Shown here: piece by piece, positions 1 through 64,000 of the stretch
How positions within the stretch are numbered: position 1 is the first letter of the stretch
Layout: the number at the start of each line of letters is the position of its first letter
NCBI GenBank assembly: GCA_037137535.1
Contig: JBAXKC010000001.1
Location: 192,001-256,000 of the forward strand
Source: a bacterium
GTDB taxonomy: Bacteria; Cyanobacteriota; Vampirovibrionia; Gastranaerophilales; JBAXKC01
Direction: 5' to 3'
DNA: 64,000 bases
Made by a program: the position numbers and the translations under genes
The notes under the pieces: generated by a model
Seen by the model: the letters and a program-made list of their open reading frames with translations, nothing else
Told to the model about the DNA's origin: nothing
Database searches by the model: none

Positions 1-341
1 TGGCAACTCCTCTTGCATTAGACAGTTTAATAGCTCTTCTTGGCAATGATGAACACAATATCAGAAAAAACACAATCGAAGCCCTTGCAAAAATAGGAAC
101 TCCGTCAATAAAAAAACTTATAAACGCCCTTGAAGACAGCAACTGGGTAAAAAGAAACTCAGCCGCTATCGCTCTGGGGGAACTTACGGATTATAACAAG
201 CATTTGAATGTAACTCCTGCGGTAAATCCATTAATTGCAAGACTTCAAGATAATCAACCAATCGTAAAAAGTACCGCAGCAAGGTCTTTAGGTAAGATTT
301 ATAAAAAAATTACCGAGCAGCGTGATTTTCAAAGTTTTTGA
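1..341 (+). CDS. HEAT/PBS-lyase-like repeat protein, 3' part (5' end outside window)
   Basis: Manual translation of frame 3: ATPLALDSLIALLGNDEHNIRKNTIEALAKIG...LEDSNWVKRNSAAIALGEL...LQDNQPIVKSTAARSLGKI, stop TGA at 339-341. Shows repeated L-x-D-x4-VR-x2-A-x2-ALG HEAT pattern. Confidence 0.8.
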   Translation, partial: ATPLALDSLIALLGNDEHNIRKNTIEALAKIGTPSIKKLINALEDSNWVKRNSAAIALGELTDYNKHLNVTPAVNPLIARLQDNQPIVKSTAARSLGKIYKKITEQRDFQSF

Positions 342-421
342 TTTTAATAAACCAAACAAATAACTTAATCAGAATTATAAAATTATATGTATATTTTAGC
401 CTAACGTCCATACATAAATAA

Positions 422-453
422 TTAACGCTTCAAGTCAAGACTTGAAGCGTTAA
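422..453. terminator. Bidirectional intrinsic terminator
   Basis: Perfect inverted repeat TTAACGCTTCAAGTC-aa-GACTTGAAGCGTTAA between convergent genes. Confidence 0.8.
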
Positions 454-469
454 AATTAGTTTTTTAAAA

Positions 470-796
470 TTAATCATTGTTTACTTTAGGTTGTTCTTGG
501 TTTCGCTTTGTTCTTAATCCCAAATAATCAAATATAGCATAAGCTGCAACAGCAGCACTTAATCCAGCAACACATTTGCGCAAGATTTGTTTATTTTTAC
601 ATGCTACTTCTTCTATAAATTCAGGGGTTTTAGCAATGGTCTTTTTTACAGAATCATTTAAATCAAGTTTATCTTGAATGGATTGTGTGATTGTCCCGGC
701 AGTAATAATAGCAGCAGAAATAGATTTTGAATTATCCCAAATATCAGATTTAGACTGACTAATTATTGGTTTTGCTCCAAAAGACGGTATATTCAT
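470..796 (-). CDS. Small hypothetical membrane-associated protein (N-terminal SFG motif)
   Basis: 108 aa, GGAGG RBS. Starts MNIPSFG and has two small-residue hydrophobic segments (SISAAIITAGTI; CVAGLSAAVAAYAIF). Confidence 0.7.
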   Translation of the reverse strand: MNIPSFGAKPIISQSKSDIWDNSKSISAAIITAGTITQSIQDKLDLNDSVKKTIAKTPEFIEEVACKNKQILRKCVAGLSAAVAAYAIFDYLGLRTKRNQEQPKVNND

Positions 797-805
797 AAAT
801 GCCTC

Positions 806-1738
806 CTATTTTTTATATTTTTTCAAATCTTCTTTAGTCATTGTTTTGTATTGCAATGAAGGCTCCTCGCACATTGCATGAAAGAAACCTATAAGTGTAG
901 ACCCGGCAGCTTCAGTTACACCAGCAGCTACAGCTGCATTTAGAGCATTACCCGCTCCTGGGAACCAAGTGAAAAGTTTACTAGCAGTTTGAACACCTAC
1001 TGAACTTGCAGTGGTAACAGCAATAGAAGTCATTACTCCAGTAGATATAGGGTCAAGTCCGTAAACAGCAGCAAGTGATAAAGCCATAACTCCAGTAGCA
1101 GCCTGCAATGCTGCCATATCACCACCAGGTGCCTGTGCTAGTGCGGCAGCTATGCCTGCATTTGCAGCACTAGCTGCATGAACAATGCCCCAAGCTCTTT
1201 CGTCTCTTTCTTCTAATGTTAAACCTTTAAAAGAAAGCTTTCCCGTTTTTTTAGATTTTTCTACACCACCCATTCCACATTCGAGAATATTTTTCATTTG
1301 TTCTAATTCTTCTACCTTTTTAGGATCGGTTTCTTTTTTAATTTCTTTATTTAATTCTTTAATCCCTTTTTTGCAAATTCCTTGAATATATTCAGGGTGA
1401 GCCATTAATTCAATACCAATTTTTGTTGGTGGTACATTTTGTTGTAAATCTTGTAATTTCTCAGTTAGCTCTTCTTCTGATAATTCAGGAATTTCTTCCT
1501 TTTTACTCTTAAATGACAGATTTGTAAGACATTGAGCTTTTACAGCATGTCCTGCTTCCGCTGAACATAATAAATTTTTACCAAATGTTAAATTTGGCTT
1601 AACTTCTAGACTATTTTGCTTAGTTTTTTGTAAATCTTGTTTTTTAACCAAGTCTAAATTATTTGATAGGTTGCGGAGTGCGTTAAAATCTTTTAGCATA
1701 CTTTTAAAATTTCCTTTTAATACAATTAAAGTCCGCAT
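806..1738 (-). CDS. DUF697-like domain protein with N-terminal extension (start probably 1699)
   Basis: C-half IVHAASAANAGIAAALAQAPGGDMAALQ...MALSLAAVYG...FPGAGNALNAAVAAGVTEAAG matches the DUF697/YcjF-type pattern as I recall it. Confidence 0.6.
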   Translation of the reverse strand: MRTLIVLKGNFKSMLKDFNALRNLSNNLDLVKKQDLQKTKQNSLEVKPNLTFGKNLLCSAEAGHAVKAQCLTNLSFKSKKEEIPELSEEELTEKLQDLQQNVPPTKIGIELMAHPEYIQGICKKGIKELNKEIKKETDPKKVEELEQMKNILECGMGGVEKSKKTGKLSFKGLTLEERDERAWGIVHAASAANAGIAAALAQAPGGDMAALQAATGVMALSLAAVYGLDPISTGVMTSIAVTTASSVGVQTASKLFTWFPGAGNALNAAVAAGVTEAAGSTLIGFFHAMCEEPSLQYKTMTKEDLKKYKK

Positions 1739-1976
1739 ATTAATGTAAAAAAAAAATGAATCAATGTCAACCCCCCTAATGGATAATTATTGTAAACATT
1801 AATTACAATAAAAGACTAAACAGCTAACTTTAATTTGTTTAATAGAACTAAAACACCTATCAATAGAAGATAATACAGTTTTATCAGAAAAAATCCGTTC
1901 ATTTTGACACATAAAAGTTAGAAGATGAGATTTACGAAAAACTAAAGCTATAACTTCAATTACTCCTGCAAAAATA

Positions 1977-2008
1977 AAAACCATTATTATATAAATAATA
2001 ATGGTTTT
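1977..2008 (-). terminator. Probable intrinsic terminator
   Basis: AAAACCATTATTAT-ataa-ATAATAATGGTTTT inverted repeat just downstream of ORF 2030-2380. Confidence 0.6.
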
Positions 2009-2029
2009 ATTTTACAAATCAAGAGTTAA

Positions 2030-2380
2030 TTAATCACCATGCTTATAATCCCATTCACGGTCAAGATAATCTGTTTCACTCTTCACAAGGTCATTTAAGT
2101 ATGATGAAGCTTTTTCAGCAGGAGTATCACACGAACTCAAATAATAAGCTCTAAAATAATCTGCTGCAGGTTGTTTTTCTTTAACTTGAATTCCTGTTTT
2201 CTCTAAAGCAGCTTCAACTCTTTCATCTCGCCTATCAGCTGTTAATAAACTTGTCTTATCAAGTTGATAAGGGTTGCTATCATAATGTTTACCTATTCCA
2301 AGCTCTTCTGATAGATTTGACTTTTGCTCAGGAGTAAGAGGTTTTTTAAAAACAAAATTTGATCCAAAAGTTATATTCAT
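2030..2380 (-). CDS. Hypothetical protein (N-terminal TFG motif)
   Basis: 116 aa, AAGGA RBS, begins MNITFGS. No recognisable domain. Confidence 0.7.
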   Translation of the reverse strand: MNITFGSNFVFKKPLTPEQKSNLSEELGIGKHYDSNPYQLDKTSLLTADRRDERVEAALEKTGIQVKEKQPAADYFRAYYLSSCDTPAEKASSYLNDLVKSETDYLDREWDYKHGD

Positions 2381-2479
2381 GATTTTTCATCCTTAGTTTA
2401 AACGTATATTATTATAAACATATAAATTTTAAATATTGATTCAATCATAAAACTTCAATAACTTTTGTTACATATCTTA

Positions 2480-4030
2480 TTAATGTTTAAAATGCCTTAC
2501 ACCCGTTAATACCATCGAAATACCGTCTTTTTCAGCTTGTTCGATTACTTCTCTGTCTTTAATGCTTCCACCCGGCTGAATAATTGAACCAATTCTTGCA
2601 TAAGCCGCTGCGTTGATGTTATCAACCGCAGGTAAGAAGCCGTCACTTGCGATTACAGCATCTTTTGTGCCATCACAAGCTTGATTTAAAGCTAACTCCA
2701 TAGAAGCGATCCTGCTTGTCTGACCTGCCCCTATACCAATTGTTTTTTTGCCTTTTGCTATAACTATTGCGTTTGAGGTAACATGTTTAGCTACTTTCCA
2801 AGCAAAAATCATATCTTCCACCTGTTCGGCAGTCGGTTTATGAGTTGTAGCAATATTGAAATTATCTTTTGTTAAATCAACAACATCGGCAGATTGAACC
2901 AATGTACCAAACGGAAGAGCTTTTACAGTATTTTTCACAGCATTTCTATATTCAAGAGCTGAAAAATTATATGTGACAAGTCTTAAATTCTTTTTAGCCT
3001 TTAAAATTTCAAGAGCTTCATCGTCAAATGCAGGAGCAATTAGGACTTCAAGGAAAACACTTGCTGCATGCTTTGCTATTTGTTTATTAACAGTTGTATT
3101 AAAGCCGATTATTCCTCCAAAAGCACTAATAGGATCACAATCAAAAGCTTTTAAATATGCACCGTAGGAAGTTTCGCCCAGCGCAACTCCGCAAGGATTG
3201 CCATGTTTAATTACTGCAACAGCAGGAACATCAATAAACTCGGTAACAATGTTCATTGCAGCTGCCATATCCGCAATATTGTTGTAGGAAAGTTCTTTTC
3301 CGTTTAATACTTCATAATTAAGGCTATTTTCAGTTGCGTATAAAGCTGCTGATTGATGAGGGTTTTCGCCATATCTTAAATCTTGCTTTTTCTTTGCCAC
3401 AAAAGAAAAAAGTTCAGGCATTTCAGTTTTTTCAGAAGTTCTTTTGATTAATTCATTTGCAATAGCAGAATCATAATCGGAAGTTATTGCAAATGCTTCG
3501 ATTGCTAAGTCTTTTCTTAATTCCAAAGCAACTTCGCCATTATTTTCAGCTAAATTTGAAAGAACTTTTTCATATAAAGTCGATGAATTTACGCAAGCAA
3601 CAGAAAAATAATTCTTTGCAGCCGCTCTCAATAATGTAACTCCGCCAATATCAACAAATTCAACTAAATCTTCTATTTGGCTGAAATCTTTTTTAGACGC
3701 ATCTTTGAAAGGATATAAATTCACAACTACCATATCAACAGGAGAAATTCCGTTTTTGATAATCTCTTCAATATCAGATTCATTAGATTTCATAGCAAGA
3801 ATTCCTGCATGAATATTAGGATGAAGAGTTTTCACTCTTCCTCTAAGCAATTCTCTAAATCCTGTCAATTCAGTTATTTCAATAACATTGACGCCATTTT
3901 GTTTTAAAATATCATAAGTTCCGCCTGTGGAAACTATTTCATAATTAAATTTATCTTGAAGACTTTTTGCAAACTCAACAATTCCTGTTTTGTCGTAAAC
4001 GCTTATAATAGCTCTTTTTTTAGTAGACAT
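2480..4030 (-). CDS. purH: Bifunctional AICAR transformylase/IMP cyclohydrolase
   Basis: AIISVYDKTG, STGGT, GRVKTLHP, DIGG, LRYGENPHQ, KHGNPCG, C-terminal RHFKH. Confidence 0.98.
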   Translation of the reverse strand: MSTKKRAIISVYDKTGIVEFAKSLQDKFNYEIVSTGGTYDILKQNGVNVIEITELTGFRELLRGRVKTLHPNIHAGILAMKSNESDIEEIIKNGISPVDMVVVNLYPFKDASKKDFSQIEDLVEFVDIGGVTLLRAAAKNYFSVACVNSSTLYEKVLSNLAENNGEVALELRKDLAIEAFAITSDYDSAIANELIKRTSEKTEMPELFSFVAKKKQDLRYGENPHQSAALYATENSLNYEVLNGKELSYNNIADMAAAMNIVTEFIDVPAVAVIKHGNPCGVALGETSYGAYLKAFDCDPISAFGGIIGFNTTVNKQIAKHAASVFLEVLIAPAFDDEALEILKAKKNLRLVTYNFSALEYRNAVKNTVKALPFGTLVQSADVVDLTKDNFNIATTHKPTAEQVEDMIFAWKVAKHVTSNAIVIAKGKKTIGIGAGQTSRIASMELALNQACDGTKDAVIASDGFLPAVDNINAAAYARIGSIIQPGGSIKDREVIEQAEKDGISMVLTGVRHFKH

Positions 4031-4164
4031 GATTTAATCCTTAATAACTGATAACCTTTACCAATTTAGTTTTATTTTAATCAGTATAATTATATTTTAA
4101 AACAAAAACACTTAAAGCCTTTCAAAAGAAAGGCTCTAATCTAAATAATCATGTTGAATTTTGC

Positions 4165-5634
4165 CTATTTATGAGTAAAATCCAAGGTCTTAATATTAGA
4201 AAACAAACTATAAGAGGCTTGCTGCGAAACGGTAATAAATGGAGTTGCAAGAATACCGACTATCAATACAGCCGCAAATGTAAATATCTGTATCGAACGC
4301 AAAGAATCAGATTTAGGAATTATTGCAGGCTGAGAAATACCATTTGAGTTTTCTGTATTAAATAAGGCTTTAACTACTCTTAGATAATAATAAACAGCAA
4401 TTAGCGTATTAATTAATGCAAATATCAATAACCATAAATTTTGAATACCCGAGAATAATATTGTTTTAAACAAATAAAATTTCCCGATAAAGCCTGCCGT
4501 TACAGGAATACCTGCAAGCGATAACATACAAACAGTAAGTCCCAAAGCAGTTACAGGTTCTTTATAAGCCAATCCTTTAAAATCAACGAGGTTAAATTTG
4601 CCTGTTTTATTTGAATAGATTTCGATAGCAGCCCATGCTCCGAAATTCATGAATAAATAACAGATTAAATAAAAGATTACGGCAGAAAAAGAATCAAGAG
4701 TTCCGACCGCTAATCCTAAAAGGACATAACCTGCTTGAGCAATTGAACTATAGCCCATTAACCTTTTGATGTTTTGCTGTTTTAAAGCTGATAAGTTGCC
4801 TATAGTCATTGTCAGAATTGCAATAAAACCTATAACATAAGTCCATACGGCAAAATTCACAAAGATCGTTCCTAATAACCTTATAATAAGAGCAAACCCT
4901 GCCATTTTTGAAACAACCGACAGATAAGCAGCAACAGGAAGCGGAGCTCCTTCATAAACGTCAGGAGTCCAAGAGTGGAAAGGAAAAGCTGATATTTTAA
5001 AACCAAGACCACCAAGTACCATTAGAAAACTCAAGACTAAAAGAGGGTTTACGTTATAAGTTGATATAAAAGTATAAATCTCAGTAAAATTAGTAGTTCC
5101 GCAAATTCCGTATAAAAGAGAAAATCCATATAAAGTAACAGCTGTCGATGCTCCACCTACGACTAAATACTTCAATGCCGCTTCAGAGCTTAATCTATCT
5201 GACTTTGTAAAGCCACAAAGAGCATAAGCAGAAATACCTAACGTTTCAACAGCAACCGTTGCCATAATTAAATCGCTTGCCCCTGCCATAAGCATTGCAC
5301 CTAAGCCTGCACAAAGAAACAACGTGAAATATTCGCCTTTATATTTACCAAAACTTTCCGTATATTTCTTTGAAAGCTGAATCGCAATAATAGTACCGAC
5401 TAACGTTAAAAAGCGAAAAACAAGACTATAATAATCAGAAGTGAAATTCAAATGAAATAATTCTATTGTTTCAAATCTGGGCATTAATGCAAAAGAAAAA
5501 ATCGCCGTCAAACATCCTGTCAAAGCTGTATAATAAACATAATGCTTTTTAGTGTTTTTTATCAAAAATGATAGAACAGTACATATCATTATTGTAGTTA
5601 TAATTATTGTTTCAGGAAGAAATCCTTGAATCAT
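4165..5634 (-). CDS. nuoN: Complex I antiporter-like subunit N (NdhB)
   Basis: SEAALKY, FKISAFPFHSWTPDVYEGAP, KRLMGYSSIAQAGY. Confidence 0.95.
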   Translation of the reverse strand: MIQGFLPETIIITTIMICTVLSFLIKNTKKHYVYYTALTGCLTAIFSFALMPRFETIELFHLNFTSDYYSLVFRFLTLVGTIIAIQLSKKYTESFGKYKGEYFTLFLCAGLGAMLMAGASDLIMATVAVETLGISAYALCGFTKSDRLSSEAALKYLVVGGASTAVTLYGFSLLYGICGTTNFTEIYTFISTYNVNPLLVLSFLMVLGGLGFKISAFPFHSWTPDVYEGAPLPVAAYLSVVSKMAGFALIIRLLGTIFVNFAVWTYVIGFIAILTMTIGNLSALKQQNIKRLMGYSSIAQAGYVLLGLAVGTLDSFSAVIFYLICYLFMNFGAWAAIEIYSNKTGKFNLVDFKGLAYKEPVTALGLTVCMLSLAGIPVTAGFIGKFYLFKTILFSGIQNLWLLIFALINTLIAVYYYLRVVKALFNTENSNGISQPAIIPKSDSLRSIQIFTFAAVLIVGILATPFITVSQQASYSLFSNIKTLDFTHK

Positions 5635-5655
5635 TTTTTATTCTCCGAAGTTTAC

Positions 5656-7176
5656 TTAGATATTTAACATTATCTGACTTATTGAGGACTTGAATATATC
5701 GGTCAAAGCAGTTGGATAGAGGCCGAAAAGAACTATCGCAACAACTAAAGACATATATATAACTAATTCATGTGGGGTTATATCTTGAAGTCTCTTTCTA
5801 GTTTCGAACATTGCCCCACAAAAAACCTGTTGTAACATCCACAACAAATAAATGGCAGTTAAGACAATTCCAAAAACTGCAAATATTGAGAAAATTTGAA
5901 TATTACTAAATGCAGTCGAAGTGAAAGCACCGTAAAAAACAAGAGTTTCCGCAGAAAAACCAGCTAATAAAGGCAAACCTAAACTTGCTAATGCTAAAAA
6001 TGAAGAGAAGTAATAAATTTTAGGCATTGCCTGAGCTAATCCGCCAAGCTCAGATATTTTTCTTGTATGAGTTCTTAAATAAATACTTCCAACCATCATA
6101 AACAGACCTGCACTTATCAAGCCATGAGCCACCATTTGAAAAACAGCCCCTGTAACTCCTGTAACATTCATAGCACCAATCCCTATAAGAACAATTCCCA
6201 TATGACTAACGCTACTATATGCAATTAGTTTTTTTAAATCTTTTTGAGCTAAGGCGATAATTGCCGCATATAAAATGTTAATAACTCCTAAAAGTACAAT
6301 AAAAGGAGCTAAAAGTTTAAAAACAGCAGGAAACGCTTGAAGGTTTATTCTGATAAGTCCATAAGCACCCATTTTCAGAAGAATTCCGGCAAGTAACATA
6401 CTTACGGGAGTAGGAGCATCAACGTGAGCATCAGGCAACCATGTATGAATTGGAACTACAGGTAGTTTAACTGCAAATGCGATAAAAAAGCCTAAAAACA
6501 TTGCAATACCGGCAGCTAAAGAATAATAATCAGAACTTGACGATAAGACCTGCATGTCAAAAGTCAGATTGCTTGTAGATTGATAGAAGAAATATGCCAA
6601 CGCAATAATTGACGCAAGCATAAATATACTTCCGAAAAAGGTAAATAGAACGAATTTAATAGCCGAATATTCTTTTCTTCCGCTTCCCCATATTGAAATA
6701 AGGAAATACATCGGAATAAGCTCCAATTCCCAGAATAAAAAGAACATAACAAGGTCTTTAGCTGTAAATACGCCCAAAACCGCTGTTGTTAAAATTAAAA
6801 TAAGTCCGTAATATAATTTATGTTTTTTTGTAATACTGCTTTTACTGGCAATACAGGCTAATAACGTTAAAAATGTCGTTAATAGAACCATTGTCATAGA
6901 AATGCCGTCTACTGCAAAAGTAAACTGAATACCTAATGGCTTTAACCAGTCATCACCGCCCGGGAAAGTAAGTCTTTGCAAAAACTGATAAGTAGGAACA
7001 TTGGTATTGAAAAAGAGGAAAATATATAAAGAATAAAAGAACAATAATCCTGCAAAACCTTTTGCAAAACGTCTTATTTTTACTTCATTATTTGGAAACA
7101 TCGGGCTTAAAATCAATAAGCCTGCGAGCATCGGGGAAAAAACCAATAAACTGAGAGATACCGCTTCCATCTTCAA
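5656..7176 (-). CDS. nuoM: Complex I subunit M (NdhD)
   Basis: FWELELIPMY, VKLPVVPIHTWLPDAHVDAP, LLKMGAYG, IAYSSVSHMG. Confidence 0.95.
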   Translation of the reverse strand: MKMEAVSLSLLVFSPMLAGLLILSPMFPNNEVKIRRFAKGFAGLLFFYSLYIFLFFNTNVPTYQFLQRLTFPGGDDWLKPLGIQFTFAVDGISMTMVLLTTFLTLLACIASKSSITKKHKLYYGLILILTTAVLGVFTAKDLVMFFLFWELELIPMYFLISIWGSGRKEYSAIKFVLFTFFGSIFMLASIIALAYFFYQSTSNLTFDMQVLSSSSDYYSLAAGIAMFLGFFIAFAVKLPVVPIHTWLPDAHVDAPTPVSMLLAGILLKMGAYGLIRINLQAFPAVFKLLAPFIVLLGVINILYAAIIALAQKDLKKLIAYSSVSHMGIVLIGIGAMNVTGVTGAVFQMVAHGLISAGLFMMVGSIYLRTHTRKISELGGLAQAMPKIYYFSSFLALASLGLPLLAGFSAETLVFYGAFTSTAFSNIQIFSIFAVFGIVLTAIYLLWMLQQVFCGAMFETRKRLQDITPHELVIYMSLVVAIVLFGLYPTALTDIFKSSISQIMLNI

Positions 7177-7179
7177 CCT

Positions 7180-9117
7180 CTACACAAACCAAATCAGCAT
7201 AATAAAAGCTGAAATAACTACAAAACCTGTTAATAAAATTGTCAAATATATCTGAACATTTCCATTTTGCAAAAGACATAACATTCTTCCAACAAAACCG
7301 ACAAATAATGCTGTTAAGTTAATAAGTCCATCGACTATATATTTATCAAACATAGAAAGAACTTGAGCTTTTCTCATAACTATTCTATACGCAAAAGCCT
7401 TATAAGCATCATCTATATAAAATTTATTGTATGAAAGTTTATACAATACAGGAATTTTATCTGTAATCTGCTCAACAGAAACAGGGAATTTAGACTTAAA
7501 CCTATCAAGATATAATAACCCTGCGAGTAACATTCCTCCAATAGCTAAAGAAACAGAAATAACAGGAATTAAAAGACTTTCAGAATGCTCTGCTATCTCT
7601 TTAGCAGGCACTAAAAATTGACTAAAAGAGCCTATACCCATAAAGCTGAGCTTTCCACTGAGCATAAAACCCAAGAATATAGATGGAATAGCCAATATAA
7701 TTAAGGGAATCGAAATAGCCAAACCAGGTTTGTGAGGATGTCCATGTCCTCGATATTCTCCTTCAAAAGTGAGAAAATAGGTTCTAAACATATAAAACGA
7801 CGTCATACCAGCAGTTAACAGAGCTATGACGAGTAAAAACGTGTTATGACTTGAGACTAAAGCAGAGAAAATCTCTTCTTTTGACCAAAAACCACTTAAA
7901 AACAAGCCCGAAATAGCGAAAGTACCTATTAAATAAGCATAAGCAACAACAGGCATAACTTTTCTTAATCCGCCCATATATCTCATATCCTGCTGATCGG
8001 CTAATCCGTGAATTACCGCACCAGAACAGAGAAACAGCATAGCCTTAAAATAAGCATGAGTTACAAGATGGAACATTCCTGCACCATAAGCACCCGCTCC
8101 GACAGCCATAACCATAAATCCGAGCTGACTACATGTTGAATAAGCCAATGCCTTTTTTATATCCGGCTGAGTAAGAGCTGTTAAAGCAGACATAAAAGCG
8201 GTTATAGCTCCAACCCATAAAATAATATTCATTACAATGGGAGAAAGACTGATAAAAGGAAAAACTCTCGCAAGTAAATACACCCCTGCTGCAACCATTG
8301 TAGCAGCATGAATAAGCGCACTTATAGGAGTAGGACCTTCCATTGCATCAGGAAGCCATGTATGAAGTGGATATTGAGCACTTTTTGCAATCGTTCCCAT
8401 AAAAAGCCCGAAACAAATCAGCGTAAATATCGGCATACCTGCCTTAGCAAAAACTAAAGGTGCAACAGCTCCTAATGAAGAAAAGCTTAATAAAATATCG
8501 GGGGAAGAAACCCAATAACTGAATGAAAAATAAAGCAATCCTAATATTCCTGCAAGGAAACCAAAATCACCGATTCTATTCATTATAAATGCCTTTTTAG
8601 CCGCAGAAGCAGCTGAAGGCCTTGCAAACCAAAAACCTATCAATAAATAACTTGAAACCCCGACAAGTTCCCAGAATACATACATTTGAAAAAGATTTGT
8701 ACTAAGAACAAGTCCCAGCATTGAAAAATTAAAAAGTGAAAGATAAGCGTAAAAACGGTTATAACCCTTGTCATGTCCCATATATTCATGGGTATATATC
8801 TGAACCATAAGGCTGACACTTGTTACAACCATAAGCATAATCGCTGAAAGCCTATCTATTACCCAACCAAAAGAAAGTTTAATATCTCCGATATTTAACC
8901 ATGTAAAGTTTCTTTCAAAATAAGCATTTGGATGAGAAATACACCATATCAATATTAACGAAGAAAGAATAAGCCCAATTGAAGTAGCACCGACAGTTAA
9001 GCCCATGCTTACTCTTTTATCACTATATCCTCTAAAACCTTTGCCGACAAGTATAAGCAGAAACGTCCATAAAGGAAGAGCCGCTATCATCCAAGCATTT
9101 TCAACTGCAAAATTCAT
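7180..9117 (-). CDS. nuoL: Complex I subunit L (NdhF)
   Basis: WELVGVSSYLLIGFW, NRIGDFG, KSAQYPLHTWLPDAMEGPTPISALIHAATMV. Confidence 0.95.
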   Translation of the reverse strand: MNFAVENAWMIAALPLWTFLLILVGKGFRGYSDKRVSMGLTVGATSIGLILSSLILIWCISHPNAYFERNFTWLNIGDIKLSFGWVIDRLSAIMLMVVTSVSLMVQIYTHEYMGHDKGYNRFYAYLSLFNFSMLGLVLSTNLFQMYVFWELVGVSSYLLIGFWFARPSAASAAKKAFIMNRIGDFGFLAGILGLLYFSFSYWVSSPDILLSFSSLGAVAPLVFAKAGMPIFTLICFGLFMGTIAKSAQYPLHTWLPDAMEGPTPISALIHAATMVAAGVYLLARVFPFISLSPIVMNIILWVGAITAFMSALTALTQPDIKKALAYSTCSQLGFMVMAVGAGAYGAGMFHLVTHAYFKAMLFLCSGAVIHGLADQQDMRYMGGLRKVMPVVAYAYLIGTFAISGLFLSGFWSKEEIFSALVSSHNTFLLVIALLTAGMTSFYMFRTYFLTFEGEYRGHGHPHKPGLAISIPLIILAIPSIFLGFMLSGKLSFMGIGSFSQFLVPAKEIAEHSESLLIPVISVSLAIGGMLLAGLLYLDRFKSKFPVSVEQITDKIPVLYKLSYNKFYIDDAYKAFAYRIVMRKAQVLSMFDKYIVDGLINLTALFVGFVGRMLCLLQNGNVQIYLTILLTGFVVISAFIMLIWFV

Positions 9118-9123
9118 ATTAGC

Positions 9124-9474
9124 CTATCCTTTTAGCGATCTAAACTCTTCTACATCCACAGTTGGCTTTTTCCTAAAGAAGGATAACAGAATTGCCAATC
9201 CCAAAGCCGCTTCCGCAGCAGAAATAGCCATAATAAAAATTGCAAATACTTGCCCCCTTATTTCATTAGGGTCGCAGTATGCAGAAAAAGCAATAAAATT
9301 AATATTTACGGCATTTAATAATATTTCTAAAGACATCAAAACTCTTATAAAATTTCTTGAACTGATAAGTCCAATAAAGCCTATGCAGAAAAGAACTGCC
9401 GCCAAGCATAAAAAGTGAGTAAGCCCCACATTTAAAACAAAATCTTTAAAAAATGACAAAATTAAATTAGACAT
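9124..9474 (-). CDS. nuoK: Complex I subunit K (NdhE)
   Basis: LMSLEILLNAVNINF, GQVFAIF...AAEAALGLAI. Confidence 0.95.
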   Translation of the reverse strand: MSNLILSFFKDFVLNVGLTHFLCLAAVLFCIGFIGLISSRNFIRVLMSLEILLNAVNINFIAFSAYCDPNEIRGQVFAIFIMAISAAEAALGLAILLSFFRKKPTVDVEEFRSLKG

Positions 9475-10064
9475 TATACTTCCTCCTTTTTCGCTGAAGG
9501 ATTTTCTAAAAGCTGATCATCTTTTGTCGCAATTACAACAGCTCCTAAAATAGCGGCAAGTAACAATACAGATAATATTTCAAACGGCAAAAGGTATTTT
9601 GAAAAAAGCTGACTTCCAATAATTCCGGCAGTGCCTTCTTCTTTAACTACAGCAAGGGTTTGAGGGGAACGCTGTTTTAATACAATATTGTCAGGAGTTC
9701 TTTTTAATGACGAAAAGCCGGTTGTAATAGAGAAGAAAAGAACTAAGAACATTAATCCCGCTGACATAAAGCCAATGAGAGAACGTGGAACAAATGCTAT
9801 CCATAATTTTTCATCACTTGCTCTGGCTGTCATCATAATGGCAAAAAGTAAAACGATTGTTAAACCTACCGAATAAATTATTATTTGTGAAACCCCTGCA
9901 AAATCAGCCCCTAAAAGAAAATAAATGCCTGCAATAGAGAAAAAACAAGCAACAAGGCTCATTGCCGAATAAATTATTCGTCTTGAAACAATAACTCCTA
10001 ATGCCGATATAACAGTAAAAAAAGCTATAAAATAAAATGCCGCCGAATATACAAATGCTCTCAT
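9474..10064 (-). CDS. nuoJ: Complex I subunit J (NdhG)
   Basis: LLGADF, QIIIYSVG, YLLPFEILSVLLLAAILGAVV; operon position. Confidence 0.93.
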   Translation of the reverse strand: MRAFVYSAAFYFIAFFTVISALGVIVSRRIIYSAMSLVACFFSIAGIYFLLGADFAGVSQIIIYSVGLTIVLLFAIMMTARASDEKLWIAFVPRSLIGFMSAGLMFLVLFFSITTGFSSLKRTPDNIVLKQRSPQTLAVVKEEGTAGIIGSQLFSKYLLPFEILSVLLLAAILGAVVIATKDDQLLENPSAKKEEV

Positions 10065-10081
10065 AGTTACCCTTTAAAAAA

Positions 10082-10558
10082 CTAAATGTCTTTAGCCAAC
10101 TCCTCAATATAATATTTTGATTTTTCAGGAGAAAGCGCAAGTTTTTCTTTATCAAAAACAAGAGCTTCTCTTGAATGTGTAGATATTTCAAACTCATCAG
10201 ACATAACTATTGCAGATTTCGGGCAAACATCAGCACAATTTCCACAAAATATACATCTTCCAAGGTCAATAGTAAATTTTTCCACCTGCTGTTTATTATT
10301 CTCATCTTTTTGAGTTTCAATATAGATTAAATCAACGCAAGGACATACTTTTTGGCAAGCTTTACAGCCTATGCAAATAAGTTTACCGCTTTCATTAACC
10401 GTTAAAGCAGGTCGGCCTTTTAATCTGATATTAAATTCCTGTTTTTGTTCAGGATATTGAACAGTTATAGGTTCTCTGAATGCATGTTTACCAATGGTCA
10501 ACATGCCTCTGACGATTTCTTTTATTCCAACTGCCGTTTCAACAACTACTTTAAACAT
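10082..10558 (-). CDS. nuoI: Complex I subunit I (2x[4Fe-4S])
   Basis: TVQYPE, CIGCKACQKVCP and CIFCGNCADVCP. Confidence 0.95.
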   Translation of the reverse strand: MFKVVVETAVGIKEIVRGMLTIGKHAFREPITVQYPEQKQEFNIRLKGRPALTVNESGKLICIGCKACQKVCPCVDLIYIETQKDENNKQQVEKFTIDLGRCIFCGNCADVCPKSAIVMSDEFEISTHSREALVFDKEKLALSPEKSKYYIEELAKDI

Positions 10559-10567
10559 TTTTTCATC

Positions 10568-11680
10568 CTAGAATATTAACTTTATCAAAGCTGTAACAAA
10601 GAGATTTATCAGTGAAACAGGTAACAAAAATTTCCAGCAAAAGCTCATAAGCTGATCTGCTCTTAAACGTGGCAAAGTTGCCCTTATCCAGATAATAAGA
10701 AAAATAATTGCGTAAGTTTTTCCTACAAGCCAAAATGCTTGTTCTAAATGAACAAGAGAACTTAAAATTAATTTATTTGTAATTAATCCCGAAAATAAAA
10801 TATTAGCCAAATAATCATTAAACGGTGACAAAAAACCGCCTAAAAACAAAGTAGCTATAATAGCGCTTATAACAAACATTGCAGCGTATTCAGCCAAAAA
10901 GAACAATGCAAATTTCATTCCCGAATATTCTGTATTATATCCACTTACCAATTCACTTTCAGCTTCAGGCAAATCAAAAGGAACACGATTCAATTCAGCA
11001 ATAGAACATATTAAAAACACCCAAAAACCTACAAAACCAAGCCAGATATTCCAGCTGAACACATTCCAGTTCAAAAAGGCTGTATGCATTACTCCGCCTG
11101 ATTGTACGCCGACAATTTTATGTAAATTCATAGTTCCCGTTAAAAGAGCAATTGATATAGAAGTAACAACGAGAGGTATTTCATAACTTATCGCTTGCGC
11201 AGCCGATCTCATTCCGCCTAAAAGAGAATATTTATTACCGCTTGACCAGCCTGCCATGACTATTCCTATTGTTGAAACAGAAGAAATAGCTAGTATAGTA
11301 AATAATCCAAGTGGAATATTTGCCGCAACAAGTTTATCTGTATAAGGAACAAGGCAATATAACGTCATAATAGGAGCAAATACAATTATTGGGGCAAGTG
11401 TAAATGCAATTTTATTTGTACCGCAAGACATAATGTCTTCTTTTGTTAAAAGTTTTATAGCATCAGCCATTGTCTGAAAATAGCCCAAAGGTCCGACTCT
11501 GTTAGGTCCTTTCCTTACGGTCAACCACGCAAGAACTTTTCGCTCGAGAAGAACAAGGAAGATAACAACTGCCATCATCAATACTGCAATCGCAATAAAA
11601 GAGAATACAGGCATTGTTAAATCCGCAAAAATAGTCGGAATATGTAAAAAAGAAAATAATTTTAAATATAATTCTTGCAT
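10568..11680 (-). CDS. nuoH: Complex I subunit H (NdhA)
   Basis: ERKVLA...RKGPNRVGP, AQAISYE, NRVPFDLPEAESELVSGYNTEYSG. Confidence 0.97.
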   Translation of the reverse strand: MQELYLKLFSFLHIPTIFADLTMPVFSFIAIAVLMMAVVIFLVLLERKVLAWLTVRKGPNRVGPLGYFQTMADAIKLLTKEDIMSCGTNKIAFTLAPIIVFAPIMTLYCLVPYTDKLVAANIPLGLFTILAISSVSTIGIVMAGWSSGNKYSLLGGMRSAAQAISYEIPLVVTSISIALLTGTMNLHKIVGVQSGGVMHTAFLNWNVFSWNIWLGFVGFWVFLICSIAELNRVPFDLPEAESELVSGYNTEYSGMKFALFFLAEYAAMFVISAIIATLFLGGFLSPFNDYLANILFSGLITNKLILSSLVHLEQAFWLVGKTYAIIFLIIWIRATLPRLRADQLMSFCWKFLLPVSLINLFVTALIKLIF

Positions 11681-11683
11681 AAC

Positions 11684-12883
11684 TTATCGATCCACTTCGG
11701 GTAATACTACGTCAAGACTGCCAAATATCGCCATTAAATCCCCGAAAGGCCTGTCTTTAATCAACTCGGGGAGAACTTGAACTGCTGAAAAAGATGGGGT
11801 TCTCCATTTCACCCTATAAGGTTTAGCGGTTCCGTCACTTTTTACATAACAAGCCGTAATTCCTCTTGCCGACTCGATTAAGGAAGTTGCTTCGCCTGCT
11901 TGCAGTTTAAAAATAGCGGGATTTAACTTTTTAGCAATTAACTTTGTTTCATATCCGCAAACTTCACAATCGTCTTGATTACATGCGCAGTTTTGACGTT
12001 TAATATTTAATTCTTCTTTACTTCCGCCGTTTATTTTATCGATTGCCTGTTCGACAATTTTAACGGACTCTCGCATTTCTTCAATACGCACAGCATAACG
12101 GTCAGAAGTATCTCCATTTTTGCCTAAAGCAATCTTAAACTCCAATTCATCATAAACAGAATAAGGCTGGGCTTTTCTTAAATCAAAATCAACACCGGAT
12201 GCTCTAAGATTTGGACCTGTTATTCCATATTCAATAGCCATTTGTGGAGTTAAAACACCAATTCCTTTTGTTCTAGCTAAGAAAATAGGATTATTGGTTA
12301 TTATAGATTCGTACTCATCAAACATTGCAGGAAGTTTTACACAAAGGTCTTTTACTTTTAATAGCCATCCTTCGGGTATATCTTTTTTCACACCGCCATA
12401 AGTGTAGAAATTATACATCATTCTAGCACCTGTAAGCTCTTCAAATAGCTTTACAATGTCTTCACGCTCTCTAAAGGTATAAAAAAGTGGTGAAGTAGCG
12501 CCTAAATCAAGTAAAAATGTCCCTAACCACAAGAGATGAGAAGTTATTCGGTTTAATTCCATTGTTATTACACGAATATATTCAGCTCTTTTAGGAAGTT
12601 TTAATCCTGCTATTTCTTCAACAGCCATACACATTGAAGCTAAGTTAAAAAAGCTCGATAGATAATCAACTCTGTCGACCATAGGCAAATATTGGAAATA
12701 GCTTCTGCTTTCGGCAATTTTTTCCATTCCTCTATGCAAATAACCTATTACAGGCTTTGTATCTCTTATTATTTCACCTTCAAGCGACAAAATAAGCCTT
12801 AAAACACCATGAGTACTTGGATGTTGAGGGCCTACGTTTATTATCATTTCTTTTTCTAAAGTTTTACTCATTTTATCGGTCAT
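11684..12883 (-). CDS. nuoD: Complex I subunit D (NdhH) with Cys-rich insertion
   Basis: GPQHPSTHGVLR, GYLHRGMEK, RVDYL, C-terminal GSLDVVLPEVDR. Confidence 0.97.
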   Translation of the reverse strand: MTDKMSKTLEKEMIINVGPQHPSTHGVLRLILSLEGEIIRDTKPVIGYLHRGMEKIAESRSYFQYLPMVDRVDYLSSFFNLASMCMAVEEIAGLKLPKRAEYIRVITMELNRITSHLLWLGTFLLDLGATSPLFYTFREREDIVKLFEELTGARMMYNFYTYGGVKKDIPEGWLLKVKDLCVKLPAMFDEYESIITNNPIFLARTKGIGVLTPQMAIEYGITGPNLRASGVDFDLRKAQPYSVYDELEFKIALGKNGDTSDRYAVRIEEMRESVKIVEQAIDKINGGSKEELNIKRQNCACNQDDCEVCGYETKLIAKKLNPAIFKLQAGEATSLIESARGITACYVKSDGTAKPYRVKWRTPSFSAVQVLPELIKDRPFGDLMAIFGSLDVVLPEVDR

Positions 12884-13352
12884 TCCAGCTTAATCTAGCA
12901 TCTTGCATAACATAATCTTTTCTTAAAGGATGCCCAATCCAATCTTCAGGAAGCAAAATCCTTTTCAGCTCAGAATGATTTATAAAATTTACTCCTAAAA
13001 GATCGTAAGTTTCTCTTTCGTGCCATTCAGCCGATTTATAAAGAGATGAAACACTTTCAATTTCAGGTTTTGCTCTGTTTAATTCTGTTTTTACAACTAT
13101 TTTAGAATTTGATTTAAGCGACAATAATTGATAATTAAGTTCAATAAAATCATTAAAATCAGTTCCGCATACAAAAAGCAACAAATAAAAATCAGCTTTA
13201 TTTTTTAACAGTTCAAAAGTCTTCAAAATATCCGAACTTTTAACTTTCAAAGTAAAAGTTCCGTCCGAAGAAGAAGTTTCTTCCAAAACCTCAATATCTT
13301 GCTCTATAAAAAGCTGAGAAATTATATTATCTGATTGCACTTGCATTTTCAT
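12873..13352 (-). CDS. nuoC: Complex I subunit C (NdhJ); start likely 13346-13352
   Basis: [14 protein letters not shown]...[17 protein letters not shown]. Confidence 0.95.
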
Positions 13353-13932
13353 CCTTGTATCCGTCTTTTTGTATGCCCCAAGTGTATATTTCCATTCCAT
13401 CTAATGCTAAAAGCATATCCGAATTACTATTTGGAGATAATTTTAATTTTGGCCTGTGAGCTTCAATATATTTTTGTCTATCTAAAATCGTTTCAGTTCT
13501 AATCTGTTTCTGCAATTTCATAATTCCCTCTAAAAGAGCCTCGGGACGAGGAGGACAACCTGGAATATAAACATCAACAGGAAGTATTCTATCAACGCCT
13601 TTAACTACAGAATAAGAATCATTCTCATACATTCCGCCCGTAATAGTGCAAGCTCCCATTGCAATAACGTATTTAGGCTCTGGCATTTGCTCATATAAGC
13701 GTAACAAGGCAGGAGCCATCTTATGAGTTATCGTTCCAGCCGTTATTATTAAATCTGCCTGTCTTGGAGTAGCTCTAAAAACTTCAGAACCAAATCTTGC
13801 AATATCAAAACTTGAAGCACTTGTGGAAATCATCTCGATACCACAGCATGAAGTAGCAAAAGTCAATGGCCAAACCGAATTTGACCTTGCCCAATTATAT
13901 ACGAAATCTATAGAACTGATAATTAATTGCAT
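13327..13932 (-). CDS. nuoB: Complex I subunit B (NdhK)
   Basis: [36 protein letters not shown]. Confidence 0.97.
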
Positions 13933-13949
13933 TTACCGACCTTAACTCT

Positions 13950-14309
13950 TTATTTCCATGTCAAAGCGTCTTTTTTACAGACATAAATAAGCCCTAATAT
14001 AAGAATCAGGATAAAAATGACAGCTTCAATAAAACCATAAAGACCTAATGATTTATATTTCACCGCCCAAGGAAACAGAAAAACCGCCTCAACGTCAAAG
14101 ATAATAAACATTAAGCCGTACATATAATATTTTATGTCAAATTGTACGTCTGATGAACCTAAAAGATTCATCCCACATTCATAAGTACTATTTTTAATAT
14201 CATTGGGAGATTTTGGCTGTAATAGCCATGACATAACCAAGGCAGCACTCGCAAATGCACCTGATAACACTAAAAATACCCCTAACGTCCAATATGCAGA
14301 CAACAACAC
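13950..14309 (-). CDS. nuoA: Complex I subunit A (NdhC)
   Basis: YECG, FIIFDVEAVFLFPWAV; GTG start with AAGGGG RBS. Confidence 0.95.
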   Translation of the reverse strand: MLLSAYWTLGVFLVLSGAFASAALVMSWLLQPKSPNDIKNSTYECGMNLLGSSDVQFDIKYYMYGLMFIIFDVEAVFLFPWAVKYKSLGLYGFIEAVIFILILILGLIYVCKKDALTWK

Positions 14310-14419
14310 ATGTACCCCTTTTTGTTGAGTATATAATTCTTTATAGCATAAATAGCATGAATTAATTTAATTCAACAAAGAAGGTTTAAGATTTATTAAG
14401 GGTTAAATATATAAAAATA

Positions 14420-15526
14420 TTATTTCTTCTTTACGTCTTCAAACACCGCAAAATATTTATCTGAGATTAGCTTCCAGTCAAATAATTTTGCACGCTCATA
14501 AGGTTTATTTTTAAATGTAGTCTGCAATGCTTTTTTTAAAGTGTCAGCATATTCTTCAATATTTTCAGGATTACATAAAATACCTGCATCACCTATAATT
14601 TCACGTCTTGACTCATCATCAGTAGCTACAATAGGTTTATTACAAGCCATAGCTTCTAAATACACCAGTCCAAATGGCTCAAACTCTGAAGGTAAAGTAA
14701 AAATATCACAACTTTTATAATAATGCTGAATTTCCTCATAAGGAACAGAAAGGAGTTTGAATCTCTTCTTTCCTAGTTTTGACATTCCATATTTCTTTAA
14801 AAAATCAACACCTTCACCGTTGGATAGAACTAAAAGACTGCCATATCCCAGTTTTTCTACCGCATCAACTGCAAGTTCCAGTCGTTTATTAGTCTGATAC
14901 CTTGCAGAAGCCAAAATTATCGGCCCCTCAAGAGGTAATTTAATTCCATTTATATAAGGATTGAATTTTTCAAAGTTAATTCCATTTGGAATATGCTCTG
15001 TATTAATATTTTCAAAATTATTATCAACCCAATCCTTCATATGAGAAGAAAGGGTGATATATTTATCCGGTTTGAATTTCAAGTTTCTTTCAGCAATTTT
15101 ACCGTCATTCATAAGACTTGAATGCTCTGTAAACACAATTGGAGTGCCTTTTATTTTTCTGACTACCCAACAGGCAAGTAAGCCACCCCAATCATTATTC
15201 GGATACAAAACATCATATCTGTTTAACAGCAAATGAACTACTGTCGGAAAAAATGCAGAAAAATGCTCAATTATAATTTCAGGCTTATTAAAAAAATTCT
15301 TCAAAAATTTATTTAATAAATTTATATGAATTTCTGTAGAATTTAATGCTTTTAACCTTGGAATACAGCCTATTTTTTTACATTGATCCGTTTCTTCGGA
15401 AGAAGCCAAAATATCTATATCACATTTTTCGGCTAAATATTTGGATAATTCTACAACAAAGGTCTGAGAACCACCGTTAGAGCTACCCACAGCAGGATGT
15501 ATCATTGCTATTTTCAACTTTTTCAT
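14420..15526 (-). CDS. GT4 family glycosyltransferase
   Basis: GGSQTF N-terminal motif; EPFGLVYLEAMAC (E-x7-E). Confidence 0.9.
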   Translation of the reverse strand: MKKLKIAMIHPAVGSSNGGSQTFVVELSKYLAEKCDIDILASSEETDQCKKIGCIPRLKALNSTEIHINLLNKFLKNFFNKPEIIIEHFSAFFPTVVHLLLNRYDVLYPNNDWGGLLACWVVRKIKGTPIVFTEHSSLMNDGKIAERNLKFKPDKYITLSSHMKDWVDNNFENINTEHIPNGINFEKFNPYINGIKLPLEGPIILASARYQTNKRLELAVDAVEKLGYGSLLVLSNGEGVDFLKKYGMSKLGKKRFKLLSVPYEEIQHYYKSCDIFTLPSEFEPFGLVYLEAMACNKPIVATDDESRREIIGDAGILCNPENIEEYADTLKKALQTTFKNKPYERAKLFDWKLISDKYFAVFEDVKKK

Positions 15527-15564
15527 TGTTATAAAAACCCCAAGTCCCCAAAGTGCCTTAAAAA

Positions 15565-17064
15565 TTAAGCTGTAAGTCTTTCTTCTACTTTTTTCTTTCT
15601 TCCGATAAATTTAACAATATTTTCTAATACATAGTCATAATCAGTCGGATAGAATAATTTCATCGCCATCACATAAGAAACAATACCCGTAAATACTTCG
15701 GCACATAAAACCAAAAGCTGAGATTGCCCTAATGCAAATAAAACATTCTTTACCGTTAAAATACAAAGCCCCATCAATATAGAACTATTAAAGGCAGGTG
15801 CCAGATTTTCAAAAACGTCAGCAAACTTCCATTTTTGAATTTTCAAAAGAACTGACATGAATATAAAAGTTCCAATAACTCCTACGATAGAAGAAGCAAT
15901 GGCAACTCCTGTAAGATTAGCCAACTTATAACCTATAAAAAGACTTGCAACATATATTGGAGTATAAGTAAGAGTTAATTTTACAAGTACGTCAGATTTA
16001 CCGATACCCAATAAAATAGGCCCTATTGTCTGAGTAACTGATTTAAGCATTGCATAACAAAGAATTATCTGAAAAAGCAATACTGATGAATGCCATTTAG
16101 CCCCAAAGATAACACTTATATATTCGCCCCCTGCAACCATTTGCCCGATTGCATAAGGAAAACTTATTATAGAGATTAATTTTAGTGAGTTTAAAAAAGC
16201 TGATTTGAGTTTTTCAGGTTCATTCTGAAGTTTTGAAAAAGCAGGAAAGGTTACCATATTGACAGGGAATGCAATATTATTAACAACCATCATACTTTTA
16301 TCCTGTGCAAAGGAATAAACCCCTAGCGCCACAGATCCCATATAGTTTCCTATAAGGACATACCCCGAATTATTCAAACAATAATCAAGAATATTGCTCA
16401 AAAGAACATCTTTACCATAGGAAAACATATCTTTCCAATATTTAAAGCAAGGATTAAGCGATGGAACCCAACGTGTCATATTCCAAAGACTTATAGCATT
16501 AACAATAGCCCCGACTATCTTCGGATAAATAAAACTCCAAACCCCAAAACCCATAAGAGCAAGGATTATTGATAAAATAGTTCTGCCAAGATTAACCGTT
16601 GCATCTAAAATAGAAAGTTTCTTAAAATCCATGTTTTTAATTAAAATACTTCGATGTGTAGAAACAGAACAATTTATAAGTAATGCAACGGCACTAACTC
16701 TTATAATATCAGCCAATAATGGAGCTTTATAAAAACTTGCCGCAACAGGTGCAAAAATAAACTGTATTCCGACAAAAAGAACTGTTGAAGAAATAATTAA
16801 CCAATAAGAGGCATTAAGCCTTTCTTTAAAATTATCTTGAAAATGAACCACAGCAGAATTAACACCCATTGAAGATGCCATTTGAATAACAAAATCAATT
16901 GTAATTGACATTGTAACAAGACCAAAATCCTGTGGAGTTAATATTCTAGCTAAAACTATCGCACTTACAAACATTACTACTTTTTGAGCAAACTGTAAAA
17001 TAAGCGACCATTTTAAACTTTGTCTCGTTTTATCCCCAACATTGCTTGAGTTTAACGTCTCCAT
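15565..17064 (-). CDS. wzx: Polysaccharide flippase (WzxC-like)
   Basis: LARILTPQDFG, GFGVWS, LGVYSFA, many TM helices; ATG at 17064 follows a GAAGGA RBS. Confidence 0.88.
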   Translation of the reverse strand: METLNSSNVGDKTRQSLKWSLILQFAQKVVMFVSAIVLARILTPQDFGLVTMSITIDFVIQMASSMGVNSAVVHFQDNFKERLNASYWLIISSTVLFVGIQFIFAPVAASFYKAPLLADIIRVSAVALLINCSVSTHRSILIKNMDFKKLSILDATVNLGRTILSIILALMGFGVWSFIYPKIVGAIVNAISLWNMTRWVPSLNPCFKYWKDMFSYGKDVLLSNILDYCLNNSGYVLIGNYMGSVALGVYSFAQDKSMMVVNNIAFPVNMVTFPAFSKLQNEPEKLKSAFLNSLKLISIISFPYAIGQMVAGGEYISVIFGAKWHSSVLLFQIILCYAMLKSVTQTIGPILLGIGKSDVLVKLTLTYTPIYVASLFIGYKLANLTGVAIASSIVGVIGTFIFMSVLLKIQKWKFADVFENLAPAFNSSILMGLCILTVKNVLFALGQSQLLVLCAEVFTGIVSYVMAMKLFYPTDYDYVLENIVKFIGRKKKVEERLTA

Positions 17065-17066
17065 AA

Positions 17067-18455
17067 TTATCCTTCTATTTGTTCTGATTGCTCTGTAACA
17101 CATCCCCTGTTATACCAACAACCAAGAATTGCGATGATTGCCCAGAAGAATATATTACCTGACCTATCATAAAATGCATTACTGGCGGAATTTTGAACAA
17201 GAGTAATTACCGCTATAAGACAGGTAGCTGTTGCGATAATTCTAATATGAGGAGAATTCTCATTATTTTTTTCAAAAAGAATTAAAATTCCTTTAATAAC
17301 AATAAGCAATAAAGTTAAAATAAGTAAAAATAAACCAATCAGACCAAGGTTGTACCATGTTTCAAGATAAACATTATGAGGCGCATAAGATTCACCTAAA
17401 GGCATTACGACCTTTAAATAATTTCTTGCGGATTCAACTCCCTGCCCTAAAAAGATATTTCCATGCAAAATCATATTATATAAATTTCTCCAAATATTAA
17501 AACGCCAATTCAATGACGAATTATCGGAAAAACGTTGAACAATAAGACTTAAAGAGCCTGTAGCAATTAAAAAGCCCATTATTGCAGTTCCTAAAACAGA
17601 TAAACCTGCTAAAATCTGTAATCTGGTTTTCCAGCTAAGGAATAAGCTCATGAATAAAAATGCTAAGCCTGCATTGATATACGAAGTTTTACTAAACGTA
17701 GCCAATAGTGCAACCATATTAAAACCGATTGTAAAAATCCAATAAGTTTTTTCCTGTGCTTTAACCTTAAAAAGATACATAAATAAAGCAAAAGCAATAA
17801 AAAGAGAAACAGCAAAACCATAGTCATTAAAATTAAAGAAAGTGCCTCTAATTCTATAGACTCCTTCCATTACAATTCCGCCTTTTTTGGTAATAAGCTG
17901 TAAAACACCTGTTAAAGCAATAAAGTTGAAGATATAACTTAAATATTTTGATATTTTATCAAGATTTGCAGAATTAATTTGAGCATAATTATAAATTGAT
18001 AAAATTGTAAAAATAGCGAAATAACTTCTACCAAACTCTTTAATTACATCCATAATAATTTGATCGGGACGAAATATATTTAAAAGAATAAGAATGCTGT
18101 ATGCTGCTAATGTCCATAAATATGGCGAAAATTCGGCAACTTTTTTAAAATATTTGCCTATAAGCCATATTGTCGAAGGAAGTGCTAAAAGATACAGTCC
18201 GCCTGTTACAAGAACCTTATCATCTGTAGAAAGCAGTCTTGTTAAAGGATATAGAAATAATGCACTAAATAAAATAAAGGTCGGCTTATTATAAATAAAG
18301 GGTGTGACAATAATCCCTAATAGCCCGCCGATACTAAGAATTAAGCCTTTTACCCCTAAAAGACCTATAGCCAATAAGGATAAAAGAGCATATCCCGCTA
18401 TAAGCAAATATCTAAAGCGGGCCTTTCCATTATTATAAACTGTTGAAATTTCCAT
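17067..18455 (-). CDS. O-antigen ligase/Wzy-type polymerase family protein
   Basis: Multi-TM protein with RIRGTF-N-N, SLNWRFNIW, GQG, APHNVYLE-GLIG motifs. Confidence 0.85.
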   Translation of the reverse strand: MEISTVYNNGKARFRYLLIAGYALLSLLAIGLLGVKGLILSIGGLLGIIVTPFIYNKPTFILFSALFLYPLTRLLSTDDKVLVTGGLYLLALPSTIWLIGKYFKKVAEFSPYLWTLAAYSILILLNIFRPDQIIMDVIKEFGRSYFAIFTILSIYNYAQINSANLDKISKYLSYIFNFIALTGVLQLITKKGGIVMEGVYRIRGTFFNFNDYGFAVSLFIAFALFMYLFKVKAQEKTYWIFTIGFNMVALLATFSKTSYINAGLAFLFMSLFLSWKTRLQILAGLSVLGTAIMGFLIATGSLSLIVQRFSDNSSLNWRFNIWRNLYNMILHGNIFLGQGVESARNYLKVVMPLGESYAPHNVYLETWYNLGLIGLFLLILTLLLIVIKGILILFEKNNENSPHIRIIATATCLIAVITLVQNSASNAFYDRSGNIFFWAIIAILGCWYNRGCVTEQSEQIEG

Positions 18456-18529
18456 TTTTTTCTCCCAGTAAGTCAAATGTCAGCAAAGAGCAGGAATTAA
18501 TCCCACTCTTTGCTAATTCTTAAATTAGA

Positions 18530-20722
18530 TTATTTTACTGTTTCAGCTTCCTCGTCATTACTTGGCATCATTGCTGATACAATTTGTTTAAGATATTGAT
18601 TAGAGCTTACAGCTTCTTCTTCCTGCTTTTCACGACTTATAATTCCGAATACAGGTGTTTTATAGTCATTAAGCATTTTAGCCACTTTTTTTATAGTTGA
18701 TTTAGTTGTTTCAATACCGGTCATAAGAATTAAACCGTCATAAGCGGCACTTGCGGTAATACAATCAGGAACCGCAGCAACAGGAGGCATATCAATAAGA
18801 ACCCAATCATATGTTTTACTAAGGTGTTTAATAAGCCCTGAAAATGCAGGTGAATGTAAAAATTCACTAGGTTCTGATACGTTTCCGCCATTTGTAATTA
18901 TATGAAGCTTCTCCGACTGACCTGATTTTTGAATATAATTAACTACATTACTCCACTCATAAGTTCCCATTGAATGAAGAGATCTTGTTGACTCCATAAG
19001 AAGCTCTCTAAGATTATTTTTATGTGAATTTATAACGCTGGCTTCTTTATGAAGAGAAGGTGTTCTGAAATCAGCATCAACAATAATTACATTTTGTCCT
19101 GACTTACTTAAGGCTTTTGCCACATTCATAAGAATTGTAGATCTTACTTTAGAATAATCAGTTGAAGTAAAGGCAATAGACTTAACTCCCGATCTATAGC
19201 CTCTTATTTTCATGGCTGAAAGCAATTTTTGATATGCAAGAGAATAAAATGAAGCGCTTTCTTCTATAGAAATATTTGTGCCTGATTCACCATAAAGCTG
19301 TTTATCAAGCCATGGAATAATTCCAAGAATAGGAGCATTAACATCTTTTTCAATGTCTTCGGCTTCTTCATAAGTGTCTTTTATTAAGTATGAAATTATA
19401 CCGTTAGCAACTCCCAATAAAGAACCTAACATTGCAAACATGAATACCAATGGAAATCTTCCAGGAAATTCAGGAGCTAAAGGCATTATTGCAGATTCTA
19501 TAAGGTTTGTATGGGCTTTAACTTCAGAAAGTCTAATATCTGACTCAATTTCTTTTTCTTTAAGTATATTAACAATATGTGACCAGTTTTCTTCTTCTTG
19601 AGTTAATTGAGCATAAGTGAACTGCTTTTGAGGAATTAACTTGCTTTTTCTTTTTAATGAAGCTAAAGCAGCTTTTAATCGACCACTTTCAGCTCTATAA
19701 CCACTAGAGCTTGCACTGCTGTCAGCAAAAGACTGCATTAAATTTGTTCTTACAGGATCAGCAATAACATTTTTAACTTCGCTTGATTTCCCTGTATTAA
19801 GTTTTACCTGTTCTGTAATATCAGCCTGCATTTGTCCCAACTGAGCATCAATTTGTTCTATTTTAGGATTTGTAATAGAATATCTTGCTCCAAGACTGGC
19901 TCTTTCTTCCTTAGAAAGATTATATTTTCCAATAAGTTCGGTAAAATTAGGATTACTGCCTAAAGCAACAGCATCTACTGACTTTTTCCATGGCATTCCT
20001 ATTCTACCTGAGAGAGAGCCTGCTTTGCCTGATTCTCTACTGGCACTTGAAGCAACTTCATAGAATTTATTTTCAAGGTCGCTCATCTGCGTAACAAGTG
20101 AGGTTGACTCAGCATTTATATCAACTGATGAATTTTTAATTTTAAATAATCTTATTTGTTGTCTTACATTTGCAAGATGGTTTTCTGCATTATCAAGCTT
20201 AACTTTAATAGTATTCTTAGTATTCATTAAACCTTGTCTTGCATTATTAAGATTAAAATTAATATAATTTGAAGCGTAGCTTTGAGCAATATCTCTAGCT
20301 ATCTCAGGGTTTTTCCATTTTGCTGAAATAGCAACAACATCGGTCCCCGGAGGACTTTGAGTCTTTAATGCCGCTTTCATTATCTCAGGGCCATTTTCAG
20401 CTTTAATATTTAACTTATATTTTGCATTTACTTCATTCCATACCTGTTGAGCAAGGTCATTAGAATTTATAATTTCAAGTTGTGTTAAAACAGGGTTAGA
20501 AAATTTACTTCCGTAATTTGTCGCTTTAGGATTTGAGCCTTCTGATATTGTAATTTGATCATCATCTGTAATCATAAGTTTTGCAGTTGATGAAAAAGAT
20601 GGCTTATAAATTAATCCTGAATAAATAATCCCTGCCGCAAGACCTAATGCGGTAAAAGTAAATATTGTTTTAGAATTATTTCTCAGCAGTCCAGTTAATT
20701 TATTTATACTTAAGTTTTCCAC
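18530..20722 (-). CDS. wzc: Polysaccharide co-polymerase Wzc/GumC family with degenerate kinase domain
   Basis: N-terminal TM, periplasmic coiled coil, second TM, PILGIIP, VIIVDADFRTP, WVLIDMPP; Walker A degenerate. Confidence 0.85.
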   Translation of the reverse strand: MENLSINKLTGLLRNNSKTIFTFTALGLAAGIIYSGLIYKPSFSSTAKLMITDDDQITISEGSNPKATNYGSKFSNPVLTQLEIINSNDLAQQVWNEVNAKYKLNIKAENGPEIMKAALKTQSPPGTDVVAISAKWKNPEIARDIAQSYASNYINFNLNNARQGLMNTKNTIKVKLDNAENHLANVRQQIRLFKIKNSSVDINAESTSLVTQMSDLENKFYEVASSASRESGKAGSLSGRIGMPWKKSVDAVALGSNPNFTELIGKYNLSKEERASLGARYSITNPKIEQIDAQLGQMQADITEQVKLNTGKSSEVKNVIADPVRTNLMQSFADSSASSSGYRAESGRLKAALASLKRKSKLIPQKQFTYAQLTQEEENWSHIVNILKEKEIESDIRLSEVKAHTNLIESAIMPLAPEFPGRFPLVFMFAMLGSLLGVANGIISYLIKDTYEEAEDIEKDVNAPILGIIPWLDKQLYGESGTNISIEESASFYSLAYQKLLSAMKIRGYRSGVKSIAFTSTDYSKVRSTILMNVAKALSKSGQNVIIVDADFRTPSLHKEASVINSHKNNLRELLMESTRSLHSMGTYEWSNVVNYIQKSGQSEKLHIITNGGNVSEPSEFLHSPAFSGLIKHLSKTYDWVLIDMPPVAAVPDCITASAAYDGLILMTGIETTKSTIKKVAKMLNDYKTPVFGIISREKQEEEAVSSNQYLKQIVSAMMPSNDEEAETVK

Positions 20723-20769
20723 TATTAAAACTCCCTTTATGTCTAGTAACTAATTATGGAAATTCAGCT

Positions 20770-21942
20770 TTATCTGAAATTTTTATATCTTCTGGTCGGA
20801 TCAAATACGTCAAACCATGTATTTGTGGTATCTGATGCTCTTCTTACAGGCTCTATAATGTCAGAAATAAATCTTGTCACTCTAGCTATAGAAGAAACAT
20901 TCATATCACTTACAAGAATGGTATCGTTAGGTCTTAGAACAATGTCATTTTTTTGCGGATTTACAAATATTTTTGAAATATTACCACTTGAAGTTGTTCT
21001 TTGAACTAAAACGGTTTTTCTATTTGCATCAGGAGAAAATCCTTCAGAAAAAGCTAACGCTGAATTTATACCTGGGCTATTTGATTTAATATTATAAACA
21101 CCGGGTCTGAATACAGCCCCCATAACTCTTACAGGGAAATCAGCAGGTGCAATTGAAGAGCTTGAAATAAGTAAAAAGTCTTTATCGTTTATTTGAGCAC
21201 CTGAAGTTAATTCAGGCACATAAACACTATCTCCTGAACTTAAATAAATATCTTGTGAAGAGTCGCCCCCTTCTATCATTTTCATTAAATCAACAGACTC
21301 TTCTCGTCCTGTTTCATTATTGGTAATTTTTATATTTCTTAAATCTGCATTTAATTTAATTCCTCCAACATTTGCAATAACACTTGCTACTGTTGGCTCT
21401 GCTGTTTGCCTGAACTCGGTTGCCGTCTTATTTGGACCATTATCAGGCTCATATAAACCCGGTTTTTGCACAGCTCCTGTTATATAAATTTTTGCAGCAT
21501 GCATATTGTTTAACTTTAATGAAACTTTAGGTTTTACAAGATAATCACCCAATTTCTCTTTAAGAAGCTGAGTTAAATCTTCTACGCTATAACCCGCTAC
21601 AGCCATTTCACCAAATGGATCAATACTCGCAAAACCATCAGGTCTGACAAGTATGTCAGGCTGATTAAAATCAGGCTCACCATATACAGAAACAGCTAAA
21701 TTATCACCAGGTGCAATTAAATAACGGGTATTTAATATTTTAACTTTGGCATTTATTGTTCTGCTCGGCCTAATCGTTACATTAGGATTCTGTAAAAGAT
21801 TCATCTGGTCGGACATAAGTTCACTAGCCGCTACTACTGATTTAGCAGCACTTTTTGCTGAAACATCTACAGCCTGTACTTGATTTACGCTCATAAACAG
21901 AGCAAAAATCAAAGCTGAAGCTACAATAGTTTTTTTTGTCAT
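20770..21942 (-). CDS. wza: Polysaccharide export protein (Poly_export + SLBB domains)
   Basis: Signal peptide; YLIAPGDNL, VRPDG, ITGAVQKPGLY, VMGAVFRPGVY. Confidence 0.88.
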   Translation of the reverse strand: MTKKTIVASALIFALFMSVNQVQAVDVSAKSAAKSVVAASELMSDQMNLLQNPNVTIRPSRTINAKVKILNTRYLIAPGDNLAVSVYGEPDFNQPDILVRPDGFASIDPFGEMAVAGYSVEDLTQLLKEKLGDYLVKPKVSLKLNNMHAAKIYITGAVQKPGLYEPDNGPNKTATEFRQTAEPTVASVIANVGGIKLNADLRNIKITNNETGREESVDLMKMIEGGDSSQDIYLSSGDSVYVPELTSGAQINDKDFLLISSSSIAPADFPVRVMGAVFRPGVYNIKSNSPGINSALAFSEGFSPDANRKTVLVQRTTSSGNISKIFVNPQKNDIVLRPNDTILVSDMNVSSIARVTRFISDIIEPVRRASDTTNTWFDVFDPTRRYKNFR

Positions 21943-21997
21943 TAACTCTTCTCCTATATTCCCTCAATAAGTAGGTCATTATTTTATTATTTGTTTG

Positions 21998-22738
21998 TCA
22001 CGAAGCACCTTTACCGAAAAATACAACCGGAATTGTTTTTAATAGAATTTTGAAATCGAGTAAAATACTCCATTCTTCTATATATTTATAATCAAGCTCC
22101 ACCACTTTATTAAAATTGGTTATATCTGAGCGACCGCTAACCTGCCACATGCCTGTCAAGCCTGGAACAGTTGCAAATCTTAAATAACACCATTTGTCAT
22201 ACAACTCGACTTCTGAAGGCAATGGAGGTCTTGGCCCGACTAAACTCATTTCGCCTTTTAAAACATTAAATAATTGAGGAAGTTCATCAAGACTGTGCTT
22301 TCTAAGCAACCTGCCTATCCTTGTAACCCTCGGATCTTCTTTTAATTTAAACATCTTGTCGTTAGTCTGATTTTGCCCTTTTAATTTCTCGAGATCGGCT
22401 TCAGCATTTATTTTCATGCTTCTAAATTTATACATGTAAAAATCTTGACCGTATAATCCGACTCTTTTTTGTTTAAAAAATACAGGTCCTTGAGAATCGA
22501 GCTTGATTAATATAGCAATCAATATTAAAATCGGAGAAATCAATAAAATACCGAATCCTGTTCCTGCATAATCAATAAATTTCTTAATTGACCATTGCAT
22601 AGGTTTTCTGTATTGAAGATTAAAATTTCTTGAAAGAAGAAATCCTTCTCTCATCAGTTTTTTATTTTCAATTGTTTTAGCATGAGTAAAAACTTTATCT
22701 TCGTGCCTAACAATAGTTTTCACCTCTTCGTAAGCCAT
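21998..22738 (-). CDS. Priming sugar transferase (WcaJ/CpsE-like)
   Basis: KKFID, SQGPVFFKQKRVG, YKFRSM, DPRVTRIG, SLDELPQLFNVLKGEMSLVGPRP. Confidence 0.93.
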   Translation of the reverse strand: MAYEEVKTIVRHEDKVFTHAKTIENKKLMREGFLLSRNFNLQYRKPMQWSIKKFIDYAGTGFGILLISPILILIAILIKLDSQGPVFFKQKRVGLYGQDFYMYKFRSMKINAEADLEKLKGQNQTNDKMFKLKEDPRVTRIGRLLRKHSLDELPQLFNVLKGEMSLVGPRPPLPSEVELYDKWCYLRFATVPGLTGMWQVSGRSDITNFNKVVELDYKYIEEWSILLDFKILLKTIPVVFFGKGAS

Positions 22739-22915
22739 ACACGCCTCCGAAATAACTTATCTTTAAGTAAATTCAAGCCTTAAATAAAAATTCAAGGTTG
22801 CCATCTACATAAATATTGATAAAATTCACATATATGTTTATTCCACAAATGGATAATCAAATTGTCTAATCAATGCATAGCCTGTAATAAAATTTTTAGG
22901 ATAAAATTATAAATT

Positions 22916-24220
22916 ATGACTGTTATTAATGAACGAAAAGCCGCTTTAGAGGTTTTAACAAAATATTTCAATAAAGCATGCTCTTTTGACAACGAATTAG
23001 AAAATTATTCGACAAAAGTGCTAAATAAAGCTGAATTTAGAGCTTTAAGCAATGGAACTGTCAAATATAAACTTCTTCTGGATTTCTATATTTCAAAACT
23101 AATTAAAATCAACGCAAAAACAAATCCCTACGCTATTAATGTTTTAAGACTGGGAATATACGAGCTTATTTTTACTAAAAATCCACCTTATGCCGTTATA
23201 AACTCTTATGTAGAAATAATGAAAACCTGTAAAAAAGAGTTATCCTCTTTTATAAATGCGGTCTTACGCAACTTTACACGAAAAAAAGAAGAATTAGACA
23301 AAATTATAAACAAAATGCCTTTACTGGAAAAAACAAGTATTTTACACTCTCACCCCGAATTTATGGTGAAAGAGTGGCTAGAAACCTATGGAGAAGAAGA
23401 AACAGTTAAAATTTGCAGCTATAATAACTCTGCTCCTAAAATCTCATTAAGAATTAACTCTTTAAAAACCGATTTAAACACTTTCACAAAAACACTTTCA
23501 GAAAATAATATTAATTTCTCTTTTAGCAAAGTCAAAAATATCATTATTTTAGAAAATGCTTTGGATATAAGAGAAATAGCAGGATTTAAAGAAGGAACAT
23601 TCGTTGTTCAAGGTGAAGGCTCTACTCTTGTAAGCTATGTACTATCACCGGAAGAAAATGACGAAATACTTGATATGTGTGCAGCACCAGGGGGGAAAAC
23701 CTTACACATAGCAGAACTTATTAAAAACAATGGAAAAATAACCGCAGTTGATATTAGTGCTAAAAGACTTGAACGAATAAAAGAAAATGCAAACCGGCTT
23801 GATTTTGACTGTGTAAATACATTTTGCTCCGATGCAACAACATTCCAAAGCTCGCAAAAATACGACAAAATATTAGTAGATGCACCATGCTCAAATACGG
23901 GAGTTCTCTCTAAAAGAGCCGATGCTCGCTGGAATAGAACACCTGAAGATATAATTAATCTTTCAGTTTTACAACTAAAAATACTAAATAATGCTGCAAA
24001 ACATTTAAAACAAGGCGGGATTATTGTATATAGCACATGTAGCATTGAAAAAGCTGAAAATGAAGAAGTTATCTCAAACTTTTTAGAAGAGAATAAAGAT
24101 TTTAAACTTGAAGACGTTTCAGACTTTGTTTCATTTAAAACAAATAACAAAATGCTTACGCTTCTTCAATCAACTAATAATACAGATGGCTTTTTTATTG
24201 CAAAACTAAAAAAATATTAA
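22916..24220 (+). CDS. rsmB: 16S rRNA m5C967 methyltransferase
   Basis: NusB-like N-domain, SHP, DMCAAPGGK, DAPCS, YSTCS, DGFFIA. Confidence 0.93.
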   Translation: MTVINERKAALEVLTKYFNKACSFDNELENYSTKVLNKAEFRALSNGTVKYKLLLDFYISKLIKINAKTNPYAINVLRLGIYELIFTKNPPYAVINSYVEIMKTCKKELSSFINAVLRNFTRKKEELDKIINKMPLLEKTSILHSHPEFMVKEWLETYGEEETVKICSYNNSAPKISLRINSLKTDLNTFTKTLSENNINFSFSKVKNIIILENALDIREIAGFKEGTFVVQGEGSTLVSYVLSPEENDEILDMCAAPGGKTLHIAELIKNNGKITAVDISAKRLERIKENANRLDFDCVNTFCSDATTFQSSQKYDKILVDAPCSNTGVLSKRADARWNRTPEDIINLSVLQLKILNNAAKHLKQGGIIVYSTCSIEKAENEEVISNFLEENKDFKLEDVSDFVSFKTNNKMLTLLQSTNNTDGFFIAKLKKY

Positions 24221-24663
24221 TTATGCCCAAATTAAAACAACTCCCTCAATAAAGAAAAAGTTGTTGTTATTTTTGATTTAAATTAGTACATCCATCTTAA
24301 ACGAAATTATTAAATTGTCTGATTAGTCTATATATAATAATACAAAAATGATTTTTTATTGCTTCAAATCGTAGTAGTATTACACAAATGTAACATTGAG
24401 AATTCACAGACAAAACAATAAACACAGCCCAACCTCATTCAGAGGCATTAATATATAAACAATCAAAACATGCCATCAGAAAAAACAGCTTAGTTCTATT
24501 TACTAATTACAAAATTTAGTGTATGATGGTTTTGATTTTACATCCTTTAGTACTTAAACGATATGTCTGATCTAGTTTTCAAAAACTAGATTTTTTTTGC
24601 CAAAAATTCGACAAAAGTCGAATAAGGATAAAATATAACACTAAATAAAAATACAATCAACTT

Positions 24664-25317
24664 TTATCTATTTGGCTTATCAAGCTTAAAAAGCATCTTA
24701 TAAAGCGTATCTTTAAAATAAAAATCCATTATCATATATTCCTTAGCAGGACTATACGAAACTTCTATTGCAAATTTATTAAACGGTTTAGGCTTTAAAA
24801 TAGGCATAAAAGGAAACTTTAAAACTTTTTTAACTAAAAGCATTCTTTTTTGTCGTTTCGTATAATTCTTTTTAACTTCTTTTCTTGCGACAAGCTCCCT
24901 ACCTACAAATTGCTTTTTAAACACAGGTACAAGACCGATAAGCTTGCCGTTTTGCTTAAACATAACGAAGTCATAAGAATTATAATTTGATGGCTTTAAC
25001 AGATACTCACCCACCGCAAGTTTAATTGTGCGACAATTCAATACATTTGAAATCCTAATCAACGGATAAGGACTATAAATAATAGATCGATAATACTCCA
25101 TCGTTTCATCGGGATCTTCGTTATTAAGATAATTAATATCTAAAATAGGCAAATCGTCATATATTTTTTTGTATTCCTCAGGAGTAAGTGTTTTTTGAAC
25201 TTCCGGCAAAATAATTTCAGGATTATTTTTTTGTTTTGCACTTTTTGCATCACAAAATGCTCCCTGAAAAGAGAATACAATAATTAATAAGAAACAAAAT
25301 AATTTTTTTTTCGTCAT
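24664..25317 (-). CDS. Hypothetical exported protein
   Basis: 217 aa with N-terminal signal peptide. Confidence 0.7.
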   Translation of the reverse strand: MTKKKLFCFLLIIVFSFQGAFCDAKSAKQKNNPEIILPEVQKTLTPEEYKKIYDDLPILDINYLNNEDPDETMEYYRSIIYSPYPLIRISNVLNCRTIKLAVGEYLLKPSNYNSYDFVMFKQNGKLIGLVPVFKKQFVGRELVARKEVKKNYTKRQKRMLLVKKVLKFPFMPILKPKPFNKFAIEVSYSPAKEYMIMDFYFKDTLYKMLFKLDKPNR

Positions 25318-25399
25318 ATAAATTCGGCTCTGCTACTTCTATTATTATATTTTAACCCTATATCAAAAAAACACAATTAAAATAATTTTAAAAACATGC

Positions 25400-25429
25400 T
25401 TGACAACAAAACCGTGTCTTAGTTAATAT
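25400..25429 (+). promoter_or_regulatory. Sigma70-type promoter of the tRNA operon
   Basis: TTGACA at 25400, 18-bp spacer, TAATAT at 25424. Confidence 0.65.
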
Positions 25430-25452
25430 AAATATATTCTGAAATCCACTTA

Positions 25453-25526
25453 CGGGAAGTAGCGCAGCTTGGTAGCGCACCTCGCTTGGGACGAGGGGGT
25501 CGCAGGTTCGAATCCTGTCTTCCCGA
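25453..25526 (+). tRNA. tRNA-Pro(UGG)
   Basis: CGGGAAG/CTTCCCG acceptor stem, CCTCG-CTTGGGA-CGAGG anticodon arm, GGTTCGAATCC; CCA not encoded. Confidence 0.97.
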
Positions 25527-25569
25527 TATCTAAAGATCAGAATTAAACCTTGAAAATATAATAAAAAAT

Positions 25570-25642
25570 GCGGGTGTAACTCAGTTGGTAGAGTGATAGC
25601 CTTCCAAGCTATATGTCGAGAGTTCGAGCCTCTTCGCCCGCT
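25570..25642 (+). tRNA. tRNA-Gly(UCC)
   Basis: GCGGGTG/CGCCCGC stem, ATAGC-CTTCCAA-GCTAT arm, GTTCGAG; CCA not encoded. Confidence 0.96.
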
Positions 25643-25665
25643 ATTTTTATATTTTATAATATTAT

Positions 25666-25742
25666 GGCGAGTGTCGCCAAGTGGTCAAGGCATCGGTTTG
25701 TGGTACCGATATGCGTGGGTTCAACTCCCATCACTCGCCCCA
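25666..25742 (+). tRNA. tRNA-His(GUG)
   Basis: 8-bp acceptor GGCGAGTG/CACTCGCC (G-1), TCGGT-TTGTGGT-ACCGA arm, followed by CCA. Confidence 0.96.
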
Positions 25743-25753
25743 TATATAATTTT

Positions 25754-25781
25754 AAAAGCTCCTTGTTTAGAGGAGTTTTTT
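25754..25781 (+). terminator. tRNA operon terminator
   Basis: AGCTCCT...AGGAGTT hairpin followed by a T-run. Confidence 0.6.
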
Positions 25782-25897
25782 AATGTTGTTTAATATTTCA
25801 TTTTAAAATGATAATAGCATTTTAAATTTACTCTGATTTTATCAGATCACCAAAATAAAGAGATGATTAAAGGATAATTCTTAATATTGCGATAAAA

Positions 25898-26266
25898 CTA
25901 TGATTTATTCAACTTAAGTTGATTAATAATGAATAAAGCGATTCCATTAAGAGTAAACAAGACGGGCAAGTATATTACAGACCCAAATAAAAAAATAAGG
26001 CCATAAACGATAATACAATTAACGATATTTAGTTTTGCCCCAGTATCATTGAACAGCATAAGAACGGAAGCAAAAAGAAAACAACAAATAATATATATGG
26101 CTGTAACTACACTTGATAATATACTACAAACAATCATTGAATATTTTTCTTTAATTTTTTTCTTTATAATAAAAATTACAAGGGGTGAAAGTATTAATGA
26201 AACAATAAGCACCAATCCAACAAAATTAGGATTAAAAAGTGATAAAGCTAATGAGATTAAATTCAT
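25898..26266 (-). CDS. Small hydrophobic membrane protein
   Basis: 122 aa, about 3 TM segments, GAGG RBS. Confidence 0.6.
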   Translation of the reverse strand: MNLISLALSLFNPNFVGLVLIVSLILSPLVIFIIKKKIKEKYSMIVCSILSSVVTAIYIICCFLFASVLMLFNDTGAKLNIVNCIIVYGLIFLFGSVIYLPVLFTLNGIALFIINQLKLNKS

Positions 26267-26465
26267 AAATATTTAAACCTCTTATTGGATTAATAACATA
26301 CAAGATAATTGTCATTACGAGTATACTGATTTTTTTTGAATTAAGCAACGTTGATAAGTTTCTTAGTTTTGTAGATTTCAAGCAAGCATGGCATGATTTA
26401 ATTCCAATTATTTTTTATCACCGCCCCATATATAATTTTTGATAATTTAACAGATTCTATTCACT

Positions 26466-26499
26466 TTATTTTATTGATGGGCTTAAAGCCCTACCGACT
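26466..26499 (-). repeat. REP-like element copy 1
   Basis: Reverse complement AGTCG-GTAG-GGCTTTAAGCCC-ATCAATAAAATAA. Confidence 0.6.
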
Positions 26500-26629
26500 G
26501 TAATCTTTTCTTAGGCTCTATTATTAGATTTAAAATTAATATTTAAGTTTATAAAAAAGAGCTAGTAATACAAATTTGCTAATGCTTTAGCTTTTTTATA
26601 AAATATTACAATAATGCTTGTAGTTTTAA

Positions 26630-27763
26630 TCGGGAGCCATTGAGGATTACACAAAAGCTATCTCTATTAATCCTACCTATGAAGAGGCTTATGTCAACAG
26701 AGGATGGTCTAAATCAAAGTTAGGCAATGAGACAGGAGCAATTGAGGATTATACAAAAGCTATCTCCATCAATCCTAGCGATACTAAGGCTTATGACAAC
26801 AGAGGAAGCGCTAAAGCTATGTTAGGAGATAAAACAGGGGCAGTTCAGGATTATAATAAAGCTATCTCCATCAATCCTAATAATGCAAAGGCTTATTACA
26901 ACAGAGGCAATTTAAACTATGAGTTAGGCAATTATGCAGGAGCAATTGAGGACTATACAAAAGCTATCTCCATTAATCCTAACGTTGCAGAGACTTATAG
27001 CAACAGAGGATTGGCTAAATCAAACTTAGGTAATAAAACAGGAGCAATTGAGGATTATACAAAAACTATCTCCATCAATCCTAATAATGCAGAGGCTTAT
27101 TACAACAGAGGAACAGCTAAAGCTCAGTTAGACAATTGTACAGGAGCTATTGAGGATTATACAAAAGCTATCTCCATCAATCCGAGCTATGAAGTGACGT
27201 ATTACAACAGAGGAAAGTCTAAAGCGGAGTTAGGAGATAAAACAGGAGCTATTGAGGATTATACAAAAGCTATCGGCATTAATCCTAACTTTGCAGAGGC
27301 TTATCGCAATAGAGGATTGGCTAAATCAGACTTAGATAATAAAACAGGAGCTATTGAGGATTATACAAAAGCTATATCCATTAATCCTAGCTATGCAGAG
27401 GCTTATAGCAACAGAGGGTGGGCTAAATTAGACTTAGGAAACAAAACAGGTGCAATTGAGGATTATACAAAAGCTATATCCATTAATCCTAGCTATGCAG
27501 AGGCTTATGATAACAGAGGATGGGCTAAAGATGAGTTAGGAGATAAAACAGGAGCTATTGAGGACTATACAAAAGCTATCGGCATTAATCCTAACCTTGC
27601 AGAGGCTTATATCAACAGAGGATTGACTAAAGATGAGTTAGGAGATAAAACAGGAGCTATTCAAGATTTGACAAAAGCAAAAGAGCTCTATTTAAGTCAA
27701 CAAGATTATGAAGGATACAAATTACTGATTGAAGCTATAAATAAAATAAATAATGGAAATTAA
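26630..27763 (+). CDS. TPR-repeat protein (~10 tandem 34-aa/102-bp repeats), apparently 5'-truncated; first in-frame ATG at 26819
   Basis: Repeated GAIEDYTKAISINPxxAEAYxNRG; two more in-frame repeats lie upstream of the ATG, back to a TAA at 26627-26629. Confidence 0.85.
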   Translation, partial: SGAIEDYTKAISINPTYEEAYVNRGWSKSKLGNETGAIEDYTKAISINPSDTKAYDNRGSAKAMLGDKTGAVQDYNKAISINPNNAKAYYNRGNLNYELGNYAGAIEDYTKAISINPNVAETYSNRGLAKSNLGNKTGAIEDYTKTISINPNNAEAYYNRGTAKAQLDNCTGAIEDYTKAISINPSYEVTYYNRGKSKAELGDKTGAIEDYTKAIGINPNFAEAYRNRGLAKSDLDNKTGAIEDYTKAISINPSYAEAYSNRGWAKLDLGNKTGAIEDYTKAISINPSYAEAYDNRGWAKDELGDKTGAIEDYTKAIGINPNLAEAYINRGLTKDELGDKTGAIQDLTKAKELYLSQQDYEGYKLLIEAINKINNGN

Positions 27764-27785
27764 GAGCCTAATTAAACCACCGGAA

Positions 27786-27818
27786 TTATTTTATTGATGG
27801 GCTGAAGCCCTACTGACT
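27786..27818 (-). repeat. REP-like element copy 2
   Basis: Reverse complement AGTCA-GTAG-GGCTTCAGCCC-ATCAATAAAATAA; near-identical to copy 1. Confidence 0.6.
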
Positions 27819-27927
27819 CAATATTGAATAATATTGTAGCTACATGTTAATAATCAGTATATATAATCTTTTGGAGCATAAAAGTAAAAATAAATTTGGA
27901 TAAAATAATTTTACGAGGTGTTTTAAA

Positions 27928-28491
27928 ATGTCAAAAACAAATAAATCAATTTGGCAAGATATAGAAAAATCTTTAAATGAGCTTGATAAACAAGAGCTAA
28001 TCAATTTATTAAAAAATATATATGAAAAATCAACTGATACTGAAATGCTTATTAACGCAAAATTTGATAAAAAAAGTAAAAGAGTGTTGGAAAATTATCG
28101 AAAAAAAATCATCAAAGCTTTTATGACTGACAAAGAACCTCCTGAGTTGCCTAAAATAAAAGAAGGAATGAGTGCAATAAGCGACTATAAAAGTGCAACT
28201 AAAGATTTAGCAGGCACTATAGATTTGATAATAACTTATTCTGAGCATGCAATAAAATACTCTAATGAGCTTTGTTATGACGAAGAAGATCTTGAAAACA
28301 GCGTTTATGATCTTATGCAAGAAATGAAAGATATTATTTTAGAAAATAAAGCCGAAAGATATCTTGAATCTTTCAGCGATGAATTGCTAAAACTGCATAA
28401 ATTAGCGGATAAAGCAGAAGATTTTATGTTTGAAGCGTTTATAGGTGAAGCTTTAGAAGAAATAGGTTTAAAAGAAAGTGATGATGAATAA
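27928..28491 (+). CDS. DUF6155-like helical protein
   Basis: GAGG RBS; LNELDKQELINLLKNIY...YRKKI...AISDYK pattern resembles DUF6155 from memory. Confidence 0.55.
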   Translation: MSKTNKSIWQDIEKSLNELDKQELINLLKNIYEKSTDTEMLINAKFDKKSKRVLENYRKKIIKAFMTDKEPPELPKIKEGMSAISDYKSATKDLAGTIDLIITYSEHAIKYSNELCYDEEDLENSVYDLMQEMKDIILENKAERYLESFSDELLKLHKLADKAEDFMFEAFIGEALEEIGLKESDDE

Positions 28492-30250
28492 ATCTATTCA
28501 GTATAAGTGGTTAGAAGCTCTTAAAAATACTAACCTTGATAAAAAACGGCTTAGTAGAGGTGAGGAATATGCATATTCCGGAAATATAACTAATTTAAGT
28601 ATAAATATAAATGAAGTTATAGCTGAAGTTGAGGGAAACTATGATAATTATGAAATTGAAATAAACTTTAAAAAATTATCGTCTAAACAAATTGAAACTC
28701 TTGTTAAAGTTATACAATCAAACCCTGAAATCTCTTCAGAACTTAGTATAGGAAATTTGCCTTATAAATTATTTGAATTATTGCAAGAAGAGAATATTTA
28801 TATTATTCCCAATTCATTTAACAGTCAGGGTTCATATTGTGATTGTCTGGATGATACAAGACCCTGTAAGCATATTATTGCTGTTTATTATGTTTTATCG
28901 CAAGAAATTTCAGGAAAACCTCTTTTGCTTTTTGAATTAAATGGAATATCGTTAAAAGAACTTTCTGAAAAGATAGAAATTCCTTTAGGCTTTGAATATA
29001 AGGCTGAAAAAACACTTAAGCAAAAAATGCAGGAAAGGTTAAAAGCTCTTTTAGATAAGGCAGATAAAGCTAAGCTAAAAGAAATAATTTTTGACCTGAC
29101 ATTTAGGTCAAAAGAGAATTACATCAAGTACCTTGATATAATTGAAGATAAAATAGGATTGGAAGACAATGAAAATACTGAAGTTGCTTCTGAAAAGTTT
29201 ATGTTTAATTGGGATAAATTAAAGTGGAAACTCAAAAAAATCGAAGAATATGGCTATGATTTTGACTATGATGAAGCAGAATCTCTGGATATAGAAGATA
29301 AATTTAATGAAATCATAGAGGAATTAGAGAAGAAAGAAGCTTCAAAGGAAGCACGCAAAGAATTTATTGATGAAGCTTTATCTTATATCATTTCTGATTT
29401 TGGCGGTGAAGTTATGGATACAATTTATGTTGCTTGTTATGATAAAGACGAGCTTTATTATTTCGCTGAAAATATTAGAAATAGCAATCCCGCAATGGCA
29501 ATGAAAGTCTATAAAAAGCTTTCAGATAAAAAAGAATATTTAAAATTAAGACGAGATAATCTTAAAAGTAACAGTGATTATTATGATTTAGTGCTGTTTT
29601 ATGAAGGAAACAATGAACCTCAAAAAGCAATAGAAACTGCTTATGAAGGATTGCAAAAAGTTCAATATTACAAAGGGGATTTGCAAGAATATTTAGCAGA
29701 AAAAGCCTTAAATTCTAATAATAGAGAAGAATATTTAAAATTAAAATTTGAGAAATACACTGATAAGCTTACTCTGCAAGACTATAAAAAATTTAAAAAT
29801 ATTTGTAATGATAAAGAATGGCAGCAATATGAGCCTAAGATTCTATTAAAACTCGAAAAACTTCATTCGAGTGATAGATTACTAATTTATATGCATCGAA
29901 AAGAATTTGAAAAGGCTGCTAATACCTTATTGGAATATTATTCTGGATATTATAATTTTAGACCAAAATCAATAAGTTTTTCCGTTGCGGAGGAGTTGAA
30001 AGACAAATACCCTGAAAAAGTTTTACAGTTTTATTTAAATTCTACTGGCGATCTTAATTCAGCTAAAGACAGAAAAATCTATGCTAATCAGGCTTTAATC
30101 GTATTAAAAATACAAGCTATATGGGTAAATGTGTTAAAAACCCCAGAAAAATGGCTTAACTTTGCTAAAGATGTAAAATATAAAAATAAAAACCGAAAAG
30201 CTTTTCAAGAAGAATTTAATAAAGTTATTCCTGATTGGAAACATTTGTAA
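28478..30250 (+). CDS. SWIM zinc-finger protein with helical C-terminal region
   Basis: RLSRGEEYA, AEVEG, CDC-x5-PCKHIIAV, PLLLFELNG. Confidence 0.82.
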   Translation: MMMNKSIQYKWLEALKNTNLDKKRLSRGEEYAYSGNITNLSININEVIAEVEGNYDNYEIEINFKKLSSKQIETLVKVIQSNPEISSELSIGNLPYKLFELLQEENIYIIPNSFNSQGSYCDCLDDTRPCKHIIAVYYVLSQEISGKPLLLFELNGISLKELSEKIEIPLGFEYKAEKTLKQKMQERLKALLDKADKAKLKEIIFDLTFRSKENYIKYLDIIEDKIGLEDNENTEVASEKFMFNWDKLKWKLKKIEEYGYDFDYDEAESLDIEDKFNEIIEELEKKEASKEARKEFIDEALSYIISDFGGEVMDTIYVACYDKDELYYFAENIRNSNPAMAMKVYKKLSDKKEYLKLRRDNLKSNSDYYDLVLFYEGNNEPQKAIETAYEGLQKVQYYKGDLQEYLAEKALNSNNREEYLKLKFEKYTDKLTLQDYKKFKNICNDKEWQQYEPKILLKLEKLHSSDRLLIYMHRKEFEKAANTLLEYYSGYYNFRPKSISFSVAEELKDKYPEKVLQFYLNSTGDLNSAKDRKIYANQALIVLKIQAIWVNVLKTPEKWLNFAKDVKYKNKNRKAFQEEFNKVIPDWKHL

Positions 30251-30352
30251 TCGCCAAATCTCAGAAATTAAGATAATTATATCTCACAATATGTTTCTAT
30301 ATATTAAAATGATAATAGAATTTGAAATTCACTTTGGGTTCTTTCATGTGAA

Positions 30353-30390
30353 AAACCTCCGTTTTTTAATTTACTACTTTTCGGAGGTTT
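30353..30390. terminator. Hairpin between convergent genes
   Basis: AAACCTCCG...CGGAGGTTT inverted repeat with a long loop. Confidence 0.5.
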
Positions 30391-30445
30391 ACACAAAATT
30401 ATTTATGGATTCTTAGGGGTTAAATTTATAGTTGATAAAATTTAC

Positions 30446-30835
30446 TTATTTGTTAACTTTAATATCTTTACTTGCTTGAATAGTTGCAAATAAGCCATTT
30501 ATTGACATTAGAAAGCCAAAAGCAATTACACCTACAGCCGCTCCTACAACAGCACCTTTTTTTAAAACACTCGGAAAATCAAGCTTTTTAGCTTGCATCA
30601 ATTTATCAACAAGCTCTTTTCCATATGATTCTATTCTTTCTATAGGTTTATTAGTTTTAATTTGTGATAGAAGTTCATTTTGTCTAAAGCCATCATATGC
30701 AGCTGTTAAAGCACCTGTAGTAGTGCCTATTGCAGTTGATGTCATTAACTCTGTTTGACATGGAAAAAGTTCTTTCTTTTTCTCTTTACTTGATGTAAAG
30801 GCTAAAGGCTGACTAAAATTAACTTTCATCATCAA
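30446..30835 (-). CDS. Small hypothetical membrane-associated protein (AFTS motif)
   Basis: 129 aa; MKVNFSQPLAFTS; hydrophobic TAIGTTTGALTAA and GAVVGAAVGVIAFGF segments. Confidence 0.7.
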   Translation of the reverse strand: MMMKVNFSQPLAFTSSKEKKKELFPCQTELMTSTAIGTTTGALTAAYDGFRQNELLSQIKTNKPIERIESYGKELVDKLMQAKKLDFPSVLKKGAVVGAAVGVIAFGFLMSINGLFATIQASKDIKVNK

Positions 30836-30904
30836 AGCTCCATTTTTACTTATCTTATAATTATAAAAAAAACTTATAAAACAAAATTGCCTATTAATAC
30901 AATA

Positions 30905-32074
30905 TTAATCTTCTTCATGTAAAACTTGCATAATACTTGATACTTTCTCTGCAATACGCGTAGCCGCCTCTTGTTTTTCTTTTGTATTACAAACAACAGG
31001 TATTTTTAATATAGTAATATCATTAGCTATCTTACCCCAATCAATATTAGCGACTTTATCACCAAATTTACATAATTTATCAGCATTTATACTAAGTTTG
31101 CCAGTCCATGTTTTATTTAATACGGTACCAGTATCTTCAAAAGCTTGTCTGAAAATCTCATGTTCTCCATTTCTATAGCTATCTTTTATGCTTCTTCCAA
31201 CAGCTTGTGTTACACCTGCAGCAAGGGTTGCTGTTACAGCTGCACCTGCATAAGGAACCATTGTACCAACATCAATAGCCAAGGATGTATTCGATGCTAG
31301 CCATTGCAATGATTTAACTCCCATATTTGTAGCACTTGTTGCTGCATTTACCCCCATACATGCCCCAACAAGACATTGCATCATTTCACTTTCGCCGGGC
31401 ATGTAAACAGACGCCAAACTTCCTGCCATTAATATCTCATTTAATTGTAGAAAAGGAATATCAGCACCTGGCACTAAATGAAAAAATGTAGCAATTCCTG
31501 CAGCAAAACCAGTATGAAGATGTATTGCACTATTGGCTTCTTCATCCTCAGGATCTTCGCCAAACATCCATTCCCAAACACCTTTAAATTGAACTTCTTT
31601 ATGCTCATGCTCAGAAGAACCTTCGACATTACGTTGTTGCACTCTTAAAGGACTATGTTTCTTATTCGGGACTTGATCTAAGGCAAGCTCTGCCTCAAGA
31701 CTTTTAAGTCCAGCGTTTAAGAATTTATATTCCTCACATTTTCTTTTTTCTTCGGGAACAGAGTCTAAAGCTTTTTTTACAGCTTCTAATCCCAAAACAA
31801 GCTCAGTTTTAGAGATTTTACTGTTTGTACTTTTTAAATTCTTTTTACTAGGGGCGATTTCAATTGAAGTAGGAGTATTTAAACTTCCAAAATTTGTAGT
31901 TGCGTTGTATTTATACATATTTGCATTTTTAATTGCTGCTGCCTCATTATAAGAATACAATTGAATACTATTTTTAATTGCAACAGTATCTTTATTAACA
32001 GACAATTTGTCCTTTTTAAAGTTATCCATATTAGAATTTATTCTTAAAACTTTATTCTCTAATCTTGTTTGCAT
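30905..32074 (-). CDS. DUF697-like domain protein, paralog of 806-1738
   Basis: AIHLHTGFAAGIA...VPGADIPFLQ...MAGSLASVY...VPYAGAAVTATLAAGVTQAVG; ATG at 32074 after a GAGAGGA RBS. Confidence 0.62.
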   Translation of the reverse strand: MQTRLENKVLRINSNMDNFKKDKLSVNKDTVAIKNSIQLYSYNEAAAIKNANMYKYNATTNFGSLNTPTSIEIAPSKKNLKSTNSKISKTELVLGLEAVKKALDSVPEEKRKCEEYKFLNAGLKSLEAELALDQVPNKKHSPLRVQQRNVEGSSEHEHKEVQFKGVWEWMFGEDPEDEEANSAIHLHTGFAAGIATFFHLVPGADIPFLQLNEILMAGSLASVYMPGESEMMQCLVGACMGVNAATSATNMGVKSLQWLASNTSLAIDVGTMVPYAGAAVTATLAAGVTQAVGRSIKDSYRNGEHEIFRQAFEDTGTVLNKTWTGKLSINADKLCKFGDKVANIDWGKIANDITILKIPVVCNTKEKQEAATRIAEKVSSIMQVLHEED

Positions 32075-32130
32075 ATATCCTCTCAAATTTAATTCCACCT
32101 TTTACTTAAATATTATTTAGTAACTTATAT

Positions 32131-32186
32131 AAAATATTAAAAAAAGGAGTTTGTGTTTTGACACAAACTCCTTTTTTTAATATTTT
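32131..32186. terminator. Long perfect hairpin (26-bp arms), probable terminator of the yellow/MRJP gene
   Basis: AAAATATTAAAAAAAGGAGTTTGTGT-tttg-ACACAAACTCCTTTTTTTAATATTTT. Confidence 0.65.
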
Positions 32187-32350
32187 TTAACAAACTCCTG
32201 TAATTATTACTAATTACTTTTATTTTTAAATTCTGATTTAATAGTCTGTAGGGTGAGTTTAAATCTACTCTACAACTCTCCTTGTGAGGATCTTTTTAGT
32301 ACAGTTATCATATTTTTTCGTTTATACAACCTTAAAGACACTATTTTATA

Positions 32351-33514
32351 TTATTGCCCTGCAACTCCATATGCCAGAGCATTAACCTTAAAAATATAAA
32401 ATGGCTTTGATTTCATAATATGAGTTGCTGGTTGCATTATTACATCGGGGATATCACTGTCAGTTATATAAAGCTCACTGTTTTTTCCAAAACTTAATCC
32501 GTCAGGCCAACGCATTATAGGCGATTTAACAAGAGTTTTAAGTTTTTTATCTTTAGTGATTACTGAAATTGCTCCATCTTCAATTGACGTCAGATAAATA
32601 TTATTTTCTTTATCAAGAGAAATTCCATCACATTGCGGTTTTTTAGAATAAAACTCTACTTTTTGCGATAATTCTTTTGAAGACAAATCAGTATTATTTA
32701 GAACAGCTGTTTTTATTCTATAAAGTTTACTTCCGGACATTGGTCCAAAATACAGCCATTCACCTTTTTTATCAAGCCCAATAGGATCAATAGCAGGGTG
32801 CATCCAATAAAGACCAAATAATGGATACATTTTATGCCCTTTAGCATTTATTTCATATGATTCCGCTATTACAGAAGTATCTCTTTCTAATAATCTGCGA
32901 GCTTTACGAGTTGTCGTATCAAAAGAGATTATGGCAGGCTTACCTGAAAACACACCAATATCAGCAATATAAATATGTTTTGATTGTGGATCAATTTGCA
33001 TATCTTGAATATAAGAGCCTTCTCCTGCAATATCAACAGGGAAATCATATTGATAAACAAGTTTATCGGTATTAAGATCAAATGCCATTAATCTAGGCTT
33101 GCGAAGTCCATGAAATCCTGTATCTAAAGTCCAAAGCCTATCTTTTGAATCTATCCTGAGATTAAAAACCATATCAAAATAAGGTTTATTTTTTCTTTCA
33201 TGTTGCATTTCTAAGTTTGGATATGGAACAGGTTTACCGTTTTTTATTTCCATCACTTTAAGTTCGGGATTTCCTTCAGGATGGTAATTAAAAAAAATTC
33301 GCCCTTTACTCGACACCGCAATATTTCCTGGTGGAATATCTAACTTCGCAACTATTTTTAATGCATTAGGAGGCAACATAGGTTTTGTTGACAAATCGGG
33401 AAAAGGCTTGCCCCTTCCTCCAAATTTAAGCCAAAATAAACAAATTGCTATAACAAAACACACTAAAAATATTATCATTAAATAAATTAATTTTTTTCTA
33501 ATAACTGATTGCAT
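32351..33514 (-). CDS. Yellow/major royal jelly protein (L-dopachrome tautomerase-related) beta-propeller
   Basis: N-terminal TM; PPGNIAVS-GRIFF, PYPN, LRIDSKDRLWTLDTG, PRLMAFDL, CDGISLD, RWPDGLSFG. Confidence 0.85.
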   Translation of the reverse strand: MQSVIRKKLIYLMIIFLVCFVIAICLFWLKFGGRGKPFPDLSTKPMLPPNALKIVAKLDIPPGNIAVSSKGRIFFNYHPEGNPELKVMEIKNGKPVPYPNLEMQHERKNKPYFDMVFNLRIDSKDRLWTLDTGFHGLRKPRLMAFDLNTDKLVYQYDFPVDIAGEGSYIQDMQIDPQSKHIYIADIGVFSGKPAIISFDTTTRKARRLLERDTSVIAESYEINAKGHKMYPLFGLYWMHPAIDPIGLDKKGEWLYFGPMSGSKLYRIKTAVLNNTDLSSKELSQKVEFYSKKPQCDGISLDKENNIYLTSIEDGAISVITKDKKLKTLVKSPIMRWPDGLSFGKNSELYITDSDIPDVIMQPATHIMKSKPFYIFKVNALAYGVAGQ

Positions 33515-33671
33515 ATTTATCTCCTATAAAATTAAAAAGATAGCTACAATTAACAGTTTATTATCATTCTAAATTAGAGTGGTTGTCAATAAGAAATATA
33601 TTAAATTGCAAAAGTATTATTATCATTGAAGCTTAAATAATAATAAATATTTTTCAATAAACTCATAAACT

Positions 33672-33680
33672 TGCTATAAT
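33672..33680 (+). promoter_or_regulatory. Extended -10 promoter
   Basis: TGCTATAAT upstream of the small ORF at 33705. Confidence 0.55.
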
Positions 33681-33704
33681 TAAGAGAAACTAAGGGAATA
33701 ATTT

Positions 33705-33854
33705 ATGACAAACGAAAAAAAACAAGAACAAACTAAAGAGAAAAAAATAAAAATCGAAATAAAAGGTCTTGATATTGATAAAGCTGAATATCAAGAGATA
33801 GTTTTATCTCATTCAAATAATCCTGACAGATACTTTAACGGACAAAATTATTAA
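33705..33854 (+). CDS. Small protein, 49 aa (absent from ORF track)
   Basis: AAGGGA RBS; MTNEKKQEQTKEKKIKIEIKGLDIDKAEYQEIVLSHSNNPDRYFNGQNY*. Confidence 0.6.
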   Translation: MTNEKKQEQTKEKKIKIEIKGLDIDKAEYQEIVLSHSNNPDRYFNGQNY

Positions 33855-33862
33855 AATATACA

Positions 33863-33898
33863 AAATACCTCCGAAAATAATAAATTTCGGAGGTATTT
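33863..33898. terminator. Bidirectional terminator
   Basis: AAATACCTCCGAAA...TTTCGGAGGTATTT. Confidence 0.75.
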
Positions 33899-33912
33899 AT
33901 ATAAAAATAAAA

Positions 33913-36135
33913 TTAAATTGAAGCACTTACAAGGTTTATAAACTCATTTTTAACCCCTGTATTAAGGTTTGCAATATCAATTGTTGTGTCAGGAGTATAG
34001 GCTGTCATTTGTTGAATAATATGATTTATTTGATCATTTGTAATTAAAGTCCCGTCATTAAACTGAATAGTTTCAATTTGATATTTTTCTTTCTGAAACC
34101 AATCTACAACAGTTATTCCATCATTAGTTCCTTTAATTGCTATGTTTAAATTATTAAAATCTTTTGAAATTTCAATATCTTCTTTTTTAATATCATTACC
34201 GAAAACAATTTTATCTTCTCCGCTGGAATCAGTAATAGAATCCCAGTCATCGCCTTTATTAAACAAATAAGTATCATTGCCCGAATAATCTTTTATTCTG
34301 TCATAACCTTTAGCTGCATAATAAACATCATCACCATTATAACCTGTAAACACATCATTTTTTTCAGTTCCGATTACGGTTGGAGTAATAGAATTATCAA
34401 ACATGTCGTCTATCTCTTTAGCAGTAATCGATGAACCATCTGTAAAATTCAGCGTTTCAATTTGGTTATCCAATGAAGCAAACCAATTATTTACAGTTAT
34501 TCTATCAGTTTGCCCATCAACATTTATTATCAAATTATCATTATTTTTAACAAAAGAAATATTTTTATTTGTTATACTTGCACCAAAATCAATAGCATCA
34601 TTACCGTGAACATCTGTAATAATATCTTGTCCATCTCCCTTATCAAAGAGATATGTATCGTTACTAAAGGCATTAGTAATAATATCATTACCTTTACCGC
34701 CTTTGATAATATTATTTCTCAACTCAGAATCAACATTATCTAAATAAGCAACTTTTATTAGATCATTGCCTTCTTTTCCGTCAATTATATTATCAGCTAA
34801 ATTTGAACCTGTTAAATCATCATCTCCTGAAGTTCCGTTTACGTTTAATTTGAAATCATTTATTGTTTTTATAGCTCCGTCAACGAACTTAAAACTGTCA
34901 AAAGAGCTATTTTCAAGATATTCGCCACCAGGTTTATAATAAGAATGCAAGAAATTTGTTTCTATATAAATTTCATCTTTTGGATTATTAATAAAATTTA
35001 TTTGAAGATCATCGTTGATTTTATTAAAAATCAAATCCTCTGAAGTAATGTAACACCCAAAGGCTAAAGTATTTCCGCCTTTAAGATTTGTACATGATTG
35101 ATCCTGAATTAGATTTTTACCACTATTTTGATTATAAACATAAGTGTCAAAACCTGAAAAATCCTTGAAAATATCACCATTCTTACTAGAATAATAAATA
35201 TCGTTTCCCCCGTTATCCATAACGGTAGACGTATTATTTAATGATTTAAAGAAAGTATCATTTGAATAAGCTTTTATTATACAATCAGCCGAAGCCTCTG
35301 AAATTATTGAAGGCAATAAACTTTCTAAGGTTTTCTCTGTTCCATCAGCAAATTTCAGGACAATTTCAGAAGTTTCTCTTCCATCTTCTTTCCACGCTTC
35401 TAAAGTAATAAAATCTGTAGAATTCTTGAATTTTATTGTCATATCATTTACAGCGTTACCATCAACATAATTAAGCGGAACTGTATCCGTAGGGTCAAAA
35501 AGGTCTTTATAATAAGCATTTTCATCAAAAATAAGATCATCTTCTGTTATACCTTCACCAAACTCAATAATGGTAATATTTTTATCCGTTAAAGCATTAA
35601 AAGTTATAACATCTTGACCGTCTCCTTTATTAAATACAAACGTATTATCACCACTACCGCCATATAGCGTATCATTACCCTGCTTACCAATGATAAGGTC
35701 ATTTGCAGCCGTTCCGTTTAAAATATCGTCGTATTGCGTTCCCTCAATAAGATTAGGCGCATTATTAATAATAAGGTCTAACTGTTCTTTTGTTAGAACG
35801 CTCCCATCAGCAAATTCCATTTGCTCTATTTTATATTTATCTAATTTACCGTCAATAATGGTTAATCCGTCATCAATTCCTTTTATTTGAACATTAACAG
35901 TATTTCCATAAATTGTTGAAAATACAAGATCATTTACTGTAATATCTTTACCGAATTTAATTGAATCAAAACCTTGAGAGTCTGTAATAGTATCCCAGTT
36001 ATCACCTCTATTGAACATATAAACATCGTTGCCGAAATAATCTTTTACAGAATCATACCCCTCTTTTAGATAATAAATATTATCCTCGTTATATCCGCTG
36101 AATTTATCGTTTCCGTTTGTTCCCTCAATATACAT
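33913..36135 (-). CDS. RTX/hemolysin-type calcium-binding repeat protein
   Basis: GGxGND-type nonapeptides and multiple YLFxxGDGQDxI...FxDG modules; no Sec signal. Confidence 0.85.
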   Translation of the reverse strand: MYIEGTNGNDKFSGYNEDNIYYLKEGYDSVKDYFGNDVYMFNRGDNWDTITDSQGFDSIKFGKDITVNDLVFSTIYGNTVNVQIKGIDDGLTIIDGKLDKYKIEQMEFADGSVLTKEQLDLIINNAPNLIEGTQYDDILNGTAANDLIIGKQGNDTLYGGSGDNTFVFNKGDGQDVITFNALTDKNITIIEFGEGITEDDLIFDENAYYKDLFDPTDTVPLNYVDGNAVNDMTIKFKNSTDFITLEAWKEDGRETSEIVLKFADGTEKTLESLLPSIISEASADCIIKAYSNDTFFKSLNNTSTVMDNGGNDIYYSSKNGDIFKDFSGFDTYVYNQNSGKNLIQDQSCTNLKGGNTLAFGCYITSEDLIFNKINDDLQINFINNPKDEIYIETNFLHSYYKPGGEYLENSSFDSFKFVDGAIKTINDFKLNVNGTSGDDDLTGSNLADNIIDGKEGNDLIKVAYLDNVDSELRNNIIKGGKGNDIITNAFSNDTYLFDKGDGQDIITDVHGNDAIDFGASITNKNISFVKNNDNLIINVDGQTDRITVNNWFASLDNQIETLNFTDGSSITAKEIDDMFDNSITPTVIGTEKNDVFTGYNGDDVYYAAKGYDRIKDYSGNDTYLFNKGDDWDSITDSSGEDKIVFGNDIKKEDIEISKDFNNLNIAIKGTNDGITVVDWFQKEKYQIETIQFNDGTLITNDQINHIIQQMTAYTPDTTIDIANLNTGVKNEFINLVSASI

Positions 36136-36304
36136 TTTTGACCTCCCCTTAAAATAACAATGTCGAAAATATCAACATATGATTATTTACAGGATAAAAA
36201 CAAAATGCATTAGACAAAACAAACCTACAATAAGGCATTTTTTTAAGCACTATTTGCTTATATTAGATTTATACTATTATTTCAACAACTATATCTTATT
36301 TAAT

Positions 36305-37627
36305 TTATATCAACTCTAATTTAAGTTCTTTTAGCTTTTTGATAATAAAAAATAAAAATATATTGGCGCAAGAAAATAGAGCAATGGCAAACCCTATCCA
36401 TAGACCAAATACATCGAGTTTTTGAGAAAAAGCAAAATATACACCGATAGGAATACCTATTGCCCAATAACCAAGAGCCATTGTATAAATAATAGGCTTT
36501 GTATATCCCAATCCTCTTAATGCACCTGATAAAGTTATTTGAACACCGTCAAAAAGCTGGAAAATTGCTACAATAAATAATAATCGTGCTCCTATTTTTA
36601 TTATGCCTTTATCATTAGAAAATAATTCTATAAAAAAAGCAGGAAATACAAAAAACATTAAAGCAAAAAAGCCCATTATCGAAAGAGATAATATTAATCC
36701 TGCAATAATATTTTTCTTAATTGACTTGTAATTTCTTGAACCATAAGCATAACCGACCTTTACGCTAAGTGCATTAGCTACAGAAAGAGGAAGCATATAA
36801 GTTATAGACGAAAGAGTTAACACTATATTATTAGCTGCAACCTGAATTGTACTTATTTGTCCTGCAAGTATCGTAACAAGCCCAAATGCCGATAATTCAA
36901 GTAAAAGACTGATAGCTATCGGATAACCTATTCTCATTATATTTTTTAAATATTTTATATTTATTAAAAAAACTTCTTTAAAATATTTTCTGCAATAAAT
37001 TAAGAGCGTCAGCCCCATAATTGTTCTTACGCTTAAACTTGCTATTGCCAAGCCTTTTACACCAAGAGAGGGAATAAAGCCAAATCCGAAAACAAAGATC
37101 CAACATAAAACAACATTTAACAAAACCGCAACTATCGAGATTAAATTTGCAAAATACAACTTTTCATGAACCTGTAAAAACTCTTTAAGTGCCTGATATA
37201 AATAAGCTCCAAAAAAAGAGAAACTGCATATAAATATAAACTCTTGAATATCAGGTATTAATTTTCTCTCAAAACCTAAATAAGGAATTATAGGAATTGT
37301 CAAAAGCGAAATAAGTCCAAAAATAAAGGCTAAAAGCAAGGAATATATTAAAGTAATCTTAAAAAAACTGTTTATTTTCTGTTTTTCTCCTCTTTTTTTA
37401 GCTAAAACGGGAGAAATAGAGAATAAAAAACCCAGCCCCGTGAGCAATACCGTATTAATAACAGCATTTGCAATACTAATTGAAGCAACTGTAGCTGTTC
37501 CATGCTTTGCCGCAACAAATACATCTCCTGCCCCAATCAACATCTGTCCTACCTGCCCTAAAATTATAGGAACTGCAAAGAGCAACAGACCTTTTATAAT
37601 TGAAATTAAATTATTATCTTCCTTCAT
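36305..37627 (-). CDS. MATE family efflux transporter (NorM-like)
   Basis: ~12 TM; LGVKGLAIAS, IGYPIA, FQLFDGVQ, GALRGLGYT. Confidence 0.9.
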   Translation of the reverse strand: MKEDNNLISIIKGLLLFAVPIILGQVGQMLIGAGDVFVAAKHGTATVASISIANAVINTVLLTGLGFLFSISPVLAKKRGEKQKINSFFKITLIYSLLLAFIFGLISLLTIPIIPYLGFERKLIPDIQEFIFICSFSFFGAYLYQALKEFLQVHEKLYFANLISIVAVLLNVVLCWIFVFGFGFIPSLGVKGLAIASLSVRTIMGLTLLIYCRKYFKEVFLINIKYLKNIMRIGYPIAISLLLELSAFGLVTILAGQISTIQVAANNIVLTLSSITYMLPLSVANALSVKVGYAYGSRNYKSIKKNIIAGLILSLSIMGFFALMFFVFPAFFIELFSNDKGIIKIGARLLFIVAIFQLFDGVQITLSGALRGLGYTKPIIYTMALGYWAIGIPIGVYFAFSQKLDVFGLWIGFAIALFSCANIFLFFIIKKLKELKLELI

Positions 37628-37741
37628 AATTTCTATATTAATATAAAGATGTTTTCAAACTGTATTTAAAATAAAATCATTAAAAAACTTGCCACACCAT
37701 TGAACAGCAGATTATATTATAATTAACTAAAGGAAATAAAA

Positions 37742-38602
37742 ATGAAGAAAAAAATTATATTATCCGCTCTTTTAATTATTCTATCTATATTTATGGCTTC
37801 GCTAGTAAGCAATATTCACGACCTTGCTAAATTTTCATTATGGTCTTTGTGGCTTTCTTCAATAATGATTTTTGTAATTCCACGAAAAAATCTTTTCACA
37901 AAACGAAAATATCTTTTAATAATTCCAATTATTTTATTCGGTATTCTTCTCGGAGCAAGCCCAAGCCCAATGGAGTCAATAGGGAGATTAATTTCTTCAT
38001 TTGGAAAATCACCAAAACCTATTTTAATAATTTATTTTCTTATTTTTACTTTGTTTTCTTTATTCGGAGCAAAATTCATTTGCAGTTGGGGTTGTCAATT
38101 AGGCGCTTTACAAGAATCGTTGCATAATACACCTGTTTTCAAAACCAAATATAAGTGGCAAGTGCCTTTTGCAGTAAGTTTAAGTATTAGAAGCTTACTA
38201 TTTATAGCTTCTCTCTGTTTAACTTTTGGCTGGATATTTAAAATCAAGGGGTATCCACTTTATTATAATATTTCTTATTTCCCCATTTATAACTTAGGAC
38301 TAAGACCTTTTGCACTTACGGGATTACCTATATTTTTAATCTTATGCTTATTAACTTATCGCCCATTTTGCTCTTATATCTGTCCTTTTGGACTTTATGC
38401 ATGGATATTGGAACGATTTTCTTTTAATAAGATAAACATAAACGATTCAAAATGCGTTAACTGCAAAAAATGCACCAAAATCTGCCCTACAGAATCGATG
38501 AAAGGTCTTTATAATAAAGAAAGAAAATATTTACTTCCTGATTGCTGGGCTTGCGGAAAATGTATTGAAAATTGCCATGTAAATGCAATAAACTTTGACT
38601 AA
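37742..38602 (+). CDS. Membrane 4Fe-4S protein (NapH/MauN/YccM-like)
   Basis: CSWGCQLG, RPFCSYICPFG, CVNCKKCTKICP, CWACGKCIENC. Confidence 0.85.
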   Translation: MKKKIILSALLIILSIFMASLVSNIHDLAKFSLWSLWLSSIMIFVIPRKNLFTKRKYLLIIPIILFGILLGASPSPMESIGRLISSFGKSPKPILIIYFLIFTLFSLFGAKFICSWGCQLGALQESLHNTPVFKTKYKWQVPFAVSLSIRSLLFIASLCLTFGWIFKIKGYPLYYNISYFPIYNLGLRPFALTGLPIFLILCLLTYRPFCSYICPFGLYAWILERFSFNKININDSKCVNCKKCTKICPTESMKGLYNKERKYLLPDCWACGKCIENCHVNAINFD

Positions 38603-39474
38603 GCAGCTAAAAGTGCTCTTAATTTATCCACATATTTCTTGTTGAAAAATCTTAAAAGAATATATTTTGAATAATAAAGAAAATACATAAATTTAACTAA
38701 TTTTCTTACTGATTTATTATATCTTAATTCAAAAAACAGCAATTCGCTGGCAATATAATGCTTTTCTTTATTAAAATTAGGTTTTTTAGTAGACTGTCCT
38801 TCTAAATGAATAATTTGAGAGTCAGGGAACAGTTTTCCTAAATAACCATTTTTCGCCATACGATAATTCAATTCAACTTCTTCAAAGTACATGAAAAATC
38901 TATCGTCAAAAGCACCGACTTCATCTAAAACAGACTTTCTTATCATTAAATCTGCCCCGATAACACATTGAACATCTTGAGGCTTGGTTCTATCGCTTTG
39001 TTCCGATAAATGGTATCTCATATTAAAGAAAAATCTTATACCTAAAGTCTTATACATTAAGTGCTTAAGACATGGGAAACCACCGAAAGAATTAGCATAG
39101 TTCATATTAGCATCATACAAATTGCCTCCGCAATAACCAATATGAGAATACTCAGGCTTTTCCATATTATCAAACAATATTTTTACTGCATTATTAACCA
39201 ATAATGTATCTGTATTTAAAAGAAAAACATATTTTGCATCAGATTTTTCTATTGCAAGATTATTCCCTCTGCCAAAACCAAGATTTTCTTTACTTTCTAT
39301 TAATTTGACCTGTGGAAATTCTTCTTTTATCATTTCCGCAGAACCATCTTCGGAATCATTATCAACAACCCAAACATCAAAGTCCAAACCGCTGGTTTTT
39401 TCATATATTGAATTAATACAATTTCTTGTTAATTCTTTTGTATTATAGCTCACCAGAATGATCGACACGTCCAT
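38599..39474 (-). CDS. GT2 family glycosyltransferase
   Basis: VVDNDS-DGS, NLGFGRGNN, LLNTDT, FDDRFFMYFEE. Confidence 0.9.
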   Translation of the reverse strand: MDVSIILVSYNTKELTRNCINSIYEKTSGLDFDVWVVDNDSEDGSAEMIKEEFPQVKLIESKENLGFGRGNNLAIEKSDAKYVFLLNTDTLLVNNAVKILFDNMEKPEYSHIGYCGGNLYDANMNYANSFGGFPCLKHLMYKTLGIRFFFNMRYHLSEQSDRTKPQDVQCVIGADLMIRKSVLDEVGAFDDRFFMYFEEVELNYRMAKNGYLGKLFPDSQIIHLEGQSTKKPNFNKEKHYIASELLFFELRYNKSVRKLVKFMYFLYYSKYILLRFFNKKYVDKLRALLAA

Positions 39475-39506
39475 TGATAGTTCTCCGATTATTAAATTAC
39501 TGATTT

Positions 39507-40223
39507 TTAGTGATAACTTATTGTTGTTGAAACAATTTGTCTTATTTTATGTTTATTTTTAACATAAGCCACAGATTTTTTAAACTCTTCGTCAATATGC
39601 CCCCTTCCAATATGATAGCAGTCAAATTGAACAGCTTTTGTATCTATATTATATGTTTTTTTAGCATTTATTGAAAATTCTTCCGCATACATATGAAAGG
39701 TTAAATTCTCATCAAATTTCAACTTGTATTTATTTAGTAAAGAAGAATGGACAATAAGACAACAACAATCCAAAGTCTGAACTATTTCAGGTTTATCCAA
39801 CTTTAAACCATCCAAGGAAAAATTATTTTCGTCATGAATTTGTTTAATCTGCCCAATAACTACGGGAAGCTTTTTTATTCTAAATCTATTTGAAACAAAA
39901 GAAAGTTTTTGCGTATATTTATTAACTCCTGTGGCACCGTATATAAAATTTTTATCTAAATCAGCAAGCACAATATAAGGATCATGATTAAATCCAAAAT
40001 CCTGATGAATAAATACACACCAGAAATCGCTGTCAGCATATACTTTTTCGGAAATAAAATTATTATATATTTTTGAAATAGAGGAATGTTCGGTTCTATT
40101 ATCAAAAACAGTAATCGGATAATGATTTACATTGTTATTATCACGTATAACCTTATTATAAATATCAAATTTATTTACAACAGTTATTATATTTATTTTA
40201 TCATTATTTTCAACTGGCTTCAT
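39507..40223 (-). CDS. Glycosyltransferase-like (GT2-related) protein
   Basis: VFIHQD, VQTLDCCCLI, FDENLTFHMYAEE. Confidence 0.65.
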   Translation of the reverse strand: MKPVENNDKINIITVVNKFDIYNKVIRDNNNVNHYPITVFDNRTEHSSISKIYNNFISEKVYADSDFWCVFIHQDFGFNHDPYIVLADLDKNFIYGATGVNKYTQKLSFVSNRFRIKKLPVVIGQIKQIHDENNFSLDGLKLDKPEIVQTLDCCCLIVHSSLLNKYKLKFDENLTFHMYAEEFSINAKKTYNIDTKAVQFDCYHIGRGHIDEEFKKSVAYVKNKHKIRQIVSTTISYH

Positions 40224-40397
40224 TTTAACAGCACAAAACTTTCATTATTATCTTAATCCAAATCTTATCACAAAACATTATTATTTTTTTGCCGACTATT
40301 AATAAAAACTTTCATAAAAGTTAATGTAAAAATATAGCTAAATACACTTATTTTGTATTATTATTTTGTAGTTGACTCCAATTTTAAAGTGCAAAAA

Positions 40398-41627
40398 ATG
40401 AATAAACATGTATTATTAATTTCATATTATTTCCCTCCTACGCAAGGAATAGGAACTGTCAGACCTGAAGGAACAGCCAAATACCTTGAAAAATTAGGCT
40501 ATAAAGTAACAGTTTTAACTATAACTGCTGAAAATTCGGCTTATATCGAAAAATATAATACATTAAGAGTTCCATGCCCTCAATTTTTAAGAGCAACAAA
40601 ACAAAAAGGCTTTATCAATAAAATCAAAAGGTTCTTTGAACGACAATTCAAAGATATTCTGTTCTTTCCCGATGATAGATGCAAATGGATTGAACCTGCA
40701 GTGAAAGCCGCTTCTGAATTAATAGAAAAAGAAAGACCATGTGCAATTATAAGCTCTTCTTCACCTTATACGGTACATGTAATTGCTCATAAGCTGAAAG
40801 AAAAGTTTAATATCCCATGGATTGCCGACCTTAGAGATCCATGGTCGCAAACTATTTATTATGATCACAGTTTTTGGCGTAGACCTATTGATGCTCTTTA
40901 TGAGCTGAAAATATTAGGAACAGCCGATGTTTTAACGGTTATTTCAGATGGACAGAAAGATTTCTTACAAAAATTACATAAAACTAAAAATATTAAAGCT
41001 GTGACAAATGGTTTTGATCCAGAAAAAGTGCCTACTGTCTCTGTTGAGTTAGATAAAAAACTTTCAATTCTATTTGCGGGTACATTTTATTTAAAATATC
41101 AAAAACCTGAATTATTCTTTGAGGCTTTAGGTGAGTTAATCGCCGAAGGATTAATTGATGATAATAAAATCGAAGTTAATATTTATACAGGTTATTATGA
41201 AGAAATTCAAAAATTAATTAATAATGCCAAACTTGAAAAAGTAGCCAAACAATTTGGAAGAGTAGACCATGAAACTATTTTACAAAAACAAAGGTCAGCT
41301 CAAGTTTTATGGCTTTGTAACTTAGAATTAAACAAAGATAATTTTGGATGTCTGCCAGGTAAAATGTACGAATATTTAACGATGAAAAGACCTATTTTAC
41401 TTGTTGGCGGTGATAAAAATGATGAATTATCAAGACGATTAAAAGAAACAGGCGTTAGCTATGTCGCACATACAAAAAATGAAGTAAAATCCTCATTATT
41501 AGATATGTATAAAGAATTTGAAGAAAATGGATTCATTAAATATAAAGGAATTCCCGATATAGTTAATTCTTACAGTCATGAAAAAATGGCTGAAAAATTT
41601 GCATCAATAATTGAAGAAATTCAATAA
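40398..41627 (+). CDS. GT4 family glycosyltransferase
   Basis: LLISYYFPP-GIG, PWIADLRDPW, TNGFD, PGKMYEYL. Confidence 0.85.
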   Translation: MNKHVLLISYYFPPTQGIGTVRPEGTAKYLEKLGYKVTVLTITAENSAYIEKYNTLRVPCPQFLRATKQKGFINKIKRFFERQFKDILFFPDDRCKWIEPAVKAASELIEKERPCAIISSSSPYTVHVIAHKLKEKFNIPWIADLRDPWSQTIYYDHSFWRRPIDALYELKILGTADVLTVISDGQKDFLQKLHKTKNIKAVTNGFDPEKVPTVSVELDKKLSILFAGTFYLKYQKPELFFEALGELIAEGLIDDNKIEVNIYTGYYEEIQKLINNAKLEKVAKQFGRVDHETILQKQRSAQVLWLCNLELNKDNFGCLPGKMYEYLTMKRPILLVGGDKNDELSRRLKETGVSYVAHTKNEVKSSLLDMYKEFEENGFIKYKGIPDIVNSYSHEKMAEKFASIIEEIQ

Positions 41628-41633
41628 TAACAA

Positions 41634-42044
41634 TTAAACTATATCTTTTAACTGTTTAATACATTTTTTGTCATCAAAAAATAAATGTTTCATTAAATAA
41701 TGTAAAACCAACTGATTTGTCATTAAAGCTTTAACGACTACAGGATAATTATTTAAATCTAAATCATTTAAATAATCACTCATTACTTTATGCTGAATAA
41801 CATGTTTTTCAACATCAGGCAAGCCATGTTGCTTATATATGGTAATTTCATCTTCAAAATGCTTTAAAATAACACCTTTAGTTTCTTCGATCTCTGCAAT
41901 AAGATCACTTTCTTTTGTATTAATATCCGCACTCATTTCAAACAATCTATTTGCCATTTCGGCAACTTTTTTATGCCCATCATCAATTATTTCTATATTT
42001 GTTAAGTATTCATCAGAAAAATCTATTTGCCATAATTTATTCAT
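41634..42044 (-). CDS. Bacteriohemerythrin-like protein
   Basis: IDDGH, HFEDE, HVIQH, HLFFDD di-iron ligand pattern. Confidence 0.8.
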   Translation of the reverse strand: MNKLWQIDFSDEYLTNIEIIDDGHKKVAEMANRLFEMSADINTKESDLIAEIEETKGVILKHFEDEITIYKQHGLPDVEKHVIQHKVMSDYLNDLDLNNYPVVVKALMTNQLVLHYLMKHLFFDDKKCIKQLKDIV

Positions 42045-42083
42045 AATTATCCCTTTTCCGAATAAAAAATCATCAATTTTTTA

Positions 42084-42494
42084 TTACTTTGATTTTTTTA
42101 TCATTTCAATACATTTTTTATCTTCAGAATACAAATGTTGCACTAAATAACGTAAAATTATCTGATTCATCATCATTGCCTTCACAAGAATAGGATGAGG
42201 CTCTAAATCTAATTCATTAACATAATTTTTTATTTCTTCATGTTTTAAATTATGCTCTTCAACTGTTGGCAAATTATATTTTTTATATAAGGCAATCTCT
42301 TCTTCAAAATGCCCTAAAAGTGCTTGCTTACTCTCTTCAATATATTTAACAAGATCAGCTTCTTTTGTATTAAGCCCCGTACTCATTTCATAAAGTTTAT
42401 TTGCACGCATTGCAAGATCTTTATGGCTATTATCAATAATCTCCACATTTGTTAAATATTCATCAGAAAACTCTATTTCCCATAATATGTCCAT
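42084..42494 (-). CDS. Bacteriohemerythrin-like protein (tandem paralog)
   Basis: IDNSH, HFEEE, HNLKH, HLYSED. Confidence 0.8.
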   Translation of the reverse strand: MDILWEIEFSDEYLTNVEIIDNSHKDLAMRANKLYEMSTGLNTKEADLVKYIEESKQALLGHFEEEIALYKKYNLPTVEEHNLKHEEIKNYVNELDLEPHPILVKAMMMNQIILRYLVQHLYSEDKKCIEMIKKSK

Positions 42495-42643
42495 AAGCTG
42501 ACCTCTTATATAACTCCAATAAATAGAATTGTTATTATATTGAATAGTATTACCAGTTTAAAACAGTAATACCAATATTTCATTAGCCAAAATAATGGAA
42601 TTTAAATTGATAATTAATTGAATATATAGCCACTACAAACAAG

Positions 42644-42670
42644 AAAAATCCCTCAAGATGAGGGATTTTT
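42644..42670 (-). terminator. Terminator after kdsC
   Basis: AAAATCCCTC-aagat-GAGGGATTTT. Confidence 0.7.
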
Positions 42671-42671
42671 A

Positions 42672-43184
42672 CTAATGATGCATTTTTATTCTTGCACCCT
42701 GACTTTCGAGGATAAAATCAGTAATTTCTCTGACTGCACCTTTTCCGCCTTCTTTTGAAGCAATATAATGACAAACTTTTTTAACTTCAGTTACTGCATC
42801 AATTGGGCAAAAAGCCAATCCAACCTTTTCAAGAATACATAAATCCGGTAAATCATCACCTACATAAGCAACATGCTCAAATCCAAGATTATATTTAGAC
42901 ATAATTTCTTGTAGCGCAATTATTTTATGTCTTACGCCCTGATAAACATGGGCTATTTCAAGATCTTTTGATCTTTTTTCTACTATAGGTGATTTTCTTG
43001 CGGTAATAATTGCAGTTATAAGACCTGCTGACCTGAGCATATTCATCCCCTGACCGTCTTTTGCGTTAAAGATTTTTATTTCTTCACCAGCATCAGTATA
43101 AATTATCTCGCCATTAGTTAATACACCATCAACATCAAAGGCAATAAGTTTTATAATTTTAGCTTTTTCTTTAAGTTTATCCAT
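42672..43184 (-). CDS. kdsC: KDO-8-phosphate phosphatase
   Basis: FDVDGVLT, FNAKDG, YVGDDLPD, GGKGAVRE. Confidence 0.93.
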   Translation of the reverse strand: MDKLKEKAKIIKLIAFDVDGVLTNGEIIYTDAGEEIKIFNAKDGQGMNMLRSAGLITAIITARKSPIVEKRSKDLEIAHVYQGVRHKIIALQEIMSKYNLGFEHVAYVGDDLPDLCILEKVGLAFCPIDAVTEVKKVCHYIASKEGGKGAVREITDFILESQGARIKMHH

Positions 43185-43202
43185 TTATTTGACTCTCCAG
43201 TT

Positions 43203-44207
43203 CTAGGCTACGCCTGCTTTTAACAGATCGTGTATGTGAATTGTTCCTTCCGGAATATTATTTTCATCTGTAATTATAAGTGAAGTTATTGCAAATTTCT
43301 CCATTATTTGAAGAGCTTTTGCGGCTAGTGCAGTTTTTTCTATTGTCTTTGGATTATAGCTCATAACTTCATGTACTTTTAATTGATCCGTAGGCAAATC
43401 ATTTAACAAAGTTCTTCTTATATCTCCATCAGTCAAAATACCTTTAAGTTTATTTTCTTCATCAACGACGATTGCCATTCCCAGCTTTTTATCGGTTATT
43501 TTAACAATAGCTTCTTTAAAAGGCATTTCTGAAGACACAATAGGAAGTCTATCACCTGAAAGCATAAGATCTTCTACCTTCCAGAAAATACCTTTTCCAA
43601 GACTTCCTGACGGATGGAAAAGCAAGAAATCATCAGAAGTAAATCCTCTTTTTTTAAGAAGACATACAGCAAGAGCATCTCCAATAGCCAGCGTAGCTGT
43701 GGTGCTTGCTGTTGGTGCAAGCCCTAACGGACAAGCCTCTCTTTCGACAGAAATATCTATTGTTTCATCAGAAGCTAAAGCAAGAGTTGATTTGGTTTTA
43801 CCCGTCAATCCAATTAGTTTAACGCCAAATCTTTTAATAATTGGCAGTAATTTTAACAATTCCGCTGTTTCACCGCTGTTAGATATTGCTATTACGGTGT
43901 CTTCTCTGGTTAAAATTCCTGAATCACCATGAGTACTTTCAGCAGGATGCAGAAAATACGAAGGAGTTCCTGTGCTGGAAAAGGTGGCTGCAATCTTTTT
44001 ACCGATAAGACCTGATTTACCCATGCCTGTTATAATAACTCTGCCACGACATTTATATAAAATTTCAACAGCATTTATAAAGCTGTCATCTAATCTGTCT
44101 ATAAGGTTCTTAATTGATTCTGTTTCAATTTCAAGAACTTCTTTCGCTGTTTCTATTATTTGCTCTGATGAGCTTAAAGTTTTAATATTTATTACAGTTT
44201 CAGACAC
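43203..44207 (-). CDS. kdsD: Arabinose-5-phosphate isomerase (KpsF/GutQ, SIS + CBS)
   Basis: TGMGKSG, STGTP, HGD-G, ISNSGET, APTAST, CBS pair; GTG at 44207 after GGAGG. Confidence 0.93.
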   Translation of the reverse strand: MSETVINIKTLSSSEQIIETAKEVLEIETESIKNLIDRLDDSFINAVEILYKCRGRVIITGMGKSGLIGKKIAATFSSTGTPSYFLHPAESTHGDSGILTREDTVIAISNSGETAELLKLLPIIKRFGVKLIGLTGKTKSTLALASDETIDISVEREACPLGLAPTASTTATLAIGDALAVCLLKKRGFTSDDFLLFHPSGSLGKGIFWKVEDLMLSGDRLPIVSSEMPFKEAIVKITDKKLGMAIVVDEENKLKGILTDGDIRRTLLNDLPTDQLKVHEVMSYNPKTIEKTALAAKALQIMEKFAITSLIITDENNIPEGTIHIHDLLKAGVA

Positions 44208-44517
44208 TGTTAACCTCCGAAATTTATGTTTAATCTTATTATTTAACACTCAAAGGAATTTGCAAAATCGTTATGCCTTTAAATCCTTTTAACTACCTTA
44301 GGTTAAATTACATAAATAAAGTTTCATTAACCTGTAGTATAGAACAAAAAGGCTACTCTTGACTGTTTTTTAGTGCATTGACTTGTTGTGTTTTTTAATT
44401 TGTAAACTCATACTAATGGAGGAAAAACATTAAATTTTATTATGAAATGTTAAAGTTTTTTAATATAGAGCCGATTACTTTCATGTGACAAGGTTTAACA
44501 AAATTAAGAAGGATGAT

Positions 44518-44952
44518 ATGTTTTTGCAAAAAGCGTTTGTAGAAAATAAGAGCATCAGTTCGGCTGTTAAAAAAGGATTTTTAACAAAGTATTTTCAAGG
44601 CAATTCTGCATCAAACTATAAGATGGTTTATTTGCAAAATGGAAATACTGTTTTAATTAAAGTTGAACAAGATGATGATTTTGTAGCCGAAAAAATTGGC
44701 GGCATTGTTAAAGAAAAAATTCAAAATGAAAAAGTTAAAACGCTGGTTTTAGATTTATGCAGTATTAATTGCATTAATAGCGTAAAAATAGCAGGTTTAG
44801 TCGCTGCTCATTCATTAACAGCTTCTCAAGCATTTAAAGTCAATGTAATTACAAATGATTATCAAAGCAAAAGATTAATCGAAGTATTAAACCCAGGAAA
44901 TTTAAACGTAGAAGTATTGGATCAATCTCTTAAAACGGTTGTATCAGCATAA
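44518..44952 (+). CDS. STAS-domain-like protein
   Basis: TLVLDLCSINCINSVKIAGLV resembles the STAS LDLxxVxxxDS motif. Confidence 0.5.
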   Translation: MFLQKAFVENKSISSAVKKGFLTKYFQGNSASNYKMVYLQNGNTVLIKVEQDDDFVAEKIGGIVKEKIQNEKVKTLVLDLCSINCINSVKIAGLVAAHSLTASQAFKVNVITNDYQSKRLIEVLNPGNLNVEVLDQSLKTVVSA

Positions 44953-46667
44953 ATCTTTTGTTTTTCACACGATTTTAAAATATTGTAGTAATCAGTTATG
45001 AAGTTTTCATCTGAAGAATAATCATTATCAAGAATAGCCTTTAAATACCTGTTTAACAAAACAGGTATTAATTTATGAGTTAAACCGCTAAAATCAATAG
45101 AAAACTCGTTAATTCCTGCATCCGCTATTTTGGGAATAGATTTAAACAGGTCTAATACTTTTTCCTCAAATAAGTGCATTCTGCAAAATCCATCAACTGC
45201 AATAGGAAATAACTTTTTCTTTAAAGGATCTGAAATTGCGTAACTGCCATGATGGCAAGGAGCAAAACATGAAAGCCTTGAAAGTATTGCAGGATCATTA
45301 TTTAATGGACATAACCCTGAGGATGGTATTCTTATATTACCGCCAATTGTAAGTTTTCTATTCGGTATATTACTTCCTATATTGTTTATACAGGTTTTTA
45401 TATCGTCAATATTTTTGTAATTGGAAAAATCAATGGAATTAATTTTTCCGAATTTTGTTAAACACTTGACAGAACTGCTTCCAATGACATTTAAACCTTG
45501 TCCCATCTCAATATTTAAGTCATCAAAGTCTACATCATTTATTATTGACCATAAAAGTCCTATATTATTGACAATAATCCCTTGCGGACGAGGGGACTCA
45601 AGACATAACTGCTTTATATAATCATTAACTCTTTCAAAATCACGTTCAATTAAAACCTTTGGAGTACTTAAAAACAATTGAATATTATATCGTTCACAAT
45701 CTCTTTTAACTTTTTCTATGATTTTATTAAAACTATTTTTAGCTAAATCAGCAGTCGATAAAATCTCTCCATATTCTATTGAATAAACGGGGTTAAATTT
45801 AAGCGATTTTATATAATTTTTCAAAGTTTTAAACTGCTCAAGAGTAGTAAGCCTAACGTTCAGACGTGGCAAGTTCTGTATATCTTTAAGAGCAGGTTTT
45901 TTATAGCTAAATCTTTTATATTTCCAATTAAATTGCTGGATATTACCTGTAAATTTAAAGGCTTTACCTTTAGAGCTTTGAAATTCCCCTGAGAAATGAT
46001 TTGTTCTGTATGAAGAATTTTCAAAATGCTTAAAAGGAAGTTTTGTACTTTCAGGAGTACATTTATTTTTCAAAATTTTCTCAACAGTTGTAATTCCCTC
46101 TAAAAGTGTTTTTGATTTTTTAATATCACCTTTAATAAAAACATAATCAACCGCTTTATTTTTTATTATATCGCAGGAAATCCAAGGAAGATTATCGGCA
46201 TCAATATAAACTTTGCATTTTGAATATTGCTTAATTTTAGAGAGATTTCTTATATAAATTTCTTCTGTTAAATTAACACTACTAACAGGATATAAATTAT
46301 TCAAAAAGTCTAATCCTGACATATTGTGAATGTTCAAGCCTGAGTCAATTATCACCTTAAAATTAATCTCTTTAGTATTAAGATATGAAAGTAAACCTAT
46401 ATTATTAATAAGAATTCCATCGATATTTTTATTTAATAAAATTTCTAGAATTTGAATATTTTCTTTTTCTTCTTTTTCAGATTCAGGTCGTTTAAATTTT
46501 ATATACAACTCAAACTTATGCTTTTGAACTTGTTCAAAAACACTCTTAAATATAGATTCGTCCCCTTTTTTCAAATAAGAACTTGCCAAATATACGCTAC
46601 GACATCCGGTTTGACTTATTATTTCAATATCTTCGGGTGAATTAACGGGGGCGATAATTTTTATCAT
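44922..46667 (-). CDS. U32 'peptidase' family protein, divergent
   Basis: IIAPVNS N-terminus, IDGILINNIG, LNIHN, second domain GIIVNNIG, Cys cluster CPL...CFAPC...CRMH. Confidence 0.6.
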   Translation of the reverse strand: MIKIIAPVNSPEDIEIISQTGCRSVYLASSYLKKGDESIFKSVFEQVQKHKFELYIKFKRPESEKEEKENIQILEILLNKNIDGILINNIGLLSYLNTKEINFKVIIDSGLNIHNMSGLDFLNNLYPVSSVNLTEEIYIRNLSKIKQYSKCKVYIDADNLPWISCDIIKNKAVDYVFIKGDIKKSKTLLEGITTVEKILKNKCTPESTKLPFKHFENSSYRTNHFSGEFQSSKGKAFKFTGNIQQFNWKYKRFSYKKPALKDIQNLPRLNVRLTTLEQFKTLKNYIKSLKFNPVYSIEYGEILSTADLAKNSFNKIIEKVKRDCERYNIQLFLSTPKVLIERDFERVNDYIKQLCLESPRPQGIIVNNIGLLWSIINDVDFDDLNIEMGQGLNVIGSSSVKCLTKFGKINSIDFSNYKNIDDIKTCINNIGSNIPNRKLTIGGNIRIPSSGLCPLNNDPAILSRLSCFAPCHHGSYAISDPLKKKLFPIAVDGFCRMHLFEEKVLDLFKSIPKIADAGINEFSIDFSGLTHKLIPVLLNRYLKAILDNDYSSDENFITDYYNILKSCEKQKIYADTTVLRD

Positions 46668-47020
46668 TTTTTTTGGCCGATAGTTTAAAAAGTTTTGTAA
46701 TAATTATATATTTTACCCTTAAATCACTAAAATGTTTGTAAAAAATTGTAATCTATATAAATAGATATTTCAGTTAAAGCCTTCTTTTCAACCTTCATCA
46801 TGCTTTTACCTTATTGCGGTTTGTAAACTTTTGTAAACACCTTTCAGCTTTCTCCTATTTATGGTATTTTAGCTGTACTACAAATGCGTGTAGCTGCTAT
46901 TAATTGACCATCCTAAAGTTTAATGAACTTTTACATAGAGTACTAAATCCTATATATAGTGTATAGGTATAGTAGATAGCTATAGGTACAATTGAATAAA
47001 GCATGGATTACTGGATTAAT

Positions 47021-47749
47021 ATGAAAAAAGTTTTCAACCTAATAATTATTATATTTGCTTGTTTATCAGTAGCAGGATGTGATTTTAATTCTGCAAGCAC
47101 TGATGAAACTCTAAACAAAGCAGATATGCCTACAATGATGGCAAATAATCAAAACGAAGCTAAACAGCCTGCCTTTAACTTTGAAGATGCAAGAAACTAT
47201 GATAATGACGAAGAAAAAGTTATAGAAGTAACAAATTCAAATATAGGAAGAAAAGATCCTTTTAAGCCATTTAATGAAAAAATTATCAGCTCACTAAAAG
47301 GAAACAATTCGTCTAATAATGATGCGCTTATTCTTCCACCCAGCACAAACCCTCTTATATTAAACGATGATAAAAGCCTTAACGGCGTACCATTACCTCC
47401 ATCCTACGATGCTGATTCTCCTTTAATTAAAATGATGAAAATAAGGATTGGCGGTATTCTATATGACACACAAGGATCTTCTGCCATTCTAAATGTTGAT
47501 GGTGATGATTATGTTGTTCATGAAGGTGATAAAATCTTTGATTTCCGTGTAAAAGAAATTACTCCTGACAAAGTAGCTATTGCCTGTGGCAAAAACATCT
47601 ATAAAAAAGGAGTTGGCGAAATGTTTACCGGCAAATTAAATTCTAGCCCGGTAAAAGGTGTTAATAACATGTATGCAGGTAAAAAAAGAAACAGTACCCT
47701 TGAAAAACTCCCTGATATAAGGTTTGTTTCCCCTACAACTTACCTATAA
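47021..47749 (+). CDS. PilP-like lipoprotein
   Basis: Lipobox VAGC; GRKDPFKP motif; IGGILY...SAIL...VHEGD beta-domain; lies upstream of the secretin. Confidence 0.65.
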   Translation: MKKVFNLIIIIFACLSVAGCDFNSASTDETLNKADMPTMMANNQNEAKQPAFNFEDARNYDNDEEKVIEVTNSNIGRKDPFKPFNEKIISSLKGNNSSNNDALILPPSTNPLILNDDKSLNGVPLPPSYDADSPLIKMMKIRIGGILYDTQGSSAILNVDGDDYVVHEGDKIFDFRVKEITPDKVAIACGKNIYKKGVGEMFTGKLNSSPVKGVNNMYAGKKRNSTLEKLPDIRFVSPTTYL

Positions 47750-47780
47750 ACAAAACGACTGCGTAAGGAGCATATAAGCA

Positions 47781-49793
47781 ATGAACAAAAAGCATAAAAA
47801 TATATCAAAAATACTTGTTTCTTTATATTTATCGACAATTATATTATCAACTCCGGCACAAGCAATTGATAATATTAAACTTAGAGGCAATCTAAGCAAT
47901 GATAAAGCTCTTGAGCTTAAAGGAAATATTAAAATTGATGATTATGCTCAAAAAGTAAATGTAAGTTTACGCAATACAGATATCAGACAAGTGTTAAGAA
48001 TGCTTGCAGACAAAGCAAATCTTAATATTCTTATTCACGAGAGTGTGAGCGGGAAAATATCCTTAGACTTGATTGATGTTACTTTAAATAAAGCTTTTGA
48101 ATATGTAATGACAATGAATGGCCTTTCTTATGTAAAAGACGGCAATACTCTAATTGTTGCCTCAAAAGGAGTAAGCGGCAACCTTGGACTGACAAAGAAT
48201 AAGATGAAACCAATAGATATTAAATATATGGATGCAGTCTCAATATCTGATTTTCTTAATTCCAATATATTTAATCTAAACAGACCTGATATAACAACCG
48301 CACCAATAGTTATAACAAACCCCAGAACAAATCAGATTTATCTGTTTGGAAGTGACGAAGATATTGCTATGGCAGAAAAAACCATAGAAATATTAGACGT
48401 TAAACCTCATATGAAAACTTTTAACGTAAACTATTCAAATCCGACAAAAGTAGCCGGTAATTTATGTAATATTGTTTTTAACGCAAATTACTTTGTACAA
48501 GGCACATCTAGTAGTGGAAGCGGTTCCGGAGGAAGTACCGGTAGTGGAGCTGGCGGTTCTTCAGGAGGTTCTAGCGGATCTGGTTCTTCAGGTGGCGCTG
48601 GTGGCTCCTCTGGTGGAGCAGGAGCAAGCAGTAGCGGGTTTAAAGCCGTTACTATAGGATCAAGCAATGGTTTTGACCTTATATGCGGTCAAGCAAACAG
48701 GCAAACGGCAACAACAAGTGCATCAAGCGTAGGAGGAGGAAGTGCAAGTGGAACAGAAAGCACTAATTCTCCAACTAATGGAACGCAAAATAATGCAATG
48801 AATCAATCAAATAATTCTACCGATAATGAAAGTCAGTCAGCTAAAAAAGATGAAACTGAAAAAGAAAAAGAATTTTCAGGAGCTGGTTCATTTAAAGGAA
48901 TTGATTCAACATTGAAATCCTTAGATGTTGCAGGATATGCCGTATTTGCAAATGATGAAATAAGCCAGATAAGTGTTATGGGAACAGAGCAACAACTTGC
49001 TCTTGCGGAAGAAACAATAAAAAATCTTGATAAACGTCCTCTTCAAGCCTATTTTGATATTTCTATCATTGAAGTTAATGAAACTAACACAAAAACTCTG
49101 GACTCAACTATAGACTTTATAAACAAATACAGTCATGAAATAAAACTAAGCAGTGCAGGATTATCCTATGCACGTCAGGATCTTGCTCATAATGCAACTC
49201 AAGAATCCACTTCAAATTTTAACATTTCAAACGTACTGAAAATAACTAAAGGAAAATTACTCGCTAACCCGAGATTAATCGTATCAAGTAATAAAGAAGC
49301 TAAATTTAGTGTTATGGATAAAGAACCGGGACCTGTTTCTTCAACAAGAGAACCAGATGGTGCAGGCGGATATCGTACTACTTATTCAGTAGGAGCGCCT
49401 GTTGATGTCGGTATTACAGTAACATTATTACCGGTAATAAAACCTAACGGTGAAATTTCATTATCTGTTTCACCGACTTACAGCAATTTAAAAGCAACTG
49501 TAAGCTATGGTGATAGTACTAACTTTGCCCAACAAACCTTAACCTCAGAAAGAGATGTAAGCCTTAAAGATCTTATTTTAAAAGATGGTGAAACTTTTGT
49601 TCTAGGCGGATTAATCAAAGAAGCAGAAAATAAATCCTCAAATAAGCCTTCTCTACTGAATGTAATACCAATAATTGGCGGAATGTTTGGCTATCATGAG
49701 TCTAAAAAATCAAGAAGTGAACTTCTCTTTATAATAACGCCTCATATCGTTAAAGATCCTTCCAATGTAACTCCTCTGCCTGAAACTATATAA
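47781..49793 (+). CDS. Secretin (PilQ/GspD family) with Gly/Ser-rich insertion
   Basis: DIRQVLRMLA (STN), LLANPRL, DVGI, LKDGETFVLGGLI, IPIIGGMF, ELLFIITPHIV. Confidence 0.9.
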   Translation: MNKKHKNISKILVSLYLSTIILSTPAQAIDNIKLRGNLSNDKALELKGNIKIDDYAQKVNVSLRNTDIRQVLRMLADKANLNILIHESVSGKISLDLIDVTLNKAFEYVMTMNGLSYVKDGNTLIVASKGVSGNLGLTKNKMKPIDIKYMDAVSISDFLNSNIFNLNRPDITTAPIVITNPRTNQIYLFGSDEDIAMAEKTIEILDVKPHMKTFNVNYSNPTKVAGNLCNIVFNANYFVQGTSSSGSGSGGSTGSGAGGSSGGSSGSGSSGGAGGSSGGAGASSSGFKAVTIGSSNGFDLICGQANRQTATTSASSVGGGSASGTESTNSPTNGTQNNAMNQSNNSTDNESQSAKKDETEKEKEFSGAGSFKGIDSTLKSLDVAGYAVFANDEISQISVMGTEQQLALAEETIKNLDKRPLQAYFDISIIEVNETNTKTLDSTIDFINKYSHEIKLSSAGLSYARQDLAHNATQESTSNFNISNVLKITKGKLLANPRLIVSSNKEAKFSVMDKEPGPVSSTREPDGAGGYRTTYSVGAPVDVGITVTLLPVIKPNGEISLSVSPTYSNLKATVSYGDSTNFAQQTLTSERDVSLKDLILKDGETFVLGGLIKEAENKSSNKPSLLNVIPIIGGMFGYHESKKSRSELLFIITPHIVKDPSNVTPLPETI

Positions 49794-49811
49794 AATTTAA
49801 AGGAAAGTGTA

Positions 49812-51860
49812 ATGAACGCGAGTAATGCACTTGAACAATTACTAAACAGTATAAATAAAACATATATTAATAAATTCCCGATTGATGTTCTTAAAGAAGA
49901 AATGTTTATTCCAATAAACAATGAAGGCGAGACCATTGTTATTGGAATGGTTAATCCTGAAGAAAAAGAACGCCGTAATTCAATATTAACCAAAATTATT
50001 CTTGCGACAAGATTAAAACCAAAAGTTCTTACGCTAAATAAACAGCAATTTGACGATATAATTAAATATTTTGAAGAACAGATAAATTCAGGGCAAGCGG
50101 CGCAGGCTTCGGCTTTATCCGCATCAATTAATCCTCCAACTAAAAAAATTGGAGAAAAGTTAATTGAGGAAGGTCTGATAACTAAAGAACAACTGACTCA
50201 AGCTCTTAGCGACGCAAAAAAAGAAGGTATTCCCGTCGGCTCTATACTTGTAAAACTTGGCTTTATTACTATTGAAGATTTAAAGAGAACCCTATCTAAG
50301 CAGCAGGGAATAGGACACGTTGAAGAAAAGATCGATGCTAAAGCTGTAAAACTTATTCCTGAAGATTTTATTAAATTAAATAAAGTAGTTCCAATAAGTA
50401 CTGATGGAAAAACCTTAGTAGTTGGAATGGTAGACCCCAAAAACAAACAAGCGTTAAATGAAATCATTTACATGACAGGCCTAAAGCCATTTCCTCTTAT
50501 ATTAACTCATATAGAATATGAAAATTACATTAAAACATATCTGGAAACAAAAAAAGACAGCGAAAAATTAATGGAAGAATTTACTAAAGAAGATGAATCC
50601 TCTTTAGTAATAGAAGGCTCTGAAAACCTATGGCAACAAGTAGAAAAAGAACTTCAAGACGAATCAAGCATCGTAGCTAAATTTGCAAGCTCAATCATAA
50701 CTGAAGCTATTGCAAAAAAAGCAAGTGACGTTCACATTGAACCAAGACTTGATAAATATATAGTAAGATACAGAATTGACGGTATCTTAAAACATATTAT
50801 GGATATTCCTAATAAAATTGAAAGTCTTCTTATTTCAAGGCTAAAAGTTATTTCAAGAATGAATATCGCAGAGCATAGAAGAACTCAAGACGGTAGATTT
50901 ACAATTAAATACGGCAGTAAAGTCTATGATTTAAGGGTAAATATATTACCTGTCGGCACTAAAGAAAAAATGGTAATAAGAATCTTACAACCAACTTTAG
51001 AGTTTAATGCAAACGCTAATAAAAATGATATTCAGCTAAACGGTGCAGCAAAAGACGATATTCAAAAAATCAATCTTATGACAACTTCACCACATGGTAT
51101 TATACTTGCAACAGGTCCTACAGGTAGCGGTAAATCAACAACACTCTATTCAGTTATAAATAAATTAAATAGCGAATATGTAAACATAACCACCATTGAA
51201 GACCCTGTTGAAATGAAAATGGATGGAGTAAACCAAGTACAAGTTAATGCAAAAGCCGACATTACTTTTGCAAGCTGTATGAGAGCTATATTAAGACAAG
51301 ATCCGGATATAATAATGGTCGGAGAGATAAGGGACTACGAAACACTGGAAGCGGCGATACATGCGGCTTTAACAGGTCACCTTGTAATCAGTACTATTCA
51401 CACAAACAGTGCAACGGCAACTATAACCAGATTAGTCGAAATGGGAGCTGCGCATCACTTAATAGCCTCTTCATTAATGGGAGTAATAGCACAAAGACTT
51501 ATAAGAAAAATTTGCCCTGACTGCAAAGAGCTTTATGAACCTACTGATGAAGAAATAAAAATGATTAGCTCTCCAATTTATGACGATTCTCGATTTAGAG
51601 GAAATAATATTTATAAAGCGGTTGGCTGTGATAAATGCTCCGGAAACGGTTATATTGGCAGAATAGGTATATATGAAATTATGCCTGTAAATAGAGAAAT
51701 ACGAAAAATGATATCGCAAGGAGCTGCTGGTCATGAAATCGAAGAAGTAGCTATAAGCTGCGGTATGAAAAGTTTAAAAAGAGCTGCTTTAGAAGCTATT
51801 TTAAATGGTAACACTACAATTAGAGAATATGTAAGAGTATTAGGCGCATCAAGCGACTAA
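49812..51860 (+). CDS. pilB: PilB/GspE assembly ATPase with MshEN domain
   Basis: ASDVHIEP, GPTGSGKSTT, TIEDPVE, LRQDPDIIMVGEIRD, TGHLV-ST-H, CPDC...CDKC. Confidence 0.9.
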   Translation: MNASNALEQLLNSINKTYINKFPIDVLKEEMFIPINNEGETIVIGMVNPEEKERRNSILTKIILATRLKPKVLTLNKQQFDDIIKYFEEQINSGQAAQASALSASINPPTKKIGEKLIEEGLITKEQLTQALSDAKKEGIPVGSILVKLGFITIEDLKRTLSKQQGIGHVEEKIDAKAVKLIPEDFIKLNKVVPISTDGKTLVVGMVDPKNKQALNEIIYMTGLKPFPLILTHIEYENYIKTYLETKKDSEKLMEEFTKEDESSLVIEGSENLWQQVEKELQDESSIVAKFASSIITEAIAKKASDVHIEPRLDKYIVRYRIDGILKHIMDIPNKIESLLISRLKVISRMNIAEHRRTQDGRFTIKYGSKVYDLRVNILPVGTKEKMVIRILQPTLEFNANANKNDIQLNGAAKDDIQKINLMTTSPHGIILATGPTGSGKSTTLYSVINKLNSEYVNITTIEDPVEMKMDGVNQVQVNAKADITFASCMRAILRQDPDIIMVGEIRDYETLEAAIHAALTGHLVISTIHTNSATATITRLVEMGAAHHLIASSLMGVIAQRLIRKICPDCKELYEPTDEEIKMISSPIYDDSRFRGNNIYKAVGCDKCSGNGYIGRIGIYEIMPVNREIRKMISQGAAGHEIEEVAISCGMKSLKRAALEAILNGNTTIREYVRVLGASSD

Positions 51861-51881
51861 GTCTTATTATTAGGAGTATAC

Positions 51882-53108
51882 ATGTCTGTTTTTACATACA
51901 AAGCGATAAAAGACGGAAGTAATTTTGTTAAAGGAAGCATAGAAGCTACTTCTATTAAAGAAGTAAGAGATATGCTTAGAAAGATGGATCTTGTTCCTGT
52001 AAAAATAGAAGAAGGTCAGTCTAATTCTAATGCATCAAGCATGTTTAATTCAAACAGGTCTAAGCTAAAGCGATTAAGCATGAGAGAAAAAATTGATTTT
52101 ACAAATACAATGCACATTCTTTCAAAATCAGGCGTATCAATAATAGAATCTCTTATGTTTATGGAAACAAATGCCGCAACTCCGAATTCAGGAAAACTGG
52201 CAGAAGAATTAAGAAAATCCGTTTTAGCGGGAGCAAATTTAAGTGAAGCTATCACTAAATTCCCATTTATCTTTGATCAGGTTTTTATAGGATTAATTAA
52301 AGCCGGTGAAGAATCTGGGGAAATAGACACCACATTAGGAAGAATGGTTTTTCTTTTAAAAAAACAAGAGAAATTAAGAGGAAAAATTATAGCAACTATG
52401 GTTTATCCGACTATGGTAATTATTTTAGCGATGGCAGTTACCTTGATAATGCTTATGGTTGTATTCCCTGCCTTTAAAGATGTTTTTGCCACAAGTGGAA
52501 AAAAACTACCATTTATAACCCAATTTCTAATTGATTTAGGAGACTTTTTAAAAACATTTTGGATAGTAGTTCCCATTACTATAGGATCAATGGTATATGT
52601 GGCTTTAAATATAATGAAATGGCGCTTTACCAAGCGACTTATTGATAGAGGATTACTAAAATTACCAATTTTATCAGACTTTGTTAAATATGCATCACTT
52701 TCAAATTTCATTTCCGTTTTAAAAGTTGCATTTGATGCAGGTGTGCCAATTGTAGACAGTTTAATTCTATCAAATCTTACTGTAAGCAATACCGTACTGA
52801 ATCAAGCAGTAAGAAATTCTGCAACAAGTATTCAGAATGGTCAATCGCTGTCAAATTCTTTAAAAAGCACAGAATTTATGCCTCCAATTATCATGTGCAT
52901 GATCTCAACAGGAGAACAATCCGGGAATCTTGGAGAAATGTTAGATCAGGCAGGAGCCTATATAGATGACGAGCTGGAAAGAGTTGTTGATCTTCTGAAT
53001 AAAGCGTCAGAACCCTTCTTACTTGTAGTTATAGGTTCTATTGTATTAGTATTAGCTTTAGCTCTTTATTTACCGTTATTCCAATCTTACGCCAATATGT
53101 CAGGATAA
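51882..53108 (+). CDS. pilC: PilC/GspF platform protein
   Basis: AGEESG, MVYP, LPFIT, TGEQSGNL, EP...ALYLPLF. Confidence 0.9.
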   Translation: MSVFTYKAIKDGSNFVKGSIEATSIKEVRDMLRKMDLVPVKIEEGQSNSNASSMFNSNRSKLKRLSMREKIDFTNTMHILSKSGVSIIESLMFMETNAATPNSGKLAEELRKSVLAGANLSEAITKFPFIFDQVFIGLIKAGEESGEIDTTLGRMVFLLKKQEKLRGKIIATMVYPTMVIILAMAVTLIMLMVVFPAFKDVFATSGKKLPFITQFLIDLGDFLKTFWIVVPITIGSMVYVALNIMKWRFTKRLIDRGLLKLPILSDFVKYASLSNFISVLKVAFDAGVPIVDSLILSNLTVSNTVLNQAVRNSATSIQNGQSLSNSLKSTEFMPPIIMCMISTGEQSGNLGEMLDQAGAYIDDELERVVDLLNKASEPFLLVVIGSIVLVLALALYLPLFQSYANMSG

Positions 53109-53125
53109 AGAAAAGGAGGAATGAA

Positions 53126-53437
53126 ATGGATGATCAAACAATGGAAGAAAAATTAATGATGATTCAATCTAGTGGATTTGCAGATTTATGGTCTGAAAAA
53201 ATACTTGTAATAACAGATGATTATGAAATAAACGGCTATGTCTTTCTACCTAAAACAGGAAGAAAAAATAGAGTTCTAACTGATATATTAAATGGAAGTA
53301 AACGCTTTATCGCAATTAAAGATGCGACATTAGTGCATAGAAAACAGCCTCATAAGCCAATAGAAGTACAAGATTTTATTCAGTTAAATCTTGATGCAAT
53401 AGTTATGATAAGACCAAGCATTAACACAGATACCTAA
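53126..53437 (+). CDS. DUF6812-like small beta protein
   Basis: AGGAGG RBS; VITDDYEINGYVFLP...RVLTDILN...FIAIKDA pattern (family recalled, not searched). Confidence 0.55.
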   Translation: MDDQTMEEKLMMIQSSGFADLWSEKILVITDDYEINGYVFLPKTGRKNRVLTDILNGSKRFIAIKDATLVHRKQPHKPIEVQDFIQLNLDAIVMIRPSINTDT

Positions 53438-53495
53438 AAAAAGACTATAAAAAAAGGATTTATTTAAATAAATCCTTTTTTTTTATAGTCTTTTT
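53436..53495. terminator. Bidirectional terminator with long arms
   Basis: AAAAAGACTATAAAAAAAGGATTTATTT / AAATAAATCCTTTTTTTTTATAGTCTTTTT. Confidence 0.7.
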
Positions 53496-53507
53496 AATTT
53501 GTTGTAA

Positions 53508-53867
53508 TTAAGCAGAAACTTTTTCTTTTGCTAATTCAACAACTTTTTTGAATGCTTCAGCATCTCTTACTGCTAAATCAGCAAGCATTTTTCTGTTTAG
53601 ACCGATGTTAGCTTTTAAAACAGCATTGATAAATCTGCTATAGCTCATACCGTTTTGTCTTGCAGCAGCATTAATTCTAGTAATCCAAAGACGTCTGAAA
53701 TTTCTCTTTTTATTTCTTCTATCTCTGTATTGATATTTAAGAGCTTTCATTACAGCTTGATTAGCTACAACAAATAATCTGCTTCTAGCACCTTTAAAGC
53801 TTTTTGCAAGCTTAAGAATTTTTTTATGTCTCTTACGGAGAACGTTTCCGCGTTTAACCCTTGCCAT
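53508..53867 (-). CDS. rplT: 50S ribosomal protein L20
   Basis: [29 protein letters not shown]. Confidence 0.99.
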
Positions 53868-53882
53868 TTATCCGACTCCTTT

Positions 53883-54092
53883 TTATCTGGAATATTTCAT
53901 ATATGGTAATTCTAATTTGATTTTAGCTAAGTTTGACTCTGATACTTCTAACATAGAGGAAAGACCTCTTTTTCTTTTAGCTGACTTATGTGAGAGAAGG
54001 TGGCTTATTCCAGCTTGTCTGCGAAGTATTTTACCGCTAGCTGTTACTTTGTATCTTTTTGCTCCTGAGCGGTGAGTTTTCATTTTTGGCAT
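53883..54092 (-). CDS. rpmI: 50S ribosomal protein L35
   Basis: MPKMKTHRSGAKRYKVTASGK. Confidence 0.98.
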   Translation of the reverse strand: MPKMKTHRSGAKRYKVTASGKILRRQAGISHLLSHKSAKRKRGLSSMLEVSESNLAKIKLELPYMKYSR

Positions 54093-54247
54093 ATTTACTG
54101 CTCCCAATTATATTAATCTGCTATTTAATTATTATTAAATGAAATTCGTAATTTATAATCTCTCAAAAATAAATTAAAATCAAGCGGTTTTATAAACTTA
54201 TCAGTTAAAACTCATGTCATTCAAATGTTTTCAAATATAAAATAAGC

Positions 54248-54280
54248 AAAACAGCCTGCAACTCATGCTGTGGCTGTTTT
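54248..54280 (-). terminator. Hairpin/terminator between infC and rpmI
   Basis: AAAACAGCC...GGCTGTTTT. Confidence 0.5.
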
Positions 54281-54301
54281 GAATACGCTTAGTTTAAAAA
54301 C

Positions 54302-54844
54302 CTAAGTGCTTGCCGGAGCAAGAATCATAAGAACGTTTTTACCGTCCATACTTGGTTTTTTCTCCATAATCATCGGTTCATTCTGAAGATCTTCTTCCAC
54401 TCTTCTCATAAGTTTGAATGCCAAATCGGAGTGTTGAGCTTCTCTACCTCTCATCATAATAAGGATTTTAACCTTATTACCTGAAGCTAAAAACTTTTGT
54501 ATGTTTTTAAGTTTAACGTTATAGTCATGACTATCAATCTTATAACGCATTTTAATTTCTTTTACTTCAACAACGTGTTGTTTCTTTTTTGCTTCTCTTG
54601 CTTTTTTCTCTGCTTCAAATTTATATTTGCCGTAATCTATTATTTTTGCAACAGGAGGAGATTGGTTAGGGCTTACTACTACTAGGTCAAGACCTTTATC
54701 ATAAGCCATTTTTAATGCGTCCACTGTTTGCACTACGCCATGTTTTGTCCCTTCGTCATCAATGAGAAGAACTTCTTTAGATCTTATATCCTCATTAATT
54801 CCCGGCTGACCGGCTCTTGCTCCTGAAAATCTTGCGTTGCTAAT
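54302..54844 (-). CDS. infC: Translation initiation factor IF-3 (ATT start)
   Basis: Frame extends past 54733: ATT-AGC-AAC...INEDIRSKEVLLIDDEG; GGAGG 8 nt upstream; LDLVVVSP, DYGKYKFE, GNKVK motifs. Confidence 0.96.
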   Translation of the reverse strand: MSNARFSGARAGQPGINEDIRSKEVLLIDDEGTKHGVVQTVDALKMAYDKGLDLVVVSPNQSPPVAKIIDYGKYKFEAEKKAREAKKKQHVVEVKEIKMRYKIDSHDYNVKLKNIQKFLASGNKVKILIMMRGREAQHSDLAFKLMRRVEEDLQNEPMIMEKKPSMDGKNVLMILAPAST

Positions 54845-55210
54845 GGGTTAATCCTCCATATATTTTAATATTATAATTGAACTTTATATAATATGCCTTT
54901 TAATTTGCATTTATACTATTTCACCATTTTGGCGAATATCAACTAATATAATGTTACTACACCACACTTATATTGTAAATAATCTTAATTGTTGTCTGAT
55001 TGGCCTAAAGACAATTTCTATTAATTTTTGTAACAGTATTTAAACTTTGCGCAATTTTCATAAATAGTTTGTTTTTATATATATACAAAGCAAAGCTCTC
55101 TCTTCTTAATTTTACTCACAGTAAGCTCCTTAATCGGAGCTTTTTTTATTTTTTGCCATAATAAAAAACTAAAAAATTAAAAATTATATATTTAAGTTAT
55201 CAGCAATTAA

Positions 55211-55219
55211 TGATATAAT
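55211..55219 (+). promoter_or_regulatory. Extended -10 upstream of ppaC
   Basis: TGATATAAT. Confidence 0.5.
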
Positions 55220-55250
55220 TTGGCGGTAAATCAACGTAAATGGTGATAAA

Positions 55251-56879
55251 ATGCCGAAACCTATATATGTTATCGGTCACAGAAATCCCGATACTGACTC
55301 TATATGCTCTGCAATAGGATATGCCTATTTAAAACAATCATTAGGAGAGAATGCTATTGCTGCCAGAGCGGGCAAAATAAATGCTGAAACAAAATATGTT
55401 TTAGAATATTTCAATGTTGAAATTCCTGTTTATATTGATGATCTTTATCCAAGAGTTAAAGATGTAATGTCTGAAAGCTCCGCTACCATTAATGAAAATG
55501 GAAGTGTAAGAGAGCTAGGCAACATCATGAAAAAATATAACGTAAAATCTGTCCCTGTGTTAAAAGAAGACAAATCACTTGTAGGGATGGTGTCTGTAGG
55601 AGATTTGGCAAAAAGATATTTTGATGAGCTGGGAATTCAGGACTTAGGACTTGCAGATGTAACATTTGAAGCCATTTTAAAGACTATAGAAGCCTCAGTA
55701 GTATGCGGAAAAGATTTAGAACGAGGAATAGCCGGCAAAGTAAGAATTGCGGCGGCTAAAACAGATACTTTACTTAAAAAACTTCAAAAAAATGATATTA
55801 TTATCACCGGTGACAGAGTGCAAGCGCATCTTATAGCAATAGGAAGAGGCGTAGCCTGTCTAATAGTAACTGGAAACGGCGAAGTAGATTCAAAAGTTGC
55901 AAGAGAAGCAGAAAAAAACAATGTAATTATACTGAAAACAGCCTATGACACTTACACTTGCGCTAGACTTATAAATCAATCCATTCCTGTAAGAATGATA
56001 ATGGAAAGAAAAATTATTACCTTTAAACCTACTGAATTAGTTTCTGACATTAAAGATACAATAATTAATTCTCACTTTAGAAATTATCCTGTTGTCGAAA
56101 ATGGCAAGTTTGTAGGGTTTATCAGCAGAGATAGATTAATCGTTCCTGAAAGGCAAAAAGTTATTTTAATCGATCATAATGAATATACTCAAGCGGTTGA
56201 AGGTGTTGAAGAAGCACAAATTCTTGAAATAATTGACCATCACAGACTTGGCGGAATTCAAACCAGTGAACCTATTTTTATAAGACATGAACCTGTCGGA
56301 TGTACCGCAACTATAGTTGCTAATATGCTTTGGCATAGATGTATCCCTGTAAGCAGAACAATAGCAGGAGTTTTACTATCTGCTATTATCTCTGACACAA
56401 TGTTATTCAAATCACCGACCTCCACAACCAATGATAAAGAAACAGCAGAAAAGCTTGCGAAGATTGCTGAAATGGATCTGAATGCTTACGGTATTGAAAT
56501 GCTAAAAGCTGGTGGAACTCATACAGATATGACATCAGGCGAGATAGTCCACAATGACTTAAAAGAATTTAATATGGGAAGATATAGAGTTTCAGTCGGT
56601 CAATTCTCCGTTATGGATGCAGATCCTTTATTAAAAATGAAATTAGACATTTTAAAATATATGAATGAACTGCAAAGCCGTGAAAGATATGATATGAGCA
56701 TGCTTATGGTTACTGATATCATTAGTGAAAAAACTCATTTATTCTGCACAGAGGCGTCTACTGAGTTTGTTTCTCGTGCTTTCAAGAAAGAAGTTAATGA
56801 CAATATACTTCTTCTACCTAATGTAATGTCAAGAAAAAAACAAGTTATACCACCGCTGATAGAGGCATCAAAAATGTAA
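55251..56879 (+). CDS. ppaC: Family II (Mn/Co) inorganic pyrophosphatase with CBS-DRTGG insert
   Basis: GHRNPDTDS, ITGDR, LIDHNE, IIDHHR, VGCTAT, SRKKQ. Confidence 0.95.
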   Translation: MPKPIYVIGHRNPDTDSICSAIGYAYLKQSLGENAIAARAGKINAETKYVLEYFNVEIPVYIDDLYPRVKDVMSESSATINENGSVRELGNIMKKYNVKSVPVLKEDKSLVGMVSVGDLAKRYFDELGIQDLGLADVTFEAILKTIEASVVCGKDLERGIAGKVRIAAAKTDTLLKKLQKNDIIITGDRVQAHLIAIGRGVACLIVTGNGEVDSKVAREAEKNNVIILKTAYDTYTCARLINQSIPVRMIMERKIITFKPTELVSDIKDTIINSHFRNYPVVENGKFVGFISRDRLIVPERQKVILIDHNEYTQAVEGVEEAQILEIIDHHRLGGIQTSEPIFIRHEPVGCTATIVANMLWHRCIPVSRTIAGVLLSAIISDTMLFKSPTSTTNDKETAEKLAKIAEMDLNAYGIEMLKAGGTHTDMTSGEIVHNDLKEFNMGRYRVSVGQFSVMDADPLLKMKLDILKYMNELQSRERYDMSMLMVTDIISEKTHLFCTEASTEFVSRAFKKEVNDNILLLPNVMSRKKQVIPPLIEASKM

Positions 56880-56928
56880 TTTTTGTGTTATAACTCTATA
56901 AAGTGATGTTTTCTTTGGGAGTCTAACA

Positions 56929-57120
56929 ATGGAAAAAATAACCTTAAGATCAGACAGAAGCTCTGATTATGTATTTACTTATAAAGGCGAAGAAGTAGTT
57001 CTCGCAGCAGGCAAATCAATGGATGTAGCCGGTGGAATATCTGATTTGGTGCTTCCTACCTGCATAATGAAAATTATTAGAGGTGTTATTGTAATTAAAG
57101 ATGATGCACCAAAAGCATAA
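56929..57120 (+). CDS. Small hypothetical protein
   Basis: 63 aa, GGGAG RBS, globular beta-rich composition. Confidence 0.6.
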   Translation: MEKITLRSDRSSDYVFTYKGEEVVLAAGKSMDVAGGISDLVLPTCIMKIIRGVIVIKDDAPKA

Positions 57121-57141
57121 TAATTTATAAAATATAAAAAA

Positions 57142-57176
57142 ATTCCCTTTTGTTAATGAGCAAAAGGGAATCTTTT
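57142..57176. terminator. Bidirectional terminator
   Basis: TTCCCTTTTG...CAAAAGGGAA. Confidence 0.65.
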
Positions 57177-58090
57177 TATATTTTAAATGTTTGAAATACA
57201 GACTGATTAGGAATGTTAATTACAGGCGGTTTAATAATTGCTTTATTTGATAAGGGAGGAGGCGTTAAATTTGACTTAGGTAAAGGCTCAACTGCCTTAA
57301 AACTGGCAACCAACGGGTGAGGAGTATCAACAGCATTTTCTAAAATATTCAAAGACGTTTTTGAAGCATTTTGACTAATTATTTCCTCTTTTTTAAGCTC
57401 ACCTTTTTTCATGTGCTCTTTAAATCCTTTAGCGACAAAGTTTCTGAGAGGAGGAGTAAGGATACTTAATCCAACAATCATTCCAGCAATATTTGTAAGA
57501 TTTCCCATTGCTCCATGAAAGTTTTTAACGGTTTTACATAAATTTGTATCTAATGTATTAATTTTTGAACGAAGAGCTTCAGCTGTCTCAACAATTGATT
57601 TATCGGGATTAATCGCAACCCCAAATCTAGAAGCAGTTGTATTAACAATATCCGTAAGATCTTTAACCTTTTTAGGCTCCTTAGGTAATTCTTCGCATAA
57701 AAGAGTCTTGATAAAATTTCCTATATCTTTATTTGTTACAATTTTATTATTGCCAGCAATTTTATTTTCATATTTAGTAATAAACTCATTTACTTCATGA
57801 GGAATAATAAGACCAGATTTAACCAAACCTTTTCCAATAAAACCAAAACCTAAAGCAGCACCCATAAATACACAAATTTTAATTCCTCCTTCAATTAATT
57901 CTTGAGGGATCATAAATTTTTTAGAGTCTTCAGGAACTTCCTTATTTATTTTTATAGCAACTGCTTGCAGTCCACAGAGTAAAGAAAAATTAAAAGCATT
58001 TGCTATTCTTAGAAAATTTTCATTATCTTTATATTTAAATGAAGTCATAGTTTGAAGAAGTTTGTCACGAAATTCTATAATCTTAGACAT
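57176..58090 (-). CDS. Hypothetical membrane protein with Pro-rich tail
   Basis: 304 aa, about 3 hydrophobic helices; TAATG-coupled to the upstream gene. Confidence 0.7.
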   Translation of the reverse strand: MSKIIEFRDKLLQTMTSFKYKDNENFLRIANAFNFSLLCGLQAVAIKINKEVPEDSKKFMIPQELIEGGIKICVFMGAALGFGFIGKGLVKSGLIIPHEVNEFITKYENKIAGNNKIVTNKDIGNFIKTLLCEELPKEPKKVKDLTDIVNTTASRFGVAINPDKSIVETAEALRSKINTLDTNLCKTVKNFHGAMGNLTNIAGMIVGLSILTPPLRNFVAKGFKEHMKKGELKKEEIISQNASKTSLNILENAVDTPHPLVASFKAVEPLPKSNLTPPPLSNKAIIKPPVINIPNQSVFQTFKI

Positions 58091-58728
58091 TAGTGCCCCC
58101 CATTTTTCTTATGCTTTGTTGTTGCTTCAGGGCAAATCAATGACATAACTTTATTCATAGAATAATTCATTACCGGAATATCCAATGAAAGAGTAAAAAG
58201 TACTGTTGTTACTACACCTACGACATCACCAAAACAATCTGCAAGCTTTTTACCAGATTTAATAAGGCTTTCACCTGTTTTTTTATTTAAAATAACTTCA
58301 CTGTTTGGAGTTATAATATCGTGAAAAATATCATTTCCTGCCTTTTTACTAAGTCCGGGAAATGTTTCTTGAATCTTTTTTATCGCAAGCTCTGGACTGC
58401 CTTTTAGTTCTTCAACTGCAGGTTTTAACTTTTTTATAGCATTAATAAAACATTGTCTTCCCTGTTTTTGTCCTATATATCTTGCTGCAACTCCTGTTAA
58501 CGTTCCAATAATAATTTTAGAACAAGTTTTTACAACTGAATATTTTCTATCCTCTTTACTTAACTTTCTGTTGCTGTAATAATCCACCGCAGGCTCAATA
58601 GCAATAGCTCCTGCACCAATACCAAGCCTAGTTACATAATTGTCAAGATTTGCAAAATTTTCAAGAGTTTGCATTTTTATAGGTTTTAATACCATTCTAT
58701 TAGGGGTTGGAATTCCAAGTATCTTCAC
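58090..58728 (-). CDS. Hypothetical membrane protein
   Basis: GTG at 58728 after an AGAGGGG RBS; about 3 hydrophobic helices. Confidence 0.7.
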   Translation of the reverse strand: MKILGIPTPNRMVLKPIKMQTLENFANLDNYVTRLGIGAGAIAIEPAVDYYSNRKLSKEDRKYSVVKTCSKIIIGTLTGVAARYIGQKQGRQCFINAIKKLKPAVEELKGSPELAIKKIQETFPGLSKKAGNDIFHDIITPNSEVILNKKTGESLIKSGKKLADCFGDVVGVVTTVLFTLSLDIPVMNYSMNKVMSLICPEATTKHKKNGGH

Positions 58729-59266
58729 AAAATCCCCTCTCCTTCTAATCAATTACTCTATACTCATGAAAATTTGTTGTTACTTAAATTTAATTCTAAA
58801 TAACACCTTTCCAATGAGCATCTTTTTTGTGGTAACTCTTCATTAAAATGCCTAAATGGAAAAGTCTTTAAACTTTATCCATTTTATTTCGCCATTCATG
58901 ATCTCTTGCTTCTAAATATAAAAGCCTCATATATTATTTAAAACATATAAAATCAAAAAATTGTCGATTCTTTATATAATTTTTACATTTGTTTAGTACT
59001 ACCTAGAGTAAGTTCCAGCTTGTTCTCAGTTCAAAACCACTGTTGTCAGGGCGTTTATGAAAATAGCCGACGGTTTCGCTACATGCTGTGCCTTTTGCCA
59101 TGCTTTTAATAACTTGAGCAAATATTTTAGTTTTATGATCAACGATATAGTCATTGATGTTTGTTACAAATTCAACCTTCATTTTTTTATTCCCCAATCG
59201 ACGATATTTAATTTTTATCCCTAAATAATTTCTTTTTGTATTAAAAATAGTAAAAACTTTTATTGC

Positions 59267-59308
59267 TTAACCTTATTGTAAAACAATTATATTTTACAAT
59301 AAGGTTAA
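59267..59308 (-). terminator. Long hairpin downstream of the SNF2 gene
   Basis: TTAACCTTATTGTAAAA...TTTTACAATAAGGTTAA. Confidence 0.6.
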
Positions 59309-59335
59309 AAGCAAAAAGTTGAAGTTATATTAATA

Positions 59336-62300
59336 TTAAAACCGATTGAGCGAGAAAATTTCCATAAGTTCTTCATTAGAAAGTTCGGATAACCAATTTT
59401 CCCCTGCAGATACGGTTAAATTAGCAAGTTCTCTTTTATTTTTGATCATCTCGTCAATTTTTTCTTCAAAAGTTCCAAGAGTTATCAACCTGTGAATAAT
59501 AACGTTTTTATCCTGTCCAATCCTATAAGCTCTATCAGTAGCCTGATCTTCAACGGCAGGATTCCACCATAAATCATAATGGATAATATTATTAGCCGCT
59601 GTAAGGTTAAGACCTGTTCCACCAGCTTTTAAAGACAGAATTAAAAACTTTACGTCATCTTTAGTTTGAAAATCTTCTACAATTTTATCTCTTTTTTTAG
59701 TTGAAAGACTGCCGTGGAAAAAATAAGATTTTTCGCCTAACTCTTTTTCAATCATTTTTTGCAGAATCTCACCCATACCTTTATATTGAGTAAAAATCAG
59801 CGCTTTTTCATTTGATTCAATAAGGTTTTCCAAAATTGACAAAGCTTTTTCTGATTTTCCTGATAAAGCCTTTCCTATTTCAGCACTTTCCTGATATAAA
59901 GCAGGGTGATTACAAATTTGTTTCAATGCGGTAATCAGCTTAAAAATTAAACCTTTTCTCTGAATACCTGCACTTCTTTCAATAAGCGAAACGGTACTTT
60001 CCAATGTTTTCTGATATAAAACAGCCTGTTCTTTTGATAAATAACAATATTCATCAAATACGATTTTATCAGGCAGGTCAGAAATGATGGTCTTATCTGT
60101 TTTTAATCTTCTCATCAAGAATGGAGAAGTTGCAAAACAGAGTTTTTCCGCTTTATCTAAATCATGATTTCTTTCGATAGGAATTGCATAACTTTTTTGG
60201 AAGGTCGACAAATCAGCCAAATATCCGACATTTATAAAGTCAAAAATACTCCATAGCTCAGTAAGCCTATTTTCAACAGGTGTACCACTCATCGCAATGT
60301 TATTTTCAGCTTTAATTGACTTAATCGCCAGAGTTTGAGCTGTTTCAGGGTTTTTGATGTTTTGAGCTTCATCGACAATTAAAACTTTCCAGTCCCTATC
60401 TTTGAATTTATCAAAATCCATTCTAAGCATAGTATATGTTGTTATTACGATATCAACTTTTTCCTCTGAAAAGACTCTGTCAGGTCCATGATAAATATAA
60501 GCATTCAGGTCAGGAGCAAATTTATTACTTTCCTTATACCAGTTACCTATAAGAGTAGTAGGACACACCACCAAAGCAGGTTTATCGAGCTTATTATCTT
60601 CTTTTAACTTTAAAATAAGTGAAAGAACTTGTATTGTTTTACCTAAACCCATATCATCAGCCAAACATGAACCAAATCCTTTTTTCATGTTTGAATAAAG
60701 CCACTTAAATCCTCTTTCTTGATAAGGTCTTAAAGTTGCATTTAATCCATGAGGAGTATCAATATCTTCAATTCTTACTATATTTTCAAGCACTTTTTTA
60801 ATAGCTTCATCAGGATAAAATTCTACATCCTGATATAGACCTGAAAAGGCTGTATGTAAAAATTCAGCAGAATTTTTAAGTTTCGGCGGTTCTTGATCAA
60901 GCTTTTTAAGCATTGAATCAATTTCACCGGGATTTAATAAAATATATTGTCCGTCATATTCTATAATGCCATCACTATCTTTTATCAACTCTTCAAATTC
61001 TTCTTTTGTTATTGTTTTATCACCAAGCGAAACCTCATAAGAAAAAGAAAGGATATCATCAATTTTTAAGGCGGAGTCTTTGCTTTCAGCGAAAAAAAGT
61101 TCAGGATTTAAATTTTTCTTTCTCAGTTTAGGTCTTGCAACAACTTTTGGAGAAACAACCTTTGTTAATTCTTTAGGAGTTTTAAACAATACGCCCAAGC
61201 GTTCAAGAGTTCTGGCAGTTCTTGTGATTATATCAAAAGCTGCATCTGCTCCAAGTGTAAAACTTTTTAAGTTTTCATCATCTACAATCTTGCCAAGTTC
61301 AGGAAAATAAACAGATGAATATTTAAGCTGTTTTAAAATATCCGAATAATTAAGTCCCTTTTCTTCCAATATAACTTTGTTAAAAGGCAATGGTGTTTCT
61401 TCAGGGCTATTTCTATTAATTATTTCAATAGTTACATCATAAACTATCTGCTTATTTTTATTCTGAATTTTTTCAAATTTAATTACGGGAGTATAATCAC
61501 AACTTCCGATAATAAGCCTAAAAAGCCATTCATTAATTTCATCTGCAAAATTCTGACCTTCTTGAGATTCAACTTTTAATACAAGATTTTTTATAAAAAG
61601 ATTTATAATATTGCTGTTTTTTACTTTTAAAGGCTTTATAAACAAAGCTTTATGGACAATATGATTTAAAAACAGGGCTAATATTTCTTTTAATTCAAAA
61701 TTTATTATATTTTTATTTTCGTCAAAGAAAATTATATTTGATTTTATTTCCCTTAAAGTTTCAGTTACCTCTCTTACAGCACTATTCTGCATAAAAGGAA
61801 CATAACTAACTTTAAATCTGCTATCTTTTTCATATTTAATTTGAGGAATTAAATTATAAGATTCAGCAAGTTTAATTGCAAAATCAGCACAAAGAGAATA
61901 AAAAATAGCTGATTCAGAGGCTTCTTCTCTATTTATACTTGAGTGGAGGTATAAGAAATACTCGATAAAATCATCAAGCGAAATGATTAAACCTTCTTTT
62001 TCGCTAAATTCAATACCATTTTCTGTTTTTTGCGGAATATTAATATATTCAGTTACTATTCTAGCTCTTGAGCCTTTAGATTTTAAATAGAATAAAAAAG
62101 AGTTATAAGGAGTAATAAGGACTTTTAACTGATTAGCATTGTCCCTATATATATAGAAACAGGAATCAGCCTTTATCGACTGACCAACAGGCTCATCATA
62201 CATTGTCTCAATGAGTTCGCCGACTGTTTCATAAATTTTCAATAAATGTGCTTTAAAATCGCCTTTTTCAAAGAAATCGGGTTTAGGCGGTAAAATTGAT

Positions 62301-62365
62301 AAAAAATCATTCAGATCATTTTTTTGAGGTGTGAAATTAATTGTTTTTTGGGCTTTTTCAAGCAT
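59336..62365 (-). CDS. SWI2/SNF2 family helicase
   Basis: LRPYQ, LADDMGLGKT, DEAQNIKN, SGTPVEN, LSLKAGGTGLNL, WWNPAVEDQATDRAYRIGQ. Confidence 0.95.
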   Translation of the reverse strand: MLEKAQKTINFTPQKNDLNDFLSILPPKPDFFEKGDFKAHLLKIYETVGELIETMYDEPVGQSIKADSCFYIYRDNANQLKVLITPYNSFLFYLKSKGSRARIVTEYINIPQKTENGIEFSEKEGLIISLDDFIEYFLYLHSSINREEASESAIFYSLCADFAIKLAESYNLIPQIKYEKDSRFKVSYVPFMQNSAVREVTETLREIKSNIIFFDENKNIINFELKEILALFLNHIVHKALFIKPLKVKNSNIINLFIKNLVLKVESQEGQNFADEINEWLFRLIIGSCDYTPVIKFEKIQNKNKQIVYDVTIEIINRNSPEETPLPFNKVILEEKGLNYSDILKQLKYSSVYFPELGKIVDDENLKSFTLGADAAFDIITRTARTLERLGVLFKTPKELTKVVSPKVVARPKLRKKNLNPELFFAESKDSALKIDDILSFSYEVSLGDKTITKEEFEELIKDSDGIIEYDGQYILLNPGEIDSMLKKLDQEPPKLKNSAEFLHTAFSGLYQDVEFYPDEAIKKVLENIVRIEDIDTPHGLNATLRPYQERGFKWLYSNMKKGFGSCLADDMGLGKTIQVLSLILKLKEDNKLDKPALVVCPTTLIGNWYKESNKFAPDLNAYIYHGPDRVFSEEKVDIVITTYTMLRMDFDKFKDRDWKVLIVDEAQNIKNPETAQTLAIKSIKAENNIAMSGTPVENRLTELWSIFDFINVGYLADLSTFQKSYAIPIERNHDLDKAEKLCFATSPFLMRRLKTDKTIISDLPDKIVFDEYCYLSKEQAVLYQKTLESTVSLIERSAGIQRKGLIFKLITALKQICNHPALYQESAEIGKALSGKSEKALSILENLIESNEKALIFTQYKGMGEILQKMIEKELGEKSYFFHGSLSTKKRDKIVEDFQTKDDVKFLILSLKAGGTGLNLTAANNIIHYDLWWNPAVEDQATDRAYRIGQDKNVIIHRLITLGTFEEKIDEMIKNKRELANLTVSAGENWLSELSNEELMEIFSLNRF

Positions 62366-62465
62366 TTGTTATATATTCCGCAATCTATTTTAACTAACTA
62401 TATGCTATACAAGCATTATTTTATTTTAATATAAAAGTGCTTTGATTATTAGCTAAACTTTAGTT

Positions 62466-63329
62466 TTATTTATTTTTTCTTGCTATTATCACTCTGTCAA
62501 TTCCTGCAAAATCTGGAATAATAGCCATCACGGTGAAATTATTTTTTATAAACAATTCTTTAACACTTTGAGATTGATCAATTCCAAGCTCAAATAAGAT
62601 AAATCCATTTTTATTTAATTTTTCAACTGCTTGTTCAATTATATTTCGATAGAAAAAAAGCCCGTTTTCGTCTGCAAATAAAGCAAGATGAGGCTCATGT
62701 AAAGCCACTTCGGACTGCATTGTCTTTAACTCTTTTATATCAATATAAGGAGGATTTGAAACAATTATATCGATATTTTTATCTATATTTTGAAGTAAAT
62801 CAGAATTTAAAAAAGTTAAATTATTTAGAACTCCAAGTTTAGAAGCATTTTCTCGTGCCATATTAAGAGATTCTTCAGAAATATCAATACTAAAAATATT
62901 TATATCGCTCAAAAGCTTAGCAATCATAATGGCAATACAACCTGAACCAGTGCCTATATCAACAATAAAAGGAGTATCAAATAAATTTACGGTCTTTATT
63001 GTTTCATTAACAAGAATTTCAGTTTCAGGTCTGGGTATAAGCACATTTTTATTAACTTTAAAGCATTCCCCCATAAAATAAGCCTCTCCCGTAATGTATT
63101 GTACGGGAAGTTTTTCTTCTATTCTCAATTTAACAGCTTTTTGTATTTCTGTATAAACATCTTCATTTAAAATCATATTCGGATTTAATATTAAATCTTT
63201 TTTTGTTATTTTTGCAAAATGCTCAAGCAAAATATAAACTTCGCAAACCGCTTCCTCATGAGAAATACCGTCTCTTTCAAGCAAAGAAACGGTATTTTTA
63301 ATCAACTTATTAATGGAATAATTAGTCAT
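62466..63329 (-). CDS. prmC: Release factor glutamine methyltransferase
   Basis: [28 protein letters not shown]. Confidence 0.95.
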
Positions 63330-64000
63330 TACTCTCCGCTAATTTTTCAAGCTTAACCTTTTGATCAGCCATTACAAGGCTATCAATAAGCTCTTCCAAA
63401 TCACCTTCGATAACTGATCTCAAAGTAAAGTTCTGATTTATTCTGTGATCGGTACATCTTCCCTGCGGGAAGTTATATGTTCTTATTCGCTCACTTCTAT
63501 CACCGGTACCGACTTGAGAACGTCTTAAATCAGTAATTTCTTTCATCTGCTTCTGGATTTCCATATCAAAGAGTTTAGCTTTTAATATTTGCATAGCTCT
63601 TTCTTTGTTTTGAAGCTGACTTCTTTCTTCTGTACAATGAACCATTAAACCTGTCGGTTTATGCACGATTCTAACAGCAGTTTCAACTTTGTTCACGTTT
63701 TGACCGCCTGCACCACCTGCACGAGCAGTTGATATATCAAGGTCTTTAGCTTCTATATTTACTTCAACATCATTTACTTCAGGCATAACCGCTACTGTAG
63801 CAGTACTTGTGTGAATTCTACCTTGTGATTCAGTAACAGGGACTCTTTGAACTCTATGAACTCCGGATTCATACTTTAAACGGCTATAAACACCATCGCC
63901 TTTGATAGAAATAGTCGCCTCAGAAATACCACCCAATTCACCTTGAGAGACACCAAGCACTTCAGTTTTCCAGCCTAATTTTTCCGCATATCTCAAATAC
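63322..64000 (-). CDS. prfA: Peptide chain release factor 1, 3' part
   Basis: [14 protein letters not shown] (PxT), GAGGQ, RTYNFPQ; lies upstream of prmC. Confidence 0.96.

What the first reader, a model, noticed from the sequence alone, without database searches (positions are those of the whole stretch)
470..1738. Two-gene cassette, copy 1: DUF697-like protein plus small two-helix partner
Seen: 806-1738 and 30905-32074 align over their C-halves (IH/VH...AGIA...PG.D...LQ...MA.SLA.VY...P.AG.A...AAGVT.A.G). In both, this domain begins right after an FKG motif, and both N-terminal extensions carry a loosely similar 'EA..A(I/V)K' segment followed by an F motif. Each gene is followed on the same strand by a 108-129 aa ORF with an N-terminal F motif, two Gly/Ala-rich hydrophobic helices and a basic tail. 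Known: DUF697 is often fused to or associated with GTPases, and none is seen here. Inference: a lineage-specific paralogous module, for example a secreted membrane-inserting effector with a partner or immunity protein. This is my best candidate for an undescribed system.
Basis: partly seen in the sequence, partly recalled or inferred. Interest (0 to 1): 0.72.

Follow-up and report, generated by a model that had tools for sequence, protein, structure and literature searches.

The report
Leader-tagged DUF697-like membrane gene pair
Two neighbouring genes, present four times in this freshwater non-photosynthetic relative of cyanobacteria and conserved in its gut-dwelling kin, encode a probable membrane protein duo of unknown function that carries the lineage's peculiar N-terminal address tag.

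Summary
On the minus strand, 806-1699 (297 aa; the 1738 start is probably too early) and 470-796 (108 aa) form a compact operon with promoter-like and terminator-like sites. RNA-library contigs cover it. The genome holds four such pairs, not two. The four large proteins are old paralogs. The large protein ends in a charge-poor, Ala/Gly-rich four-helix bundle that is a distant relative of Pfam DUF697, below the family threshold and without a GTPase. The small partner has a short leader, a hydrophobic C-terminal segment and a basic tail.

In 401 genomes of the order (Gastranaerophilales by one source name), 30 carry the large family. In 19 of 27 copies examined, a small hydrophobic-tailed ORF follows, against about 0.5% of genes in general.

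This scan noted that leader before in other Melainabacteria genomes, but not this cassette.

Best reading: a leader-tagged, GTPase-less DUF697-type membrane module with a co-assembling small partner. Toxin-immunity or effector readings are not excluded but are less likely. Function is untested.

The parts
1742..1770 (-). Sigma-70-type promoter-like site TTGACA-17-TACATT upstream of the large gene
   Evidence: Best match (10 of 12) in the scan of 300-2500. Sequence read. Consensus match only, function not shown.
806..1699 (-). Large gene, copy 1: 297 aa from ATG 1699 (the longest ORF starts at 1738 and gives 310 aa). Polar N-terminal part with F motifs, a conserved helix (ETDPKK...), LSFKG, then the DUF697-like domain.
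   Evidence: ORF. The stored gene call P0001 is 297 aa. Homologues start at MLKDF. An SD-like AAAGGA precedes ATG 1699.
1223..1237 (-). LSFKG motif at the boundary between the N-terminal part and the DUF697-like domain
   Evidence: S169 and F170 are invariant in the 8-sequence alignment A3. Close family members carry the same motif at this place.
866..1216 (-). DUF697-like core, predicted as a four-helix bundle. Residues 182-281 are 4% charged and 58% Ala/Gly/Ser/Thr.
   Evidence: Pfam PF05128 at E=2.5e-4, 21.3 bits, below the 27.7 cut-off. AF2 with 72 sequences gave pLDDT 81, pTM 0.76 and four long helices. Charge and composition.
470..796 (-). Small partner, copy 1: 108 aa. It starts MNIPSFGAK, has a hydrophobic segment at residues 71-94 (window 515-586) and a basic tail.
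   Evidence: ORF. A GGAGG Shine-Dalgarno overlaps the large gene's stop, with a 10-nt gap. Hydropathy 1.59. Homologous to the partner of copy 3 at E=5e-13.
422..453 (-). Intrinsic-terminator-like hairpin after the small gene, two-way with the convergent gene at 3-341
   Evidence: 14-pair stem found on both strands.
449..1720 (-). Stretch covered by one 1293-nt contig of a metatranscriptomic library, bridging the large/small junction
   Evidence: Run X2 record 2 has 0 differences and an adapter at 1720. Run X3 contigs cover 527-1006 and 1103-1713. Both runs come from the sample the DNA was probably assembled from. Contigs show presence only.
30905..32074 (-). Large gene, copy 2: 389 aa from ATG 32074 (the longest ORF starts at GTG 32098). 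VQFKG precedes the DUF697-like domain, and the protein has a longer C-terminal tail.
   Evidence: The stored representative P0007 is 389 aa.
30446..30829 (-). Small partner, copy 2: 127 aa (MKVNFSQPLAFTSS...). Strong hydrophobic segment GAVVGAAVGVIAFGFLMSI and a basic tail.
   Evidence: Hydropathy 2.21. The stored gene call P0154 is 127 aa.

Best explanation
The finding is a real, compact two-gene operon, one of four old paralogous copies in this genome. The gene pair is conserved in part of the order Gastranaerophilales.

Gene 1 encodes a GTPase-less, distant relative of the DUF697 superfamily. It has a variable polar N-terminal part, a conserved helix, a hydrophobic-Ser-Phe-Lys-Gly motif, and then a charge-poor Ala/Gly/Ser/Thr-rich four-helix bundle with conserved loop residues (PG.D and P.GN..N). 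Gene 2 encodes a fast-evolving small protein with the same kind of N-terminal motif, one clear hydrophobic helix (preceded by a weaker one) and a basic tail.

Inferred mechanism: both products are sent to, or processed for, the same place by the lineage's shared non-Sec leader. There the four-helix bundle and the partner's hydrophobic segment sit together in a membrane as a hetero-oligomeric module. The small partner would take the place that a fused or adjacent NTPase holds in canonical DUF697 proteins.

Shown:
- the genes and the operon anatomy;
- the paralogy;
- conservation of the adjacency;
- the distant DUF697 relationship;
- the charge-poor helical core;
- the genome-wide leader.

Inferred: membrane insertion, physical pairing, and any role of the leader in sorting or cleavage.
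For: Operon:
- Promoter-like site, Shine-Dalgarno sequences, a 10-nt gap and a terminator-like hairpin.
- Copy 2 is likewise bounded by hairpins.
- RNA-library contigs cover 449-1720 and bridge the gene junction.

Paralogy:
- Four large and four small ORFs, and no others, match the family profiles among 6313 ORFs of the genome.
- The four do not form a clade in the tree. Large 1 pairs with P0002 (SH-aLRT 97) and large 3 with P0003 (100) (quick tree).

Conservation:
- 30 of 401 order genomes have the large family at E<=1e-8.
- Of 27 copies examined, 19 are followed within 100 nt on the same strand by a 70-210 aa ORF with a hydrophobic C-terminal segment. 16 of these also carry the F/Y motif.
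- The background in this genome is 16 of 2429 genes, and 4 of those 16 are the cassettes themselves.

Domain:
- Sub-threshold DUF697 hits in 5 of 8 family members.
- The family profile finds 2181 proteins at E<=1e-3. Of 56 scanned, 27 give sub-threshold DUF697 hits over the same region and 2 carry GTPase domains.
- AF2 predicts a four-helix bundle at pLDDT 81.

Membrane character:
- The core is 4-9% charged over 100 residues in six copies.
- In this genome 94 of 2080 proteins have such a window (<=6% charged), and 80 of those have a TM-like segment.
- The partner's C-terminal segment scores 1.3-2.2 on Kyte-Doolittle.

Leader:
- [IVLAT][STNAKPQ]F[KT]G occurs 32 times in the first 40 residues against 4.8+-2.0 in shuffles.
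- Synonymous Ser codons vary, and most of the 46 leader proteins have a Shine-Dalgarno-like site before a start codon upstream of the motif, so it is a protein-level feature.
- Neither cassette protein has an N-terminal hydrophobic signal.
Against: - No 19-residue window of the large protein reaches the classical 1.6 hydropathy threshold (maximum 1.55). The bundle could be soluble or only peripherally bound.
- The small partners of different subfamilies are not detectably homologous. hhalign of A4 against A6 gave probability 0.5%, E=0.12, and the partner profile finds only 5 proteins in 5.8 billion, none outside the six aligned. 'Same partner' therefore rests on position and architecture.
- My three adjacency criteria were written after seeing the loci. 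The genomes are kin, so the contrast with background is overstated.
- Similarity of the large and small proteins across six pairs does not correlate (Spearman 0.23, p=0.40). Only pair 1 with pair 3 stands out.
- 8 of 27 copies lack such a partner, including the ~700-aa forms.
- No machinery that reads the leader was identified, and no cleavage is shown.
- The RNA evidence is assembled contigs from one sample, probably the one the DNA came from. It cannot exclude DNA carry-over or prove a single transcript.
Confidence: 0.45

Rival explanations
1. This is an ordinary inner-membrane housekeeping or stress pair with no export. On this reading the DUF697-like protein and its small partner work in the cell's own cytoplasmic membrane, as YcjF-type proteins are thought to. 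The polar N-terminal region is only a disordered tail whose Phe motif is a docking site for a cytoplasmic partner.
For: - Canonical DUF697 proteins include the product of the E. coli ycjX-ycjF pair (YcjF as a Pfam DUF697 member is recalled). ycjX carries a sigma-32 promoter and the pair sits near psp membrane-stress operons (passages of PMC3041696).
- They also include 450-580 aa proteins in photosynthetic cyanobacteria, in 94 of 201 phylum genomes, presumably GTPase fusions.
- In one genus the cassette has stable chromosomal synteny between ilvD and a 5-formyltetrahydrofolate cyclo-ligase gene.
- The promoter is sigma-70-like.
- No secretion machinery is linked to it.
Against: - The same leader heads a 5'-nucleotidase and a 1508-aa alpha-amylase-domain protein. 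By general knowledge these enzyme classes normally work outside the cytoplasm and carry Sec signals, and here they have none.
- The motif sits exactly at domain boundaries. In P0019 and P0020 it also follows the domain, which looks more like a processing or sorting mark than a docking site.
Confidence: 0.28
2. This is the first reader's idea: a secreted, membrane-inserting toxin or effector (the large protein) with a cognate immunity or helper protein (the small one).
For: - The layout is a larger gene followed by a small, fast-evolving membrane ORF.
- There are several diverged copies per genome.
- The Gly/Ala-rich helices could enter a membrane.
- The leader is shared with effector-like enzymes: a DSP-phosphatase, a cytidine deaminase, two nucleotidyltransferases and a pentapeptide protein.
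Against: - The conserved part is the C-terminal domain and the variable part is N-terminal, the opposite of polymorphic toxins.
- Relatives of the domain include GTPase-fused proteins, and the sub-threshold Pfam hits point to DUF697.
- The small protein carries the leader too, which an immunity protein kept in the producer would not need.
- There are no PADLOC or PHROG families apart from one chance-level hit each, and no phage or plasmid matches.
- The paralogs are old and the loci syntenic, not mobile.
Confidence: 0.12
3. The pair are substrates of a flagellar-type type III export apparatus, and the leader is a variant of the two-part signal of early flagellar subunits. On this reading the DUF697-like protein and its partner are inserted at or beyond the envelope.
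For: - The leader is bipartite: M-x-I/L-N, then an acid-poor polar linker, then Ser-Phe-Lys-Gly.
- The genome has two full-length FlhA genes and four FlhA cytoplasmic-domain-only paralogs, plus a second rod/FliF/FliI cluster.
- In a relative (G003) a DUF697-like gene pair lies between fliI and fliJ.
- Earlier notes of this scan made the same guess. They are not independent evidence.
Against: - The residue four places after Phe is not consistently hydrophobic, as the FxxxPhi gate-recognition motif (recalled from the literature) requires.
- Leader genes are not closer to the six FlhA-type loci than chance allows (P=0.14 to 0.89).
- The cassette promoter is sigma-70-like. I saw no sigma-28 motif by eye, but ran no scan for one.
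- Linkers can be as short as 3-6 residues.
Confidence: 0.1

Closest known systems
Pfam DUF697 (PF05128), which includes E. coli YcjF (UPF0283; membership recalled) and the long cyanobacterial forms presumed to be GTPase fusions
   Same: - The helical, Gly/Ala-rich domain is about 120-140 residues long.
- There are sub-threshold but consistent matches over profile positions 10-139.
- The family profile retrieves proteins of which 27 of 56 give the same weak DUF697 hit and 2 carry GTPase domains.
- The nearest ESM-Atlas clusters include DUF697 clusters, at scores below 0.9 and so leads only.
   Different: - No member of the eight reaches the Pfam cut-off. The best value among relatives is 27.6 bits against 27.7.
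- There is no GTPase, fused or adjacent.
- A long polar N-terminal part with Phe motifs precedes the domain.
- A small hydrophobic partner gene is constant.
- Bona fide DUF697 was found in 94 of 201 phylum genomes but in 0 of 73 genomes of the main family of this order, and in none above threshold in this genome.
EcsC family (PF12787)
   Same: Weak overlapping hits appear in 3 of 56 relatives retrieved by the family profile.
   Different: All hits are far below threshold (16.9-18.2 bits against 30.4), and none occurs in the window's own proteins.
Shared non-Sec N-terminal leader of Melainabacteria, noted earlier in this scan (e1-5131753, e1-5138119, e1-4066019). I did not find it in the papers searched.
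   Same: - The start is M-x-I/L-N, followed by a polar acid-poor linker and then hydrophobic-Ser/Ala-Phe-Lys/Thr-Gly.
- It sits on unrelated proteins without Sec signals.
- Both cassette proteins carry it.
   Different: - In the large protein the 'leader' is long (about 170 residues), contains a conserved helix and holds two or three motif copies.
- In the small partner it is as short as six residues, and the motif is degenerate (FGA, FSQ, FKT).
Two-part export signal of early flagellar type III substrates (an N-terminal signal plus the FxxxPhi gate-recognition motif; recalled from the literature, not read here)
   Same: It also has two short elements separated by a variable polar linker at the N-terminus, with a Ser-Phe core.
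   Different: Position +4 is not conserved as hydrophobic. No link to the export genes was found.

Membership tests
Pfam DUF697 (PF05128) | Whole-protein score at or above the curated gathering cut-off (27.7 bits) | tested here: not met
   Large 1 scores 21.3 bits and large 2 has no hit. 5 of 8 family members hit below the cut-off, best E=2.1e-5. The genome-wide six-frame search gives 25.6 and 21.8 bits for two of the four copies.
Pfam DUF697 (PF05128) | Superfamily-level relationship: reciprocal retrieval of DUF697-type proteins by the family's own profile | tested here: met
   Profile A1 finds 2181 proteins at E<=1e-3. 27 of 56 scanned give sub-threshold DUF697 hits in the matched region, and 2 are GTPase fusions.
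Pfam DUF697 (PF05128) | Association with a GTPase or other NTPase (fused, or adjacent like ycjX) | tested here: not met
   None of the four large proteins has an NTPase domain. The neighbours of copy 1 are a 116-aa orphan, a 516-aa ORF that looks like purH by eye and a HEAT-repeat-like ORF (only the orphan was scanned against Pfam).
YcjF / UPF0283 (NCBIfam TIGR01620; accession recalled) | A match to the NCBIfam model | tested here: not met
   No such family appears at E<=1 for any of the eight cassette proteins.
Polymorphic toxin-immunity pair | A conserved N-terminal trafficking part, a variable C-terminal toxin domain and a downstream cognate immunity gene | tested here: not met
   The C-terminal domain is the conserved part and the N-terminal part varies. 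A downstream small gene is present, but it carries the leader too. There is no PADLOC hit apart from one chance-level Cmr5 hit.
Sec-dependent secreted or membrane protein | A hydrophobic h-region within about the first 30 residues | tested here: not met
   No 19-residue window at or above 1.0 lies in the N-terminal 30 residues of any of the 12 proteins analysed.
Melainabacterial shared leader (this scan's earlier notes) | An M-x-I/L-N start, an acid-poor polar linker, then hydrophobic-[SA]-F-[KT]-G, on proteins without Sec signals | tested here: met
   Genome-wide excess of 32 against 4.8+-2.0 in the first 40 residues. Position-specific profile of 46 proteins. Large proteins carry LSFKG, VQFKG, LSFLG or INFKG before the domain. 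Small partners start MNIPSFGAK, MKVNFSQ, MNISTFKT or MKINNFKN.
Flagellar early-substrate export signal | Gate-recognition motif F-x-x-x-hydrophobic (definition recalled) | tested here: inconclusive
   At +4 after Phe the commonest residues among 46 leaders are K, N, L, Q and I, with no hydrophobic preference.
Prp-type leader cleavage (as for ribosomal protein L27; idea from recall) | Presence of the Prp peptidase (PF04327) | tested here: not met
   There is no match in the 100%-complete genome, and the control rings in 3 reference genomes.

The most novel reading that the evidence does not exclude
The four cassettes encode the membrane-inserting end of an undescribed, leader-dependent protein export or processing route of Gastranaerophilales. 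Both proteins would be recognised through the Ser-Phe-Lys-Gly tag, possibly cut there, and possibly handled by a flagellar-type export gate or one of its four orphan FlhA-C paralogs. They would then be delivered together into an envelope or target membrane, where the DUF697-like bundle and its hairpin partner form a pore, anchor or translocon for the other roughly 45 tagged proteins.
Probability: 0.12. Interest if true: 0.85.

Novelty: new variant of a known kind. Interest (0 to 1): 0.55.

Why it matters
DUF697 is a large family with no known function. In 8 papers that mention it, the listings show it in no title or abstract and only once in each text. This lineage offers a stripped-down form: no GTPase, a constant small membrane partner, four diverged copies in one genome, and cover by RNA-library contigs. 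That makes a simple two-protein system in which to ask what the domain does.

The pair also ties the domain to the unexplained N-terminal leader of Melainabacteria. It gives two small, co-encoded test substrates for the open question of whether that leader is a sorting or a cleavage signal.

If it is only a lineage-specific membrane protein pair, the practical gain is better annotation of several hundred 'hypothetical' genes in gut and freshwater Gastranaerophilales.

Tried and rejected
Structure and complex prediction
- Complex prediction on the large C-domain with small partner 1, both given as alignments, returned 'no answer' (score 0.00, mark 0.32). It is evidence neither way.
- The full-length AF2 model was poor (pLDDT 55), and Foldseek on it found nothing.
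- For the good C-domain model, Foldseek against the PDB gave no match at E<=0.001.
- VIA-align wide gave a best Z of 8.9 to a designed helical repeat, and about 8.2-8.3 to dynamin and IniA stalks. That is within the range the tool calls uninformative for helical bundles.
- A PDB sequence search found nothing below E=0.3.

Database searches
- The search for related loci in genome contigs could not use alignments A1 and A3, because no stretch was conserved enough. The single protein found no relative.
- PADLOC gave only a chance-level Cmr5 hit on small 4 (E=0.0011).
- PHROGs gave only one hit, at E=0.0095.
- tblastn against phages and plasmids found nothing.

Leader machinery
- Prp-type leader cleavage is rejected: no Prp gene.
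- A type IV secretion link is rejected for now: no VirB4.
- Leader genes are not significantly close to the six FlhA-type loci (P=0.14-0.89).

Other tests
- Co-divergence of large and small proteins across six pairs was not significant.
- The idea that 'FKG' is a DNA-level Shine-Dalgarno-like TTTAAAGG is rejected. 12 of 46 motifs read F-T-G with ACN codons, Ser codons vary between AGT and TCN, and most of the 46 have a Shine-Dalgarno-like site before a start codon upstream of the motif.

RNA runs
- Bins 300-447 and 1780-2001 had no cover in X2 and X3 while the DNA run covered them.

Script
Full report
CHECK OF THE OBSERVATION

Both cassettes lie on the minus strand.
- Copy 1 is a 310-aa ORF at 806-1738 followed by a 108-aa ORF at 470-796.
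- Copy 2 is a 397-aa ORF at 30905-32098 followed by a 129-aa ORF at 30446-30835.

The two large proteins align at E=6e-12, with 27% identity over 316 columns. Pfam gives large 1 a DUF697 hit at 21.3 bits, below the 27.7 cut-off, and gives large 2 nothing.

ANATOMY AND EXPRESSION

Reading the strand and the consensus scan gives the following for copy 1.
- The best promoter-like site of the region is TTGACA-17-TACATT at 1770-1742.
- The 1738 start probably lies too close behind it.
- An SD-like AAAGGA precedes ATG 1699.
- The stored gene call is 297 aa (P0001), and homologues begin at the same MLKDF.
- The large gene's stop overlaps a GGAGG that sits 10 nt before the small gene's ATG.
- A 14-pair hairpin at 453-422 follows the small gene's stop.

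Copy 2 is likewise flanked by hairpins. It has a likely ATG start at 32074 (389 aa, matching P0007) and a 70-nt gap with a GGAG before the small gene.

Two metatranscriptomic libraries, from the sample that probably yielded the DNA, hold the stretch. One 1293-nt contig covers 449-1720 without a difference and bridges the junction of the two genes. In the second library, contigs cover 527-1006 and 1103-1713. The ends of the long contig fall at the predicted terminator and just inside the predicted promoter. This is a weak hint from one sample: contigs cannot prove a single transcript or exclude DNA carry-over.

COPIES AND DISTRIBUTION

The genome has 2.95 Mb in 81 contigs and is 100% complete by marker genes. 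It holds four large paralogs. Each is followed on the same strand, at 10-70 nt, by a small ORF of 108-140 aa. Family profiles searched against all 6313 ORFs of 50 aa or more find exactly these four large and four small ORFs. Small 1 and small 3 are clearly homologous (E=5e-13).

In a quick maximum-likelihood tree of 46 family members the four copies do not form a clade. Large 1 pairs with P0002 (SH-aLRT 97) and large 3 with P0003 (100). The copies are therefore old paralogs, not a recent expansion (the careful search did not finish).

The full-length family is rare and restricted.

| Search | Result |
|---|---|
| Word-indexed search of 5.8 billion clusters | 5 proteins |
| Genomes of the same order, E<=1e-8 | 30 of 401 |
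| Genomes of families sampled only at class level | 1 of 202 |

One relative's partner protein is named by its source as coming from a Candidatus Gastranaerophilales bacterium.

IS THE PAIRING CONSERVED?

I examined the 27 distinct family ORFs in the 23 loci that the order search returned, together with the four own copies.
- 19 are followed within 100 nt, on the same strand, by a 70-210 aa ORF whose last 50 residues contain a hydrophobic segment.
- 16 of these also carry an F/Y-K/T/G motif in their first 30 residues.
- The same three criteria are met downstream of 16 of 2429 genes in this genome, and 4 of those 16 are the cassettes.

Three caveats apply. The criteria were written after I had seen the loci. 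The genomes are kin. Further matches listed without a locus, and some fetched loci with no family ORF under the script's cut-off, were not examined.

The partners of different subfamilies are not detectably homologous. hhalign gives probability 0.5%, and the partner profile finds only 5 proteins, none outside the six aligned. What is conserved is therefore position and architecture.

THE LARGE PROTEIN

The family profile finds 2181 proteins at E<=1e-3 among 1.84 billion representatives, but only through its C-terminal domain. Of 56 hits scanned:
- 27 give sub-threshold DUF697 matches, none reaching 27.7 bits;
- 3 give weak EcsC matches;
- 2 carry dynamin or Era-type GTPase domains.

With a 72-sequence alignment AF2 predicts a four-helix bundle (pLDDT 81, pTM 0.76). 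The alignment has invariant or near-invariant Asp, Gly, Pro and Asn residues in the loops. No solved structure matches it beyond generic helical bundles.

The core is very poor in charge: 4-9% over 100 residues in six copies. It is also rich in Ala, Gly, Ser and Thr (41-58%). In this genome only 94 of 2080 proteins have a 100-residue window with 6% charge or less, and 80 of those have a classical TM-like segment. However, no 19-residue window of the large proteins reaches 1.6 on Kyte-Doolittle. Membrane embedding is therefore likely but not secure.

Bona fide DUF697 is common in the photosynthetic part of the phylum: 94 of 201 genomes, with several copies in 450-580 aa proteins. It was found in 0 of 73 genomes of the order's main family and in none above threshold in this genome.

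THE SMALL PARTNER

It has a very short N-terminal motif (MNIPSFGAK, MKVNFSQ, MNISTFKT, MKINNFKN). A weak Gly/Thr/Ala-rich segment follows, then a polar linker, a clear hydrophobic segment (1.3-2.2) and a basic tail. In the order's main family the two hydrophobic segments are closer together and both are visible.

THE 'F MOTIF' IS GENOME-WIDE

The pattern [IVLAT][STNAKPQ]F[KT]G occurs 87 times in 2718 ORF-proteins, against 45.4+-5.5 in per-protein shuffles. In the first 40 residues it occurs 32 times against 4.8+-2.0 (10 shuffles). Listing motif starts below residue 80 gives 51 proteins, of which I kept 46 after dropping five obvious false positives.

These proteins start M-x-I/L-N and continue with an Asn/Gln/Lys/Ser/Thr-rich, acid-poor stretch of 3-75 residues. 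They then show N-N-[VIL]-[SA]-F-[KT]-G. Synonymous Ser codons vary, and most of the 46 have a Shine-Dalgarno-like site before a start codon upstream of the motif. The motif is thus selected at the protein level.

Of 40 scanned, 32 have no Pfam family. The other eight are:
- an FtsH-like AAA+M41 protein;
- a pentapeptide protein;
- a 5'-nucleotidase;
- a 1508-aa alpha-amylase-domain protein;
- two nucleotidyltransferases;
- a cytidine deaminase;
- a DSP-phosphatase.

Close relatives of the large protein nearly all carry the motif right before the domain. Two (P0019, P0020) carry a second copy after it. Earlier notes of this scan described the same leader in other Melainabacteria genomes. They are AI notes, and I count only my own tests. 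The cassette itself had not been noted.

WHAT READS THE LEADER?

I could not tell.
- No Prp peptidase is present.
- No VirB4 is present.
- The genome has six FHIPEP matches: two full-length FlhA genes and four cytoplasmic-domain-only paralogs. It also has a second rod/FliF/FliI cluster.
- Leader genes are not nearer to these loci than chance allows.
- The position four residues after Phe is not hydrophobic, as the recalled flagellar gate-recognition motif requires.
- In one relative a DUF697-like gene pair lies between fliI and fliJ.

MECHANISM AND RIVALS

Best reading (0.45): a GTPase-less DUF697-type membrane module with a co-assembling small partner, both carrying the lineage's leader.

Rivals:
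- an ordinary inner-membrane pair whose leader is only a docking tail (0.28);
- a toxin or effector with an immunity protein (0.12);
- substrates of a flagellar-type export gate (0.10).

The toxin-immunity reading is weakened in four ways. The C-terminal domain is the conserved part. The leader is also on the small protein. No defence, phage or plasmid signal was found. The paralogs are old and syntenic.

COMPARISON WITH WHAT IS KNOWN

The family fails the Pfam DUF697 threshold and has no NTPase association, so I do not file it as a member. It is a distant branch of that superfamily in a new architecture.

The literature I could search says little. 'DUF697' occurs in 8 papers, and the listing shows it in no title or abstract and only once in each text. 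ycjX-ycjF is described as often adjacent to psp operons, with ycjX under a sigma-32 promoter (passages of PMC3041696). A search for Gastranaerophilales with 'secretion system' and 'effector' gave 8 papers, none on this subject by title or abstract start. I opened no supplements. That YcjF belongs to Pfam DUF697, and the definition of the flagellar gate-recognition motif, are recalled and not read here.

VERDICT

The function remains untested. Interest is moderate: this is a clean, conserved orphan pair, covered by RNA-library contigs, that links an unstudied domain superfamily to an unexplained lineage-wide leader.

Noticed in passing
G000 genome-wide (e.g. L041-L080; C3:78611-80377, C5:7495-12021, C20:48067-49077): About 46 proteins share a non-Sec N-terminal leader: M-x-I/L-N, a polar acid-poor linker, then hydrophobic-Ser/Ala-Phe-Lys/Thr-Gly. 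It occurs 32 times in the first 40 residues against 4.8 expected. Of 40 scanned, 32 have no Pfam family. The rest include a 5'-nucleotidase, a giant amylase-domain protein, a DSP-phosphatase, a cytidine deaminase and two nucleotidyltransferases.
   Followed up: partly
window 2030-2380 (-): A 116-aa orphan ORF lies directly upstream of cassette 1. It starts MNITFGSNFVFKKP (leader-like) and has its own Shine-Dalgarno sequence and its own terminator-like hairpin. An RNA-library contig covers 2035-2293.
   Followed up: partly
G000 C3:65045-67045, C13:1446-3560, C2:107681-109057, C34:182-1675, C27:25204-26991, C60:3193-4608: The genome has six FHIPEP (FlhA/SctV) matches: two full-length genes and four paralogs with only the cytoplasmic domain. 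The second full-length copy sits in a second rod/FliE/FliF/FliH/FliI-type cluster on C13.
   Followed up: partly
G000 C15:34786-38364 (L002, L062-L064): Cassette 3 heads a same-strand run of five leader-bearing genes. Large 3 and small 3 are followed by a cytidine-deaminase-domain protein, whose leader precedes a twin-arginine-like RREFL stretch. Two tandem paralogs of about 200 aa with near-identical 75-residue leaders come next.
   Followed up: no
L018, L019, L020, L022, L023, L024, L026 (one genus of the order's main family): A syntenic cluster lies between ilvD and a 5-formyltetrahydrofolate cyclo-ligase gene. It holds a divergent ~272-aa leader protein, the DUF697-like gene, the small partner, a third 128-165 aa ORF with an acidic C-terminus, and sometimes a fourth 93-aa ORF with a leader and a TM segment. 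None has a Pfam family.
   Followed up: partly
L011 (G003:C181) 765-3386: A leaderless 193-aa DUF697-like gene and a 205-aa multi-hydrophobic ORF lie on the opposite strand between fliI (T3SS ATPase domains) and fliJ.
   Followed up: no
L012, L031-L038, L040 (order relatives): In several genomes the DUF697-like domain sits inside open frames of about 700-820 aa. In the three that my script examined (L035, L036, L038) no small partner follows.
   Followed up: no
P0019, P0020 (metagenome relatives): A second Ser-Phe-Lys-Gly motif follows the DUF697-like domain and precedes a further C-terminal region, so the motif can mark internal module boundaries.
   Followed up: no
G000 C1:110540-112276 (L041): An FtsH-like protein (AAA plus peptidase M41) begins with a 56-residue polar leader ending in LPFKG where I would expect N-terminal membrane helices. 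Its hydropathy was not computed.
   Followed up: no
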